From: Synechococcus sp.
GTDB lineage: Bacteria > Cyanobacteriota > Cyanobacteriia > Thermostichales > PCC-7336
Reading direction: 5' to 3'
DNA length: 64,000 bases
NCBI GenBank assembly: GCA_051439605.1
Contig: JBFRWN010000077.1
Span: 8,536 to 72,535, forward strand
Shown here: one piece after another, positions 1-64,000 of the stretch
Position numbering within the stretch: the first letter of the stretch is position 1
Layout: each line of letters opens with the position of its first letter
Position numbers and translations under genes: made by a program
The notes under the pieces: generated by a model
Told to the model about the DNA's origin: nothing
The model's input: only the letters and a program-made list of their open reading frames with translations
The model's database searches: none

Positions 1-9
1 AATCAGCCA

Positions 10-567
10 TTAACTGTGGGAAGACCCTTCTGCAAAAACTTCATCTAAAGGCACTTCCAGAGCATCGATGGTTTTGCTCCAAAAATTCATGAAGCTGATG
101 ACCGCAGTCAGTTCCACAATGTCTGCTTCACCTAGCAAAGATTTAAGACGGTCAAAAAACTCGTCAGTAACGAGCATAGAGGGGACAGTGATACGTTCAG
201 CATATTCAATTGCCAACTGCTCTAGCTCGGAGAAAATGGGATTGTTGCGGGCTTTTGCAACTGCCGCAATCTTGGCGTCGCTGGCACCATGCTTCTTCGC
301 CTGCAGCGTGTGGTAGGGAACGCAGTAGTGGCGGCAACCATTAATCTGGGAAACACGAATGCTGACCAGCTCCTTCAATTCTTCAGAGAGGTTGGGGTTA
401 GGGGCATGAATGGCACCATACAGCGTCATTGCAGCGCGCATCAACTGCGGCTTGTAGGCCATGGTTCGCAGGGGATTAAGCGCTGTCCCGTAATGCTTTT
501 CTAGGGTGTCGTAAACCTTTTGGACTTGCTTGTCAGCATCGGCCGCTTCAACAGGAGGAATCCGCAT
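10..567 (-). CDS. Carboxymuconolactone decarboxylase / AhpD-like alkylhydroperoxidase family protein
   Basis: ELVSIRVSQINGCRHYC..H motif typical of the CMD/AhpD family. Confidence 0.8.
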   Translation of the reverse strand: MRIPPVEAADADKQVQKVYDTLEKHYGTALNPLRTMAYKPQLMRAAMTLYGAIHAPNPNLSEELKELVSIRVSQINGCRHYCVPYHTLQAKKHGASDAKIAAVAKARNNPIFSELEQLAIEYAERITVPSMLVTDEFFDRLKSLLGEADIVELTAVISFMNFWSKTIDALEVPLDEVFAEGSSHS

Positions 568-672
568 GGCAGATTTCTTAATTCTTCAAACTGCTTAAGC
601 ACTTTACCGCGTTTTGGTCAGGGTATGGATCTACTTTTTGCATGACAATTGACGGGGATCCAGCTATCAGAA

Positions 673-1407
673 TTAAATCATTCCGGAGGCTTCCAACCAG
701 GCTCCTAAACCAAATAAGCCATCTACCACCAAAGTAAACAGCACAGCACCGCTAAACGCCCACCAATGCAGCTTTGCATTGCCTTGGCGATCTTCCCCCT
801 GCCAAACACCAAACATACCGACAACGAGCAGTACCAGGGCCAGAATAACCGCACTCACCAAACCCAACTGTGACTGCATTTTTAAAATCGCATCCAGCAT
901 CGCCCCCGTAAGAGCGACATCTGAAACAGTGGGTTGCATAGCGGCTCGCCATTGGGGCAGAAGATTCACAGTGTGAATGTAAAGGTCGGTGATAGCGGTA
1001 CCGAACAGAGAACCCAGTAAGAAGTAGTTGCCGACTCTGGCAAACCCCCGCCACAGCCCCCAAATTGCGATAGGCAAGGCGATCGCCTCGATAGGCATAT
1101 GCCAAAGGGGCTCAGTGCGAAGCCAGCCCCAATACAGAGACCCACACAGCCAGGTCAGGGTGAAGCCGTACAGCAGACTCCCCCAGATGCGGTACGTGCG
1201 TAAAGAGAGCATGTGCAGGCTGAGGCAAAGCCACGGCACAGTCAGCACCAAGCTCACCCAGGGGGCACTACGAACCAACGGGGCTTGAACAAATACGGGT
1301 AACGACACCAACGCCCCAGCTGACAAAAAGACAACGGAGGCAGTGCTCAAGCTGATGGCGCGAGGCCCAGCTGATGGCGATGCGATTGGGGGAAATGAGG
1401 AAGACAA
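673..1407 (-). CDS. DUF3120-family cyanobacterial membrane protein
   Basis: Multiple TM helices; VFVQAPLVR, GSLYWGWLRTEPLWHMPIEAI, GSLFGTAITD motifs. Confidence 0.75.
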   Translation of the reverse strand: MSSSFPPIASPSAGPRAISLSTASVVFLSAGALVSLPVFVQAPLVRSAPWVSLVLTVPWLCLSLHMLSLRTYRIWGSLLYGFTLTWLCGSLYWGWLRTEPLWHMPIEAIALPIAIWGLWRGFARVGNYFLLGSLFGTAITDLYIHTVNLLPQWRAAMQPTVSDVALTGAMLDAILKMQSQLGLVSAVILALVLLVVGMFGVWQGEDRQGNAKLHWWAFSGAVLFTLVVDGLFGLGAWLEASGMI

Positions 1408-1595
1408 GATGCGCAGTGCCGAAACTGAGTTAATTTTACTTAAGTTAACATGAGGTAGCTCGAACGGACGGAGCCTAAATCCTTAGCTTCATCATGCGGG
1501 GGTGGGACGTAGTACTGCCCCTGCTTTGTCGAAGCTGTTCGATCGCCATTGCTTGACCGTTTGCAACAGAACGGACTGTCTTTGATTGTGAGACA

Positions 1596-2513
1596 TTGCT
1601 AGTGACCGCTACTGCTCCCACTTTTGCCCGCGCTAACGCCACCTGGCAATGGCAGGAATACTCATTGCCTTATCGGGTGGATGGCGATCTCGATGCCCCG
1701 CCTGTGGTTTTAGTGCATGGATTTGGGGGATGTATTGGTCATTGGCGCAAGACTGCAGCGGAGCTGTCGCAGTCTTACCGCGTGTATTCCATTGACTTAT
1801 TGGGGTTCGGGGCCGCCCCCAAGCCGCCGATTAACTACACGTTTGAGTTGTGGGGAACACAGCTGGTTGAGTTTTGTCAGCAGGTGGTGGGTCGCCCCGC
1901 CACACTAGTGGGTAACTCGGTAGGTTGCATTGTGGCGCTGCAGGCGGCTGTGTTTGCGCCTGAATGGTGTCAAAGCACCGTCCTGATTAATTGCTCTCTA
2001 CGGCTGCTGCACGAACGCAAGCGCAGCTCTCTATCGCTGGCACAGCGCTTGGGGACACCAGTCATGCAAAGGGTGCTCAGGTTTAAACCTGTGGGTCAGC
2101 TGTTTTTTAAGCAAATTGCTCAGCGGCGATCGCTGCAAAATATTTTGAAGCAGGCCTATCGGCGTCACGAAATGATTACAGATGAGCTACTCAATATTTT
2201 GCTAGAGCCCGCTCGCGATCCCGGTGCTGCAGATGTGTTTATTTCTTTTGTGAATTATTCCTCTGGACCTTTAGCGGAGGATCTCTTGCCTAAAATGCAG
2301 GCTCCCGTGGCAGTGATTTGGGGGGAGAACGACCCGTGGGAACCGCTGGATCTGGCGCGCGAATTTGAAAATTTCGACTGCGTACAGCAATTTGAAACCA
2401 TTCCAAATGCGGGACACTGTCCTATGGATGAAGCGTGGCAAGAAACGAACGCAATCTTGCGGGGATGGCTGCAGCGGATTGAGTCTTCTGCGGTTTCTGC
2501 GCGGCATTCGTGA
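1596..2513 (+). CDS. Alpha/beta fold hydrolase
   Basis: VLVHGFG oxyanion motif, GNSVG nucleophile elbow, GHCPMDE catalytic His; TTG start uncertain. Confidence 0.85.
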   Translation: MLVTATAPTFARANATWQWQEYSLPYRVDGDLDAPPVVLVHGFGGCIGHWRKTAAELSQSYRVYSIDLLGFGAAPKPPINYTFELWGTQLVEFCQQVVGRPATLVGNSVGCIVALQAAVFAPEWCQSTVLINCSLRLLHERKRSSLSLAQRLGTPVMQRVLRFKPVGQLFFKQIAQRRSLQNILKQAYRRHEMITDELLNILLEPARDPGAADVFISFVNYSSGPLAEDLLPKMQAPVAVIWGENDPWEPLDLAREFENFDCVQQFETIPNAGHCPMDEAWQETNAILRGWLQRIESSAVSARHS

Positions 2514-2546
2514 ATGTGTGCTCTTTTTATTTCACTTCCTTTTTGA

Positions 2547-3052
<506 letters not shown>

Positions 3053-3163
3053 AAACACAGTCATTATCAATTAGTTCAAAGTCTCAATAAAAATCAGCCC
3101 GACGTCAAAGCAGGGCCGAGGGATAGCGATACATGGCAGAAGCTGAAGGATGGAGCTAGAGGT

Positions 3164-4006
3164 CTAACGTCGATAATCAGGGTTTCTGGGGCGATCGCCA
3201 TTGCCGTAGTTCCCTTGAGATTCTCGGTAGCCAGAGTTGTCCCCATAACCACCGGAGTTGCGACCGTAGTCGTCATAGTTTTGGGACGAGCCGTAGTTAG
3301 GTGGCACACCGTAGCCAGAGTTGTCGTCATAGCTGATTGCCCGATCGTCATATCCTCGCTGCTGAGGTTCGTTGGGTTTCCGACCGCCAGGGGCTACCGA
3401 TAGGGCGGAAGAGGTTAAGCCCTTCGCGTTGACGTACTCTAAATTGCGCTGACGAATCGTGAAATCGTAATTGCTTTTAGTGCGACCTTCCAGTTCGCGG
3501 ATTTTTAGCCAGGCACTGAGTAGCAACCCTGCTGCCTGCTGCTCGGTATATCCGTTTTGAGAGGCATGGCGGATCGCATATTCGTCAGCAGAGATTTGAG
3601 CTTTCTGCCCTTTCTCGGAGCGACGGAGCAACAAGAATGCTAGCAACGCCAGTCCTCCAGCGAGGCCAATCCCCAAATTGTCAGACATCTGCATCTCGAC
3701 CAGAAAACCAGTGGCACCGGCTCCCAGCAGAGCGGGATAGAGCAGGAGCGCAGCCCAGTTATTCCCCATTGAAATTTCGGTGGCTAGGCTGGCCTCCCGC
3801 AGGAAATACATTTTTTGTTGGTCAGTGGAGAGTTGTTCCCAGCGGTTTAAATCAATGGCAAACCGAGAGCGATCTTGCCAGGGAAACCGCCAAAGGGGCT
3901 GCACCACTTTGCTCTGGTCGTCGGTTCCGATCTCAATCGCAACGTCGCCGCGAATTTCGAACGGCAGATAGTTGATCAGGCGATCGAAATTGGTGGAATC
4001 GTACAT
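3164..4006 (-). CDS. DUF3318-like cyanobacterial membrane protein with G/Y/D/N-rich C-terminal tail
   Basis: IDLNRWEQL..Q, two TM helices, ADEYAI..A...GY motif; ATG 4006 avoids overlap with ttcA. Confidence 0.65.
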   Translation of the reverse strand: MYDSTNFDRLINYLPFEIRGDVAIEIGTDDQSKVVQPLWRFPWQDRSRFAIDLNRWEQLSTDQQKMYFLREASLATEISMGNNWAALLLYPALLGAGATGFLVEMQMSDNLGIGLAGGLALLAFLLLRRSEKGQKAQISADEYAIRHASQNGYTEQQAAGLLLSAWLKIRELEGRTKSNYDFTIRQRNLEYVNAKGLTSSALSVAPGGRKPNEPQQRGYDDRAISYDDNSGYGVPPNYGSSQNYDDYGRNSGGYGDNSGYRESQGNYGNGDRPRNPDYRR

Positions 4007-4133
4007 GCCTAGATAAGCCGTCAAATAGCAATGATGGATAGGATACAGCAGCTCAGTGCGCTGCGATGTCTCTTTAGGATAGCCTTCATCGGCAATAACA
4101 GTTGCTGGACAAGCTTTCGATAAACGCTCGCTC

Positions 4134-5006
4134 TCACGTTTGTTGGCGCAGCCCCACAAAATCAAACAGCTCGCGATCGCCCAACTGAGACAGCGACACA
4201 TTCTGAATACTGCGGAATAAACGCTCAATCCGCCCCGGATCGTCCCGCTCCCAATCCTGCAGCATCTGCTTAATCAGCCCCCGCTGCAAATTCTCCTGCG
4301 ATCCGCACAAGTTACAAGGAATAATCGGAAAATTCCGCGCTCGTGCATACTTTTCGATTTCGCGCTCCGAGCAGTAGGACAGCGGGCGAATAACCACATG
4401 CTTGCCATCGTCGCTCAACAGCTTGGGCGGCATCGCCTTCAACCGCCCACCGTGGAACATGTTGAGGAATAGAGTTTCCACGATGTCATCCCGATGGTGA
4501 CCCAATGCGATCTTGGTAGCCCCCTCCTCGCTAGCTACCCGGTAAAGGATTCCTCGCCGCAACCGGGAACACAGCCCGCACATCGTCTTCCCCTCCGGCA
4601 CCACCCGCACCACCGTGCTATAGGTGTCTTCCTCCACAATCCGATAGGGCACTCCTAGATCGTCTAGATACCGCGGCAAAACCTCTGTCGGAAACCCCGG
4701 CTGTTTTTGATCCAGATTCACCACCAACAGCTCAAAATTGACCGGAGCACGTCTTTGTAGACTTAACAGCAAATCCAGCATGGTGTAGGAATCTTTGCCC
4801 CCAGACAGGCAGACCATCACGCGATCGCCCTCTTCCAACATGCCGTAATCTATGCTGGCCTTGCCCACCAACCCCCGCAGCCGAGCCTGCAGCTTTTTGA
4901 AATTCTTAGAGGATCGTGCGGCGGTGGCCTTCGAACTGCTTGCTTCAGAAGCAGGTTCTAAAACAACTGGCTTAGTTGCAATAGCGTCGGGTGATGTTGC
5001 TGGCAT
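4134..5006 (-). CDS. ttcA: tRNA 2-thiocytidine(32) synthetase TtcA
   Basis: SGGKDS PP-loop, [26 protein letters not shown]. Confidence 0.93.
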
Positions 5007-5089
5007 CGGGCAACTCGAAAGTGGTGTTTAAGGCCTCTATTGTAAGTTTGTCTGGCAGGCTGGGAAATGGATGGGATTGAGGTGCAGGG

Positions 5090-5698
5090 ATGACAAGTTT
5101 AAGTGGTCAAGAGCAGGAAGCGATCGCATCAGCAGTGGCCTATCTGCGATCTGAGACGAACAAGAAGCCAGAAGCAGCAGCCGTCGTCTCCGCTCTAGTG
5201 GCTGCCGAAAAATCTGCCAAGCAAGCTCAGTCAGACTATTTCCTCTCAGACCTCACCGGCACCTGGCAGCTGGGCTTCATTACCGGCACTAAAAAAGCGC
5301 GCAAGACAGCGGGAGCCGCATTTGGGATAGGTCGTTTTCTACCCAAATTTCTGGCCGTTACGATCGCTTATTCCCAGGCAGAGGAGGATAGCGATCGCGG
5401 TTCCGTGCGCAACTCCGTCCGCCTAGGCTCTCTAGAATTTGCCCTTTCCGGTCCAATCAGCTTCCACCCCAAAAGCAATATCCTTGCCTTTGACTTCATC
5501 CACATGACTGTATCCATGGCGGATGTGGAACTGTACTCTGGTGACGTTCGCGGTGGAAGCGAGCAAGCCGCAAGTTTTTACGATGCACCTTTAAAAGAGA
5601 AAGCTTTCTTCACCTACTTCGCGATCGCCGATGACTATATTGCCGCCCGTGGCAAAGGAGGAGGGCTGGCCCTCTGGACGAAGACCAGCCCTGATTGA
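5090..5698 (+). CDS. Conserved cyanobacterial hypothetical protein (fibrillin/lipocalin-like)
   Basis: LTGTWQLGF N-terminal motif, ARGKGGGLALW C-terminus. Confidence 0.55.
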   Translation: MTSLSGQEQEAIASAVAYLRSETNKKPEAAAVVSALVAAEKSAKQAQSDYFLSDLTGTWQLGFITGTKKARKTAGAAFGIGRFLPKFLAVTIAYSQAEEDSDRGSVRNSVRLGSLEFALSGPISFHPKSNILAFDFIHMTVSMADVELYSGDVRGGSEQAASFYDAPLKEKAFFTYFAIADDYIAARGKGGGLALWTKTSPD

Positions 5699-5726
5699 AT
5701 GTTCAAGCTCTCGGCCGGCGTAGCCG

Positions 5727-6746
5727 TTAAACCTTAGCCGTCAGGTTCTCCATCAGCCTCGGAATGTTCTCCTCCCACTTTCGAGGCTCGCTAGCGCGGC
5801 GAATATTGCGCCAGATCTGGGTGGCGGCCAAAGTGCCATCAGCCACCGCGATCGTCACTTGGTTTAGCCCTTGCTTTAAATCTCCAAGTGCAAAGATGCG
5901 ATCGTGCGAGGTTTGAGCCATGTTATTGGTGACTAAATTCTCACCGTTCCACTCCAACCCCTCAATCCCCTTGAGGTACTGATTGTGATACACCGACCCC
6001 ATGGCTACTAAGCCAGTGGTGGCCTCAACCACCTGACCGTCTACCAGTTCGACACCGCTCAACTTGTGGTTTTCCCCTAAGAACTTAGCGATCGGGGCTT
6101 CGTACAGCGGATAGCCCCGTTCTGCTAGCTTGCGCTTCATCTCGTCGCTAACTTCAAACAAACCGTGGGTCAACACCGAGATATAAGGGGTAAACCAATC
6201 CAGCACGAACGCGGCATTAATCTGACCTTCCGACCCGGCTATCAGCACAGTCTTTTGGTCCCACATGTCGTAGCCGTCGCAAATCATACACACATGCAGC
6301 GTGTAGCCTGCATAATCATAGACATTTTGCATGTTGTCGAGCTGGGGAAGCTTATCGATCACTCCAGAGGCCGCAATTAAATATTTGCTGCGGAATACAG
6401 GATGAATGCCCTCCTTTTTTCCCACTTTGACTTGCACGGAAAAGGTATCCCCTTCATCCGTGACTGCTTCCACATAGCCGCGCAAGTAATCCGCCCCCCA
6501 CCCAAGCGCCTGCTTAATTCCGTGCTGGATGATGTCACGCCCAGGCGTGTCAGGGTCAAAGCCCAAATAGTTGCGGGTGTCCTGCATCCAAAACGATCGC
6601 CCTCTACCCTTTTCCACAACCAAACACTTGAGACCGTAGCGGGCCAAATAGATTGCAGCAGATAGGCCACCCATACCGCCCCCCACCACAATGGCGTCGT
6701 AGACGGTATCAAGGCGAGTGTCGAGATTTTTGCTAGATAGTTTCAT
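5727..6746 (-). CDS. Thioredoxin reductase-like FAD disulfide oxidoreductase
   Basis: GGGMGG FAD motif, CMICDG redox motif, IFALGD second FAD motif. Confidence 0.85.
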   Translation of the reverse strand: MKLSSKNLDTRLDTVYDAIVVGGGMGGLSAAIYLARYGLKCLVVEKGRGRSFWMQDTRNYLGFDPDTPGRDIIQHGIKQALGWGADYLRGYVEAVTDEGDTFSVQVKVGKKEGIHPVFRSKYLIAASGVIDKLPQLDNMQNVYDYAGYTLHVCMICDGYDMWDQKTVLIAGSEGQINAAFVLDWFTPYISVLTHGLFEVSDEMKRKLAERGYPLYEAPIAKFLGENHKLSGVELVDGQVVEATTGLVAMGSVYHNQYLKGIEGLEWNGENLVTNNMAQTSHDRIFALGDLKQGLNQVTIAVADGTLAATQIWRNIRRASEPRKWEENIPRLMENLTAKV

Positions 6747-6906
6747 AGCAACCCTCTGAGTCGGGCTAGAAGAGAAGTCAAAAAAGCAGACGGCTTAGTG
6801 TTGCGTCCTAAAGCTTTGATTGTAGGCTGTTTGCCTAAGAAGTACATGCGGCAATCGCCCGCAAGGGCCAAGGCGATCCCTGCAGGCGCGAATTCTAGAC
6901 GTTCAT

Positions 6907-7479
6907 TTAGCCAACGAACTCTAGACGGGGCTCGGACACCTTACCCGCTTCGGCTCCCTTTAAGTAAGCCAGCATCGTGTCTGCATCGGAGACTTCAAAG
7001 GGGTCGGTGGGGCAGTTATCGCCAAAATTTGGCTCGGAGAAGAGCTTCTCGATCTTGCCGTCATTCACCAGCATGGAATATCTCCAAGAACGCATGCCGA
7101 AGCCTAGATTAGACTTGTCCACCAACATGCCCATCTTGCGGGTGAATTCACCGTTGCCATCGGGAAGGAGGTAAACGTTCTTGGCACCAATTTTGAGTCC
7201 CCACTGGAACATCACAAAGGCATCGTTAACAGATACACAAATAATTTCGTCAACACCTTGAGCCTTGAACTCATCGTAAAGTTCTTCGTACCGGGGCAGG
7301 TGGTTAGAGGAGCAGGTTGGAGTGAAGGCTCCAGGCAGAGAGAAAACGACAACCTTCTTGCCACCAAAGATCTCTTGAGTGGTTTTGTCCTCCCACCGAT
7401 AGGGGTTAGGCCCCGGCAAAGATTCATCACGGACGCGAGTCTTAAAGACAACGTCAGGTAAGCGTTCAATTACAGCCAT
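6907..7479 (-). CDS. Type II peroxiredoxin (Prx5-like)
   Basis: [11 protein letters not shown] peroxidatic motif, [18 protein letters not shown] 7479. Confidence 0.93.
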
Positions 7480-7560
7480 ATCTACCTTTCTGTAAGTAAA
7501 AAAACTTCGTTGAGTGAAACCACTGTTGGCTGCGCTTGTTTCAGCGCGTGCCGCCATAAA

Positions 7561-7643
7561 TCAGAATAATTCTTAGATAAGAAGAATTCAATAGTTATAA
7601 TTACTTACTTATGCTTGCATCATTTAAATAGGACTTATTCTGT
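7561..7643. promoter_or_regulatory. Putative PerR operator pair in the divergent prx/perR promoter
   Basis: TCAGAATAATTCTTA (7561-7575, AGAAT-A-ATTCT dyad) and inverted near-copy TAGGACTTATTCTGT (7629-7643, 12/15 match). Confidence 0.55.
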
Positions 7644-7747
7644 CCAAATGGTAAGATAGTAACCTGATATATCTAAAGCTGAACTCGCTTTGGAGCCATA
7701 CTCCTTAGAGCTCGTTGGGTTGGAGTCGTTCATTAAGGAGCTAACAA

Positions 7748-8164
7748 GTGCAGACGGATCGAATCGTTCAAACCCTAAAATCCAGAGGACTGCGGGTCAC
7801 ACCGCAGCGGTTTGCCGTTTACTCCAATCTGCTTGACCGCACTGACCACCCCACCGCCGAACAAATTCTGGTGGATCTCAATCGTGACGCACCTACTTCT
7901 TCCCAAGCCACCGTCTACAGCTCTCTGCAGGCGCTTCGTAATGTCGGTCTAGTCCGCGAAGTGTTGCTGGAAGAGGGGGTCTGCCGGTACGACGCGAATG
8001 TAGAACACCACCATCATTTCCGCTGCAACAATTGCGGACACATTGAAGATATTGCTTGGCAACAATTACAGGACATGAGTTTTCAAAAGTTGAGATCCGG
8101 TTTGCAAGTCGACGACTATGAAGTAATCGTTCACGGTCTGTGCGAAAACTGCCAGCAAGATTGA
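7748..8164 (+). CDS. perR: Fur-family peroxide stress regulator PerR
   Basis: GLRVTPQR, HPTAE, HHHFRCxxC and CxxC motifs; divergent from the peroxiredoxin. Confidence 0.85.
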   Translation: MQTDRIVQTLKSRGLRVTPQRFAVYSNLLDRTDHPTAEQILVDLNRDAPTSSQATVYSSLQALRNVGLVREVLLEEGVCRYDANVEHHHHFRCNNCGHIEDIAWQQLQDMSFQKLRSGLQVDDYEVIVHGLCENCQQD

Positions 8165-8505
8165 GAGGCGGTCTTCTGCTGCCGAACCTCCTTTGAGGAG
8201 CTAAAAAAGTGTGGCTTACTCGATCAGTCACCAGTATGCAAGCTGTGTACACTCGACATCACGAAATTAAGAAACCTGAATGTAAGTTCTGGACCTCAGC
8301 ACAGTTCAGTGATGGAGTCCCTATTCAGGAGTTATCGTTCAGAACATTTGTGACCCAAAACACGTTCGATTACTTGCGGAAAGGGTGGCCAACAGATCGC
8401 TATTTTCTTGGATGGCTATACCCTTCGCCATCTTTGATCTACGCGATCGCAGACTTTGAGCCTCAGACGACTGATGCCGAGCATTGTGAGGCAGGGTTAC
8501 GGTGA

Positions 8506-9096
8506 CTACGCACAACGACGAAACACTTCCTGCTGAATCGCAGACAAGTTACTGGAAAGATCGGCCTTCAGACGTCGCTGCACAACTTGGATGGGCATTT
8601 TACGGGGGGGAAGAATCGTGATGGCATAGCTCAGCCTCGTGATATCGCCTAAATCTGAGAGCTTCCAGCATCCAAAAAATTCAACAAAGTCCCCCTCCAC
8701 CATCGTGAAATCAATCCGCTCGGTGGGAGCAGTTTCCATCTTCAACGTGACAGCCGCCGAAAATTTGAGAAACGACAACTTCTGCACCCCCACCTGCCGC
8801 AACAGAGTGCAACCATCTTCCTCACCCACCACACAGCTTTCTGCCAAGTTAGGGATAAAGTCAGCCAACCCTTCGTAGTCTGTCAGCACGTCCCACACCG
8901 ACTCGCAAGCATGGGGAATATCGATACAGGCTTCTAGGCAGCGCTTGCGTCCTTCTAGCTTTTGAATCGTGACATCGACTGCGCTCTCTAACGCCGACGG
9001 TTGACTGCCATCAATTCCTAGATTGAGTTCGCTGCCATTCAGTAATGCATCATCGGACAACTCACCCGCGACCGAATCAGATGGAGAGCTAGACAT
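8506..9096 (-). CDS. SRPBCC / polyketide cyclase-dehydrase family protein
   Basis: VWDVLTDYEGLADFIPNL, FTMVEGDF..F.G.W; ATG 9096 avoids overlap with hisC. Confidence 0.8.
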   Translation of the reverse strand: MSSSPSDSVAGELSDDALLNGSELNLGIDGSQPSALESAVDVTIQKLEGRKRCLEACIDIPHACESVWDVLTDYEGLADFIPNLAESCVVGEEDGCTLLRQVGVQKLSFLKFSAAVTLKMETAPTERIDFTMVEGDFVEFFGCWKLSDLGDITRLSYAITILPPRKMPIQVVQRRLKADLSSNLSAIQQEVFRRCA

Positions 9097-9213
9097 ACAT
9101 AATCCGCCGTAAACCGCCAAACAAATCCTTGGAATTACTATAATGCCCTGCGATCGCGCCTCGAAACCACTAGAATAGTAGGCTCCAACGCGAACAGCTG
9201 TAGGAATTGTACT

Positions 9214-10302
9214 GTGGATTCCATTCGTCCTAACCTGTTGAGCTTGCAGCCCTACGAAGCAGAGGTGCTGCCCGACATCGACAAGCTCGATGCTAACGAG
9301 TACCCCCAAGACCTACCTGAGTGGTTTAAGAAAAAACTCTCGCTGGTGTGGGAAAAAGGTATTCATAGCAATCGATATCCCGATGCTAGCCATCGTAGCC
9401 TCAAACGGGCAATCGCCGATTATGTTGGGGTTCACCCTGCCCAAGTCAGTTTGGGTAACGGTTCTGACGAGTTGATCCGCTCAATTTTGATTGCCACCTG
9501 CTTGGAAAATCGTGGTGGCATCTTGGTTTCTCCACCGACGTTCTCAATGTACGGCATCATCGCCCGCACCCTTGGCGTCCCCGTAGTCTCTGTTCCCCGT
9601 GACCCCGTCACCTTCGCTCTGGACTTACCCGCAATCGACGCGGCAATCGCCCAAGCGCAGGCGGAGGGCAATCCCATTCGAGTGGTATTTCTGGTTTCCC
9701 CCAACTCCCCAACCGGCACGATGCTATCTCAAGCCGATTTGAAGTGGGCTGGATCGCTCCCAGAATCCATCATGGTGGTGGTGGACGAAGCTTACTTTGA
9801 GTTCAGTCAAACCAGCGTGGTTGGGGAACTGGCCCAACGACCCAACTGGGTGGTGCTGCGCACCTTCTCCAAAGCTTTTCGACTGGCGGCCCATCGAGTA
9901 GGCTACGCCATCGCCAACGTGACGATTACACGCGTATTTGAAGCCACCCGCCTGCCCTACAACTTACCGGCCATATCTCAGTGGGCGGCCCAGCTGGCGT
10001 TAGAATCAGCCGACGAGCTCCTGGCGGACATCCCCGACATTGTGCGAGAGCGCGATCGCCTCTGGGCAGAGTTGCAACTGATGCCAGGGGTCCAGGTATG
10101 GCCCAGTGGCGGCAACTTCCTCTACATCCGCGTACAAAACTGGGATTTAGGCGATCTCCAGAAGGCACTGATCGTTCAAGGCAGCGGCATCCGCCACACT
10201 GGAGGTGGTTTGCGCTTAACAATCGGTACCCCAGAAGAGAATCAACGCTGCCTTAGCAACCTGCAGCACGTCCTCAAACTGCTACCCCAAACCACGGCAT
10301 AG
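9214..10302 (+). CDS. hisC: Histidinol-phosphate aminotransferase
   Basis: KLDANE, NRYPD, GNGSDELI, SPNSPTG, VDEAY, RTFSKAFRLA. Confidence 0.92.
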   Translation: MDSIRPNLLSLQPYEAEVLPDIDKLDANEYPQDLPEWFKKKLSLVWEKGIHSNRYPDASHRSLKRAIADYVGVHPAQVSLGNGSDELIRSILIATCLENRGGILVSPPTFSMYGIIARTLGVPVVSVPRDPVTFALDLPAIDAAIAQAQAEGNPIRVVFLVSPNSPTGTMLSQADLKWAGSLPESIMVVVDEAYFEFSQTSVVGELAQRPNWVVLRTFSKAFRLAAHRVGYAIANVTITRVFEATRLPYNLPAISQWAAQLALESADELLADIPDIVRERDRLWAELQLMPGVQVWPSGGNFLYIRVQNWDLGDLQKALIVQGSGIRHTGGGLRLTIGTPEENQRCLSNLQHVLKLLPQTTA

Positions 10303-10461
10303 CGAGCCGCTAGTTCGCGCAAAATCGTCTTCCATCAGTGACTGACCTCGGGGTTTTGTCCCGCACTCTACTATCGATCTCCTTTGCTCCACTTGTGAAA
10401 CGATCCCGCTTTCGGTCACTCTGGATCCTGTTGACATTATGCCGGATCGAGCGGAGAGCGC

Positions 10462-11304
10462 ATGCCTAAGAGCATGGAGTTGGCCAAGCGGCTAGATATT
10501 GCTACTGAAGCTGCTAATGCAGCCGGAGCAGTCCTGCAACAGTTGCAGGGTAATTTGCGGGATGTACAGGAAAAACGTCCTGGAGATTTAGTCACGGAGG
10601 CAGATCGTCAAGCGGAGGCCATTGTTCTAGAGATCTTGCAGCGGCATTTCCCCCAAGACAGCTTCTTGGCAGAAGAATCGGGAGTACTAGGGGAGTTCGA
10701 CACAGATGGCTTTCTATGGGCCATTGACCCCCTCGATGGCACCACTAACTTTGCCCACAGCTACCCTGCTGCTGCGGTTTCGATTGGTCTGTTATGCAAT
10801 GGGGAGCCGATTTTGGGGGTTGTGTTCGATGTTTTCCGTAACGAACTCTTTCGTGCCTGCAAGGGAATGGGTGCCACCTGCAACCGTCTTCCCATCCAGG
10901 TTTCTAGAACGCCAGAGTTGAGAAATAGCCTGCTCGTGACGGGGTTTGCCTACGACCGACGGGAAACCTCCGACAATAACTACGCGGAATTCTGTCACTT
11001 CACCCACCTCACCCAAGGGGTGCGACGAGGGGGGTCTGCCTCGGTAGATTTAGCAGGGGTGGCAATGGGTCGACTGGATGGCTACTGGGAGCGGGGGCTA
11101 TCTATCTGGGACATCGCCGCCGGGATTGTCTTAGTCAGAGAAGCCGGAGGGATTGTGACCGCCTACGATGGCTCCCCTCTGGACATCAAATCTGGTCGCC
11201 TGCTGGCCACCAACGGTCAGGTACATATGGCCATTCAACAGGAGCTCAGCCGAGTCGCTCCACTCAATCAAAATCTGCCCCAATATCCTGCTGTCACTTA
11301 CTAA
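10462..11304 (+). CDS. suhB: Inositol monophosphatase family protein (SuhB-like)
   Basis: DLVTEAD, WAIDPLDGTTNF, WDIAAG. Confidence 0.88.
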   Translation: MPKSMELAKRLDIATEAANAAGAVLQQLQGNLRDVQEKRPGDLVTEADRQAEAIVLEILQRHFPQDSFLAEESGVLGEFDTDGFLWAIDPLDGTTNFAHSYPAAAVSIGLLCNGEPILGVVFDVFRNELFRACKGMGATCNRLPIQVSRTPELRNSLLVTGFAYDRRETSDNNYAEFCHFTHLTQGVRRGGSASVDLAGVAMGRLDGYWERGLSIWDIAAGIVLVREAGGIVTAYDGSPLDIKSGRLLATNGQVHMAIQQELSRVAPLNQNLPQYPAVTY

Positions 11305-11332
11305 GCGCCCCTGCGTTTCATCCTCCCCGCAC

Positions 11333-12994
11333 ATGTCAAAGGAACTCCTTACTAGCCGCTCTAATATCATCCGCCATCTGTTACTAGCCAGCCTGCTTGC
11401 AATAATCGCTTCATGTGCGAAGACAAATACTCCGCAAGAGTCCATCACAGAAGAAGTCTCGGCCCTCAACAAGGAAGCGATCGCCGCAGACCCTAACAGA
11501 GCTGATGATGTCAATCCTAGATACATTCCTAGCGAGATCGGTCCTCAGGAATCAGAAAGCGACAATCCCCCCAGTATCTCTGCAGATACAACCGCCACAA
11601 GTTCTGAGATCTCCAGTGCAGACCTACCTTCAGAACCATCAACAACAGCTGATGACAAGTCCCCAGAAATAGTCTCAAACATTCCTGCAGCCAATATCGA
11701 CCTAGCTGAGGACTCTGAACCGACCAGAACTTCAGAACCCGAACCTTTGGCAGGGGGTAAGACAGGGGACGATGAGATAGCCACTCTAGATGAAAGAGCT
11801 AGCGATCGCGAAGCTGTAGATGAAACTGATGGAGAGATTGCAGCATCTCCAGACAGCGAGACCGACCCCAACAGCGAAAATTCCAGTGGCGACACCAGTG
11901 CCGAAGAGGTCAGCCCTGGAACTGAGACCACAAACATTCGAGATCGCCAGTGGCGCCTTGTAGAAAGTCGCGGCACCTTACGAGCAGGTCTGGACCCCAC
12001 CATCGGCTATGCTTACCTGCGCACAAATCCTGATGCCCTCCACTATGAAGGGTTCGAGTGGGATATCTTTCAGGCGATTGCAGCAGAACTCAATGTGGCG
12101 ATCGAACCCATTTATATCCCTTGGGCAGAACAGCTCAACGCTCTGCGAGACAATCGCGTCGATATTATCTTTGGGGGGCGCGAGGCAGCAGGAGTCAATC
12201 CAAAGGATTTCCTGACTACTGCCCCCTACTACCTCAGTCCCCAAAGAATCGTGGTTCGTACACAAAATTCCAAGGAAATTCGGCACCTATCCGATTTATT
12301 TGGGCAAAAAGTGGGCATCGTAGCAGACAGTGCAGGAGCCGCAATTCTTGAAGTTTTCAACAGAGATCGCGCCAATGCCCTGCACCTAGTGAACAGTAGC
12401 AACCCATCTCATTTATTCGAGCAGTTGCGACAAGCCCAATTGGATGCAGTCGTCATCGATCAGCCCATTGCTGTGGCTGAGATCGAACGATCTGTAGCCC
12501 ACAGCTCCGATCCACAGCACTTGCAGCAGCCCTCCAGTGATAAGACAGACCCCTCCCTTAACCCAGACCCCACAAGTGCAGAGGAACGGTCCCCTAGCGA
12601 AGTCAGCTTGGCGGGTAATGCTTCAACCTCAGCAAGCGCAGTCCACAGTGAAGCAAGCTATGATGAAGCATCGAATCAAGAAGAGGGAAGAGTTAGAACA
12701 GCCTCTGAGAATCGAGACCTCAGCTCCGCTAGCCTATCGACGCTCCACTTACCCTCACAGTCGGCGAGTTCGGGCAAGAGCGAACCAGACGGTGCAGGCC
12801 AATTGTCGGTTGAAAACGCGAGCGTCTCGGGTCCGGTGCCATTAAGTATGGTGGGAGAACCCATGTTTCCAACCCCTTTAGTAGGGATCGTCAAAGCGGA
12901 TCACGCTTCGCTGAGGCAAGCCATTGATGGAGCAATCTTCAACCTCGAGCGTGACGGAACCATTGCAGCCATTTTGGAGAAGTGGGAGTTATGA
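11333..12994 (+). CDS. Lipoprotein polar-amino-acid-type substrate-binding protein with long low-complexity segments
   Basis: Lipobox-like LLAIIASC; RGTLRAG..P, YEGFEWDI, LERDGTIAAILEKW; stop overlaps next start (ATGA 12991-12994). Confidence 0.75.
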   Translation: MSKELLTSRSNIIRHLLLASLLAIIASCAKTNTPQESITEEVSALNKEAIAADPNRADDVNPRYIPSEIGPQESESDNPPSISADTTATSSEISSADLPSEPSTTADDKSPEIVSNIPAANIDLAEDSEPTRTSEPEPLAGGKTGDDEIATLDERASDREAVDETDGEIAASPDSETDPNSENSSGDTSAEEVSPGTETTNIRDRQWRLVESRGTLRAGLDPTIGYAYLRTNPDALHYEGFEWDIFQAIAAELNVAIEPIYIPWAEQLNALRDNRVDIIFGGREAAGVNPKDFLTTAPYYLSPQRIVVRTQNSKEIRHLSDLFGQKVGIVADSAGAAILEVFNRDRANALHLVNSSNPSHLFEQLRQAQLDAVVIDQPIAVAEIERSVAHSSDPQHLQQPSSDKTDPSLNPDPTSAEERSPSEVSLAGNASTSASAVHSEASYDEASNQEEGRVRTASENRDLSSASLSTLHLPSQSASSGKSEPDGAGQLSVENASVSGPVPLSMVGEPMFPTPLVGIVKADHASLRQAIDGAIFNLERDGTIAAILEKWEL

Positions 12995-14088
12995 CACTGA
13001 GTGTGGGCACACCAATTATTGATGCAGGCTTGGCCAAATACGAGCCTGATTATTATGCAATTTTGGGTGTTCCCCTCAATGCCGATACTCGCCTGATTCG
13101 TAAAGGGTACTTAAACACAGCCAAGCGACTTCATCCAGATCGTTACATTGGTGAACCCGAAAAGCGCGTTACCGCCAACTGGTTATTTTCTAAGCTCATT
13201 AGCCCCGCCAGCGAAGTCCTCAATCGAGAGAAAGATCGGATTGAGTACCGCGAGGTGCTGCGGCTAAGGGTAAAACGGCTGATGTCTTTGCCCCCTGCAG
13301 ATGTCTGGCCTCAATCCCACCATGCCGATGCGCTGCTTCAGGCTACGGATCTAGAATCCACCTACAGAGATACCATTATCAATCTGGCAGACCATCAGTA
13401 CTCGGACTTGGAAAAGGCCGTAACCTGCACCGGGGAACTAAGCAAAGTTAACTTGGCCTATCTCCTGCTGAGCAATGGGTACAAAGTAACATCAGAGGTC
13501 ACACTAGCCTCAAGCACCTCCGAGAAAGCAGTTATCCCTGTCAAGAAAACTTCTCTTACCACTCCCGAGCCATCAGAAGGTAGCCAACAGGTCCATAGTC
13601 ATTCCAGTGGCTACAAAGCTAGCGCACATAAGACCCATGCCCCCCGTACCTCAACAACTTCTAGTGCTTCTGGACTAAGCACTGAGAACGCATCTACCAC
13701 TTTCCCTCCTCCCGAAGAATCGAATCCCATCGAAAAGCCCGGCGAGAAACGCTTCCAGCAGGCTAAAAAAATGATGCAGAGAAAACTCTATAAAGAGGCC
13801 ATCCAATACCTCAATATTGCCATCAGTACAGATCCCCAGAACCCAGATTACTTCTACGAACGCGGACTGGCCTATCTAAAGCTCAACAATGCACCTAGAG
13901 CTCGTCAAGATTTCCAAAAGGTTCTCGCTCTCTCTCCAGAACACCCACAAGCTCTTAAGAAAATGGCCACCATGGGACACAGCATGGGCTCCCAAAAAAC
14001 AACAGCGAAAGCCACCCCTGCGAACGCCTCTAGCAGAAGCACGCCAACAGAAAAGAAAGGAGTGTTTGGCCGCTTATTCAATCGCTAA
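12991..14088 (+). CDS. J-domain protein with C-terminal TPR repeats
   Basis: DYYAILGV...LHPD J-domain; TPR-like helices (YYERGLAYLKL..ARQDFQKVLAL). Confidence 0.85.
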   Translation: MTLSVGTPIIDAGLAKYEPDYYAILGVPLNADTRLIRKGYLNTAKRLHPDRYIGEPEKRVTANWLFSKLISPASEVLNREKDRIEYREVLRLRVKRLMSLPPADVWPQSHHADALLQATDLESTYRDTIINLADHQYSDLEKAVTCTGELSKVNLAYLLLSNGYKVTSEVTLASSTSEKAVIPVKKTSLTTPEPSEGSQQVHSHSSGYKASAHKTHAPRTSTTSSASGLSTENASTTFPPPEESNPIEKPGEKRFQQAKKMMQRKLYKEAIQYLNIAISTDPQNPDYFYERGLAYLKLNNAPRARQDFQKVLALSPEHPQALKKMATMGHSMGSQKTTAKATPANASSRSTPTEKKGVFGRLFNR

Positions 14089-14107
14089 TGCTCGGGAAAT
14101 TAGCTTT

Positions 14108-14204
14108 TGTAGCGATCTTCTTCAAGTCTGCCGGACACTCGAACCACCCAGAACTCTTGCTAAGCACAGGCCTGTCTGTCCCGACTCAAATGGCGAAAGC
14201 AAAA
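14108..14204 (-). repeat. ~95-bp dispersed intergenic repeat, copy B
   Basis: Reverse complement ttttgctttcgccatttgagtcgggacagacaggcctgtgc...gacttgaagaagatcgctaca aligns with the 34582 copy. Confidence 0.7.
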
Positions 14205-14402
14205 AAATCTCTATTACCTCTCTTATCGCGCTGTGGATCGACTGTCTGAAGAGTGAGGTTCTTGAGATGTTTTCAAGAGTTTGGCCATTATCAAGCCATT
14301 CCAGTTTGAATCTTCCAACACCACCGCCCCAGAAATAATATTCCGGGGCATCTAGGATTTTGTGCCACTAGAGACTACACCAGCAACATCGATTGATATT
14401 TG

Positions 14403-15233
14403 CTATGAGTTAATTGGATCGTACTTTGCTGTTCTAACCTGCGTTGCTAAGCCGAGCTTCTTCAATACCTTAACTGCTATCCAGGTTGCATCAACTTCCC
14501 ACCAACGGAGACCGTGGCGAGCAGAATAGGGGTAGGCATGGTGATTGTTGTGCCACCCTTCACCATAAGCAAGTATGGCAACCCACCAGCAGTTTTTCGA
14601 TTTATCACCGCTCTCAAAGTTACGGTATCCAAACTTATGGGTGGCACTATTCACTAGCCACGTACTGTGGTAGACCATGACGAGTCGAACAAACACCCCC
14701 CAGACGACAAAACTCCAGCCACCCCAGAAATATAGGAGCGTCCCCAAAATGAACTGAGGTAGCAGGAAAAATTTCTGCATGAACTCGTAGAAAGAGTCAC
14801 CGTTCATATCCCCCGTGTAACGACGAATTTGCTCTTGTGGAGGAGGAGAGTACATCAACCACCCCATGTGGCTCCACCAGAACCCCTTATTGGAATCGTG
14901 AGGATCGTCGGAAGTATCTGAGAACTTGTGGTGAATGCGATGCATGCCCACCCAGTCAATCGGGCTTCCTTCTGCAGTCAAAGTTCCCAGCGTCGCCAGA
15001 ATGTACTCTAACCACTTGGGTGTCTTGAAGCTGCGGTGAGCAATTAAACGGTGGAAGCCAAGGGTAATGCCCAAACCACCTGTGATCCAGTGAAGGGCAA
15101 CTGCCAATCCAACCGCAGCCCAACTAAAGGTGAATGGAGCAAAGAGAGCGCCACCATGGATGATGGTCATAAAGATAATGACAGGCCAGTTGAGCTGCTG
15201 CCGCGCCTGTGGGGGAAGGGATGTTGTAGTCAT
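14403..15233 (-). CDS. desC: Acyl-lipid delta-9 desaturase
   Basis: His boxes HRLIAH, HRIHH, HNNHH; GEGWHNNHH. Confidence 0.92.
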   Translation of the reverse strand: MTTTSLPPQARQQLNWPVIIFMTIIHGGALFAPFTFSWAAVGLAVALHWITGGLGITLGFHRLIAHRSFKTPKWLEYILATLGTLTAEGSPIDWVGMHRIHHKFSDTSDDPHDSNKGFWWSHMGWLMYSPPPQEQIRRYTGDMNGDSFYEFMQKFFLLPQFILGTLLYFWGGWSFVVWGVFVRLVMVYHSTWLVNSATHKFGYRNFESGDKSKNCWWVAILAYGEGWHNNHHAYPYSARHGLRWWEVDATWIAVKVLKKLGLATQVRTAKYDPINS

Positions 15234-15286
15234 AAAACTTATATTAAGGGCTTTTGACCAATCTTTTTTGAGAATAATTTCAATAA

Positions 15287-16507
15287 ATGCACGAACATCT
15301 AAACCCAGTATTCCGAAACATTGACAACATCGTTCAGATGAATTTGGAGCGCGTTCTCAGTGCTTTTCGGGATCATCGCATCGGCGCGCGGCATTTTTCG
15401 AGTGTGTCGGGTTATGGTCATGACGATTTAGGTAGAGAAGCGCTCGATCGCGTGTTCGCCCAGGTCATGGGAGCAGACGCGGCAGCAGTGAGGGTGCAGT
15501 TTGTGTCGGGAACCCACGCGATCGCCTGTGCCCTATTCGGCGTGCTGCGACCTGGCGATGAATTGTTGGCTGTAGCTGGGGCCCCTTACGACACCTTGGA
15601 AGAGGTGATTGGCTTGCGGGGGGACAACCAGGGATCGCTGCGGGAGTTTGGTGTGACCTACCGACAGGTGGAGCTAACCAACGAGGGCAGGGTGGATTGG
15701 AATGCTTTAGCCGAAGCCGTTGGACCAAACACCCGCATGGTACACATTCAGAGGTCCTGTGGCTATGATTGGCGGCCCAGCCTAACGATTGCAGATATCG
15801 CGCGAGTGGTGGGGAGCATTAAACGGCAGAACTCGAATACGGTCTGTTTTGTGGATAACTGCTACGGGGAATTTGTCGAACCGCAGGAACCCTGTCATGT
15901 CGGAGCAGATTTAATTGCGGGATCGCTGATCAAGAACCCGGGCGGAACCATTGCACCTGCCGGTGGTTATGTTGCGGGACGAGGGGACCTGGTAGAACAA
16001 GCAGCCTGCCGATTGACTGCCCCCGGAATTGGTCGAGAGGGCGGGGCAACCCTCGACCTCAATCGATTGCTGTTTCAGGGGCTTTTTATGGCGCCTCAAG
16101 TGGTGGGGGAAGCGGTGAAGATTGCCCACTTAGGGGCCGCCACGTTTCATACCATGGGATATGCAGTCTCCCCTTTACCGGAGGAACCCCGCACGGACGT
16201 CATTCAAGCCATTCAGTTGGGATCGGCGGAAAAAGTGCAGGAATTTTGCCGAACGATCCAAAAGCATTCGCCGATTGATTCCTACCTGGATCCAGTGCCC
16301 GATCGCATTCCAGGGTATGCGGATGCCGTCGTGATGGCGGGGGGAACGTTTATTGAAGGCAGCACCCTGGAACTCTCAGCCGATGGGCCGTTGCGGGAAC
16401 CCTTCACGGTGTTTTTGCAGGGGGGAACCCACCTCAGCCACGGAGCACTTGCCATCGAAGCAGCAGCGGCAGCCATTCGTCAGCTGGAGGACCCTAGCAA
16501 AGGATAA
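15287..16507 (+). CDS. Aluminium-resistance / methionine gamma-lyase family PLP protein
   Basis: GYGHDDLGR, VSGTHA, FVDNCYGEF, GSLIKNPGG. Confidence 0.88.
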   Translation: MHEHLNPVFRNIDNIVQMNLERVLSAFRDHRIGARHFSSVSGYGHDDLGREALDRVFAQVMGADAAAVRVQFVSGTHAIACALFGVLRPGDELLAVAGAPYDTLEEVIGLRGDNQGSLREFGVTYRQVELTNEGRVDWNALAEAVGPNTRMVHIQRSCGYDWRPSLTIADIARVVGSIKRQNSNTVCFVDNCYGEFVEPQEPCHVGADLIAGSLIKNPGGTIAPAGGYVAGRGDLVEQAACRLTAPGIGREGGATLDLNRLLFQGLFMAPQVVGEAVKIAHLGAATFHTMGYAVSPLPEEPRTDVIQAIQLGSAEKVQEFCRTIQKHSPIDSYLDPVPDRIPGYADAVVMAGGTFIEGSTLELSADGPLREPFTVFLQGGTHLSHGALAIEAAAAAIRQLEDPSKG

Positions 16508-16622
16508 TCCCAGCAGTTCTAATGGGTTGCCATCAGTGGGGGAGTCTCTTATCCCGCGCTATGCTCGCAGTTCGGGAGGGATGATATTGCGATAATCTCC
16601 GTAAAGGTGCAATCTCGCCACG

Positions 16623-16715
16623 TTTAGATGTGGCTATTTCAGCTCAGGCAGTTAGGTCTAGCCTCAGTCAGGATGTGCGAACGTGAAATGGCCAAGCGAT
16701 TTGACGGTCGCGATA
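16623..16715 (+). repeat. ~95-bp dispersed intergenic repeat, copy C
   Basis: gctatttcag ... gtgaaatggccaagcgatttgacggtcgcgata. Confidence 0.72.
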
Positions 16716-16788
16716 ACTGCGAGACATCTGGGCATTCATCCCCAGGGTGCTTTTGGGGGCAGTCGATGTAAGTATCTGTGAGGCGATC

Positions 16789-18789
16789 GTGGAACAAGGG
16801 ACGTTGGTTGAATTTCGCCTCCAAGGCGATCGTCAGCTGGCCGTAGTGCAGGGTAAGGAAGGCAAGAAGAATCTACTGTTGTCAGTAGCCTCTGGCCAGA
16901 CCCATTCTGTACACCCTCGGCAGATCACCTATGTCTTACCTGGTGAGGGATACAAGAGTGAAGAGATTGCTTCATTCATCGATCGGGTTGAGTCTGAACT
17001 CGACGCTGACAGTTTGGAAATTGCTTGGGAGTTTTTGCTGGAGGAGCAACAGTCTGTGAAACCTCCCGAACTTGCAGAAATTCTATTCTCCAGTACTGAA
17101 GCCTCTAGCGTATATGCCGCTTACCGCATGCTGAGCGAGGATCGCCTGTATTTCAAGCAAAAAGGGGACGCGTTCGAACCTCGCTCGCAAACCCAAGTGG
17201 CAGAAATCAAACACCAAATTGAGGTCACCGAACGCAAGGAGCGGGAGAAAAATGAATTTGCAAATCGCCTGCAGCAGGCATTAACGAACGGTGGAGGAGT
17301 GTCTTGGACCCCATCCGATCGCCTGCGCCTGGAATCACTAGAGCGATTTGCACTGTATGGAGAGGAGGCATCTGACAAGGCAAAAGCAATCGCCCTGCTA
17401 GAGCAGCTGCAGAGGGGAGCCAGTGCAGACGTTGCTTTCCAAACGCTGGTCGATCTAGGACTGTGGGATATTCACGAGAATCTCGAACTGCGCCGATCTC
17501 AAGCCCCTAGAGAATTTCCCGAGACCGTAAAGGAAGCGGTGCAACATTTGTTGGAGAGCCCACCAGAGGACAACAGCGATCGCCGCGATCTGACCCACCT
17601 GCACACCTACACCATTGACGATGCCAGTACACGGGAAATTGACGATGCCCTCAGCATCGAGTTTCTGGAGGATGGACGACAACGACTATGGATTCACATT
17701 GCTGACCCCACCCGCTGGGTTCTACCAGGATCCGAATTAGATGTAGAAGCCCGCAAGCGGGTAACGACTATTTACCTGCCTGAAATTGTCATTCCCATGT
17801 TTCCACTAGAACTGGCAGCGGGACCGATGAGCTTACGGCAGGGAGAAATTTCCAGTGCTCTCAGTTTTGGCGTCGTGCTGGATGAAGTTGGGGAGATCGA
17901 GGATGTGGAAATTTGCCCTAGCCACATCAAGGTGTCTTATCGGCTCACCTACGATGACGCCGACGAGATGCTCGAGATGGGGGTGGAGAAAGAACTGACG
18001 GAGATCGCAGCAGCGGCGCAGTTGCGCTATCGCTGGCGCATCGATCGCGGAGCGATAGACATTGGCTTGCCGGATCAGGACATCAAGGTAGTGGATGGTG
18101 TGCCGTCGATTGGGGTGATCGACGATACGCCATCCCGGCAGATGGTGGCCGAGATGATGGTACTGTCTGGGGCTGCCGCCGCACAATTTTGCGCGGAGCG
18201 AGAGATTGCTGTCCCCTACCGCACCCAGCCTGCACCAGAGTTACCATCAGAAGACGAGCTGGCCCTGTTTGGGAACGGTCATGCTCGCTCGTTTGCCATC
18301 ATGCGCTGCATGAAAAAAGGCGAAGTCTCTACCGCCCCCGATCGCCATGCTGGGCTAGGGCTAGATTTCTACAGTCAAGTGACCTCACCCATCCGTCGCT
18401 ACAGTGACTTGATCGCCCATTATCAAATCAAAGCAGCCCTCAGCGATCGCGAGCCACCATTTGATGCCCATAGCCTGAAGGATGTGGTAGCCAGCCTGGG
18501 AGCAGTAGCGGGGGAATCAGTGATGATAGAGCGACAAACTAACCGCTATTGGAGCATGGAATTTTTGCGCCTGCGATCGGATGTTGTCTGGCGCTCCTTA
18601 GTTCTGGGGCATTTGCGAGAACATGAGAATTTGGCATTGGTCATGCTGGATGAAATTGCGTTTCGCATTCCAGTGAGATTCAAGCGGCATGTGAACCCAG
18701 GGGAATGGGTACAGTTGCAGGTGACAGAGGTACATCCCCGTGGAGATCGAATTGATTTTGAAGAGGTCACTGCAAGCGACACCGACTAA
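16789..18789 (+). CDS. rnb: Ribonuclease II / RNB-domain exoribonuclease
   Basis: TIDDASTREIDDA catalytic motif, HIAD, TSPIRRYSDL; GTG 16789. Confidence 0.9.
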   Translation: MEQGTLVEFRLQGDRQLAVVQGKEGKKNLLLSVASGQTHSVHPRQITYVLPGEGYKSEEIASFIDRVESELDADSLEIAWEFLLEEQQSVKPPELAEILFSSTEASSVYAAYRMLSEDRLYFKQKGDAFEPRSQTQVAEIKHQIEVTERKEREKNEFANRLQQALTNGGGVSWTPSDRLRLESLERFALYGEEASDKAKAIALLEQLQRGASADVAFQTLVDLGLWDIHENLELRRSQAPREFPETVKEAVQHLLESPPEDNSDRRDLTHLHTYTIDDASTREIDDALSIEFLEDGRQRLWIHIADPTRWVLPGSELDVEARKRVTTIYLPEIVIPMFPLELAAGPMSLRQGEISSALSFGVVLDEVGEIEDVEICPSHIKVSYRLTYDDADEMLEMGVEKELTEIAAAAQLRYRWRIDRGAIDIGLPDQDIKVVDGVPSIGVIDDTPSRQMVAEMMVLSGAAAAQFCAEREIAVPYRTQPAPELPSEDELALFGNGHARSFAIMRCMKKGEVSTAPDRHAGLGLDFYSQVTSPIRRYSDLIAHYQIKAALSDREPPFDAHSLKDVVASLGAVAGESVMIERQTNRYWSMEFLRLRSDVVWRSLVLGHLREHENLALVMLDEIAFRIPVRFKRHVNPGEWVQLQVTEVHPRGDRIDFEEVTASDTD

Positions 18790-19016
18790 TACTCGGGGAC
18801 ATTTCAATATCGAGTGCATCTAGCCAACGTCTGGCGCAGCAATCAGGTTGCTACAGTCTCTATAATGAAGCCTTGTTGAATACCGCCAAGCGGTCTATTC
18901 CGAAACACAAGCTCTTGTCATCAAATACCCACATATCGAGAGTGAAGCTTAAATCTCGTACCAGTCTTAGATACTCTCTCTAGAATCAAAATGGCCCTCT
19001 TCCACAGGATTGACCC

Positions 19017-20141
19017 ATGGATACTGCTGCCGTCCTTCCCCTTCAAGCTCCTAAAGATGTCTCAGTCGAAGAAATTCAAGCGGAACTGAGTAATATCTGG
19101 ACAGCCAAAGGGGATAGCGTTGCCGCCCGTGCCGCCACCTTTAACCTGATTGTTTACGAATCCCCCGAACGCCATAATCTCGCCCTACCCTCCACTGTTG
19201 AGGCGATCGCCGCTCAAAATCCCTGTCGCGTCATTAACCTCCAATCGATGCCAGAGGGGCAAGGGAACGTTCTTCAAGCTCAAGTAGCCGCATACTGCCC
19301 CATTCGCCAAGACAAAGGCTCGCTCGTATGTTGCGAATACATCACGCTACAAGCGTCCCCAGAAGCATTTGAACGCACCTGCAGTACAGTGTCCTCTCTG
19401 CTAATTGCCGACCTGCCAACCTATCTGTGGTGGCAGGGGGACTTAGACCTGCAAAGCCGTCTATTTCAACTGTTGGTGAACACCAGCCATCGCATCATTG
19501 TTGACTCCAGCACCTTTGTTTACCCAGAAGAAGACTTGCAGGAGGTGCATCAGCTGGCCAAGGGAGGCAACTATGTTGGTGACCTCAACTGGCGTCGCCT
19601 GAACTCCTGGCAAGAACTCACCGCCCAAGCTTTCGATCCACCAGAAAGACGGGATTCTTTGGGTGAGATCGACCGCGTCACCATCGACTACCAAGCAGAC
19701 AATCCCTGCCAAGCTTGGATGTATTTGGGCTGGTTTGCCAGCCGTTTGGGATGGCAACCGGTATCCCGCCTGCAAACTACTGAGCACGACTACTTAATCG
19801 ATCGCCTCACCTTTAAAAATGACCATTGTGAGGAAATTCAGGTAGAGTTAGCCTCTGTCCCCACCATCACCCCTACTCGCGGAGAGCTGGTGGGACTGCG
19901 GCTCAACTCTACCAATCCCAATGCCGATGCGTGTACTGTTTTGTGTTCCGAAACCACCGGCTGCATGCGCATGGAGGTGAAGGGTGGAGCCCAAAGCTGC
20001 CGCATTCAGCAGGTGTCTCCCATCGAGCAACTGACGGCAGAGACGCTACTGGCCCAGCAACTGCAGCGTGCGGGTCAGGATGCACTGTACGAAGAGTCCA
20101 TTGCCATGGTGCAGCAACTGTTGAATGCACCCGCGCCCTAA
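19017..20141 (+). CDS. opcA: Glucose-6-phosphate dehydrogenase assembly protein OpcA
   Basis: AIAAQNPCRVI, AYCPI, VCCEYIT, DLNWRRL.SWQELTA, TGCMRME. Confidence 0.9.
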   Translation: MDTAAVLPLQAPKDVSVEEIQAELSNIWTAKGDSVAARAATFNLIVYESPERHNLALPSTVEAIAAQNPCRVINLQSMPEGQGNVLQAQVAAYCPIRQDKGSLVCCEYITLQASPEAFERTCSTVSSLLIADLPTYLWWQGDLDLQSRLFQLLVNTSHRIIVDSSTFVYPEEDLQEVHQLAKGGNYVGDLNWRRLNSWQELTAQAFDPPERRDSLGEIDRVTIDYQADNPCQAWMYLGWFASRLGWQPVSRLQTTEHDYLIDRLTFKNDHCEEIQVELASVPTITPTRGELVGLRLNSTNPNADACTVLCSETTGCMRMEVKGGAQSCRIQQVSPIEQLTAETLLAQQLQRAGQDALYEESIAMVQQLLNAPAP

Positions 20142-20414
20142 TCGTTAAAGATCCGGGACCCGGCTCAGAAATTTTGGCAGAGAGTGGACTATCAACATCA
20201 ATGGCGTACAAGATTGATGGCGTGCCAGATTGATATCTGCCCGCCTCGCAACGCTTTTTCTGAGAAAAACTATGCCTTGGAGACAGGTCGCAAGAGGGAT
20301 TTTTAGCAGGAGGAAGGAGCGATCCCCTGATCACGTCTAGGTTCTAGCGGTATTTCCCCGAGACATCCATCAACTTCTGATAGACTATTTAAACATTAAG
20401 AAATACAAAGTTTC

Positions 20415-21368
20415 ATGAATGTACTGATAGTCGGCGCCACCGGAACACTGGGTCGTCAAGTCGCTCGAAAGGCGATTGAGGCCGGTCATTCGGTCACTTG
20501 CATGATTCGCAATCCCGAGAAAGCTGCGTTCTTAAGCGAGTGGGGGGCAACTATCAAGGTTGGGAACCTAGTTCGCCCGGAAACCCTACCGTTCTGCCTC
20601 AAAGATATCGAGGTGGTGGTAGACTGCGCGACTGTACGACCCTCCAGTAACCGCAGCGTGAAAGAGGTGGACTGGGACGGCAAGGTTGCTTTAATTAATG
20701 CCGCCCGTGCTGCCGAGGTCAAGCAGTACATATTTTTCTCCATCTTCCGCTCGGAGGAGTTCCCGAATGTTCCGCTGATGATCTGCAAGTACCATGTCGA
20801 AGAGTATCTAAAACGTTCAATGGTGCCCTACACCATTTTTCGCCCCTGTGGATTCATGCAGGGGTTGATTGGGCAGTACGCTATTCCCGTTCTGGAAGAA
20901 CAAGTGGTATGGACCACCGATCCCCCCACCCCAATCGCCTACATCGACACCATCGACGCCGCCAAAATTGCTGTCAAGGCGATCGGTCACGAGGGTGCTA
21001 TCCGACAGACATTGCCCCTCTCTGGCAGCAAGGGATGGGAACCTCGAGAAGTCATTGCCCTCTGCGAGCGCATGTCCGGCAACCGGGCCAAAATCAGCAC
21101 CATGCCCTTGGGTCTGTTGCGGGGTGCACGAAAGGTACTGAACTTTTTCCAATGGACTTGGAATATTGCCGATCGCCTGGCATTCTCCGAGGTACTCGCC
21201 AGCGGTAAGCCCATGCAGGAGGATATGGAGCCTGTCTACGAGTTGCTAGACATCGATCCCAGCGAGTTGACCACCCTAGAGGGGTATCTGTTGGAATACT
21301 TCGAGCGCATCATGAAGAAGTTGCGCGACTCTAAATACAAAGATCCCCGCAAGATGACGAGGTTCTAA
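20415..21368 (+). CDS. ycf39: Ycf39-like atypical SDR (NmrA family)
   Basis: GATGTLGRQV, AAFL.EWGA, VDWDGKVALI, GLIGQYAIPVLE, DRLAFSEV. Confidence 0.85.
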   Translation: MNVLIVGATGTLGRQVARKAIEAGHSVTCMIRNPEKAAFLSEWGATIKVGNLVRPETLPFCLKDIEVVVDCATVRPSSNRSVKEVDWDGKVALINAARAAEVKQYIFFSIFRSEEFPNVPLMICKYHVEEYLKRSMVPYTIFRPCGFMQGLIGQYAIPVLEEQVVWTTDPPTPIAYIDTIDAAKIAVKAIGHEGAIRQTLPLSGSKGWEPREVIALCERMSGNRAKISTMPLGLLRGARKVLNFFQWTWNIADRLAFSEVLASGKPMQEDMEPVYELLDIDPSELTTLEGYLLEYFERIMKKLRDSKYKDPRKMTRF

Positions 21369-21765
21369 ACCCCTGTCACTCCCCATCACTCGAGATGGTC
21401 CAAATGAGTGAAAGGTCAGCTAACACAATGGGCGTAGGGCAGATTTGAGCAAATAGTATTTGTTGGGGTTTGCAGATTGAATCTTTGACTGAGAGTGTTA
21501 CCAACAGTTGTGCCGTCCCGAAATAAGCAACTGTTCTACACGGTACTGACCCTGATTTTCAGCATAACTGCTGTGATTGAAGCAATCCGCGATCCACTTA
21601 CTGTTGAAAGATTCTTAAGGAAATCTCCGCCATCTCCACAGGGTGGGAACTCTTGCCGAACAGGCGCAACCCTTGCACACAAAACGTTGCACGGTTTGGC
21701 CGGACAATCTCTATTTCACCACCAGCTATGGCTATGCTGAGAACGGAGCGTAGGAAGAAGATTCG

Positions 21766-22932
21766 ATGGCCGATATTGGTATTCTGACAGCCCAAGCCCA
21801 GGATCGTCGTCGCGGCCAAATTCACGTTTATGACGGCGACGGCAAGGGTAAGTCTCAGGCAGCATTAGGGGTAGTCTTGCGCTCGATTGGCTTAGGAATT
21901 GAAGACCAAGTCCCCAGCCGCGTACTGTTGATGCGGTTTTTAAAAGGGCCAGGTCGCCAGTATGCCGAGGACGCGGCGATCGAAGCACTGCAGCGAGGGT
22001 TTCCCCACCTGATTGACCAGTTACGGACGGGGCGAGGGGAATATTTTGACGAGAGTGGCATTACCAAGTTTGACCGTCAAGAGGCTCGACGGGGTTGGGA
22101 TGTAGCAAAAGGGGCGTTGGCTTCAGGCTTTTATTCGGTGGTGGTGCTAGATGAACTGAACCCCGTTCTCGATCTCGGTCTGCTCCCCATTGATGAGGTG
22201 GTCAGCACCCTGAGACACAAGCCCAATCAACTGGAGGTAATTGTGACGGGGCGGGGGGCACCCGAGCCGCTGATTGAGATTGCCGATTTACATTCGGAAA
22301 TGCGTCCTGTGCGGGCGGCTGGTGATGCACACAATATATTCCTGAATGGCAATGGAAACGGGAATAGCCGCCATCACTCGTTTAGCGGCATCGAGATTTA
22401 TACGGGAGCCGGTAAAGGCAAGTCTACGAGTGCTCTCGGGCGAGCATTACAGGCGATTGGTCGCGGGATCAGCAAGGATTTATCCCATCGCGTGTTAATT
22501 ATGCAGTGGCTGAAGGGGGGATCGGGCTACACGGAGGATGCCGCAATTCGCGCCCTGCGGGAAACGTACCCCGAATTGGTGGACCATCAGCGCTGCGGTC
22601 GCGATGCGATCGTATGGCGGGGTAAGCAGCAGGAAATCGACTATGTGGAGGCCGAGCGCGGTTGGGAGCTGGCTAAGGCTGCGATTACGTCTGGTCTGTA
22701 CAAGACGATTATTTTGGATGAGTTGAACCCCACAGTAGATCTAGAACTCCTGGAATCAGAACCGATAGTACAGGCGCTGCTGCGCAAACCCAAAGATACC
22801 GAGGTGATTATTACAGGGCGCTGTCACGATACGCTGCCCTACTTTGACCTAGCCACGGTGCATTCGGAAATGGTATGTCACAAGCATTATGCCGAGCACG
22901 GGGCAGATTTGAAGCGAGGGGTTGATTATTAA
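21766..22932 (+). CDS. cobO: Cob(I)yrinic acid a,c-diamide adenosyltransferase, internally duplicated two-domain form
   Basis: Two P-loops (YDGDGKGKS, YTGAGKGKS), two LDELN and TGR motifs, C-terminal GVDY. Confidence 0.88.
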   Translation: MADIGILTAQAQDRRRGQIHVYDGDGKGKSQAALGVVLRSIGLGIEDQVPSRVLLMRFLKGPGRQYAEDAAIEALQRGFPHLIDQLRTGRGEYFDESGITKFDRQEARRGWDVAKGALASGFYSVVVLDELNPVLDLGLLPIDEVVSTLRHKPNQLEVIVTGRGAPEPLIEIADLHSEMRPVRAAGDAHNIFLNGNGNGNSRHHSFSGIEIYTGAGKGKSTSALGRALQAIGRGISKDLSHRVLIMQWLKGGSGYTEDAAIRALRETYPELVDHQRCGRDAIVWRGKQQEIDYVEAERGWELAKAAITSGLYKTIILDELNPTVDLELLESEPIVQALLRKPKDTEVIITGRCHDTLPYFDLATVHSEMVCHKHYAEHGADLKRGVDY

Positions 22933-23471
22933 GAGCGCAACGATCCTTGAGATACCTGAGGCTCAGGAATTTGAAGGGGGTAGCCGATCGCGATCTCTCG
23001 AATAGTGGATAGAAGGAAGTCTGCGGCTGACAGCTTAGTTTCGCGATCGCCTTCAACCCACCCCAAAACCACCTGGGGATTTTTCCAGAGTTGCAGATGC
23101 TCCACCGCCGGATCGGCACAAAACAGCTGCTGTCCGCCACCAAACGCCAGCGCATTTAAGTGCGTTATCCAATCATGGCTGAGGCGAAATACGGGAACGC
23201 GATCGCTCGTCCACACACACCAACCATCCACTAGGACTTTTGCGACCACCTGCGGAGTCTGTAACACCGCCACCCGCACGGCTCCATAGCTAAACCCGAT
23301 CGCCACACAACCGCAATCGAGAAGAGACAATTGCTTCTCCGATGGCTCCCACAAAATCTCCCAGTCAGGGTCTCGATGCGCTGCCAAAAACTGTCGGAAT
23401 CGTTGATTCGCCAATCGCGCTCCAGGGAAAAACTCTGCCCCTCCAAACACAGCGATCGCGATCTTGACCAT
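22929..23471 (-). CDS. Hypothetical protein, minimal alpha/beta-hydrolase-like
   Basis: IGFSYG, VDGW, RLSHD, FCADPAVEHLQLW motifs. Confidence 0.6.
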   Translation of the reverse strand: MVKIAIAVFGGAEFFPGARLANQRFRQFLAAHRDPDWEILWEPSEKQLSLLDCGCVAIGFSYGAVRVAVLQTPQVVAKVLVDGWCVWTSDRVPVFRLSHDWITHLNALAFGGGQQLFCADPAVEHLQLWKNPQVVLGWVEGDRETKLSAADFLLSTIREIAIGYPLQIPEPQVSQGSLRS

Positions 23472-23543
23472 ACAATCTTCCCTATGCCCTCCACTTTTAC
23501 CCCACGACTGTTAAGCTGACATCGTTTTGCATCGAGATGAGCA

Positions 23544-24311
23544 ATGGAATGGCGATCGCTGGCGGATAACTGGCTGCTGCAACCACAGTCCCCAAAAGGA
23601 ATCGTGCATTTTCTGGGTGGGGCATTTGTCGGAGCAACCCCTCATATTGTTTACGATGCCCTGCTATCTAGTTTGGCAAAAGCAGGTTATCTAGTGGTCG
23701 CCACATCTTACGTGACTGACCCAAACCACCGCCGGATTGCATCTCAAATCGCATCCGACTTTCAGACTGCTTTGGCAGCACTGTCGACTGCTCAAGATCT
23801 TCCCATCTTTGGACTGGGACACAGTTTGGGTTGCAAGCTGCATATTCTTAACAGCTGCCAGGAGGTTACTATCCCATCGCCATCAAGACGAGCGGGCAAT
23901 ATACTGATGGCTTACAGTAATGCTAGTTTCCGGGGAGATTTACCGAAATGGATGCCATTGGAGTTCCAACCATCTCCTGAGGAGACTGAAGCCCTGATCG
24001 ATCGCTACTACGCGCTGAACCGAACCTTATTAGTGAAGTTCGAGAGGGACAGCATCGATGACATCGCAGCTCTGAATCAGCAACTAGCTCAAAAGTTAGG
24101 CTCCTTTTTGGACTATCAATTAATGCCTGGGGATCACGGAACTTGTGCAGGGGGACGCTATCCTCTCCCAACCAGCCAAGAATTTAGTCCCCTGGATGCG
24201 ATTGGGCAGTATTTGTATCAAAGTCTGACCCAAGAGAATCAAATGCTTCATAGCGTTGTGCGCATGTGGCTGGATCGTCAGCTCCAGCTCCTACGTAGCA
24301 CGGTAGATTAA
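23544..24311 (+). CDS. DUF1350 family protein
   Basis: HFLGGAFVGATP, GLGHSLGCKLH, EFQPSPEET. Confidence 0.8.
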   Translation: MEWRSLADNWLLQPQSPKGIVHFLGGAFVGATPHIVYDALLSSLAKAGYLVVATSYVTDPNHRRIASQIASDFQTALAALSTAQDLPIFGLGHSLGCKLHILNSCQEVTIPSPSRRAGNILMAYSNASFRGDLPKWMPLEFQPSPEETEALIDRYYALNRTLLVKFERDSIDDIAALNQQLAQKLGSFLDYQLMPGDHGTCAGGRYPLPTSQEFSPLDAIGQYLYQSLTQENQMLHSVVRMWLDRQLQLLRSTVD

Positions 24312-24428
24312 GGTCCTTATCTGAAAGAACCTAAGTTCACTCTAAGCAGCTCTTTTCGTCTGCTCAACGAGACAATCAGGATCTATGGCAGGGGGAGAAT
24401 CAGAGCGTCAGCTTGAGTCAAGCTCAGG

Positions 24429-25409
24429 TTAGGTCATGATAGCGGTTAGAAACGGCTCTAATCTGATAAAGAGGGGACCCATAAGGCGATCCATGAGTCT
24501 TGCGACCTTAGGTTTTCCAAGCAAGGGAACCCATCTTGCAATCGCATTTTGAATGGGCTTCCACGCTAAGCATCGGTGTTTGTTAACGAATTTCAGCTTC
24601 CTTTCGCTATAGCTGTTCTTCAAGGGAAGATTCCATTTCTCACTGAAGCGATCTACGGTCTCTCGGGCAGCTGACTCATTCCAACGCCAAAGGAAGAATG
24701 GCAAGTCCCCCATCGCAAAGGGAGGGGGGGTAACGTAAGTGACCCTGGATGATGGATCCACGTAGATTTCTTCGCCTGATTCTCGAACGCTCAAGGCAAA
24801 ATCGAGATGTTCGTTGGAAGTTTTGAGTCCCTCGTCGAAAGGTCCTAGTTTTTCAAAAGCAATGGTTTTCGCCAAAGTACAATGGAATTCAATCGTTTCA
24901 GTTTTCTGTCGCTGTAAATTCGACGAGATCGAAGAAAGCTTCCTGCCACGATACAGATGCCGTTCGTAAAATTCCCGTTGGCCTCCTTCTTCTCGAAAAT
25001 GAGCAAGTCCTCCAAACATGTGGATCGTTTCATCTTTGGGGTCTCCCTCAAAGTACAGGGGGCCAACAACCCAAGCTCCTGTTTCATCAGAACATCGAAT
25101 TAATGCCCGCAACCAACCGGGGCTTACTACAAGGTCATTATCAACGAAAACAACATACTCTGTTGTGACGTGAGGTAAGCTTAAATTCCTTGCTTGATTG
25201 GGTCTCAAATAGTGGTTCTTTCGTATAAGCTTGAAGCCTTTCTCCTTAGAAGAGACCTCTAAATAGCGCTTAATGCCGCGAGGAGAGCCTCCATCTATGT
25301 AGATTAAGTCAAACGGGACTTCTGTATTCTCGTAAATGCTATTTAAAGATTTTTCCGTGTAGTTAAATCTCTCACGGGGGGAAACAACAATAGTTACTCT
25401 CGGCCGCAT
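24429..25409 (-). CDS. Glycosyltransferase family 2
   Basis: VTIVVSPRE, ARN, FVDND DxD motif, EHLDF. Confidence 0.85.
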   Translation of the reverse strand: MRPRVTIVVSPRERFNYTEKSLNSIYENTEVPFDLIYIDGGSPRGIKRYLEVSSKEKGFKLIRKNHYLRPNQARNLSLPHVTTEYVVFVDNDLVVSPGWLRALIRCSDETGAWVVGPLYFEGDPKDETIHMFGGLAHFREEGGQREFYERHLYRGRKLSSISSNLQRQKTETIEFHCTLAKTIAFEKLGPFDEGLKTSNEHLDFALSVRESGEEIYVDPSSRVTYVTPPPFAMGDLPFFLWRWNESAARETVDRFSEKWNLPLKNSYSERKLKFVNKHRCLAWKPIQNAIARWVPLLGKPKVARLMDRLMGPLFIRLEPFLTAIMT

Positions 25410-25627
25410 GAACCCAACCTAATTAAAAATACTGGTGCAACGAATCAAAAAATCACTAGAAATAAAATCTATCAGTATAAAAATATATTTATTTATGTGT
25501 CATCTTCAGTATAAACACTAGTTTATATTTGTCAAGTAAGTGTTCTACAACAGACACTAAGATACTCTGTATACTTTTGATGGTCGAGTCATATCAACCT
25601 CATACATCAGGAAAGTCGTTTTTTGCT

Positions 25628-26626
25628 ATGCCAAGTCAGACAGTTTTTGAAAGCGATCTTCGCACCGCCAAGTCCTCGTGTTTGGTCTCGGTCATCATGC
25701 CTGCCTATAACGTTGAGAGGTACTTGATGCAGGCGGTAAAGTCTATCCTTAACCAAACACACAACAATCTAGAGCTTATTATTGTCGATGATTGCTCGCT
25801 GGATTCCACTTTGGAGTTGGCCCACGCCTGTGCGAAGGAGGATGCTCGGGTAAAAGTAATTGCAAACTCTGCGAACCAAGGGGCAGCTGTTGCCCGAAAT
25901 TTAGCTTTGGATGCAGCTTCTGGTGACTGGGTCGCGATTGTCGATTCCGATGATTGGCTGTCTTCCCAACGATTGGAGGTATTGCTGCAGAAGGCTGAGG
26001 AAAGTTCTGCTGACTTGATGGCGGATGATTTTGGATACGTAAATGATGGAGAAAAACTGCCTAGGACAACGTTTGTCGAGCGCAACGGCGATGTCTACAG
26101 TAAAGGGCTGACTCAAATTGAAACAATGTTCTACGTCGATTCCAAGCATTGGACGGTCAGTCCCGGCATCCTCAAGCCCTTAGTGCGCCGATCGTTTATC
26201 GAAGAACAATGCATTCGCTACAAAGATGAAATTCGTCTGGGACAAGATTTCTTCTTTTACCTAGATTGCTTGATTCGCGGGGCACGTTTTTTCATTTACC
26301 CAGAGGTCCATTATTACTATCGTATTCGTTCCAGTTCGGTCACTAATCTTAGTAAGGTCAAGCATGCAAATTACAGAATCAAGGGACTGACTCAAGTTCT
26401 AGCTTCCGATCAATTGCTAGGCGAACCCGAGCTGTATCGAGCTTTGCTCAACAAACGCAATAATTTCCAAATGTGGCGTGAGACACTATCGGTGAGAGAT
26501 CGACTTCGGAACAAGCGGTACCTTTCAGCAATGGCAATGGCGGCGAGAAATCCTGGTGTCTTAGTTAGGTTAACCGAGGGACTCCAAAAGCATTTTCAGG
26601 GTAGGGACCTTAGACGAGCTAGTTAG
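25628..26626 (+). CDS. Glycosyltransferase family 2
   Basis: VSVIMPAYN, VDDCS.D, ARNLAL, VDSDD, GQDF; start uncertain (25529-25628). Confidence 0.88.
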   Translation: MPSQTVFESDLRTAKSSCLVSVIMPAYNVERYLMQAVKSILNQTHNNLELIIVDDCSLDSTLELAHACAKEDARVKVIANSANQGAAVARNLALDAASGDWVAIVDSDDWLSSQRLEVLLQKAEESSADLMADDFGYVNDGEKLPRTTFVERNGDVYSKGLTQIETMFYVDSKHWTVSPGILKPLVRRSFIEEQCIRYKDEIRLGQDFFFYLDCLIRGARFFIYPEVHYYYRIRSSSVTNLSKVKHANYRIKGLTQVLASDQLLGEPELYRALLNKRNNFQMWRETLSVRDRLRNKRYLSAMAMAARNPGVLVRLTEGLQKHFQGRDLRRAS

Positions 26627-26846
26627 AGAGCTAGCGAAAGCCCATAATGTTGACGATTACAAGCATTAAAGTTCAGTCCTGTTTTAGAAAGATGCTGAAC
26701 AGTAATCATAAGGAAGAAACACTATCGGAAAGCGATATATTCGAAAGTTCTAACGTGTTTATCAAATATCTTTCACGTAGATAATGCAGAAGTAGTAATA
26801 GCAATAAAGTTCGTTAAACTCAAAACCTCATTACTTCCGACTTCGA

Positions 26847-29800
26847 TTATATAAACTGAATTCTATAGGTTTTAATTTCAAAAGAGCTAAAATGGCAGCT
26901 AAATCTGCTGTTCTCGAATGGCAGAAACTCTTGCCCATGTTCCAATAAATTACAGCGTTGAACGGCTGCGATCGCCCATTTTAGCCGCACCGTTGCTTTA
27001 ACAGATAATCCGTGTGCTTCGTACAGTCGTAGAATCCACGCCAACCCATCCTGCGATCGTTTAAACGCTGCCATCACAATATTGTCAGCATCAACCTCCA
27101 ATACAGCTCCAGCCCCTATCCACTTTCCACTCAAAGCCACAAGTGGGTGATTGAGTTCGTACCCTCGTCGGACAACACCCGCCATTCGCCAATCTCCCTC
27201 GTGAGGTAAAACACAGTAGGTGAACTCGTGCAGACCCAAATCGGAAGTGGGGTGGGGCCAAGTGGGGGACTTGAGTAACGTTATTCGCAAGCAACCTGGC
27301 TGAGCATCGTAGCCATATTTGCAGTCGTTGAGCACCGCCAACCCCATGCTCTCAGCAGCCATATCTGCCCACCGCAGAGCGGGTACCTCCCACTTGGCAG
27401 CCTCCATCGCAGTTGCGCGCATCGTACTCCGGGCGATCGCCCCAAACGGGATTTCGTAGGTGGCGGTAGGTGCGGTGAAACTTAGCGGAAATGCAGCCTT
27501 GAGCAGAGTGTGGGTATCCTGCCAGTCCAACTGTGTATGAACGAAAAGCTGTGGATTACCAGCCTCTAGCCGTAGGGTTTGAACGATCGTCGATTGCCGA
27601 AATAGGCGAACAATGCGGACAGAACCGCGTAGTGGACCAGTTTCAACCACTTCTCGTGATATTAGTTTGAATTCTGGCAGAGGGTTAGAGTCGTAATCCG
27701 GATCGATGTTCCAAGCGTCCCAGTATTGACCGCGATCCTCAAAACATTGCAGCGTGGCGGGAGCGGAGAGTAACGGGCGTTGGGTGCGTTTATCGAATAT
27801 CTGCAGGATGTTACCAGAGGCTGGATCGATTTGGACACTGACGAGCGCATTTTCCAGGAGATCGCGGTCTACCCGTATATCTGAGGCAACAGGCACATCC
27901 ATAAGCCGACCGATCTGCTCGTAGCAGGCAGCCCCCAGACTGGGTACCGTCGCCCGAAACAGAATTCCCCCATCCACTTGCTGAATCGGCAGCACCGCTT
28001 GAGTTTGCAGATCCCGCAGGGCGTAAACATCTTCCTCTGTAACCAGCATCACCAGCTGAGATCGCTCCCAATTCAAACCATTCCACAAACAGATTCGCTC
28101 GCCAGACGCCTCTGCCAAGAGAGGCGCAACCTGTTGCTGACAAATCTCGCGCACCGTTACGTCAGCCCGATCGGCATCCTCAAAGACTTCTGGAATCGCC
28201 GTTCCAGGCAAAATATCGTGAAACTGGTTGGTTAAAAACTGCTGCCAAGCATCAGTCAACGGCTTCTGAGGATACTCTAGGTATTTCTCGATCGCCGCGA
28301 TCGATCTCAAACATTCCACGGTTCCCAGCAACACTTCGAGCTGTCGGTTTTGCCGCTTGCGATCGCCTTTAGTGGTATAAGTACCGCGATGCAGCTCCAA
28401 ATACAGCTCGTCATCCCACACCGGCAGTTCCAGGAAAGGCAACGACTGTTGCAGGTGATCGAGAAATTGGTCGATGGTGCCAGGTTCCAGCACAAAAAAC
28501 AGGTCATCCCTGGCCCAACTTCGGGCCACATTGAGCATGTCCGCTGTCGGTCCGCCACCGTGGTCCCCCACACCGTACAGCCAGACCACCTCCGACAATT
28601 CATGATTGTCTCGTAACAGTGTCGAGTATTGGGCGATCGCCTCCGGATCGACACCCTGTCCAATATCGTTCGAGAAATACGTCAGGATGCGGGAGCCATC
28701 TAACCCCTGCCACCAAAATACCTGATGAGGAAATGGGTTGCTGTCATTCCAGGTCAGCTTCTGAGTGATGAAAATTTCAAACCCACTTTGGCGCAAAATT
28801 TGGGGCAGTTGCCAACAAAATCCAAAACTGTCGGGATTCCAAGCTACGCGAATCGGGCGATCGCTCAACCCCTTGAAATATTCCTTACCATACAAAATTT
28901 GCCGCACCAACGATTCACCGATAGGGAGGTTGCAATCTGGCTCTACCCACATGCCACCGGTGATTTCCCACCACCCCCGATCGATCGCCTGTTTCACTTT
29001 CTCTAGCAGGGATGGATATTTCTCCTCAAGCCACCAATAGGACAGTGCCGTACTTTGGTTGAAGGTCATGCGGGGAAACTGCCTTTGCAGGTGTAATACC
29101 GACTCAAAGGTACGTCTAACCACCTCTCGCGTTTCGGAAATGGGCCACAGCCAAGCCACATCAATGTGGGCATTCCCCAACAGCATGACTCGCCGCTGCT
29201 TTAACCTCTGCCCTAACGGCAACAGCTCCTGGCGCAGTTCCGCCAATTGTTGCCACACCTCCCCAGTCACCTCGCGGTTCAGCAGGTGATGCAACCGCCC
29301 TAACCATGCCGCTCCATCCCAAATCCCCAGCCAATCCCCCCGACAGATCCACAGCACCGCCAGCTCGTCAGCAAATCGCCCCGGATCGCAGGCACGCTCT
29401 GGATACTCGATCTCGATCTGAGATGTCTGCAATGCTCCATCGTCATGTCCGGGGCTTTGCAGCCGCACCTCCACTTGAAATGACTGCCCGGGACGGGCAT
29501 CCCCCGTCAACAACAGGCGGCAATCGCGATCGAACAGATCCCCTTCATACCTGAGATTGCCATTCACCCATATTTCCCCCCAGTCCGCCCACCAAGCTAA
29601 TTTGATTCGGATCGCAGCACCAGCCAGCGGTAACTCCTGCAGCGTCCGCGGAATCTCCCAGTTGACTGTAAACTGCTGCCGCTGGTCCCGAACCCACATC
29701 CAAATTTGGCGGGCCTCTTCGATCCAAGCGGAGTGCTCACCTCGACTATCGCGCACATCCCACAGAGACATCAGCTGGATCCGCGACCAACGGCGCAACG

Positions 29801-29888
29801 CCGCGATTGCCATCTGCCATTCTTGTTCGAACTGATTTAAAGGCTCAGACTTATCTAGAGGTTCAACCACGCCGCCGCCAGGATACAC
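26847..29888 (-). CDS. Alpha-mannosidase (GH38)
   Basis: GNAHIDVAWLWP, WNPDSFG, GVGDHGGGP, ELYLELHRG, NQFHDILPG. Confidence 0.92.
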   Translation of the reverse strand: MYPGGGVVEPLDKSEPLNQFEQEWQMAIAALRRWSRIQLMSLWDVRDSRGEHSAWIEEARQIWMWVRDQRQQFTVNWEIPRTLQELPLAGAAIRIKLAWWADWGEIWVNGNLRYEGDLFDRDCRLLLTGDARPGQSFQVEVRLQSPGHDDGALQTSQIEIEYPERACDPGRFADELAVLWICRGDWLGIWDGAAWLGRLHHLLNREVTGEVWQQLAELRQELLPLGQRLKQRRVMLLGNAHIDVAWLWPISETREVVRRTFESVLHLQRQFPRMTFNQSTALSYWWLEEKYPSLLEKVKQAIDRGWWEITGGMWVEPDCNLPIGESLVRQILYGKEYFKGLSDRPIRVAWNPDSFGFCWQLPQILRQSGFEIFITQKLTWNDSNPFPHQVFWWQGLDGSRILTYFSNDIGQGVDPEAIAQYSTLLRDNHELSEVVWLYGVGDHGGGPTADMLNVARSWARDDLFFVLEPGTIDQFLDHLQQSLPFLELPVWDDELYLELHRGTYTTKGDRKRQNRQLEVLLGTVECLRSIAAIEKYLEYPQKPLTDAWQQFLTNQFHDILPGTAIPEVFEDADRADVTVREICQQQVAPLLAEASGERICLWNGLNWERSQLVMLVTEEDVYALRDLQTQAVLPIQQVDGGILFRATVPSLGAACYEQIGRLMDVPVASDIRVDRDLLENALVSVQIDPASGNILQIFDKRTQRPLLSAPATLQCFEDRGQYWDAWNIDPDYDSNPLPEFKLISREVVETGPLRGSVRIVRLFRQSTIVQTLRLEAGNPQLFVHTQLDWQDTHTLLKAAFPLSFTAPTATYEIPFGAIARSTMRATAMEAAKWEVPALRWADMAAESMGLAVLNDCKYGYDAQPGCLRITLLKSPTWPHPTSDLGLHEFTYCVLPHEGDWRMAGVVRRGYELNHPLVALSGKWIGAGAVLEVDADNIVMAAFKRSQDGLAWILRLYEAHGLSVKATVRLKWAIAAVQRCNLLEHGQEFLPFENSRFSCHFSSFEIKTYRIQFI

Positions 29889-30022
29889 CCGCCGTCCAGC
29901 CTAGCCTCCGAACAGCCCATACCCCACTCGCCTTTAAGGCGATCGCCCAGAAAGCGATCGCCCAGGAACAAATGATTGTCACTAACAATATGGGCGACGG
30001 GTTAATTGCCGCACGCGCTCAT

Positions 30023-30463
30023 CTACGCCCGGACTTCGCGTACGGCGCGACGCAAGAGGCCCAGACGAATCCATTCAATACATTCTTGTTCGGTGGGAAA
30101 AAGCTTTGGAGCAGCAATATTATTAAGCCCGTAAGGAGCGTAGTGATCGTAGTAGTACTTCCCTGCCGCTTTGTATAAAACTACAAGATTATTTAAATAG
30201 GTGTAGCGGTGACGGAAATACTGCTCTGGACCACCCACAGCGTCAGCCTTATCCAAGTGGGCTTTAGCCGCCTGGACTACCTCATAAGGATCTTCAGTGA
30301 AGCAACCCGCGGGATTTTCAGCTTTATGCCACTGATGTTGGTAACCGTATCCAGCTAGCAAGACATAGGAATAAAGCGATCTTCCTGAAAGATTACCGGC
30401 AAGGAAGGGAATAATAAGAAAGCCACGATGGGCAACCGACTTTTCATACAGATACCGTTCCAT
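30023..30463 (-). CDS. Conserved cyanobacterial hypothetical protein
   Basis: LYEKSV..RGFLIIPF, HKAENPA, YDHYAP..LNNIAAPKLF; ATG 30463. Confidence 0.65.
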   Translation of the reverse strand: MERYLYEKSVAHRGFLIIPFLAGNLSGRSLYSYVLLAGYGYQHQWHKAENPAGCFTEDPYEVVQAAKAHLDKADAVGGPEQYFRHRYTYLNNLVVLYKAAGKYYYDHYAPYGLNNIAAPKLFPTEQECIEWIRLGLLRRAVREVRA

Positions 30464-30783
30464 AGCCTCTGTCCCCGTACCTACCGCAATCTGAAATAAC
30501 TGAAATAACCCGCCGTCCAATTAAACTTTTGGACGGCTGTTAGTATTTCCACAATAGTACAAACCCCTACATAACATCGCGCATTCTCAGTATTTCTTCT
30601 TAGATTGAATGTCTTTCCCTGAAGGATTGGAAGTATTTTATACATAAAATACTGATATATTCGCAGGACTGAGCAATCTCATTACGCAATATCACTGATA
30701 ACAGCAGTCAATCCGCTGAGCATGGTCATCACCCCACCCCCATACGGGAGCTGGGGCTGGTGCCGTACAGGAGATAGCTTGAG

Positions 30784-31353
30784 CTATAAATCTCGATAAA
30801 AGATTAAGGCATCAATAAAACACCCATTATCGAGCTGTACGGCATTGGGAATGCAACCAAGTTTGGTAAAGCCCAGTGACTTCCAAATTGCAATTGACGC
30901 ACGATTCGTTGCAAACACTAAGTTGAACATAATCCCCCGGTAGCCCAGTTGCTTGGCTAAGGGCAAAGCCGATGTCCCCATGAACCGACCAATACCTTGT
31001 CCACGGTAGGCGGGCTGCACGATAAATCCCGCATTACAAATGTGGCTTCCGCGCCCAATGAAATTGGGCTTGATGTAAAACGCCCCCAAGATTGAATCAT
31101 CCCCCCGTACCACGTAAGCTCGACCAGCCAACCAGTAAGCAGCAAACTCGCTCTCAGACAGAGGACTCTGTTGGGGGTAGGAGTCTCCTTCCATCACCAC
31201 TAGGTTGAACAAGCTGTAGACAGAGGGGATCTCCTGCTCGCGCATCTCGTTTAACTCAACGGTCAATTGACTCTTGAGCTTGGTTTGCAGAGGCAGTTGT
31301 ATCGTCATCTCCGGGGCTGCGGTAACTGTTATTTGAGTGAGAGCGATCGCCAT
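30784..31353 (-). CDS. GNAT family N-acetyltransferase
   Basis: GRGSHICNAGF, V.PAYRGQGIG acetyl-CoA motif, FNLVFATN. Confidence 0.88.
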   Translation of the reverse strand: MAIALTQITVTAAPEMTIQLPLQTKLKSQLTVELNEMREQEIPSVYSLFNLVVMEGDSYPQQSPLSESEFAAYWLAGRAYVVRGDDSILGAFYIKPNFIGRGSHICNAGFIVQPAYRGQGIGRFMGTSALPLAKQLGYRGIMFNLVFATNRASIAIWKSLGFTKLGCIPNAVQLDNGCFIDALIFYRDL

Positions 31354-31497
31354 AAGTCACAAAGCATTCCAGTATGGACTTCCCAGCAATCGCAAAAGGA
31401 GATTTTTGCGTGCAAGATATCACTCTTACGAAAAAACGACCCAACCGCAGTTGCAGTAGGTCGCTGAAAATCAGCCAAGACAATTGTCTAAGCCCAA

Positions 31498-31577
31498 TGC
31501 GGACGGAGGGACTCGAACCCTCATGGTTGCCCACACGCCCCTCAAGCGTGCGCGTATACCGATTCCGCCACGTCCGC
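31498..31577 (-). tRNA. tRNA-Leu(GAG)
   Basis: GCGGACG acceptor stem, anticodon arm CACGC-TTGAGGG-GCGTG, long variable arm, GGTTCGAGTCC T-arm; CCA not encoded. Confidence 0.95.
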
Positions 31578-31638
31578 AGCAGAAGCAAGCATAACATCGA
31601 AGAGACTGACTTAGCCACCGAACTACTAATATCCTGAA

Positions 31639-31986
31639 ATGGGAGACAATCTTGCTCTATCCCCCAATTTTGAAGACACCATGCAAAACCTGTTTGCCCT
31701 ATCCCTATTCCCTTACCTAGCCTTTTTGTATTTTCTGACCCGTACCCCCTCAACCCCCCGAATCGCCCTCTGGGGGTTTTACCTCCTGCTAGTATTTGTT
31801 GCAATCACCATTCCAGCTGGCATTTATTCCAAAGTTCATTACGGAACTTCACTGGCTAACGTCGATTGGCTGCATGGGGGGGCTGAAAGCTTTTTGACCC
31901 TCTCCAATATCGTAGTGGTGCTGGGGTTTAGGCAAGCGTTAGCAGTCCAGCAAATCCCTCCATCGGACATCGCCAAACCAGACTAA
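31639..31986 (+). CDS. DUF3593 (Ycf49-associated) membrane protein
   Basis: LFALSLFPYLAFL, LANVDWLHGGAESFLTLSN; start may be 31681. Confidence 0.8.
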   Translation: MGDNLALSPNFEDTMQNLFALSLFPYLAFLYFLTRTPSTPRIALWGFYLLLVFVAITIPAGIYSKVHYGTSLANVDWLHGGAESFLTLSNIVVVLGFRQALAVQQIPPSDIAKPD

Positions 31987-32023
31987 ATTTTCGATCGAGG
32001 CTCAATCTGGGAGCAACAAAAGA

Positions 32024-32080
32024 TTTCGATCGCCTAGAAGCATAGGACCGCTCAGCTATCCAGGACCCTAACTTTGCTAG
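32024..32080 (-). repeat. Partial copy of the ~95-bp dispersed repeat (right half), copy D
   Basis: Reverse complement ctagcaaagttagggtcctggatagctgagcggtcctatgcttctaggcgatcg resembles the right half of copy A. Confidence 0.5.
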
Positions 32081-32089
32081 ATGGCGCCT

Positions 32090-32848
32090 TTATAAAGAGC
32101 TAGCGTTGAGGCTATCGGCTTCTCCTTGAGTGAGTGGCAAATGCAGACCGCATTCCTGTTTCAAACCATGGAAACGGGTATCCCGCTCGTTTTCGTTCCC
32201 CTGCTGCGGGCGGCTAGTATGCCAATCGCCCACAGTGGTATAGCCCAGATCGAAGAGGGGGTGATAGGGCAAGTTGTGAGCAGTTAAATATTGGTAAATA
32301 TCTCTGGCGTTCCAGTGCAGGATGGGATGGACTTTGCAGATGTCAGACTGAACTTCAACCCGCTTCAGGGTCTTGCGATGATCGGTTTGGTCAGCCCGCA
32401 ACCCCGCCAGCCAAGCCTGAGCTTTAAGCTCACCTAGCGCCCGCCACATGGGCTCAACTTTGCGAATTTGGTTGTAGCGCTCTAGGGATTCGAGGGTGTT
32501 GTCCTCCCACAGACGCCCGTACAGCGTTTCCATACGGGCGGGACTGATGGGGGACTGGTAAACCTTGATATTGAGTTTGAGAAGCTCGATAAGCTCCTCT
32601 GCAAACTGATAGGTCTCAGGGGGCAAGTATCCGGTATCCACCCAAATCACGGGGATATTGGGCACAATTTGCGTCACGAGGTGGAGCATCACCGCAGCTT
32701 GGATGCCAAAACTGCTGCTCATCACCAGGCGATCGCCAAACTTTTTGACCACCCACTCCACAACTTGTACGGCGGTTGCATCGGATAACTCTTGGTTAGC
32801 CGTATCGAGGTCGATGGAGAACTGGCGTTCGAGGGGCTTCGAAATCAT
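32090..32848 (-). CDS. cysH: Phosphoadenylyl-sulfate (PAPS) reductase
   Basis: SSSFG, DTGYL, RKVEP, GLRADQ, C-terminal ECGLH; ATG 32848. Confidence 0.93.
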
Positions 32849-33138
32849 ATAGGCAGAATTTTTAGCACCGATGCGGCTGTATACAAGATAAGCAAGGTAC
32901 AGCCCCCAACTGTGGAAAGCATCTTCATTTAGGTTACTAGACAAAGCTACAGCCGCGCAGTCGGTTATTCACCCCCGGCCACAATCTCAAACTTTTTTTA
33001 AATGACTTGCCCAAAGCAAATCCCTGCTTCGAGCTGCGGTGGATTCTCTTGGAAGAACTGCTTGACCCCCACAAGCGGGGCAAGTTCTCGCTAGTATTCT
33101 TGGGGTACTTCTATTAATGTCAGTTCACCAGCACCTTT

Positions 33139-34548
33139 ATGACCTCAGAGGAGATCTCGTTTGGCACGGACGGATGGCGCGGCCCCATTGCCAAAACATT
33201 TACGCTGGCCAATGTCCGCAAGGCAACCCGGGCTATTGCCCTCTATCTGGAGGGGGCTTACTCGCGATCGCGCCCGGTGGTAGTGGGATACGACACGAGA
33301 TTTTTGGCCGATCGTTTTGCCTACCATGCAGCCCAAGTTCTAATTTCCCAAGGATGGCGGGTTCTTTTGACCAAGAGCCCTTGCCCCACCCCTGCCATTG
33401 CCTATGCCGCCGCTTTGAGGCAGTCTGCTGGAGCACTGATGTTTACCGCCAGTCACAACCCTGCAACCGATTGCGGCCTGAAATACATCCCGGACTATGC
33501 AGGGCCAGCAACCCAAGACATTACAGACGCCATTACCCGCCACTTGCCAGAGGTTTCCTCTCAACCACTAAAGGCACTGCTAATAGCACCGGAAACCTTC
33601 GATCCCCGTCCTACTTATCTGAATGCGGTTTACTCGCTGGTGGATGTGGAGAGCATTCGGGCAGCCCGCTTGAAAGTAATCTACGATGCTCTATACGGCT
33701 CCTCCCAAGGCTATTTAGATGAGGCGCTCCGCTATTGTGGCTGTCGCTTGAATACGTTGCATAACCGCCGAGATGTCTTATTTGGCGGAGAGATGCCTGA
33801 CCCCAAGCCTCATCAGCTCAAAGCACTGTCTCAGAAGACGATCGCCCAGGGCGCTGATGTGGGGATGGCGAATGACGGCGACGGAGATCGGTTTGGGATT
33901 GTGGACGAACTCGGTCAGTTCGTCCCGGCTAACACCATCATGCTGATTTTGGCTCGTCACCTGCTCAAACATCGTCAGCAAACCGGCGCCATCGTCCGCA
34001 CAGTGGGCAGCACCCATCTGCTCGATCGCCTCGCTAACCGCTACTGTCTCGAGCTTTACGAAACCCCGGTTGGCTTTAAATATATTGGCGAAAAGATGCG
34101 CCAGACCCAAGTCTTGATTGGGGGGGAAGAGTCCGGTGGACTCAGCATCCTCGGTCACATCCCTGAAAAAGACGGCATTCTAGCCAATTTGTTAGTGGCA
34201 GAGGCAATGGCCGTGGCCCAACAACCCCTCAGCCGGATGGCAACGGAGATCCTGGAGGAACTGGGAGGACCGACGTTCAACCACCGCATCGATCTGCAGT
34301 TGACGGAGCAGCGCAAAGGACTCGTTATGCGGACACTACAGAACCGTCCCCCCGAACGGGTAGCAGGCCTATCTGTCGAAAGAGTAGGACTGCTGGATGG
34401 AGTCAAGCTCTATTTAGAGGACGATAGTTGGCTGTTGGTGCGGCCCTCTGGAACAGAGCCGCTACTGCGTATTTCAATGGAAGCCAAATCCCTCGAAAGT
34501 CAAAAGGCTTTGGCGATTGCAATGAGCAAATGGGTGGATGAGATATAA
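33139..34548 (+). CDS. Phosphoglucomutase/phosphomannomutase
   Basis: FGTDGWRG, TASHNP, DGDGDR, GEESGG, RPSGTEP. Confidence 0.92.
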   Translation: MTSEEISFGTDGWRGPIAKTFTLANVRKATRAIALYLEGAYSRSRPVVVGYDTRFLADRFAYHAAQVLISQGWRVLLTKSPCPTPAIAYAAALRQSAGALMFTASHNPATDCGLKYIPDYAGPATQDITDAITRHLPEVSSQPLKALLIAPETFDPRPTYLNAVYSLVDVESIRAARLKVIYDALYGSSQGYLDEALRYCGCRLNTLHNRRDVLFGGEMPDPKPHQLKALSQKTIAQGADVGMANDGDGDRFGIVDELGQFVPANTIMLILARHLLKHRQQTGAIVRTVGSTHLLDRLANRYCLELYETPVGFKYIGEKMRQTQVLIGGEESGGLSILGHIPEKDGILANLLVAEAMAVAQQPLSRMATEILEELGGPTFNHRIDLQLTEQRKGLVMRTLQNRPPERVAGLSVERVGLLDGVKLYLEDDSWLLVRPSGTEPLLRISMEAKSLESQKALAIAMSKWVDEI

Positions 34549-34581
34549 CCACCCCTTTGATATCCAAACTATAGGCCCAGT

Positions 34582-34676
34582 TATCGCTGCCGCCATTTCA
34601 GTTAAAACAGACAGAGCTATGCCTAGACAGGGTTTTAGATACCTGAAGTAGCCTCAGCGACTTGATGGTCGCTATA
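34582..34676 (+). repeat. ~95-bp dispersed intergenic repeat, copy E
   Basis: tatcgctgccgccatttcagttaaaacagacagagctatgcc...acctgaagtagcctcagcgacttgatggtcgctata, 95 bp. Confidence 0.78.
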
Positions 34677-34783
34677 CCCGTCACCCTAATCACCTCACAG
34701 AATGGTTAAAACTTAGTAGGCTGCCAGCAAAGGTGGATCCATCAATCCCGTTAATTCCACAAAGTGAGAAAATATCGAGCTCT

Positions 34784-35494
34784 ATGAAACCGCCCTGCCG
34801 TCTATCATTAGTCGTGCCCACCCTCAATGAAGGTGCCACGATCCAAGCGTTGCTTCGGCAGCTGGTTTCCGTCTTGGATGAGTTCATTCCAGGATCGTAC
34901 GAGCTGTGGGTGGTGGATGATAACAGCACAGACAATACGCAGGAACAAGTGAGGACAGTTCAGTCCCTCTATCCGCAAATCCAACTGTTGCAGCGGCTCA
35001 CAGAAAAGGGATTGGCCTCGGCGGCAATCGCTGGTTGGCACCAGGCCCAGGGGGAAATATTGGGGGTCATAGATGCGGATTTACAGCATCCCCCCAAAAT
35101 CTTGCCATCGCTGCTGCAGGAGATTGATGCGGGTGCCGATCTGGCGATTGCAAGTCGGTATACCGCACGAGGACAGGTGGAGCGCTGGAGTAGATGGAGA
35201 CAGGTAGCATCTAGATTCGCCGCATGGCTAGGGCTGATGATACTGCCGCGTGCGTTGGCTGGCGTGCGAGACCCCATGAGTGGTTTTTTCGTGGTGCGAC
35301 GCTCGGCGATCGCCGACTGTAACCTAAAGCCGATGGGCTACAAAGTACTGCTGGAGATTTTGGTGAAGGGGCACATTCACCGCATCAAAGAGGTCGGTTA
35401 CAGATTCGACATTCGGCAGGGGGGGCGCAGCAAAGTGAGTTGGCAACATGCCATTGTGTATGTAGTGCATCTACTCAGGTTGCGATTTAGCTAA
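34784..35494 (+). CDS. Polyprenol-phosphate mannosyltransferase-like GT2 (Dpm1/Ppm1)
   Basis: PTLNE, VDDNS.D, KGLASA, DADLQHPP, DPMSGFF. Confidence 0.87.
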   Translation: MKPPCRLSLVVPTLNEGATIQALLRQLVSVLDEFIPGSYELWVVDDNSTDNTQEQVRTVQSLYPQIQLLQRLTEKGLASAAIAGWHQAQGEILGVIDADLQHPPKILPSLLQEIDAGADLAIASRYTARGQVERWSRWRQVASRFAAWLGLMILPRALAGVRDPMSGFFVVRRSAIADCNLKPMGYKVLLEILVKGHIHRIKEVGYRFDIRQGGRSKVSWQHAIVYVVHLLRLRFS

Positions 35495-35623
35495 TAACCG
35501 CAGCGAGCCTACCGTATTAGACGGTAGAGACGGAGCAGCCCCAAATAAATGGAACAATCATCTGGATATTCGAGGCCAATTTTCATGGGTTAGTGAGAGC
35601 AACACCACCTATCCGTTTGCCAC

Positions 35624-36115
35624 TTAAAAGGACAGACCCAGCTTAAGACCCAGCAGCGCGTGGGTAAACATAACGGCCAAAGCAGCACTACCCAAATAGG
35701 CATGGGTTTTGCGCAAGCCAGCTCGATCGCTGAAGAACTTAGAGAGCAGAGAGTTGGTGGCCAATAACGCAATCACCACTGACCCCGTCCAAAAATGGGT
35801 GCTCTGCAGGATAGGCTGCTTTTGCATCACAAGAGACAGAATCCCACCGGTGTAGCCAAGGCTGATGAAGCCAAACATCAGCTTAGCAATCAAACTGTGA
35901 TCTTTGAGATTCTTTTGCTTCTGTTCATCATCTTGACTCAAGCGACCCGACCAGCCAGCGTAGGCGGCAGAACTCCCCATCGCAAAGATCACAATGCCCA
36001 TCATCAGAGGGTGACCCCAGTGGGTGATGGGAGCGGGCAGATCGAGGGAGCGGAAATAGGAGGCAATAGGTTCCAGTTTCTGGGCGAGGGCAAGACCCGT
36101 AGTCGTCATATCCAT
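35624..36115 (-). CDS. DUF4079 family membrane protein (cytochrome b561-like)
   Basis: HWGHPLMMGIV, S.HFWTG, HAYLG, HALLGL His-bearing TM helices. Confidence 0.75.
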   Translation of the reverse strand: MDMTTTGLALAQKLEPIASYFRSLDLPAPITHWGHPLMMGIVIFAMGSSAAYAGWSGRLSQDDEQKQKNLKDHSLIAKLMFGFISLGYTGGILSLVMQKQPILQSTHFWTGSVVIALLATNSLLSKFFSDRAGLRKTHAYLGSAALAVMFTHALLGLKLGLSF

Positions 36116-36375
36116 AACAAGTTCGAATGTTGGGAGCGTAGATATAAATATTTATTACAGTAACCTGAAGTCTTCATCACACTTGTATTTCTCGCTGCCA
36201 AGCACGACTTCAGTTCCTGATAGGCGACAGAGCCGCGCTCTCTGGGCTCAGCGCCAAATGGGATGTGCTACTTTTATTTGTTGAATTTCAAGAGGTCGAA
36301 GCGGTCAGTTGGTTACAGCCTATGGACTCAACCCAGCTGGTTTGTCCTTAATTCATGAGGTACGCAGGAGAGCGC

Positions 36376-37353
36376 ATGACCCCCCCTACAATCTCGGTCG
36401 ATCGCCTCACAAAGGTTTACGGCGATTTCAGCGCCATTCAAGATGTCAGCTTCGATGTGCAACCGGGGGAAATCCTCGGGTTTCTCGGCCCCAACGGTGC
36501 CGGTAAAACCACCTCCATGCGCATCCTCACTGGCTATCTACCCGCCACCTCCGGCACCGCTTATATCGCTGGCTATGATGTCACCGAAAACTCGATGGAG
36601 GTGCGCAAGCGTATTGGCTATTTGCCAGAAACGCCCCCCTTGTATCTAGATATGACGGTGGAAACCTACTTGGGGTTTGTGGCGGAAATTAAGCGGGTGC
36701 CGGCAGGCGACCGGATGGCGCGGGTCAATGGGGCTATCCAGCGCTGTAACTTGGCGGAGAAGCGCCACAGCTTGATTCGCAAACTCTCAAAGGGATTCAA
36801 ACAGCGGGTGGGGATTGCCCAAGCCTTGGTGCACGATCCCCCTGTGATCGTGTTGGACGAGCCGACAGTGGGTCTCGACCCCAAGCAAATTATTGACGTC
36901 CGCAACCTGATTAAAGGATTAGCAGGGGAACGCACCATTGTCCTGTCAACCCACATCCTGCCAGAGGTCAGCATGACCTGCGATCGCGTGGTCATTATTA
37001 ATCAGGGTCAGGTAGCGGCCACCGGTACCCCCGCAGAACTCACCCAACAGTTACGGGGCCAGCAACAGCTACAACTGAAGCTGGCGGGCGATCGCGACTC
37101 GATTACCCGCGCCATTGAAGAACTACCCAATCTCAAGCTGGAGAGCTTGGAGGCAGTACCCGCCAGCGACTCCCGTTGGAATCTACTACTGAGTTATCCT
37201 GCAGGCGGCGATATCTGGATACCCCAAGTGGCCTCGCGCTTGGTGTCAGGGGGAATTGACATCTTCGAGATGCGCCAAGCACAGGCGTCTCTGGAGGACA
37301 TCTTCCTACAGCTCACGACCCAAGAAACCGCTGCCAGCAAGGCTGATGAGTGA
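36376..37353 (+). CDS. ABC transporter ATP-binding protein (GldA-like)
   Basis: GPNGAGKTT, LSKGFKQR, LDEPT; AGGAG RBS before ATG 36376. Confidence 0.9.
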   Translation: MTPPTISVDRLTKVYGDFSAIQDVSFDVQPGEILGFLGPNGAGKTTSMRILTGYLPATSGTAYIAGYDVTENSMEVRKRIGYLPETPPLYLDMTVETYLGFVAEIKRVPAGDRMARVNGAIQRCNLAEKRHSLIRKLSKGFKQRVGIAQALVHDPPVIVLDEPTVGLDPKQIIDVRNLIKGLAGERTIVLSTHILPEVSMTCDRVVIINQGQVAATGTPAELTQQLRGQQQLQLKLAGDRDSITRAIEELPNLKLESLEAVPASDSRWNLLLSYPAGGDIWIPQVASRLVSGGIDIFEMRQAQASLEDIFLQLTTQETAASKADE

Positions 37354-37430
37354 GGCACCACTTGAATGTCTTTTGAACAATGGTCCAGTTTTAGACAGAA
37401 TTTACTACTGAAGCAGAGGAGAGTGAGTCG

Positions 37431-38219
37431 ATGGGAAGCGTAATCGCCATTCTGCGAAAAGAATTACGGGGGTACTTTGCCTCTCCTACTGCCTACATCG
37501 TTACCGCAGCTTTTTGGCTGCTGTCAGGCTTTTTTCTGATGGGATCGCTCGTCGATTCAGTTGTCACATCGTTAGAGGTGGATCGGTACGTACAACAGTT
37601 GGGCCAACCGCAGGATTTTGATGCCGGGACTATATTTGTGCAGCAATATCTAGGGGTGCTTGGGATTCTGTTTTTGTTTGTGCTGCCGATGTTGACAATG
37701 GGGTTGTACACCGAAGAGCGCCGCTACGGCACGATGGAGCTTTTGGCTACGTCTCCTTTGACAAACTGGTCGGTAGCAGTGGGGAAATGGCTTGCTTCCA
37801 TGATTTGGTTCATCTCCATGCTAGTGCCCATGATGGTATGCGAGGTTTTGGCGCTGAGTAGCACCGACCCGGGCATGAACTATCTAGCTTGGGCAGTAGC
37901 CCACATCGGTCTCATTTTGGTGGCAGGGGCCATTCTGTCGCTGGGGTTATTTGTTTCGTCACTGACGGAAAATACACTGGTGGCGGCGATTGGTACCTTT
38001 GGGTTGGTCTTATTTTTATGGGTGCTAAATGTTGGAACGGGTCCGGAGGCTGGGGCCATCGGCCGTGCAATAGGACATCTATCGTTGCTGCGCCACTATC
38101 AGGAATGGCTGCGGGGAATCGTCAGCACTAGCAGCTTAGCGTTATTTGCGAGCTTAACAGTGCTGGGTTTGTTCCTAACGGTGCAATCGGTGGAAGTCCT
38201 GCGATGGCGTCAGCATTAG
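37431..38219 (+). CDS. ABC transporter permease (GldF-like)
   Basis: KELRGYFASP.AY, EERRYGTMELL.TSP, VGKW; about six TM helices. Confidence 0.85.
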   Translation: MGSVIAILRKELRGYFASPTAYIVTAAFWLLSGFFLMGSLVDSVVTSLEVDRYVQQLGQPQDFDAGTIFVQQYLGVLGILFLFVLPMLTMGLYTEERRYGTMELLATSPLTNWSVAVGKWLASMIWFISMLVPMMVCEVLALSSTDPGMNYLAWAVAHIGLILVAGAILSLGLFVSSLTENTLVAAIGTFGLVLFLWVLNVGTGPEAGAIGRAIGHLSLLRHYQEWLRGIVSTSSLALFASLTVLGLFLTVQSVEVLRWRQH

Positions 38220-38247
38220 GTCAATTTCGAGACCTCGGCGATCGAGC

Positions 38248-38481
38248 TTACTGTCCAGACTCGGGTACCCATCCAGACCCTGTTTCAAACAAATTTTGGG
38301 CTGCCTCCCAAATCGATTGGGGGGTTAAGTCCAGCAGTACCGACAGCAGAATCAAAATCACCAATACTCCCAATGCCGCAAAGATAGTGGTTTTGACCAC
38401 TTTTACGAGCCAAACGATCGCGATGATCCCAATGACGACCGCCGCCAGCGCCGCTATAGTTTCAACCCCTATCACACCCAC
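38248..38481 (-). CDS. Small two-TM hypothetical membrane protein
   Basis: Two hydrophobic helices separated by KVVK; start uncertain. Confidence 0.5.
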   Translation of the reverse strand: MGVIGVETIAALAAVVIGIIAIVWLVKVVKTTIFAALGVLVILILLSVLLDLTPQSIWEAAQNLFETGSGWVPESGQ

Positions 38482-38617
38482 CAGCCTGCTAAATCACTGA
38501 ATTAATCGCAGCCTACCAAAGATGACATTTTCTAGGGTAGAGAGAGATAAGCAGGGTTCACGGAAAAATACAGGAGACCGTTTCATCAGCTCGAGCCCGC
38601 CAAATGTTGTTGCAAGT

Positions 38618-38651
38618 AAAAAGCGCTCCCTCCGAGATTGGAGGAAGCGCT
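38618..38651 (-). terminator. Intrinsic terminator downstream of psbY
   Basis: AGCGCTCCCTCC-gagatt-GGAGGAAGCGCT stem preceded by an A-run (U-tract on the minus strand). Confidence 0.6.
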
Positions 38652-38698
38652 CGTCCTGCTTGCGTATCGGTAAATTGTCAATGGACCACAAGCAAAAA

Positions 38699-38839
38699 TT
38701 ACTTATCTTGCCAGGGTAAGTTACCTTGTTCGCCAAAGATTTTGGTCTTGCCTGCCTGAACATCCTTGTAGATGTTGTATGCTGCCCAGCCAGCAACCAT
38801 GATAATCGGGGCCAAAACAACCAGTACACGCCAATCCAT
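38699..38839 (-). CDS. psbY: Photosystem II protein Y (46 aa; not in the ORF track)
   Basis: Manual translation MDWRVLVVLAPIIMVAGWAAYNIYKDVQAGKTKIFGEQGNLPWQDK; MDWR..V..P....GWA..NI is the PsbY signature. Confidence 0.88.
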   Translation of the reverse strand: MDWRVLVVLAPIIMVAGWAAYNIYKDVQAGKTKIFGEQGNLPWQDK

Positions 38840-38913
38840 AGTTAACCCTACTTTTATAAAAACATTGCTGTTAGATGGATTGTAATCGATCTCGGCTTGA
38901 GAATGAAGGCTGG

Positions 38914-41376
38914 CTAGACACTCTCTGCAGAGACAAGATTGATGTCTGTGACGGACTCTCCAGCAGCGGTGGATAACAGACGAGCCCCCGTACTGGACCG
39001 ATCTTGGAGGGGAATATTGTCTACCGATATACGCAACACCCGAGCCTTATCCGTCACCCAATTCAGAGTGCCGCCTTCAACCGCAGTCATCGCCCCCACC
39101 AGCCGATCGGATTTGAGCTTGAACTGCATGCCCTGCATTCCAACTTTGCCCCGTTCCATCAACCGTATCGAGCGAGCCATCATCCGCTTCGCATATCCTT
39201 TCGCTGAAACAAACACGATCGAATCCTGAGGTTGCATCAAGGCCATGCCCACCAACCACTCTTTGCGGCGCAGGCGAATGGCCTGATTGCCCATTGCAGT
39301 CCGTCCCATCAGAGGTACTTGCTCGGTATCCAGCGGCAAGCGCAACACCCGTCCTGCCGACGTGGCGATCGCCACACTTTGCTCTGGGCTGGCCGTACAC
39401 AATACTGCCCAGCCAATCGCATCGTCCTCCTTCACCTTCGCCACTGTTAATCCACGGGCCGTAATGGTGGCAAATTCTGACAGCATCACCCGTTTGAGGC
39501 GCCCCTTTTGAGTCAGTAACAGCAAGTGAGCGTTTTCGGGATATTCACTGAGGGCAAAGGTTGCGACGATATCCTCCTGAGTCGGCAACAAAGATACTAG
39601 AGTAGAACCGCGCGATCGCCCGTTAGTGGCGGGAATCTCGTGCACCTTCATGGAGTACATTCGACCCGAAGCGGTAAGAGCCAGAAAATCTTGGTGCAGG
39701 CGGGTGGCTTGCGCCTGAATCACCACATCCTCCACATCCTCCTGCAGCCCCTCTCGAGCCTTGGCATGGCGCTCGAAAGCGGCAGGCAGCAGGCGACGAA
39801 CGTAGCCTTTCTGGGTGATTTGCAAAACCACATCGCTATCGGGTATTAAATCCACTTCTTCAATGGGCTGCGTTTCTTCCGCCACCAGTCGAGTCAACCT
39901 TTCGTCGGCAAACCGCTTTTTCAGGCCGCGCAATTCTTTTTTGAGGTGCTTGAGGAATTTAGCGCGATCGCCCAGCAGTTCCTCCAATTCTGCAATCTTG
40001 GCAATAACCTCCTGCTGTTCGGCAGCAATGCGATCGCGCTCCAGTCCCGTTAATCTCCGCAGCGGCATTGCCAAAATGGTGTCTGCCTGATAGGCCGTAC
40101 AGTCCAATAGCTCCTGCAACTGCATTTTTGCGGTAGCCCCATCAGGAGCATTTCGCAACAGGTCGATTACATCGTCTAGATGGGCTAACGCCAGCAGCTG
40201 AGCCCCCAGTTCCTCAGATTTTTTGCGATAGCGCCCTAAATCTTGCTCGAAGACTTTGGTGCGGGTTTCGATGCGGAAATCGAGGAACACCTGCAATGCC
40301 TCTTTCAGAGAAAGCTGCTTGGGCTCGTTTTCCACCAGTGCCAGCAAAATCGCTCCGTAGTTAATCTGTAACTGGGTGGAGCGATACAAATGCTTGAGCA
40401 CAATATCCGGGCTGGCATCTTTGCGCAATTCAACCACGACGCGGATGCCGGTGCGATCGCTTTCATCCCGCAGATCGGCAATCCCCTCAAGGCGCCCTTG
40501 ATTGGTCAAGTCCGCAACTTTTTCAATCCATGATGCTTTATTCACCTGATAGGGAAATTCTGTCACCACGATGGCAACACGACGATGCCGACCCTTGCCG
40601 TGCTTGATTTCCTCCACGTGAGTAATACCCCGCAGGGGGATCGAGCCGCGGCCGCTGGTGTAGACCTCCCGCAGCCCCTTCGTACCAACAATCTCCCCTC
40701 CCGTAGGAAAGTCAGGAGCGGGCACGTACTTCATCAACTCCGCAGAAGTCAATTCTGGGCGATCGATGAGCGCCAACAGACCATCCACCAGTTCTCCCAG
40801 GTTATGAGGGGGGATTTTTGTCGCCATCCCCACCGCAATCCCATCAGAACCGTTAAGTAACAGCATGGGGAGCTGCGTGGGCAATACCGTGGGCTCCTGT
40901 TGCGATCCATCAAAGTTGGGGGCAAACGGAACAATATTTTCATTCACCTCGGCCAGCATGCCGTCGCTACTGACCTCCGACATGCGGGTTTCGGTGTATC
41001 GCATTGCCGCTGGAGGGTCGGCATCCACCGATCCAAAGTTGCCGTGCCCCTGCAACAGCGGATAGCGGCTGGAAAAGATTTGCACCATCCTCACCAGAGC
41101 GTCATACACCGCCTGATCTCCGTGGGGATGGTACTTACCCAGCACGTCCCCAACAACACGGGCGCATTTTCTAAACGGACGATCGGGGGTTAATCCGAGT
41201 TCGTGCATGGCATACAAAATCCGCCGATGCACCGGTTTGAGTCCGTCGCGGGCATCGGGCAGTGCCCGCCCCACGATCACGCTCATGGCATATTCCAGGT
41301 AGGAACGCTCCATTTCCTCCAGCAGAGAAATCGGTTGAATATTTCCGGCTGCAGGGTCAAAAGTCGCTTCTGTCAT
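38914..41376 (-). CDS. DNA gyrase / topoisomerase IV subunit A (second cyanobacterial paralog, ParC-like)
   Basis: [23 protein letters not shown] catalytic Tyr, C-terminal pinwheel repeats; no QRRGGKG GyrA-box. Confidence 0.9.
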
Positions 41377-41521
41377 GGGTTCCGGGCAGTTATCGGCGGT
41401 TCGTTGTTCACCAACTTACCCCAAACTTTTCCGGTGATACGAGTTTATGGAGCACGAGTTCTGCAGATTATCTAGAAATGGAGATCGCCCATCTCCCCAA
41501 AATGAAGTCGGTGGAAGGGTT

Positions 41522-42751
41522 CTAGAAGGGGGAAACAGACCGGATGGGGCCGTTGTAGGCAACGGTCGTTTCAAAGGTCGATTTATCAACCACCACCTCC
41601 GATTCAATCGACGGGTTCACAGCGTCAGGAGGCCCTCCCAGAAAGGTGAAGACCCAGCGATCCCCCTCGTCTTTGTAAGGGGCATCGAGGGCGGGGCCAT
41701 GCATACTCACCTCAGCCCGATAGTTTGCGAGACCGCCGTTGAGGCGTTCCGCCGCCTGGCGAGCATAGTTTTTAGCTGTGGTGATTCCAGGTTCAGTCAG
41801 AGGAGCGAAGGGGGTTGTTGCGTCCACAACGGGAACCGCATTGGCTTCGGGAGCAATTGGGGCAGGGTTAGGCTCTGGAGATTGGCTGAGTTGAGCCTCA
41901 GAAGGGCGATCGGTGCCAACATTACTGGTAGATAGTGCAGCCGTGCGAATGGGTCCGTTGTAGATCACGCTAGTTAGCAAAGTCGTTTTATCGACCGCTA
42001 CCTCCGACTCAATCGAGGGGTTCACAGCACCTGGAGCCCCCCCCAGAAAGGTGAAGACCCAGCGATCCCCTTTGTCTTGGTAGGGCGCTTCGAGAGCGGG
42101 GCCATGCATGGCCGCTTCAGCCCGATAGTTTGCGAGACCGCCGTTGAGCTTTTCCGCAGTCTGGCGGGCATAGTTTTTGGCTGTAGTGACATCTCCAGGT
42201 GCAGCCAAAGGGGCATCGAGGGTCGTTGGAGCCACTACGGGCACCGAATTGGGTTCGGGAGCAGTTGGGGCAAGGTTAGTTCGTGGCGATTGACTGAGTT
42301 GAGCATCAGGAGAGCGATCGCCACCATCATCAATGGTAGAAAGTGCAGCAGTGCGAATGGGGCCGTTGTATAGGACGGTGGTCTCTAACGTCACCTTGTG
42401 GACGCTAACTTCGGTTTCCACCGTGAACCGCTGGCTGTCAGGTGCCCCCCCTTGAAACGTGAAAATCCACCGATCGCCTCCATCCCGGTAAGGGGCCTCT
42501 AGAGCCGGGCCATGCATGGCAGCTTCTGCACGATAATTCGATATCCCTCCATTGGCCCGCTCGCCTGCCTGCCGAGCTAAGTTCTTAGAAGCGGTAATCG
42601 TTCCTGGGGTCAGCGGAGGGACTGGGGCGATGAGAGGAGCAGACCCTGGATTGGGAGAAAAGCTAGGCTCAGATATGGGCTTGGCTAAGACAGGAATTGC
42701 AAAGGGCAAAACTGCTGGCGTGAAAAGCAGCAGGGAAACAATCAGTCGCAT
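41522..42751 (-). CDS. Secreted protein with three tandem ~80-aa domains separated by Pro-rich linkers
   Basis: Signal peptide MRLIVSLLLFTPAVLPFAIPVLA; three copies of (A/S)KN(Y/L)ARQ.AE..NGG..NYRAE..MHGPAL..PY.D.GDRW.FTF.GG...YNGPIR. Confidence 0.8.
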   Translation of the reverse strand: MRLIVSLLLFTPAVLPFAIPVLAKPISEPSFSPNPGSAPLIAPVPPLTPGTITASKNLARQAGERANGGISNYRAEAAMHGPALEAPYRDGGDRWIFTFQGGAPDSQRFTVETEVSVHKVTLETTVLYNGPIRTAALSTIDDGGDRSPDAQLSQSPRTNLAPTAPEPNSVPVVAPTTLDAPLAAPGDVTTAKNYARQTAEKLNGGLANYRAEAAMHGPALEAPYQDKGDRWVFTFLGGAPGAVNPSIESEVAVDKTTLLTSVIYNGPIRTAALSTSNVGTDRPSEAQLSQSPEPNPAPIAPEANAVPVVDATTPFAPLTEPGITTAKNYARQAAERLNGGLANYRAEVSMHGPALDAPYKDEGDRWVFTFLGGPPDAVNPSIESEVVVDKSTFETTVAYNGPIRSVSPF

Positions 42752-43102
42752 CGCAAAATCTCCGTTCTGTTGAATCGACATCCGATTCGTCAAACAGCGG
42801 TTGTCTCATGTACGAGTCGGTGGACTCGCCAAGAGCCTCCTCCAACCTTGGTATTTGGGTCCCGCTTGTATTCAATTCGCTGAAAACACAGTTTCCGAGC
42901 GTAACCTATTGAGATTAATTCTGCGATCTTGTACAGACCCAAAAAACGGGAATCCACACAGAAAAACCTGCGGATGTGAGTAAGTTGCGCAACCAATCTG
43001 TGCAACTGCAGTTCTGCTAAAAGCATTACGGACGTAGCGATCGCCCCAGGAATATGTCACCCTAGCCTGTATGCAAATTTTGGAGCGGCATCGCAACGTT
43101 CA

Positions 43103-44359
43103 ATGGATACCATTCGCGCCATTAAAGGAACTCACGACCTGTTACCCGACACAATCGGGATATGGCAGCATATCGAATCGGTGTCCCAGCGCATCATGAC
43201 AGCAGCGGGCTACAAAGAAGTTCGCACTCCCATTTTTGAACAAACTGACTTGTTTGTGCGCGGGATCGGTACCGCCACTGACATCGTCAGCAAAGAGATG
43301 TACAGCTTCACTACCCGAGGAGAAGACAACATCACGCTGCGGCCAGAAAATACTGCCGGAGTAGTCCGAGCCTTTATTCAACACAAACTGCACGCCATTG
43401 GCGACGTACAGAAATTGTGGTACCTCGGCCCTATGTTCCGATACGAGCGTCCGCAAGCGGGCCGCCAGAGGCAGTTTCACCAATTGGGCCTTGAGTCTAT
43501 CGGCAGCGCCGATCCTCGGGCGGATGCCGAATCCATTGCGATCTGCGTCGATATCCTCAAGGAATTGGGTCTCCACCACTTAGTCGTCTCTATTAACTCC
43601 GTAGGTCGGGGAGAGGATCGCGCCAACTACCGCGAAAAACTGATCGAGTACTTGACGCCCTTCAAAGCGGAGCTTGACGTCGACTCTCAAGCTCGCCTCA
43701 CCCGCAACCCTCTGAGGGTGTTAGACAGTAAAAGCAAGCGCACGCGAGAGATTGTGGCGGATGCTCCCAAGCTGCTGGATCACTTGAGCGCTAGTTCAAA
43801 GGAACATTTCGATCGCGTCTTATCTCAGCTAGAGCGGCTCGGCATTGACTACGCGATCGATCACAAACTCGTTCGCGGTTTGGATTACTACACACACACT
43901 GCTTTTGAAATTCAATCTAACGATTTGGGGGCACAAAACGCCGTCTGCGGCGGAGGTCGCTACGATGGGTTAGTGGCTGAGCTAGGTGGTCCTGAAACCC
44001 CAGCAGTCGGGTGGGCCATGGGACTGGAACGGATTGCCATCCTCTTGCAGCAACAGGGATTCCAAGCCGAGCCCCTCATGGACGCCTACACTATTTCCCG
44101 CGGCCAATTGGCAGAGGACGCAGCCTTAGCTATCGCTCAAGAGTTGCGGCGAGCTGGAATTGCCACTGGATTAGATTTAAGCGGAGGGAAATTTGCCAAG
44201 CAGTTCAAGCGGGCAGACCGGAGTGGAGCCAAATGGGCTTTGGTGCTGGGGGAGGATGAGGTGTCTAGGGATGTGGTGCAGGTCAAACACCTAAAAACGG
44301 GAGACCAAAAGGAAGTCAACCGGAGCGAGCTGGTGGAGTTCTTGAGGGGCGATCGCTAA
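43103..44359 (+). CDS. hisS: Histidyl-tRNA synthetase
   Basis: LRPENTA, FRYERPQAGR.RQFHQ, RGLDYY, GGGRYDGL, GLERI. Confidence 0.96.
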   Translation: MDTIRAIKGTHDLLPDTIGIWQHIESVSQRIMTAAGYKEVRTPIFEQTDLFVRGIGTATDIVSKEMYSFTTRGEDNITLRPENTAGVVRAFIQHKLHAIGDVQKLWYLGPMFRYERPQAGRQRQFHQLGLESIGSADPRADAESIAICVDILKELGLHHLVVSINSVGRGEDRANYREKLIEYLTPFKAELDVDSQARLTRNPLRVLDSKSKRTREIVADAPKLLDHLSASSKEHFDRVLSQLERLGIDYAIDHKLVRGLDYYTHTAFEIQSNDLGAQNAVCGGGRYDGLVAELGGPETPAVGWAMGLERIAILLQQQGFQAEPLMDAYTISRGQLAEDAALAIAQELRRAGIATGLDLSGGKFAKQFKRADRSGAKWALVLGEDEVSRDVVQVKHLKTGDQKEVNRSELVEFLRGDR

Positions 44360-44478
44360 GCGCAGCAGCACCCCCCAGATTATGGGTTCACCAAGGGAAA
44401 CTCATCCCTGCCCCGCCGCTATCCCATTTGATTTGCTAGCTCATTTAATTCTGTTAATTAACGGTGTAGAGGTAAATC

Positions 44479-46698
44479 ATGATTTTTTGGGCCAAACCAA
44501 TTGATGGCACGGAGTGGATAGAACTCCCCCCTTCTGGAGGGACAATACTTTCGGGGGTCTACAACATCGCCGTTCAATCCCCTCAGCCCCATTTCACGAT
44601 TATTTCTCACCTCCGCCAGTTCCGTCCCGAGGGAGATCCACCCAAAGAGGTACTCTGGGAGACTCAACATACCAGCCAAACCAACAATGAAGGGATTGGT
44701 TGGGTAGCTCAAGAGATCGAGCTCGGGGAGGGCTGGTGGCAGATTGGCTGCAGCGATGCCGATCTTGTGGCCGAATTATTTGGTGAAAATCCCCAGAACG
44801 CCGTCACGTTCCAGGTGATTGCGGTTACCCAGGCTGGCCCCACCCCAGATCGGTCTGCTCTTCTGGGGGATTTCACAGAGGCTGAGGCCGAACAGACCGC
44901 TGATATTCAGCCAGCTGCCGAACGCTCCGGCAATCTCGGCTCACTCGATACCACAGCAACCCCAACAGAAATCTTCGTAAAGGACAGTGAATGGGGAGCT
45001 GATTTTGAGGAAGGGGTACGCATGATATCTGCCCCCTCCCAGCCAAGGGGGGACTTTTCTTTAGTGCAGTCCCAATTCACAGCACTTCCCGGAGAAGTGG
45101 TAACACTAACAGGACATACCCAAAGATCGGGACAACTATCCATTACTGCTTTCACCGAAAATTCCATTTTGGTGCGGGAAGTCCAGAGGGTACAGCTCTT
45201 AGCTGGAGCTCAAACCTCAGCATTTAGCTTTCGGCTATCGTTACCTAGCACCTGGACAGGCCATCCCTTGACCGGCATTGCCGAGCTTTTTCCCGACGAT
45301 GGCAGAGAACCACTGACCTTCGATTTCACAATCGCGATCGCTGCTGAGACCGCTCCTCCTGGTTCAGAAACAGACTCTTCTGGATCTCTCAACCAAGCAA
45401 AGCTCCAGCCAACTGATTTTGACAAAGCTCAAGACACAACCGTCCCTGACCCCATCTTCCAATCCCCCAACAACCCGATTCCATCGATCAATTGTGTGGA
45501 AAACAAGGATAGTTCAGCCGATCCTCAACCAGAGAACGCCCCCCTCTCGGAGGTGGAAGCAGCGATAGCCGAGTCCCAACCCTACGAGCCCCAATTGGAG
45601 CCTGTTCGTTCTCTAGAAAAAGAGCTTCCCCCAGAAGTTCAACAGTATTTAGAGTTGCAAAGGGACTTGGAGACAGCCACAACACGGTCCGAACTTGCCT
45701 CCCACATCCAGCTACCAGATTGGACACAGACCCCTTCAGAGCCACAACAGCAACAAGAGCAAGCAGCAGACCTCATTGGTCCCGACTCCAGCAATCTCGA
45801 CTCCAGTACCAGCATTGATTCTCAACCCATAGAAGAAGAGCTCCTGTTCCCGGCGATCGCATTTGCCAGCCCCCGCAGCCCCGATCAGACCCTTAACAGG
45901 TTGGTCGAGCTAGCGCGCGAGGCTGCAATTGTAGCAGAGCAAACTCAGCAAACCCATAAACAACACCTCTATCAACAAGAGGAGATCCCCGAGATACTGA
46001 ACGGAGTCATTGGACAAGCCGTGGCATACGCTTCTCCAGCCACTCCGAACCAAGTCGCAAGTCCACAACAGACCCCAGGCCAGTCTCCAATGCTCGCAAG
46101 CATTCGAGAAACCATTGCGCTAGCTGGAGCCCCCCGATCGCTAGAACAACAGCCCGTGCAGCTTGGGCGTAAAAGGCTAGACAACGCAATAGCCAAAAGT
46201 ATTGCCAACGCAGCCACAATCGAGCAGCCTGTCAACCAAGAATCCCGAGAATCCAGCAACCTAGAATCCAGCGACCTAGACTCTGCTGTACCGAAATCCG
46301 CCACTCAAGAATCCCTAGCTCAAGAACCAAAAGATCGGGAAACCAGCCTTGATGATGCCAGCGGACTCGAACTCAGCATCCCAGCTTCATTACGCAGTGG
46401 CGATTTGGTGACTGTAGTATTGCGCTTAACCCATCCAGAATTGCCCGCTTGCATCAAGCTTTGGGTGAACGACATCGAAACCGACAGTGTTATGGATGGT
46501 CCCCGCTGGATTCTAGATTTTACAGAAGACCAAGGAGTGCTCACTGGCGTCACCCACTTAACCGTCCCTAGCCGCGTCCAATTCTTACAATTCAACGCGA
46601 GCGCTTACCACAAGCTTCCATCCCTTGGCGAGCAAAACTCAGAAGGCGAAGAACCCGTAGCAGCAGTGACCTTGGAACGCAGGGTTTCTCCTCGATAG
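44479..46698 (+). CDS. Large hypothetical protein with beta-rich N- and C-terminal regions and an acidic low-complexity centre
   Basis: 739-aa ORF; TNNEG..W...G.WQIGC N-terminus, IKLWV.D...DGPRW C-terminus. Confidence 0.65.
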   Translation: MIFWAKPIDGTEWIELPPSGGTILSGVYNIAVQSPQPHFTIISHLRQFRPEGDPPKEVLWETQHTSQTNNEGIGWVAQEIELGEGWWQIGCSDADLVAELFGENPQNAVTFQVIAVTQAGPTPDRSALLGDFTEAEAEQTADIQPAAERSGNLGSLDTTATPTEIFVKDSEWGADFEEGVRMISAPSQPRGDFSLVQSQFTALPGEVVTLTGHTQRSGQLSITAFTENSILVREVQRVQLLAGAQTSAFSFRLSLPSTWTGHPLTGIAELFPDDGREPLTFDFTIAIAAETAPPGSETDSSGSLNQAKLQPTDFDKAQDTTVPDPIFQSPNNPIPSINCVENKDSSADPQPENAPLSEVEAAIAESQPYEPQLEPVRSLEKELPPEVQQYLELQRDLETATTRSELASHIQLPDWTQTPSEPQQQQEQAADLIGPDSSNLDSSTSIDSQPIEEELLFPAIAFASPRSPDQTLNRLVELAREAAIVAEQTQQTHKQHLYQQEEIPEILNGVIGQAVAYASPATPNQVASPQQTPGQSPMLASIRETIALAGAPRSLEQQPVQLGRKRLDNAIAKSIANAATIEQPVNQESRESSNLESSDLDSAVPKSATQESLAQEPKDRETSLDDASGLELSIPASLRSGDLVTVVLRLTHPELPACIKLWVNDIETDSVMDGPRWILDFTEDQGVLTGVTHLTVPSRVQFLQFNASAYHKLPSLGEQNSEGEEPVAAVTLERRVSPR

Positions 46699-46821
46699 GG
46701 CCTATCAAGCGCTTTCCCATTTTGAAATGCATGGACCTAACTAGGCGTGAATGTAAACACCTGAAATCCCGCTGCATTGCTGACTATGCGAAAGCTGACA
46801 GCTAATGAGTTCCGCTCAACC

Positions 46822-46858
46822 GTTACAAATATTTATGAAGCTCAATCTACCTTATACT
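46822..46858 (+). promoter_or_regulatory. Possible HLR1 (RpaB) site plus -10 box upstream of crtR
   Basis: GTTACAAA-TA-TTTATGAA (46822-46839; second half has 2 mismatches) followed by TATACT (46853-46858). Confidence 0.35.
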
Positions 46859-46977
46859 AAAGTGTCATTTGGCGTTCACCAGTCCACCTCCAGTTTGGTC
46901 TAGCGTCTGACATTTTATAAACGGTTCCCAATAGAATCACCCCTTTAGTAAATCGCTGACTAAATAAGGAGATATTC

Positions 46978-47937
46978 ATGACTATGGCGGGGAAACGAAA
47001 GTCAATCCCACGCGAGTTAGTCGGTGCACCCGATTCGCTGTTCAATCTGAACGTCTATTTATTCTTAGGCTCAATCTGTCTGTTCGTTTCCTGCTTTTTT
47101 GGCTATACAACGTGGAACTGGCCCCGTTGGATGGTGTTCTGGCTCAACTTTGCCGCCCTCTACGTCCTCGGGACCGTTATTCACGACGCTTCCCATGGTT
47201 CTGCCCACAAAATCCGCTGGGTCAACGAAGCAATGGGTCATGGTTCAGCTTTGCTGCAGGGGTTTGTGTATCCCGTTTTTAAATGGGTACATATGGAGCA
47301 CCACGCTAACGTCAACGATCCCGAGAACGATCCCGATCACTATGTATCCACCGGCGGTCCCCTTTGGCTGATTCCGGTACGCTTCTTCTACCACGAAGTA
47401 TTTTTCTTTAAGCGCCAGCTTTGGAAGAAGGGCAAGTACGAGTTTCTAGCTTGGGCTCTCAGCCGTTTGCTAGTGGTCTGTACCTTCATTTTGGCCATTC
47501 ACTACGGCTACACCGACTATGTACTGAACTACTGGCTTCCCCCCGCTTTTATCATGGGGCTTTTATTGGGACTGTTCTTTGACTATCTGCCCCACCGACC
47601 CTTCTTAGAAACTGCCCGTTGGTATAACGCTCGCGTCTATCCCAGCATCATCACCAACATCCTGCTGTTGGGTCAAAACTATCACCTGATTCACCACCTA
47701 TGGCCCACTGTGCCCTGGTACAAGTATCAAGCGGCTTATCGTTCAGCAAAGCCCATTTTGGATGAAAAAGGCTGCGACCAATCTTTAGATATTTGGCGCA
47801 ATGGGAAGGAGATTGGCAGCTTCTTGTATGACTGCGTACTTGGGATCCGCCCCCACTCACATAACCAACCTACTGATGAAGGCGAGAAAACCAATGACAC
47901 TCAGCCTGAGGAAGAGAACAAAACTGCATCTGCATAG
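46978..47937 (+). CDS. crtR: Beta-carotene hydroxylase
   Basis: GTVIHDASH, HMEHH, DPENDPDH, FFDYLPHRPF, QNYHLIHHLWP. Confidence 0.92.
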   Translation: MTMAGKRKSIPRELVGAPDSLFNLNVYLFLGSICLFVSCFFGYTTWNWPRWMVFWLNFAALYVLGTVIHDASHGSAHKIRWVNEAMGHGSALLQGFVYPVFKWVHMEHHANVNDPENDPDHYVSTGGPLWLIPVRFFYHEVFFFKRQLWKKGKYEFLAWALSRLLVVCTFILAIHYGYTDYVLNYWLPPAFIMGLLLGLFFDYLPHRPFLETARWYNARVYPSIITNILLLGQNYHLIHHLWPTVPWYKYQAAYRSAKPILDEKGCDQSLDIWRNGKEIGSFLYDCVLGIRPHSHNQPTDEGEKTNDTQPEEENKTASA

Positions 47938-47977
47938 TCTTTCTGCATCAGGGTAGAGCAGCAATAGCTAAAAAATA

Positions 47978-48003
47978 AGCGATCGCCCAATTGAGCGATC
48001 GCT
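47978..48003. terminator. HIP1-based hairpin downstream of crtR
   Basis: AGCGATCGC-ccaattga-GCGATCGCT with A-rich and T-rich flanks, between convergent genes. Confidence 0.5.
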
Positions 48004-48218
48004 GTTTCATTGGGGGACGCTGAAACAATACAACTAACCTAATTACTCTAGAGAAAGTTTCCGAACAAACGGCGATCGTTGGGTTAGGGGATGGTTAAGA
48101 AACATCCTCAAAAAGTCCCTCGTATACCCAATATCTCGTCAGTAGGTTCGTCTGACTGAGGCATCCATCCTTGCAAATTGGACGATCGTCCTGTGACAAC
48201 ACACAGTCCGAACCAACA

Positions 48219-49469
48219 TCAGGTCAGTGATAAATAATAGCGATCGAGTTTAAATAGTGTCCTCAAGAGAACAGTCGCTCCCTGGACACACTGTTCGGGA
48301 GAGGTATACTCCTCTCCCGAGTGGCTGACGCCCTCTCGACTGGGCACAAAAATCATTCCCATATCTGTAAACCGCCCTATTTCCTGGGCGTCGTGGCTGG
48401 CGCGACTGGGCAAGTGCGTATAGCTGAGTCCCAAGTCTTCACAGCTCTCTACAATCAGTGATTGCACCTCTGCTGTCGCTAAAGTCGGCTTGAGCTCTAA
48501 CTCTGGTTTGATGCGTATTTTGGTTCGGGTAGCCACGGCCACACTTTCAATCTTGCGCTTGAGTTGAGCCAGCATGTGTTCGATCTCTTGTTGGGACAGA
48601 CTGCGCATATCCAAACACATCTCCACAAAACCAGGAACGGTGTTAATCGTATTCGGCCAGACTTGAACCGCACCCACTGTGGCCACCGGATCGCCAGGAA
48701 AATGTCTCGCCATATCTTCCACCGCCAGTATGAGCTGAGCAGCAGTAGTCAGGGCATCCCGGCGCATGTGCATGGGGGTAGTACCTGCATGGTTCGTCTG
48801 TCCTTGAATGGTGATTCGAAAACGCTGCTGGCCAACAATCCCTTCCACCACACCAATATCGCACTCTAGAACCTCTAACACTCCCCCCTGCTCCACATGC
48901 AACTCTAGAAAACAAGCGATATCATCTGACGTGCGGCGGGCTGTAGGTAGCCGCTCCCAGTTTCCCCCGGTTCGACTAAGGCAGTCTTGAATGGAAACAC
49001 CATCAGAGGTGATGTAATGCTCTGGATTTTCAGGGGCAGATCCTGCCATAGATTTTGAGCCCACCATAGTCCGCTCTTCATCTGCAAAGGCAATCACCTC
49101 AAAGGGATGCTGCAGTAGCAGATCGTTCTCTTGCAGAACCCGAGCTACCTCCAATCCGGCTAGAACTCCCAAGGCTCCGTCGAATCGCCCCCCCGACGGA
49201 ACAGTATCGATATGAGAGCCAGTCGCAAGAACGGGCAAATCTGGTTCTAGGCCAGGATAAGTCCCGATCAGATTGCTGGCGGAATCAATGCGGATAGCCA
49301 TACCCGCTTCCTGCATCCACTGGCTAACACGATCGCGAGCCGCGATATCTTCCAATGAGAAGGCCAAACGCCGAACGACCCCATCTTCTTGTCTCCCGAT
49401 CTTGGCGAGCTCATTGACGTTGCTATTGAGGCGATCGCCGTTGATGGTCAGGCCGGTTGTGTTAGTCAT
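48219..49469 (-). CDS. Zn-dependent allantoate amidohydrolase / N-carbamoyl hydrolase (HpxK/AllC-like)
   Basis: GSHIDTV..GGRFDG, ADEE, ELHVEQG, HAGTTPM, SHDA. Confidence 0.88.
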   Translation of the reverse strand: MTNTTGLTINGDRLNSNVNELAKIGRQEDGVVRRLAFSLEDIAARDRVSQWMQEAGMAIRIDSASNLIGTYPGLEPDLPVLATGSHIDTVPSGGRFDGALGVLAGLEVARVLQENDLLLQHPFEVIAFADEERTMVGSKSMAGSAPENPEHYITSDGVSIQDCLSRTGGNWERLPTARRTSDDIACFLELHVEQGGVLEVLECDIGVVEGIVGQQRFRITIQGQTNHAGTTPMHMRRDALTTAAQLILAVEDMARHFPGDPVATVGAVQVWPNTINTVPGFVEMCLDMRSLSQQEIEHMLAQLKRKIESVAVATRTKIRIKPELELKPTLATAEVQSLIVESCEDLGLSYTHLPSRASHDAQEIGRFTDMGMIFVPSREGVSHSGEEYTSPEQCVQGATVLLRTLFKLDRYYLSLT

Positions 49470-49545
49470 TGCTCAAAAGCGATATAAATTCATATCCGTT
49501 TAAAGATTAGCCATGGTTTTCAACACGCTAATCGAGCCCCCTAGC

Positions 49546-49640
49546 TATAGTCTTTGACATTTTAGTTGGGACGTAAGTTTCTATACCCAGTCATAGATTG
49601 GGATAGCTAAAATGTCCTAAGCGACTTGACGGTCGCCATA
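49546..49640 (+). repeat. ~95-bp dispersed intergenic repeat, copy F (contains NtcA-type box)
   Basis: tatagtctttgacattttagttgggacgtaagtttctatacccagtcatagattgggatagctaaaatgtcctaagcgacttgacggtcgccata, 95 bp; internal inverted pair GACATTTTAG/CTAAAATGTC. Confidence 0.78.
49573..49613 (+). promoter_or_regulatory. Putative NtcA-activated promoter
   Basis: GTA-AGTTTCTA-TAC (49573-49586), then 21 nt, then TAAAAT (49608-49613), upstream of the Rieske oxygenase. Confidence 0.5.
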
Positions 49641-49764
49641 TGACCGTTGCCAATACAACAGACACTGTTGCTAGATTAAGTCACGATCGGGGAACGTTTG
49701 GCGAAACTTTCTGTAATCTGAGCACATCGCTGAGCAGTGGTCTGTGTCTGCAATGGGAGATGGT

Positions 49765-50805
49765 ATGACTGCGACTAAAGACAGAACCCAGGTTTATCCC
49801 AGAAACTGCACCTTCTCTCCATCCGATTGGGATGCACTGGCTCCCTTCTGGTATCCAATTGCCTTTAGCCATGACATTGGCAATCGCCCCCATGCCACCA
49901 CGTTGCTGGACCAACGGCTGGTCATTTGGAAAACCGCTGCCGGTCTGTCGGTGGCCAACGATATTTGTCTGCATCGGGGGGTGCCCCTCAGCATGGGACA
50001 TGTGGCAGACGAACATCTAATCTGCAAATACCACGGCTTTCACTACGACGCCGCCGGTCAATGCACCCTAATTCCAGCTAACCCTGCCGCCAGCATTCCC
50101 TCAAAGCTCTGTCTCAGAACCTATCCGGTACGCGAAGCCTACGGTTTGGTATGGACGACTCTCGCTGGAGAAGATACTTCCCCGTTTCCAAAGTTTCCCG
50201 AGTGGAGCGATCTGGATTATCAGCACATACTGCCGGATAGTATCGACCTGGATGCGGCGGCGGGGCGGCAGATGGAGGGGTTTCTGGATGTGGCCCATTT
50301 TGCTTGGGTGCATGCGGAGTCTTTTGGCGATCGCGATAACCCCTACGTACCCAAATATAAGGTTGTCCCTACGGCCCACGGTGTCAGAGCAGAATATCTC
50401 AGTACCGTCAGCAACTTTCCTAAGGGGTTACAGGATCGTGCTCCAACGGATTTTAAGTGGCTACGAGTATTCGACGTTTTCCTCCCCTTCACTGCATTAT
50501 TGCGGGTTCATTTTCCCGATGACGGACGGCTATGTATTCTCAATGCCGCTTCTCCGATGTCCGCCCGCAAAACCCGCGTATTTTGTCCCATCTGCCGCAA
50601 TTTTGATAAGGACCAACCTTTAGAACCGGTGTACGAGTTTAACTACCAAATTTTTAACGAGGATAAAGAGGTAGTGGAGGCTCAATATCCCGAAGATCTG
50701 CCCCTCGACTTGCGAGCCGAGTCACACATTGAAGCGGATAAAACCTCAATTGCCTATCGCAAGGGGCTAGCAGGACTGGGGTTGAGCAAAATATACACGG
50801 CTTGA
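49765..50805 (+). CDS. hpxD: Rieske non-heme iron oxygenase, HpxD-like hypoxanthine/xanthine hydroxylase
   Basis: CLHRG..CKYHG Rieske motif, EGFLDVAHFAWVH Fe site, NAASPMSAR, LPLDL..ESHI.AD; purine-catabolic neighbours; start between 49744 and 49765. Confidence 0.75.
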   Translation: MTATKDRTQVYPRNCTFSPSDWDALAPFWYPIAFSHDIGNRPHATTLLDQRLVIWKTAAGLSVANDICLHRGVPLSMGHVADEHLICKYHGFHYDAAGQCTLIPANPAASIPSKLCLRTYPVREAYGLVWTTLAGEDTSPFPKFPEWSDLDYQHILPDSIDLDAAAGRQMEGFLDVAHFAWVHAESFGDRDNPYVPKYKVVPTAHGVRAEYLSTVSNFPKGLQDRAPTDFKWLRVFDVFLPFTALLRVHFPDDGRLCILNAASPMSARKTRVFCPICRNFDKDQPLEPVYEFNYQIFNEDKEVVEAQYPEDLPLDLRAESHIEADKTSIAYRKGLAGLGLSKIYTA

Positions 50806-50927
50806 AAGCGTAACCTCGTTCAAACAATTCACCTGCTCGATCTTGTTTGAGGAAAATTTTAAGTCATGTCATTGCAATGCAAATCGTTAAGAATTGGCAA
50901 TTACGAGCGCTTGTTTGTTCCGAACAA

Positions 50928-52352
50928 CTAGTCGCGTGGTCCTGGCAAAATCATATTCAAGAACAATGCACACAAGCCACCAGTTGAAATCCCCGATGAG
51001 AAAATGTTCTTCACCAGCGGTGGCATTTGGTCCAACAGGTCAGGAGCATACACAACCCCGAGCCCCAGACCTAAAGACGTTGCCAAAATAATCGACGATC
51101 GCTTCGTAAACCGAATCGCGGACAAAATCCGAATGCCAGCAGCAGCCACACTGCCAAACATCACAATCGTTGCCCCACCCAACACTGCCTGCGGCACCGC
51201 CTGAATCACCGCCCCGATCGCCGGAAATAAGCCAGCAACGATAAAGAAGCCCGCAATGAAATACCCCACGTAGCGGCTGCCCACCCCTGTTAGCTGAATG
51301 ACCCCATTGTTTTGACTAAATGTGGTGTTAGGAAACGTATTCAAGCAGGCAGCAATCAAAGAGTTAATCCCATCCCCTAGCACACCCCCCTTAATCCGGC
51401 GCATATAGACATCTCCCCGAATGGGCTCCCCCGTAATGGCAGAGGTGGCGGTTAAGTCGCCAATCGACTCGATGGTCGTCATCAGAAACAGGAATGCAAA
51501 CGGAATAAAGGCAACGGGGTTAAACCCAAACCCAAACCGAAACGGTACGGGTAAAGAAATCGCAGGCACGCTGCCGAGGGCGCTGAGGTCCACCAGCCCC
51601 ATCACAGAGGCAAACAAGTAACCTACGATCAGTCCTACAGCAATAGACACCATCCTCAAAAACGGATTGCGGCTGCTGTTCAAGACAATGATGGTCACCA
51701 AAACCAACACAGCCAACCCTAAGTTTTGCAGGCTGCCAAAGGTACCGGTCTCCTTTGCCGCAAACCCGCCACCCATCGCCGTAACACCAACGTTAATGAG
51801 GGTCAAACCAATCAGCGATACCACCGTTCCCGTCACCAGGGGGGTAATAATCTTGGCGGCAAACTGAAGAAACCGACTGAAAACAATCTCAATAAACGAG
51901 CCCACAAAGCACAGCCCGAAAATTGTCCCTAGCGCATCCTCCGGCGACGTTCCGCTGGCGATTGCGGCGCTACCCGCCGCAATAATCGGCCCAATAAACG
52001 CAAAACTTGTCCCTTGAATGCTGAGTAAGCCGGAGCCCACGGGTCCGAGCCGTCTCACCTGAATAAAAGTGGCAATCCCCGACACAAACAGCGACATGCT
52101 CACCAAGTAGGCGGTCGTTTCTGCAGCCAACCCCAGAGCTCCGCCAATAACTAAAGAAGGCGTCACAATACCGATGAAACATGCCAGCACGTGCTGCACA
52201 GCTGCAAAAACCGACTGCTGGATCGAGGGCACATCGTTCAAGCCGTAGATCAAATCTGTGGCGGAAGACACGGCAGTTGACAAAGGCTCTTCGGGGGGCG
52301 GCTCTCCAGAATCCAATATCCTTTCCATGCCCAGCTCGTCGATATTTGCCAT
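50928..52352 (-). CDS. NCS2 (NAT) xanthine/uric acid permease
   Basis: QH motif in TM1, ESIGD, NAT signature TFSQNNGVIQLTGVGSR. Confidence 0.92.
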   Translation of the reverse strand: MANIDELGMERILDSGEPPPEEPLSTAVSSATDLIYGLNDVPSIQQSVFAAVQHVLACFIGIVTPSLVIGGALGLAAETTAYLVSMSLFVSGIATFIQVRRLGPVGSGLLSIQGTSFAFIGPIIAAGSAAIASGTSPEDALGTIFGLCFVGSFIEIVFSRFLQFAAKIITPLVTGTVVSLIGLTLINVGVTAMGGGFAAKETGTFGSLQNLGLAVLVLVTIIVLNSSRNPFLRMVSIAVGLIVGYLFASVMGLVDLSALGSVPAISLPVPFRFGFGFNPVAFIPFAFLFLMTTIESIGDLTATSAITGEPIRGDVYMRRIKGGVLGDGINSLIAACLNTFPNTTFSQNNGVIQLTGVGSRYVGYFIAGFFIVAGLFPAIGAVIQAVPQAVLGGATIVMFGSVAAAGIRILSAIRFTKRSSIILATSLGLGLGVVYAPDLLDQMPPLVKNIFSSGISTGGLCALFLNMILPGPRD

Positions 52353-52511
52353 CGCTGCACCTACTTCTTCAATGGCCGTTTTAATTGGGTTGAAGCTAAC
52401 AGCAATACCCTTTGGCGAATGTTTAGAACGAACAATAGTTAGTTTGTCTCATCAGCATTAGGATGCAGGCAAGAGCAGTGGGGTTCCCCGCGAAAAAACA
52501 CGGATTGCAGC

Positions 52512-53672
52512 ATGAACCACCTGAAGGCGATCGTTATTGGAGCAGGGATGGGGGGACTCACCGCCGCCATTGCTTTAGAACAGGTGGGCTATACCATCGA
52601 GATTTACGATCGCGTCCGGGAGCTTCGTCCAGCAGGGGCCGGAATTTCCCTCTGGTCGAATGGGGTGAAGGTGCTCAACCGCTTAGGGTTGGGGGCAGAG
52701 ATTGCTTGCATCGGCGGCCCCATGAAACGCATGAGCTACATTACGAAAGCTGGTGAAGTGCTGAACGACTTTAGCCTGCAGCCGCTGGTGAATACGGTGG
52801 GGCAATGTCCCTATCCGGTGGCGCGAACAGATTTGCAGCGCATGTTGTTGGATGCCTTTGGTCGCGATCGCGTACAGCTCAATTCAAAATGTGTCGGGGT
52901 GGAGCAAACAGACGAGACCGTCACCGCAATCTTTGAGGACGGTCGGCAGGCTATAGGGGATGTACTGGTGGCAGCGGACGGGACTCACTCGTTCATCCGC
53001 AACGTAGTTGTTGGCCAAAAAATCGAGCGGCAATACGGCGGCTACCTTAACTGGAATGGTTTGGTGGAGATGAGCGATCGCCTAGCCCCCCCCTACAGCT
53101 GGGTGATTTACGTCGGGGACGGGCAGCGAGCCTCTATGATGCCGGTGGGGGGCAATCGCTTTTATTTCTTTTTTGATGTTCCGCTTGCTAAGGGAACTCT
53201 GCCACTAGGGGATGCCCGCACAGAACTCTCCCATTATTTCGAGGGGTGGGCGCAGCCGGTGCAAAACTTGATTGGGGAGCTGGATCCTGCCAAAACCAAT
53301 CGGGTGGAGATTCACTACGTAGAACCGTTATCCACCCTAGTCCGTGGACGCATTGCCCTGTTGGGGGATGCCGCACACAGCACGACACCGGATTTGGGGC
53401 AGGGGGGCTGCCAGGCGATCGAGGATGCTTGGGTGCTGACCAACCATCTAGCATCAAGCTCGTTAGGGGTAGCCGATGCCCTGCAGCGGTACCAGGCCGA
53501 CCGCAAAGAGCGCACAGCCACTATTGTGCGTAAAGCCCTAAAACGGGCGCACATGATTCATAACCATGACCCAGCCCGCACCCAACAGTGGTACACAGAA
53601 CTAGCCCGAGAGGATGGATCCAAAATTATGGATGCAATATCGGCAGTGATTCTAGAGGGTCCGCTCCATTAG
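52512..53672 (+). CDS. hpxO: FAD-dependent urate hydroxylase
   Basis: GAGMGG, ISLWSNGVK, PYPVAR, GQRASMMPV, GDAAHSTTPDLGQGGCQAIED, C-terminal GPL. Confidence 0.88.
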   Translation: MNHLKAIVIGAGMGGLTAAIALEQVGYTIEIYDRVRELRPAGAGISLWSNGVKVLNRLGLGAEIACIGGPMKRMSYITKAGEVLNDFSLQPLVNTVGQCPYPVARTDLQRMLLDAFGRDRVQLNSKCVGVEQTDETVTAIFEDGRQAIGDVLVAADGTHSFIRNVVVGQKIERQYGGYLNWNGLVEMSDRLAPPYSWVIYVGDGQRASMMPVGGNRFYFFFDVPLAKGTLPLGDARTELSHYFEGWAQPVQNLIGELDPAKTNRVEIHYVEPLSTLVRGRIALLGDAAHSTTPDLGQGGCQAIEDAWVLTNHLASSSLGVADALQRYQADRKERTATIVRKALKRAHMIHNHDPARTQQWYTELAREDGSKIMDAISAVILEGPLH

Positions 53673-53689
53673 TGGCCTGCACTAACCCG

Positions 53690-56290
53690 CTAGATTTTCA
53701 AATACTTTTGCATCGTCTGAACTGCTGATTTTGACGCCAACCACTCTTCAGCCATCGCAGCATTCATCGGGCGATCGAATAGATACCCCTGGCCAAATTC
53801 GCAGCCTAGTGCAACGATTTGATCTAGCTCACCATGCTCTTCAATTCCTTCAGCGATGACCTTTAATTTCAAGGTGTGTGCCAACGTGGTGATTGCGCGT
53901 GTAATCTCGTAACGTGCTGAGGTACTGTCTATCTGGCTAACAAAGCATCGGGGAACTTTTACGATATCCACGGGTAATTGCTGTAAGTAGGCTAGCGATG
54001 AATATCCAGTACCAAAATCATCAATACTCAATCGAATTCCTTTGCGTCTAATTGCCATCACCGTCCGCATCGTTTCTAGAGACCGCTCCATCAGGGTGCT
54101 TTCTGTAATTTCTAGATGCAGCCGATTTCCCGCTAGCTTATGTCGATCGAGCACTGAATCAAGCTTAGTCAAAAAATAAGGATCGAATAATTGCTTCCCA
54201 GACAAGTTGACGTTGACGGTCAGCCTATCCGAGTGACTGTAGCAACTCTGCCAATATTGAAGGGTTCGGCAAACTTCATTTAGCACCCACTCTCCAATCG
54301 GTTGAATGAGCTGTGAATCTTCAGCAACCTTGATGAAGTGGCCTGGAGTAATTAATCCTTTCTCAGGATGATTCCAACGGATTAAGGCTTCAAATCCTGA
54401 AAGTTGTCCGGTACGCAATGAAACAATTGGCTGATAGTATAACTCGAACTCTTGGTTGTCCAGTGCCCTTCTGAGATCGTTTTCTAGGCTCAACGTGCTT
54501 AAGGCTTTGTCGTGCATAGAGGCATCAAAAATTTCGAAGCGATCTTTCCCTGCCGCTTTGGCTGCATACATTGCCAGATCTGCATCGCGCAGAACATCTA
54601 GCGCATCGCGATGACCTTCCCCTCCTAACACAATCCCAATACTGGCAGTGGCAAAAAAAGTACGATTGTCTATTTTTAGCGGTTGCCGAAGGATTTGCTG
54701 AATACGCTCTGAAAGTACGATGGCGTCTTGCTCTGATTGGATATTTTCAAGCAGAATCGCAAACTCGTCTCCTCCAAGTCTGGCCAAAGTGCCCTTTAAA
54801 GGCATTAGAGTTTGCAAGAGCCGAGAAACTTTCACGAGGAAAAAGTCGCCAGTCATATGTCCATAACTATCGTTAATTATTTTAAATCGATCGAAGTCAA
54901 GAAAAAGAACAGCAAAGTTAGACGCGATATTTCCACGCATTGTCTCTAGGACTTCTGTTAGCCGCTTGAGAAAGAAACTGCGATTGGGCAAGTTTGTCAA
55001 ACCATCGTAACTAGCATCGTGAATTAATTGCCTTGCCATCCAGTTAAACGATGTAGATAAAATTCTCAGTTCGTGAATATTTCCCCGAGGAACTTCTCGA
55101 TTCCAATCACCTTTTGAAATATCATGACTGGCGGTGCTCAGCTGTTTAATTGGCTGCACAACCCAATGAGCAATGATTATTCCTATAGCCAATGCAACTG
55201 CTAATGCCATTAAGCTCAGTTGAGTCGTTGTCCGGGAATTGGCATTGATGCTTGCCATGAAATCACTTTCTGGCACCACCACCACAATCCGCCAATTAAG
55301 TCCCCATTCATCTCGATAGGGAGTAATTTTTGCCAGATGATGTTCTCCTTTGAACTGAAAATTAAAATGATAGGTCCCCTCGATCCTCTCAATTGCACCA
55401 AATTCTTCTTGAAGATATTCAGTTGCCCCTTTAATCAGGGTATTAGAGCTTTGGGTAGCATCCATGCGGGATAAACTGCTCTCTTCATATAAGAGGATTG
55501 GCTCAGCACTAGAAGCGGATACGAGCAAGCCATTCTCTTCCAAAATAAAGACTTCGCCGGTTTTACCAATCTCGATAGTCTGTAAAAAATCAGAAATAGT
55601 CTTTAGGGATAAGTCAACAGCGAAGACTGCTTGCAGAGACCCCGTGCTGTCGTACAGCGGCTGTACAGCAGGCAATGCAATGTTGGGGTACGGAGCAGCC
55701 CAAACGTAGATATCGCCCCAAACAGGGCCGCCAGCCTCTTGGGCATTGGTGTACCAAGGTCGCTGACTCAGGTCATAATTGGCCACCGTAGAGAGTAACT
55801 GGCTCCGAGAACCATCCATATTGGTGGAATAGGTTTCGAATAACCCTTGTGGATTGTCTGCTGTCCAATAGGCAACATTGGGGAGACCTTCGGGGACTTG
55901 CTCGGCACCGACAAAGAGGGTGTCCGATATCCCAGCATAGATGTAGCTAGTGGATGGAAATAGCTGCGTTTGCTGCCAAAAGTGGCGTTCTAACCCCTCG
56001 ATATCCTGTAAATCCAACGTTCCCAGACGAACAGTACTAACGTTGATGCGATTAATCAGATGGGGGTCATTGAGATAATGGTTTAACTGCTGCTGAACGC
56101 GGTTGGTGATCTCAGTATGTAATTGCTCAGCTAGTTCGCTAACCGCTTTTTGACCGTTGCGAAACGAGAGGTAGCCGATCGCGCACATTGCAAGAATGAG
56201 TTCTAGAATGAATGGCCCCGTGATGAGCAGTCTTAATGGAATTCCAGGAGATATATCCCTCGATCTCAATCGTGCAGACAATTTGTGCAT
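53690..56290 (-). CDS. Membrane sensor diguanylate cyclase/phosphodiesterase (dCache_1-HAMP-GGDEF-EAL)
   Basis: Two TM helices flanking a periplasmic domain with YDLSQRPWY; HAMP; RLGGDEF; FEALIRW; DDFGTGYSS. Confidence 0.9.
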   Translation of the reverse strand: MHKLSARLRSRDISPGIPLRLLITGPFILELILAMCAIGYLSFRNGQKAVSELAEQLHTEITNRVQQQLNHYLNDPHLINRINVSTVRLGTLDLQDIEGLERHFWQQTQLFPSTSYIYAGISDTLFVGAEQVPEGLPNVAYWTADNPQGLFETYSTNMDGSRSQLLSTVANYDLSQRPWYTNAQEAGGPVWGDIYVWAAPYPNIALPAVQPLYDSTGSLQAVFAVDLSLKTISDFLQTIEIGKTGEVFILEENGLLVSASSAEPILLYEESSLSRMDATQSSNTLIKGATEYLQEEFGAIERIEGTYHFNFQFKGEHHLAKITPYRDEWGLNWRIVVVVPESDFMASINANSRTTTQLSLMALAVALAIGIIIAHWVVQPIKQLSTASHDISKGDWNREVPRGNIHELRILSTSFNWMARQLIHDASYDGLTNLPNRSFFLKRLTEVLETMRGNIASNFAVLFLDFDRFKIINDSYGHMTGDFFLVKVSRLLQTLMPLKGTLARLGGDEFAILLENIQSEQDAIVLSERIQQILRQPLKIDNRTFFATASIGIVLGGEGHRDALDVLRDADLAMYAAKAAGKDRFEIFDASMHDKALSTLSLENDLRRALDNQEFELYYQPIVSLRTGQLSGFEALIRWNHPEKGLITPGHFIKVAEDSQLIQPIGEWVLNEVCRTLQYWQSCYSHSDRLTVNVNLSGKQLFDPYFLTKLDSVLDRHKLAGNRLHLEITESTLMERSLETMRTVMAIRRKGIRLSIDDFGTGYSSLAYLQQLPVDIVKVPRCFVSQIDSTSARYEITRAITTLAHTLKLKVIAEGIEEHGELDQIVALGCEFGQGYLFDRPMNAAMAEEWLASKSAVQTMQKYLKI

Positions 56291-56595
56291 TTTTACTGGA
56301 GTTATAACGAATGAATCACTGACCGAAATCCGCTCTTTTCTGATTGCATTAACAAATATAGTGACTTGACAGTAGGTAAGAGTATTTCATCGGTCTAAAA
56401 CCATACCGGAAAAAAGATCGGTGTCTGAGTTGAAATAAAATCAGCTATTTAGAACCCCTCAAGGTATAGAAATAACCAGATCGGATGAACAAATGTCGCA
56501 TTGGATAAATAATACCTCCTGTTACCGTTAGCTTGAGTCCAGTTAACTCTTTCAGGTCAAGCGTCCCGCAGAATTGATACTTCTGTAGGCACGTT

Positions 56596-56660
56596 GAGCC
56601 AAGCCCCGATCCTTACTGGACATAGATTTTTTAGTCCTGTCTGAAATGGAAATTGTTATA
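56596..56660 (-). repeat. Partial copy of the ~95-bp dispersed repeat (left part), copy G
   Basis: Reverse complement tataacaatttccatttcagacaggactaaaaaatctatgtccagtaaggatcgggg aligns with the left part of copy F. Confidence 0.6.
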
Positions 56661-56797
56661 AATGTCACGTGTGTTTACAAACAACCGAGATCTTAAGAGC
56701 TGGCTAGGTACCTTCCTCTCTGACCCTCACTTCCTTCATCACGCACTTCTTGGCAGTACTGGGTTCAATCATCGAGACTGAATAGAGCTGGGAAATT

Positions 56798-57175
56798 ATG
56801 GAGATCGGTAAACTGACTACCCACGTGCTTGACACAGCCCACGGATGTCCAGCACGTGGCATTGAAATCGAGTTGTGGCGCTTGCCATCTCCAACCGTCT
56901 CGGATTCGTCTCAAACACTGCTTTTGAAGAAAGTGATTGCCAATGCAGATGGCCGCACCGATGAGCCACTTCTGCAGGAATCCAGTTTTGTGCCAGGAAC
57001 CTACGAGCTACGGTTCTCCTTGGGTGCTTATTTTCAAAGGCGATCGACCCCACTCTCTGACCCACCCTTTTTAGATATCGTCCCCATCCGCTTCTCCATC
57101 GCCGATGCCACCAGCCACTATCACGTCCCCCTGCTATGTTCTCCTTGGTCCTACAGCACCTATCGCGGCAGCTGA
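56798..57175 (+). CDS. uraH: 5-hydroxyisourate hydrolase (transthyretin-like)
   Basis: LTTHVLD, DGR, HYHVPLL, C-terminal YRGS. Confidence 0.95.
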   Translation: MEIGKLTTHVLDTAHGCPARGIEIELWRLPSPTVSDSSQTLLLKKVIANADGRTDEPLLQESSFVPGTYELRFSLGAYFQRRSTPLSDPPFLDIVPIRFSIADATSHYHVPLLCSPWSYSTYRGS

Positions 57176-57307
57176 CTAACCACCACACCGCCTCACAATG
57201 CACCAAACGCTAGTTACTGAGAAGACACAATACACTAGTAGCAAACACAGTCGCCGCAGAAGATGACACACTTGTTGCAGCGCACAAAATTTCGAAGAGA
57301 GCGTTCG

Positions 57308-57781
57308 ATGCGAATTGGCAATGCCTACGATATTCATCGGTTGGTGGAGGGTCGCCGCCTGATATTGGGAGGGGTAGAGATCCCGCACGAGAAAGGATTG
57401 CTCGGCCATAGCGATGCTGATGTATTGACCCACGCCATTATGGACGCCCTGCTAGGAGCGTTAGCCCTTGGGGATATCGGCAAATACTTTCCCCCAGATG
57501 ACCCCGCATGGGAGGGGGCTAACAGCATTGCGTTGCTCAAACAGGTGATGGGATTAGTGGGCGATCGCGGCTGGAAAATTGCCAATATCGATTCGATGGT
57601 GGTCGCGGAACAGCCCAAACTCAAGCCCCATATTGCCACCATTCAAAAACGGCTATCTGAGGCCATGGAATTGCAGCCCGACCAAGTCAGCGTTAAAGCA
57701 ACCACCAACGAAAAGTTAGGGCCAATTGGAGAGAAAGAAGCCATTTGTTCCTATGCTGTGGCCCTGCTGATGCCTATATGA
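57308..57781 (+). CDS. ispF: 2-C-methyl-D-erythritol 2,4-cyclodiphosphate synthase
   Basis: [29 protein letters not shown]. Confidence 0.95.
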
Positions 57782-58488
57782 CAAATTTTCAACAGTTGCC
57801 TCTGGGACTCGCAGAGGTTAGCCAGTCGCTGGTCGATGGAGACTCTGCCGATGGCCCAGTGACTGACCCATCACAGCGCAGGAATCCAACAGCACAACTG
57901 TCCCTACCCCCACTCACAGCCGGAGTGGATGAAGTGGGGCGGGGAGCCTTGTTCGGCCCCGTGGTAGCTGCTGCCGTCATCCTGAGCCCCGATCGAGAGC
58001 AATACCTGCAGGAAATCGGGGTCAAAGATAGCAAAGCCCTCTCCCACAAGCGACGGGAGGCCCTAGCGCGAACCATTCGGGAGACCGCTGTAACGTGGGG
58101 ATTGGGGTGGGCTCATGCCCGCGAGATCGATCGCATCAACATTCTGCAGGCCACGTTTGTCGCGATGCACCGTGCGTTGTCGCGGCTGGTTCCTGCTCCC
58201 GAACACTGTCTCATCGACGGAAATAAAACTATCCCTCAAGTGAACCTGCCCCAAACGGCCCTGGTTAAAGGGGACAGTAAATCTTTGGCGATCGCCAGCG
58301 CCAGTATTTTGGCCAAAGTCCACCGCGATCGCTGGATCGTTGCCCTGGCAGAGCACTACCCCGGATACGCCCTAGATTCCAACAAAGGATACGGCAGCGC
58401 CATCCACAGGCAAGCCCTGAAAGTACGTGGTCCCACCCCCGAGCATCGACTCTCCTTTGCCCCCTGCCAACCTCAGATACTGGAGTAG
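57778..58488 (+). CDS. rnhB: Ribonuclease HII
   Basis: [35 protein letters not shown] overlap with ispF. Confidence 0.93.
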
Positions 58489-58498
58489 AAGCGTCAGA

Positions 58499-59209
58499 TT
58501 AGCAAGTCTTGGATTGAGCCAACTGCGCAGACTTATAACCTGACTGTGTAGCCCCACAAGAACTACCCCGCAACAGAGACTTCGACATCAGCAGCGTTAG
58601 TAAATCGGTTGGCTGAGTGGCGACGGCATCCGGCTGCACGGTCAGCAGAGCTGAGCGAGAGTTAAATCCCCACTCCACGGCAATTGCCTTCACCCCGCAG
58701 GCACGAGCAGCTGCAATATCGCGGGTTTCATCCCCCACATACACAGTCTCAGCTGCAGACAAACCATATCGTTTGAGGCAGCGTTTTAGCATGCGACGTT
58801 TGCCAAACAACGAAGCCTGCGTGCATGCCATATCGAAGCAATCTTCCAGATTGTGGTGGTGCAAAAATGCCTCGACATTGCCTTTGGCATTGGATGTTAA
58901 AATTCCGAGCCGAAACCCAGATTGCTGGAGCGAACGCAACACAGCAGGCATACCCGGCACAGGGTCGATGGTCTGCACTTCATGGTGCAGTTCCCGTCGC
59001 ATTCTTCGCAATAGACACGGTAACTTCCACCAGGCCACCTCCGCTTCATTTAACACCTCTCTCAACTGGAGTTGTTTCCACCGTTCAACCTTCTCGGTCG
59101 TCAAGATGGGCGTGCCAAACTTCGGAGCCAACCGGTTGCCAATCCGCATCACTGCGTCCATCGAGTCCGCAACAGTCCCGTCAAAATCAAACAATATGAC
59201 CGATGGCAT
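58499..59209 (-). CDS. HAD-superfamily hydrolase (phosphoglycolate phosphatase-like)
   Basis: FDFDGT, LTSN, YVGDETRD. Confidence 0.88.
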   Translation of the reverse strand: MPSVILFDFDGTVADSMDAVMRIGNRLAPKFGTPILTTEKVERWKQLQLREVLNEAEVAWWKLPCLLRRMRRELHHEVQTIDPVPGMPAVLRSLQQSGFRLGILTSNAKGNVEAFLHHHNLEDCFDMACTQASLFGKRRMLKRCLKRYGLSAAETVYVGDETRDIAAARACGVKAIAVEWGFNSRSALLTVQPDAVATQPTDLLTLLMSKSLLRGSSCGATQSGYKSAQLAQSKTC

Positions 59210-59416
59210 CTATCAACCGTACCTAGCCAACCCTTCCCAGCATAAACACTTCCATCAATGACAGGCGAGTTGGTTTCAACAACAACCGCAAACCTATAAC
59301 TGGCATAGGTTCTTACTGTCATAGTTGAGAGGAACAAATTGTCCGAAATTGACTTGCGATCGCTAGATCGAACTGCAATGAAAAAGACCGCTGAGATAAA
59401 CTCAACGGCCAATAAA

Positions 59417-59490
<74 letters not shown>

Positions 59491-60036
59491 TCGCGAACAT
59501 CAGCATAACCCCATGAGTTCCGCGATGCAAGCCTCCGTGCCAAATTCATAGAAAATTATCCCTGATAGAGCAATGATCGGGTCAGGGGGGGCATTCGCCC
59601 GTCCAACGCAATACTGGGTATGCCCTCCCAAATGTTTCCAAAGCTGTGGATCTAGGCCCTCACAAGACTGCGGATATGAATGAGCCACCAAGGGTTAAAA
59701 CCTGTAGACCCACGCTTAAGAGCCGATCGATAGTCAATTGGCAGGGAGCTGCATGAATCCATTCCCTACAGAGGTATGAACTCAAAACAGGATATGAATT
59801 CAAAGCCGCAGCTACTGTAACTGGGGGGAAGCATGTTACATGACCCGATTGAGCCTCGTTGTTCTAATCCTTGTTTTTACTGGGCCAAACATCCCTAAAA
59901 AGCTTAAAAGTTATCGCGCATATTGCTGACCGGAGAAAATGTTTGGCCAGCCTTGAGTGTGAAGCGATTTCCAATCACCTTTGCTCGCTTCACTCGCCGG
60001 ATCGCCCTAGTAACACACTGAAACTTGGATATTCCC

Positions 60037-61545
60037 ATGCAGACACTTAAACGTTCGATCTCTGCAGCAATTGCCTCATTGCTGGTGACGGTTATTTGCT
60101 TTTCCATAGCTCCCATGCAGGCAGCCAAGGCTGATGTGATCTTGCATGCCTTTGATTGGGCTTATCAGGATGTGGCTGACAACGCACCGGCAATCGCCGA
60201 TGCTGGCTATAAAGCTGTCTTAGTCACTCCACCGTTAAAGTCCCCCAAATCAGAGAGGTGTGAATGGTATTTACGCTATCAACCCCAAGATTTCCGAGTC
60301 ATTGATAATTGCGATGGCAACAAAGACAGCTTTGTTAACGCGATCGAAGCATTGAACAACGTTGGAGTGCGCACTTACGCAGATATTGTCGTCAACCACA
60401 TGGCCAACGAGCGTAATGCGGCAACGACCTTTCCAGGCAGCGATACCCTACAAGACTACGACCAAAATAATGACTATTGGAAAGACCAGATCTTGTTCGG
60501 AGATACAGATGGTAACGGAGTTTTAGACAACGGATTTTTGCCAGATGACGGTAAGAATGACGGTCTCTTCGGTCCCGGTGACTTTCATGCGGCCCGCTGT
60601 ATTCGGGACTACAACAACAAAAATTCTGTGATTTTTGATCGCATCTGTGGCCCCGATCCCGACCCAGGATTGCCCGATCTCAAAGATACTGTCCCCGGAG
60701 ACAATTGGGTTCTCGATCGGCGAAAACAATACGTACAGGCCCTCTACGATTTCGGGGTACGCGGGTTCCGAATCGATGCGGCAAAACATATGCCGAATGG
60801 CGCCATCCGATACTTTATCCCCGATGAAGTGGCTGATAACTCTCAAATATTTGCCGAAACCATTACATCAGGTGGCGCAACATCCTCAGACTACAAACTT
60901 TTTCTGGAGCCTTACCTAAGGCAGCTACCTCGTGCCTTTGGGGCCTACGACTTCCCATTGCTGAACGCCCTGAAGAAGGCCTTTGCGTTCGGTCAACCTC
61001 TATCGGACATCACTGACCCTTATTCGACCGGTAACGCTCTAGAAAACAGCCGTGCCGTTACTGTAGCGATCACCCACGATATTCCCTATAACGATGTCTT
61101 CAGAAGTCTGATTTTCGACGAACAAGCCGATGAATCCGTGGATGAAGGCCTCGCATATGCTTACATCATGGGAAGAGATGGCGGCACACCTTTAGTCTTT
61201 GATGATGGTTCGTCTGGCAAATCCAACAACGGACGCTGGGTGGGTGTTTGGAAAGACGAAACCATGAAACGCATGATTGACTTTCATAACCGCATGCAGG
61301 GTAAACCCATGGAAGTCCTCGCGGCGGACGAATGCGCGTTGTTGTGGCGCCGCGATGAAGACGGGATCGTGGGCATCAATAAATGTGGTGAAGAACGTCC
61401 CCTAACCGTTGATACGAGTTTCAAACTCAAGTGGAACCATCCCTATAAGGACATCCTGACTGGGAATTCTTTGCCAGAAATTCAAGGACCCAGCTATACG
61501 TTTAAACTCCCAGCCCGTAGCGCGAGCATGTGGTACGCAGAATAA
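60037..61545 (+). CDS. Secreted alpha-amylase (GH13)
   Basis: Signal peptide; DVILHAFDW, YQPQD, DIVVNH, GFRIDAAKH, FAE, THD catalytic regions. Confidence 0.9.
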   Translation: MQTLKRSISAAIASLLVTVICFSIAPMQAAKADVILHAFDWAYQDVADNAPAIADAGYKAVLVTPPLKSPKSERCEWYLRYQPQDFRVIDNCDGNKDSFVNAIEALNNVGVRTYADIVVNHMANERNAATTFPGSDTLQDYDQNNDYWKDQILFGDTDGNGVLDNGFLPDDGKNDGLFGPGDFHAARCIRDYNNKNSVIFDRICGPDPDPGLPDLKDTVPGDNWVLDRRKQYVQALYDFGVRGFRIDAAKHMPNGAIRYFIPDEVADNSQIFAETITSGGATSSDYKLFLEPYLRQLPRAFGAYDFPLLNALKKAFAFGQPLSDITDPYSTGNALENSRAVTVAITHDIPYNDVFRSLIFDEQADESVDEGLAYAYIMGRDGGTPLVFDDGSSGKSNNGRWVGVWKDETMKRMIDFHNRMQGKPMEVLAADECALLWRRDEDGIVGINKCGEERPLTVDTSFKLKWNHPYKDILTGNSLPEIQGPSYTFKLPARSASMWYAE

Positions 61546-61551
61546 GACCGA

Positions 61552-61599
61552 ACTCCTCGCCCGCTAGATAGATCGGGTTTTCTAGCGGGCGAGAGGAGT
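61552..61599. terminator. Strong hairpin after the amylase gene
   Basis: CTCGCCCGCTAGA (61556-61568) pairs perfectly with TCTAGCGGGCGAG (61581-61593); no U-tract. Confidence 0.5.
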
Positions 61600-61751
61600 A
61601 CAATCGCACCCATCACCCTGCCGCAACCCCTCTCACCCTTGAGGCTTCGACCGGCGAGCCACCTTCTCAACTCCCATTGGTCGTCAAGAAGCACTACGGA
61701 CAGTCGCCAGGACAATCCGGAGGACAGTAGGCTATGATGGATGAACTTCAC

Positions 61752-62143
61752 GGGGCTGTAACGGTTTCGACGCGTTAGCGAAAGTTCCTTTGTGATGCTG
61801 GTCGGGATTGAGCTTATCCCGTTATCAACAGGCTCAAGCACATTAAGTGCCAACAACATCGTTGCTTTTTCTCGTAAACCTGCTGCAGTAGCAGTAGCTT
61901 AAGTCGAACACTTAGAATTCGATCGAGGACTGATTCACGACTCCGCTACCCGAGTCAGTCAAAACCTCAGCGGATGCACCTAGTAGACTCCTTCAGTAGG
62001 CTGCTGGTTTAAGACTAAACTGGAGCATCCCACCGTTAGGGATAAGTGACGGTTCCCGTTCCGAGGATTAGAGGAACTAGGCCAGTGAATGAATGAAGGG
62101 CGACTACCTAGAGCGGACACGGGTTCGACTCCCGTCAGCTCCA
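61752..62143 (+). ncRNA. ssrA: tmRNA (one-piece); tag peptide ANNIVAFSRKPAAVAVA at 61849-61902
   Basis: 5' GGGGCTGTAACGGTTTCGAC and 3' GACACGGGTTCGACTCCCGTCAGCTCCA; cyanobacterial ANNIV.F tag. Confidence 0.96.
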
Positions 62144-62170
62144 TCCTATTTGATACTCAATCCAATGGGT

Positions 62171-62200
62171 TCCTATCATTTCGATAGGAGCTTATTTTTT
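62171..62200 (+). terminator. Intrinsic terminator after ssrA
   Basis: TCCTATC-atttc-GATAGGA followed by cttatttttt. Confidence 0.6.
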
Positions 62201-62264
62201 GTCAAACTACAGCTCAAATAACTACGTCAAGAAGCGCAACGGGGTTATCACCCTCATCAATAAA

Positions 62265-62359
62265 TGCTTGCGAAATTGTGTAGCATTTAGCATTTCAGCC
62301 ATCCACAATCCCTACAGTGCAAAGGTCCTGACGTTCTAGTCGAGATGGCGGACTACCTG
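62265..62359 (-). repeat. Degenerate copy of the ~95-bp dispersed repeat, copy H
   Basis: Reverse complement ...gccatctcgactagaacg...agggattgtggatggctgaaatgctaaatgc...tcgc keeps the spacing of the conserved blocks. Confidence 0.45.
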
Positions 62360-62480
62360 TAGCCTTGGCAAAGACTCTTGGATATAGTTGACTTCGCAAG
62401 GAGCTTAACAATTGTTTTATGCATAGGGTGACACCTCTAAAGTGTCCAGTCCCTACCTTCAAAGTTAGCTAGCCGGAACC

Positions 62481-64000
62481 ATGACAGCGTCTCAGTTCCG
62501 TTTGCAGTTAACTGCTGACAAAATTTTGCTGAGGGAGTCACTGATGGTGCAGAGTTTTAACCAATTCGGGGGAATTAGCGATCGGATATCTGCAACCGCT
62601 CTTCTCAGGCTAACGGCCAAACTCTTGCCACTATTCTCCGCAGTCACAGCTGCTGGCCTGCTGGCTGCTGGTCCTGTCCTTGCTCAAACCACCTCTACAC
62701 CTGAGCAAGAAGATGCAGCCACCGCCGATTCCCTAAGGGTGAGCACCTCCACGGAAGCTCTACGCATCAATCCACAATTCCGCGTCGGTGCCATCACCGA
62801 GTCAGGAGGGATCCCGGCCTCTCTCAATGCGTTTGATGGGTTCTTCCCCGTTCTGCAAACTCCGGGCACATCTATCACTTACCTCAACCCGCGCCTTAAC
62901 ATCGATTTCGATGACGAGAATCGTTTAGGGGGATCGCTCTTATTCGGTCACCGCAGCTACAGCCCAGATCAACAGCGAATTTTGGGTGGATACTTGGGTT
63001 TAGATGTCAGGGATACAGGCGAGAATGTATTTCCACAAATTGGTTTCGGGTTTGAACGGCTAGGTAAGCACTGGGATATTCGTGCCAACGGTTACGTCCC
63101 GGTGGGAGATACTCGCCAACGCATAGATCGCGAAGTGTTTGCCTCCAGCCAGACATCCATCGCTATCGGAGAACCGACGTTTTCTGGCAATCTCCTGTCC
63201 AGTAATGTCACCAGTACCACCACAGATACTCGCACCCAGATTGATCGCCTAGAAGCTGCACTGGGTGGATTTGATGTGGAGGCGGGGACGCGGCTAGTCA
63301 GCTGGAACGAGCACGGCGAAATGCGCTTGTACGGTGGACTCTACTATCTGGGAGGCCACGATGTTAGCAGTATTGGTGGACGAGGTCGGCTAGAAATTGT
63401 CCCCACCGAATCCATCCGCTTGATGGCTGGCATCCAGGGGGATCCGGTCTTTGACGTGCGGGGATTTTTCTCGGCGAGTTTTCTGTTGCCGACTCCAAAA
63501 GCTTTACAAACAGACACCGACCCCGATGAAAAGGCGGAGGCGATCGCCACATTGGGGGAAACCGTTACCCGTTTGGCGGATCCGGTGGCGCGGGACTTCA
63601 ATGTAGTGGTGGAGGAACAGCAAGAGGTTGATACTACCGTTGCAACTACTTCCATTTCAGAAGAGTTTGTCTTCCGTAATCCCGAGACCGGCGCTGCTTG
63701 GCGTTTTACTCACGTTACTTCGGGGGGTAATAGCGACGGAACCTTCGAGGACCCATTTGGAACCTTAGAAGAAGCATTGGTCAGCGGACTGCAGCAGGAT
63801 GGCAACGATGTTGTTTACGTTCGGCTGGGAGACGAAGCGATTCCAGGCATCGACCTCATAGCTGCAGGTGTGCAAAACATCCAAATTTTGTCAGATGGTC
63901 CCTTGCAAACTCTGCCGATACAGCCATTTAATGGGGAAAGTACCGTTGAAATCCCCTTCTCCAACCGTGGCCAGTTGACCCAAGTGACTGCTCCGGTGGT
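62481..64000 (+). CDS. Inverse-autotransporter (invasin/intimin-type beta-barrel) surface protein, truncated at the window edge
   Basis: Open frame from ATG 62481 (absent from the ORF track); signal peptide ending GPVLA; GFFPVLQTPG, GHRSY, GGYLGLDVRDTG, FPQIGFGFERLG..WDIRANGYVPVG; later GNSDGTFEDPF. Confidence 0.75.
   Translation, partial: MTASQFRLQLTADKILLRESLMVQSFNQFGGISDRISATALLRLTAKLLPLFSAVTAAGLLAAGPVLAQTTSTPEQEDAATADSLRVSTSTEALRINPQFRVGAITESGGIPASLNAFDGFFPVLQTPGTSITYLNPRLNIDFDDENRLGGSLLFGHRSYSPDQQRILGGYLGLDVRDTGENVFPQIGFGFERLGKHWDIRANGYVPVGDTRQRIDREVFASSQTSIAIGEPTFSGNLLSSNVTSTTTDTRTQIDRLEAALGGFDVEAGTRLVSWNEHGEMRLYGGLYYLGGHDVSSIGGRGRLEIVPTESIRLMAGIQGDPVFDVRGFFSASFLLPTPKALQTDTDPDEKAEAIATLGETVTRLADPVARDFNVVVEEQQEVDTTVATTSISEEFVFRNPETGAAWRFTHVTSGGNSDGTFEDPFGTLEEALVSGLQQDGNDVVYVRLGDEAIPGIDLIAAGVQNIQILSDGPLQTLPIQPFNGESTVEIPFSNRGQLTQVTAPV

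Follow-up and report, generated by a model that had tools for sequence, protein, structure and literature searches.

Synechococcus sp. quite probably scavenges nitrogen from purines through a route of the Klebsiella hpx type that is induced by nitrogen starvation. Its genes are divided between the locus described here and other contigs, and the Rieske oxygenase HpxD would work without a dedicated reductase.

Organization of the purine locus

The locus lies in a window of 64,000 nucleotides, the whole stretch of contig JBFRWN010000077.1 that was analysed, and carries the following features:

48219..49469, minus strand: M20 Zn-amidohydrolase, probably allantoate amidohydrolase (HpxK/AllC role), 416 aa; NF006771 and TIGR01879 over cut-off
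49573-49586, plus strand: candidate canonical NtcA site GTA-N8-TAC in the divergent amidohydrolase/hpxD spacer; TAN3T box at 49608-49613, 21 nt downstream
49646..49687, plus strand: predicted conserved NtcA-type class II promoter; GT-N10-AC at 49646-49659, 22-nt spacer, -10-like hexamer at 49682-49687
49744..50805, plus strand: HpxD-type Rieske non-heme iron oxygenase, 353 aa from GTG 49744 or 346 aa from ATG 49765; Rieske and VanA_C domains
50928..52352, minus strand: NCS2 xanthine/urate permease (HpxP/PbuX-like); TIGR03173 pbuX score 437, cut-off 414; 44% identity to Klebsiella hpxP
52512..53672, plus strand: FAD-dependent urate hydroxylase HpxO; NF033623 score 602, cut-off 500
53690..56290, minus strand: dCache-HAMP-GGDEF-EAL c-di-GMP signalling protein (Pfam), with GGDEF and EAL motifs intact
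56798..57175, plus strand: 5-hydroxyisourate (HIU) hydrolase (HpxT/UraH); TIGR02962 score 123, cut-off 87; C-terminal YRGS

The five purine genes named by the sequence-only reading between 48219 and 57175 were all matched by family profiles, on strictly alternating strands. The 2.6-kb GGDEF/EAL gene between hpxO and the HIUase gene was absent from that reading. Its GC content is 45.5%, against 52-56% for the purine genes, and it is probably unrelated to them and interrupts the group. Because it splits hpxO from the HIUase gene, the tight group consists of four genes over 5.5 kb. Rfam gave no match over 46000-58000, so no xanthine riboswitch was detected there at gathering threshold. The source genome encodes PetH and an NtcA over cut-off, and its nearest relatives are cyanobacterial.

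The gene order is not kept across cyanobacteria, where conservation of the cluster had been considered: hpxO lies within 10 kb of hpxD in just 5 of 82 relatives' loci, and the 9-kb layout was rejected as a conserved operon on this ground.

Identity of the Rieske oxygenase

The window Rieske protein shares 48% identity with the annotated HpxD of K. pneumoniae and 55% with Paraburkholderia HpxD, versus 30-31% with the methylxanthine N-demethylases NdmA and NdmB. Identity to Klebsiella HpxD is higher in the catalytic domain (56%) than in the Rieske domain (44%), and the order is reversed for NdmA (30% and 40%, respectively). The Rieske ligands C75, H77, C94 and H97 and the iron-site residues D182, H185, H190 and D307 (2-His-1-Asp iron site) are invariant in the HpxD alignment, and the fold is that of the SxtT/GxtA/NdmA group. 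In the trees, the protein did not group with non-purine oxygenases but branched with annotated Klebsiella HpxD to the exclusion of NdmA and NdmB, with support of 98/94 and 98/97, falling to 82/82 in one taxon set. The product of 49744..50805 is thus predicted to be a Mo-independent (hypo)xanthine hydroxylase. A literature search found no study of HpxD in cyanobacteria.

Absence of HpxE and electron supply

No HpxE/PDR/VanB-type reductase was found in the 99.98%-complete genome by BLAST, phmmer, profile and Pfam searches, and no NdmD-type reductase was found in it either. Moreover, HpxE orthologues were found in none of 51 hpxD-bearing cyanobacterial genomes and beside hpxD in none of 82 loci. 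The absence of the reductase is lineage-wide across hpxD-bearing cyanobacteria. The proposal of HpxD-type purine catabolism lacking HpxE is therefore supported by both the HpxD clade and the genome-wide absence of a cognate reductase. The window also lacks uraD and an allantoinase gene, as had been noted; genome-wide searches placed uraD and puuE on other contigs.

Since cyanobacterial HpxD has no dedicated reductase, it would have to draw on a shared carrier and is probably supplied by common electron carriers of the cell, ferredoxin among them. A dedicated ferredoxin gene was found near hpxD in only 1 of 82 loci and near hpxO in 1 of 42. A plant-type ferredoxin, either PetF or one of its paralogues, would be the likeliest donor, at roughly even odds; photosystem I or PetH would reduce it. 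Plastid Rieske oxygenases have already been described as ferredoxin-dependent (PMC6006212), so that a missing reductase would be the default in phototrophs. For NdmA, docking of a ferredoxin domain of the plant type has been described (PMC12445004; PDB 6icm_D). With chlorophyllide a oxygenase in vitro, spinach ferredoxin/FNR failed to support the reaction while VanB did (PMC9615114). The overall charge of HpxD is alike in cyanobacteria and proteobacteria, and there is therefore no electrostatic signature of ferredoxin use. A complex prediction with two HpxD copies and PetF scored 0.22 (mark, 0.32); its controls were not folded and it was not used as evidence.

The same chemistry could instead be fed from NAD(P)H through a glutathione-reductase (GR)-type flavoprotein and a small Rieske-type ferredoxin rather than PetF, an arrangement that we consider unlikely, though worth weighing. 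The Synechococcus genome does encode a Pyr_redox_2 (GR-type) reductase (C52:4534-5838) and two small Rieske ferredoxins (contigs C14 and C124), and three of the four 530-560-aa matches opened in relatives were Rieske-ferredoxin/reductase fusions. HpxD partners are also known to differ, one Paraburkholderia hpxD being followed by genes for rubredoxin and rubredoxin reductase. However, fusion-size matches occur in just about 16 of 50 hpxD genomes and are present in hpxD-negative genomes too, and none of the 82 loci has a candidate of either kind near hpxD. The C52 reductase was rejected as a family-wide partner, a true orthologue being found in 1 of 50 other hpxD genomes.

NtcA-type promoter upstream of hpxD

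The motif at 49646..49687 was found de novo by motif sampling. It has the form of an NtcA class II promoter, as defined in PMC3898017, with GT-N10-AC set some 22 nt ahead of a -10 box, and ntcA is encoded in the genome. Among 81 relatives, 48 carry the pattern GT-N10-AC-N21..23-nAnnnT ahead of hpxD, versus 13.6±3.2 in shuffles (maximum 22); the same pattern precedes 111 of 685 other genes of these loci. This enrichment supports nitrogen-starvation control, and hpxD is accordingly predicted to be under NtcA. The signal before hpxO was weak (12 of 41, versus 6.5±2.3, maximum 14). The strict NtcA consensus was present in 3 of 75 relatives, which is chance level and not conserved, and the motif could therefore belong to a different regulator of the CRP family. 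Canonical full NtcA promoter patterns number 53 in the 4.9-Mb genome.

Reconstruction of the purine pathway

Outside the locus, the genome carries uraD (contig C129), puuE and a racemase gene (contig C98) and urease genes (contig C77, just beyond the window). HpxO, HIUase, OHCU decarboxylase and allantoinase are all encoded, each over its curated cut-off. The search for xdh found none, with neither MoCoBD_1 nor XdhB in the Synechococcus genome. Because MoeA is present, absence of Moco was rejected as the explanation for HpxD.

In the proposed pathway, the NCS2 permease would bring in xanthine, hypoxanthine or urate, and HpxD would hydroxylate (hypo)xanthine to give urate, consuming O2 and two electrons and needing no molybdenum. 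Urate would then be oxidized to HIU by HpxO (NAD(P)H, O2), HIU converted to OHCU by HIUase, OHCU to (S)-allantoin by UraD, and (S)-allantoin to allantoate by the racemase and PuuE. The M20 enzyme would release NH3 and CO2 from allantoate to give ureidoglycine, which would yield glyoxylate, NH3 and urea, and urease would free the remaining nitrogen from urea.

R204, a catalytic residue of K. pneumoniae HpxO, aligns with R206 of the window protein. The two proteins are 51% identical, and the window protein scores 421 bits against PDB 3rp6. The M20 protein scores 426 bits with NF006771 (cut-off 399) and falls below the AllC equivalog cut-off; among solved structures it comes closest to an L-N-carbamoylase (310 bits), with E. 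coli AllC at 188, and it shares 35% identity with the K. pneumoniae ORF that occupies the hpxK position. Its orthologue occurs in 49 of 50 hpxD genomes and in all 15 genomes with hpxO and no hpxD (together 64 of 65), versus none of 15 hpxO-negative genomes. This distribution ties the M20 enzyme to the urate pathway. It is probably an allantoate amidohydrolase, with ureidoglycolate and N-carbamoyl amino acids as alternative substrates. No ureidoglycine aminohydrolase was found in the Synechococcus genome, the HpxJ-like aminotransferase (42%) stays below every family cut-off and the ureidoglycolate lyase match is weak; the lower pathway is therefore uncertain.

Distribution among cyanobacteria and substrate of HpxD

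Among the 51 hpxD-bearing cyanobacterial genomes, hpxO was found in 47 and uraD in 48. In the phylum sample, hpxO was present in all 4 hpxD genomes, versus 15 of 246 others. A gene for a purine deaminase is found close to hpxD at 27 of 82 loci. XdhB is encoded alongside hpxD in 17 of the 51 genomes and is over cut-off in 4 of 15 genomes with hpxO and no hpxD. Among cultured relatives, for example, Nodosilinea nodulosa PCC 7104 has Xdh, and no XdhB was found in Adonisia turfae CCMR0081. Replacement of Xdh by HpxD across cyanobacteria was rejected on the basis of the 17 genomes that carry both, and HpxD may not be a plain substitute for xanthine dehydrogenase.

A shifted purine substrate would explain why HpxD is kept beside Xdh. 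It could be guanine, hydroxylated at C8 to 8-oxoguanine, from which a PRK08203-family deaminase would give urate, or the enzyme could perform one of the two hydroxylations only. The 8-oxoguanine deaminase family, present in 36 of the 51 hpxD genomes, neighbours hpxD more often than any other (16 of 82 loci, in most cases immediately downstream). However, 8-oxoguanine deaminase activity is a family label only, an ordinary guanine deaminase, which yields xanthine, neighbours hpxD in 12 distinct loci, and the Synechococcus genome keeps hpxD with neither a guanine nor an 8-oxoguanine deaminase over cut-off. The pocket was mapped by alignment to NdmA, the PDB matches including no HpxD structure, and is identical to that of Klebsiella HpxD at six of seven mapped positions, with one I/V change. 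A shifted substrate is thus improbable.

Of the seven purine-pocket positions of NdmA listed in bioRxiv 2021.12.17.472166, six are kept or conservatively changed in the window HpxD. NdmA F223 is replaced by Arg and N167 by Gly in the window protein, in Klebsiella, and in 82 of 82 cyanobacterial and 7 of 7 other proteobacterial HpxD-like rows. N-demethylation that would feed caffeine-type compounds into the urate pathway, raised earlier as an alternative, is very improbable: NdmA and NdmB are among the nearest solved structures, most purine-contacting positions are common to HpxD and an AU test rejected a cyanobacteria+Ndm clade only at the borderline (p 0.0485), but the identities and the separate branch given above, the Arg in place of the hydrophobic F223, the equal score of Klebsiella HpxD itself against NdmA, and the ndm cluster (three oxygenases, NdmD and formaldehyde genes), no part of which recurs near cyanobacterial hpxD, all stand against it.

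Comparison with known systems and significance

The proposed pathway is closest to the hpx system of K. pneumoniae and K. oxytoca (hpxDE, hpxR, hpxO, hpxPQT; hpxAB, hpxKJ). Both have a permease gene divergent from hpxO and no Xdh, and further identities are 33% (HpxT), 31% (HpxQ), 60% (PuuE) and 45% (racemase). Synechococcus differs in having no HpxE, no hpxX/hpxZ match, no guaD and no HpxR orthologue (best LysR matches, 21-26%). Its genes lie over several contigs, with hpxQ on another contig, and an NtcA-type promoter stands where the Klebsiella cluster is LysR-controlled.

NdmA/NdmB, whose reductase is NdmD, belong to the same subgroup of the Rieske fold as HpxD and have the purine-stacking pocket positions in common with it, and differ in sequence, branch, F223 and reductase as described. 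The cyanobacterial hydroxylases SxtT and GxtA, for which VanB served as a non-native reductase in assays (PMC7293229), are the best structural matches (TM about 0.8, 30-31% identity), but they are secondary-metabolite tailoring enzymes with no purine-pathway context. The plastid enzymes PAO, CAO, TIC55, PTC52 and CMO, like cyanobacterial HpxD, have no cognate reductase, but act on other substrates and are distant in sequence. The Mo-dependent XdhAB route presumably achieves the same net conversion to urate; it needs Moco and yields electrons, whereas HpxD would use up O2 and electrons.

The reductase-less variant of this known pathway is new, as is the NtcA-type promoter before hpxD. More tentatively, a mostly Leptolyngbya/Nodosilinea/Phormidesmis-type lineage may possess a light-driven, Mo-free purine hydroxylase, its HpxD receiving electrons directly from photosystem I via ferredoxin under an NtcA switch. 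Kept alongside Mo-dependent Xdh by one in three genomes, this could be a Mo-sparing daytime route that spends surplus photosynthetic reductant and O2 to obtain nitrogen from environmental purines. Purines form a cross-fed nitrogen pool, and one marine study presents cyanobacteria as exporters (bioRxiv 2024.02.09.579562); the cyanobacterial group described here points to NtcA-controlled purine consumers. A reductase-less, possibly ferredoxin-fed HpxD would offer a simple handle on mechanism, and it bears on whether phototrophs spare molybdenum via a route that consumes O2 and electrons.

The Rieske protein is of the HpxD type

The five purine genes that a sequence-only reading had placed at 48219..57175 of the window are all present, in alternating orientation. 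Four score over the cut-offs of curated models, for the allantoate amidohydrolase subfamily, the PbuX xanthine permease, HpxO and HIU hydrolase respectively, and the product of the fifth, hpxD-like gene has Rieske and VanA_C domains. Between hpxO and the HIUase gene there is also a GGDEF/EAL gene, absent from that reading's list. The host genome, G000 (4.9 Mb, 99.98% complete, 4.1% contaminated), is cyanobacterial (NtcA was found). Three further window ORFs had no Pfam/NCBIfam match at the thresholds used:

44479-46698, 739 aa
41522-42793, 423 aa
62481-63998, >506 aa

The window Rieske protein shares 48% identity with Klebsiella pneumoniae HpxD and 30-31% with the methylxanthine N-demethylases NdmA/NdmB of Paraburkholderia caffeinilytica, whose reference sequences were confirmed against the PDB. 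In two tblastn searches of plasmid records, the second of which listed 60 of its 110 records, the matches listed formed a block at 47-56% identity, several annotated as 'molybdenum cofactor-independent xanthine hydroxylase subunit HpxD', below which full-length matches fell to 37% or less. Trees placed the protein on one branch with HpxD and NdmA/B apart, with support of 98/94 (37 rows), 82/82 (23 rows) and, under a simpler model, 98/97 (17 rows). Rejection of a grouping with Ndm by the AU test was borderline (p 0.0485). Its catalytic domain is closer to Klebsiella HpxD than its Rieske domain is (56% and 44%), whereas against NdmA this order is reversed. Seven NdmA pocket residues, taken from bioRxiv 2021.12.17.472166, map onto F180, F186, R241, I265, N300, I303 and F304; the residues of Klebsiella HpxD at these positions are the same except for V in place of I303. 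The NdmA F223 column is Arg in all 82 cyanobacterial and 8 proteobacterial rows, but is less sure because an alignment gap precedes it. An AlphaFold model (pLDDT 73.5) best matched GxtA/SxtT and NdmA, which are likewise the best matches of Klebsiella HpxD by sequence.

HpxD without a PDR-type reductase

The reported absence of HpxE extends to the whole genome: intact Klebsiella HpxE matched only ferredoxins in G000, via its C-terminal domain. There, a profile built from PDR-type proteins together with FNR-Fer2 proteins of cyanobacteria found only PetH and small iron-sulfur proteins, and PF00175 found PetH only. The four other Rieske oxygenases of G000 are likewise without a PDR-type reductase, so lacking one is usual in G000. 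A cluster on contig C16 (L019:3602-11931) holds two other Rieske oxygenases and a ferredoxin-domain gene, probably for lipid or secondary metabolism.

The HpxE search covered 51 hpxD genomes (G000, G005, G017 and 48 of 80 relatives' loci, picked for longer contigs), completeness not being given for 48 of them. Weak matches occurred in 13, namely 11 FNR-Fer2 proteins of other families (24-29%, compared with 38-57% for genuine partners) and two plain ferredoxins. Of 84 loci inspected, two were duplicates; in the remaining 82, many on short contigs, no HpxE-type gene adjoins hpxD, though one FNR-Fer2 gene was seen at 10 kb and one ferredoxin gene at 3 kb. Among proteobacteria the hpxD partner also varies: it is of the PDR type in Pantoea and Komagataeibacter and rubredoxin plus reductase in Paraburkholderia, while Rhizobium has no adjacent partner. 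On the Paraburkholderia plasmid (L005:9950-12373), rubredoxin and a rubredoxin-reductase-like flavoprotein follow hpxD where hpxE would be expected; Rieske oxygenases do not usually have such a donor chain.

For cyanobacterial HpxD, ferredoxin (PetF) is the leading candidate electron donor. Counting against it, chlorophyllide a oxygenase was not driven in vitro by spinach ferredoxin/FNR (PMC9615114), and G000 encodes small Rieske ferredoxins and a glutathione-reductase-type reductase, fused in some relatives, which could form a rival chain. Several cyanobacteria carry such fusions (L231, L232, L233; ~540 aa), and their surroundings hold no evident partner oxygenase.

Distribution and gene neighbourhoods

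In a phylum sample, hpxD was found in 4/250 genomes, all four with hpxO, and hpxO in 19/250. Of the 51 hpxD genomes, 47 have hpxO over cut-off, 48 have uraD, 36 a member of the 8-oxoguanine deaminase family and 17 XdhB; these are counts, not tests, because kin are not independent.

The gene order of the 9-kb group is not kept among the 82 loci. Within 10 kb of hpxD lay hpxO (5), uraD (5), HIUase (3), window-type NCS2 (3), puuE (3) and amidohydrolase (2) genes; deaminases were commoner (8-oxoguanine family 16, guanine deaminase 12, either 27). The commonest neighbour, a gene of the PRK08203 '8-oxoguanine deaminase' family (16/82 loci among L030-L113, mostly directly downstream), is absent from G000. 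Around hpxO (42 loci, 32 from hpxD genomes) we found HIUase (27), uraD (16), NCS2 (11) and amidohydrolase (7) genes.

An Acinetobacter plasmid (L116:5555-9035) carries two divergent HpxD-like paralogues around a LysR gene, beside hpxO, allantoicase and ureidoglycolate lyase genes, possibly one paralogue for each hydroxylation step. On a Pseudomonas putida plasmid (L006:7995-17023), the neighbours of hpxD and hpxO are a 2-oxoglutarate oxygenase gene and another set of Rieske oxygenase and reductase genes, which looks split; the arrangement resembles part of an ndm cluster.

The rest of the purine pathway

Steps missing from the window were located elsewhere in G000: uraD on C129, puuE on C98 with a hydantoin/allantoin racemase (45% to a Klebsiella ORF), and urease genes on C77, just beyond the window. 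An adenosine deaminase-family gene and MoeA are also encoded. The genome search for xdh returned no MoCoBD_1 protein and no XdhB, and G000 yielded no ureidoglycine aminohydrolase and no guanine or 8-oxoguanine deaminase over cut-off. An HpxJ-like aminotransferase (42%) and a weak ureidoglycolate lyase match are ambiguous. A small Rieske ferredoxin gene lies ~330 bases upstream of this aminotransferase on the same strand (L200:1759-3619, C14).

The M20 enzyme is closer to an L-N-carbamoylase than to E. coli AllC. Despite this likeness it follows the urate pathway across genomes, with orthologues in 49/50 hpxD genomes, 15/15 with hpxO but not hpxD, and 0/15 hpxO-negative ones. In 8/42 loci hpxO adjoins a gene for a protein that consists of the C-terminal part of allophanate hydrolase by itself (AH_C/GGACT). 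It is often accompanied by amidohydrolase or puuE and is a candidate for the ureidoglycine/oxalurate step:

L156:3794-4210 (G000, C69), AH_C/GGACT protein
Other loci: L146, L183, L184, L187, L190, L192, L195, L196

A second organic-nitrogen cluster (L159, C49:1000-8000) comprises an ABC transporter, an M20 deacylase, allophanate hydrolase and a further ORF, whose start we take to resemble isochorismatase/biuret hydrolase.

In the proposed order, which follows Klebsiella as described in PMC13751858 and PMC7373994, imported purines would undergo two Mo-free hydroxylations to urate, which would then pass through HpxO, HIUase, UraD, PuuE, the amidohydrolase and urease.

A predicted NtcA-type promoter

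In the amidohydrolase/hpxD spacer, a GTA-N8-TAC site without mismatches is followed 21 nt downstream by a TAN3T box. This strict site occurs in 3/75 relatives, at chance level. A site resembling GTTAC-N4-GTAAC emerged as conserved from motif sampling, with its window counterpart at 49646-49659. The NtcA promoter pattern given in PMC3898017 (GT-N10-AC, 21-23 nt, -10 box) lies 5' of hpxD in 48/81 relatives, against 13.6+-3.2 in shuffles and a background of 16% of 685 other genes. We read the motif as predicted NtcA-type activation. A perfect GTA-N8-TAC also stands 239 bases upstream of puuE (L008, C98).

The pathway and all its enzyme families are already known. A full-text literature search, covering main texts only and few subscription papers, found no study of HpxD in cyanobacteria. 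The new element is a group of cyanobacterial HpxD proteins that lack a reductase of their own, have a predicted NtcA-type promoter and often occur alongside Xdh.
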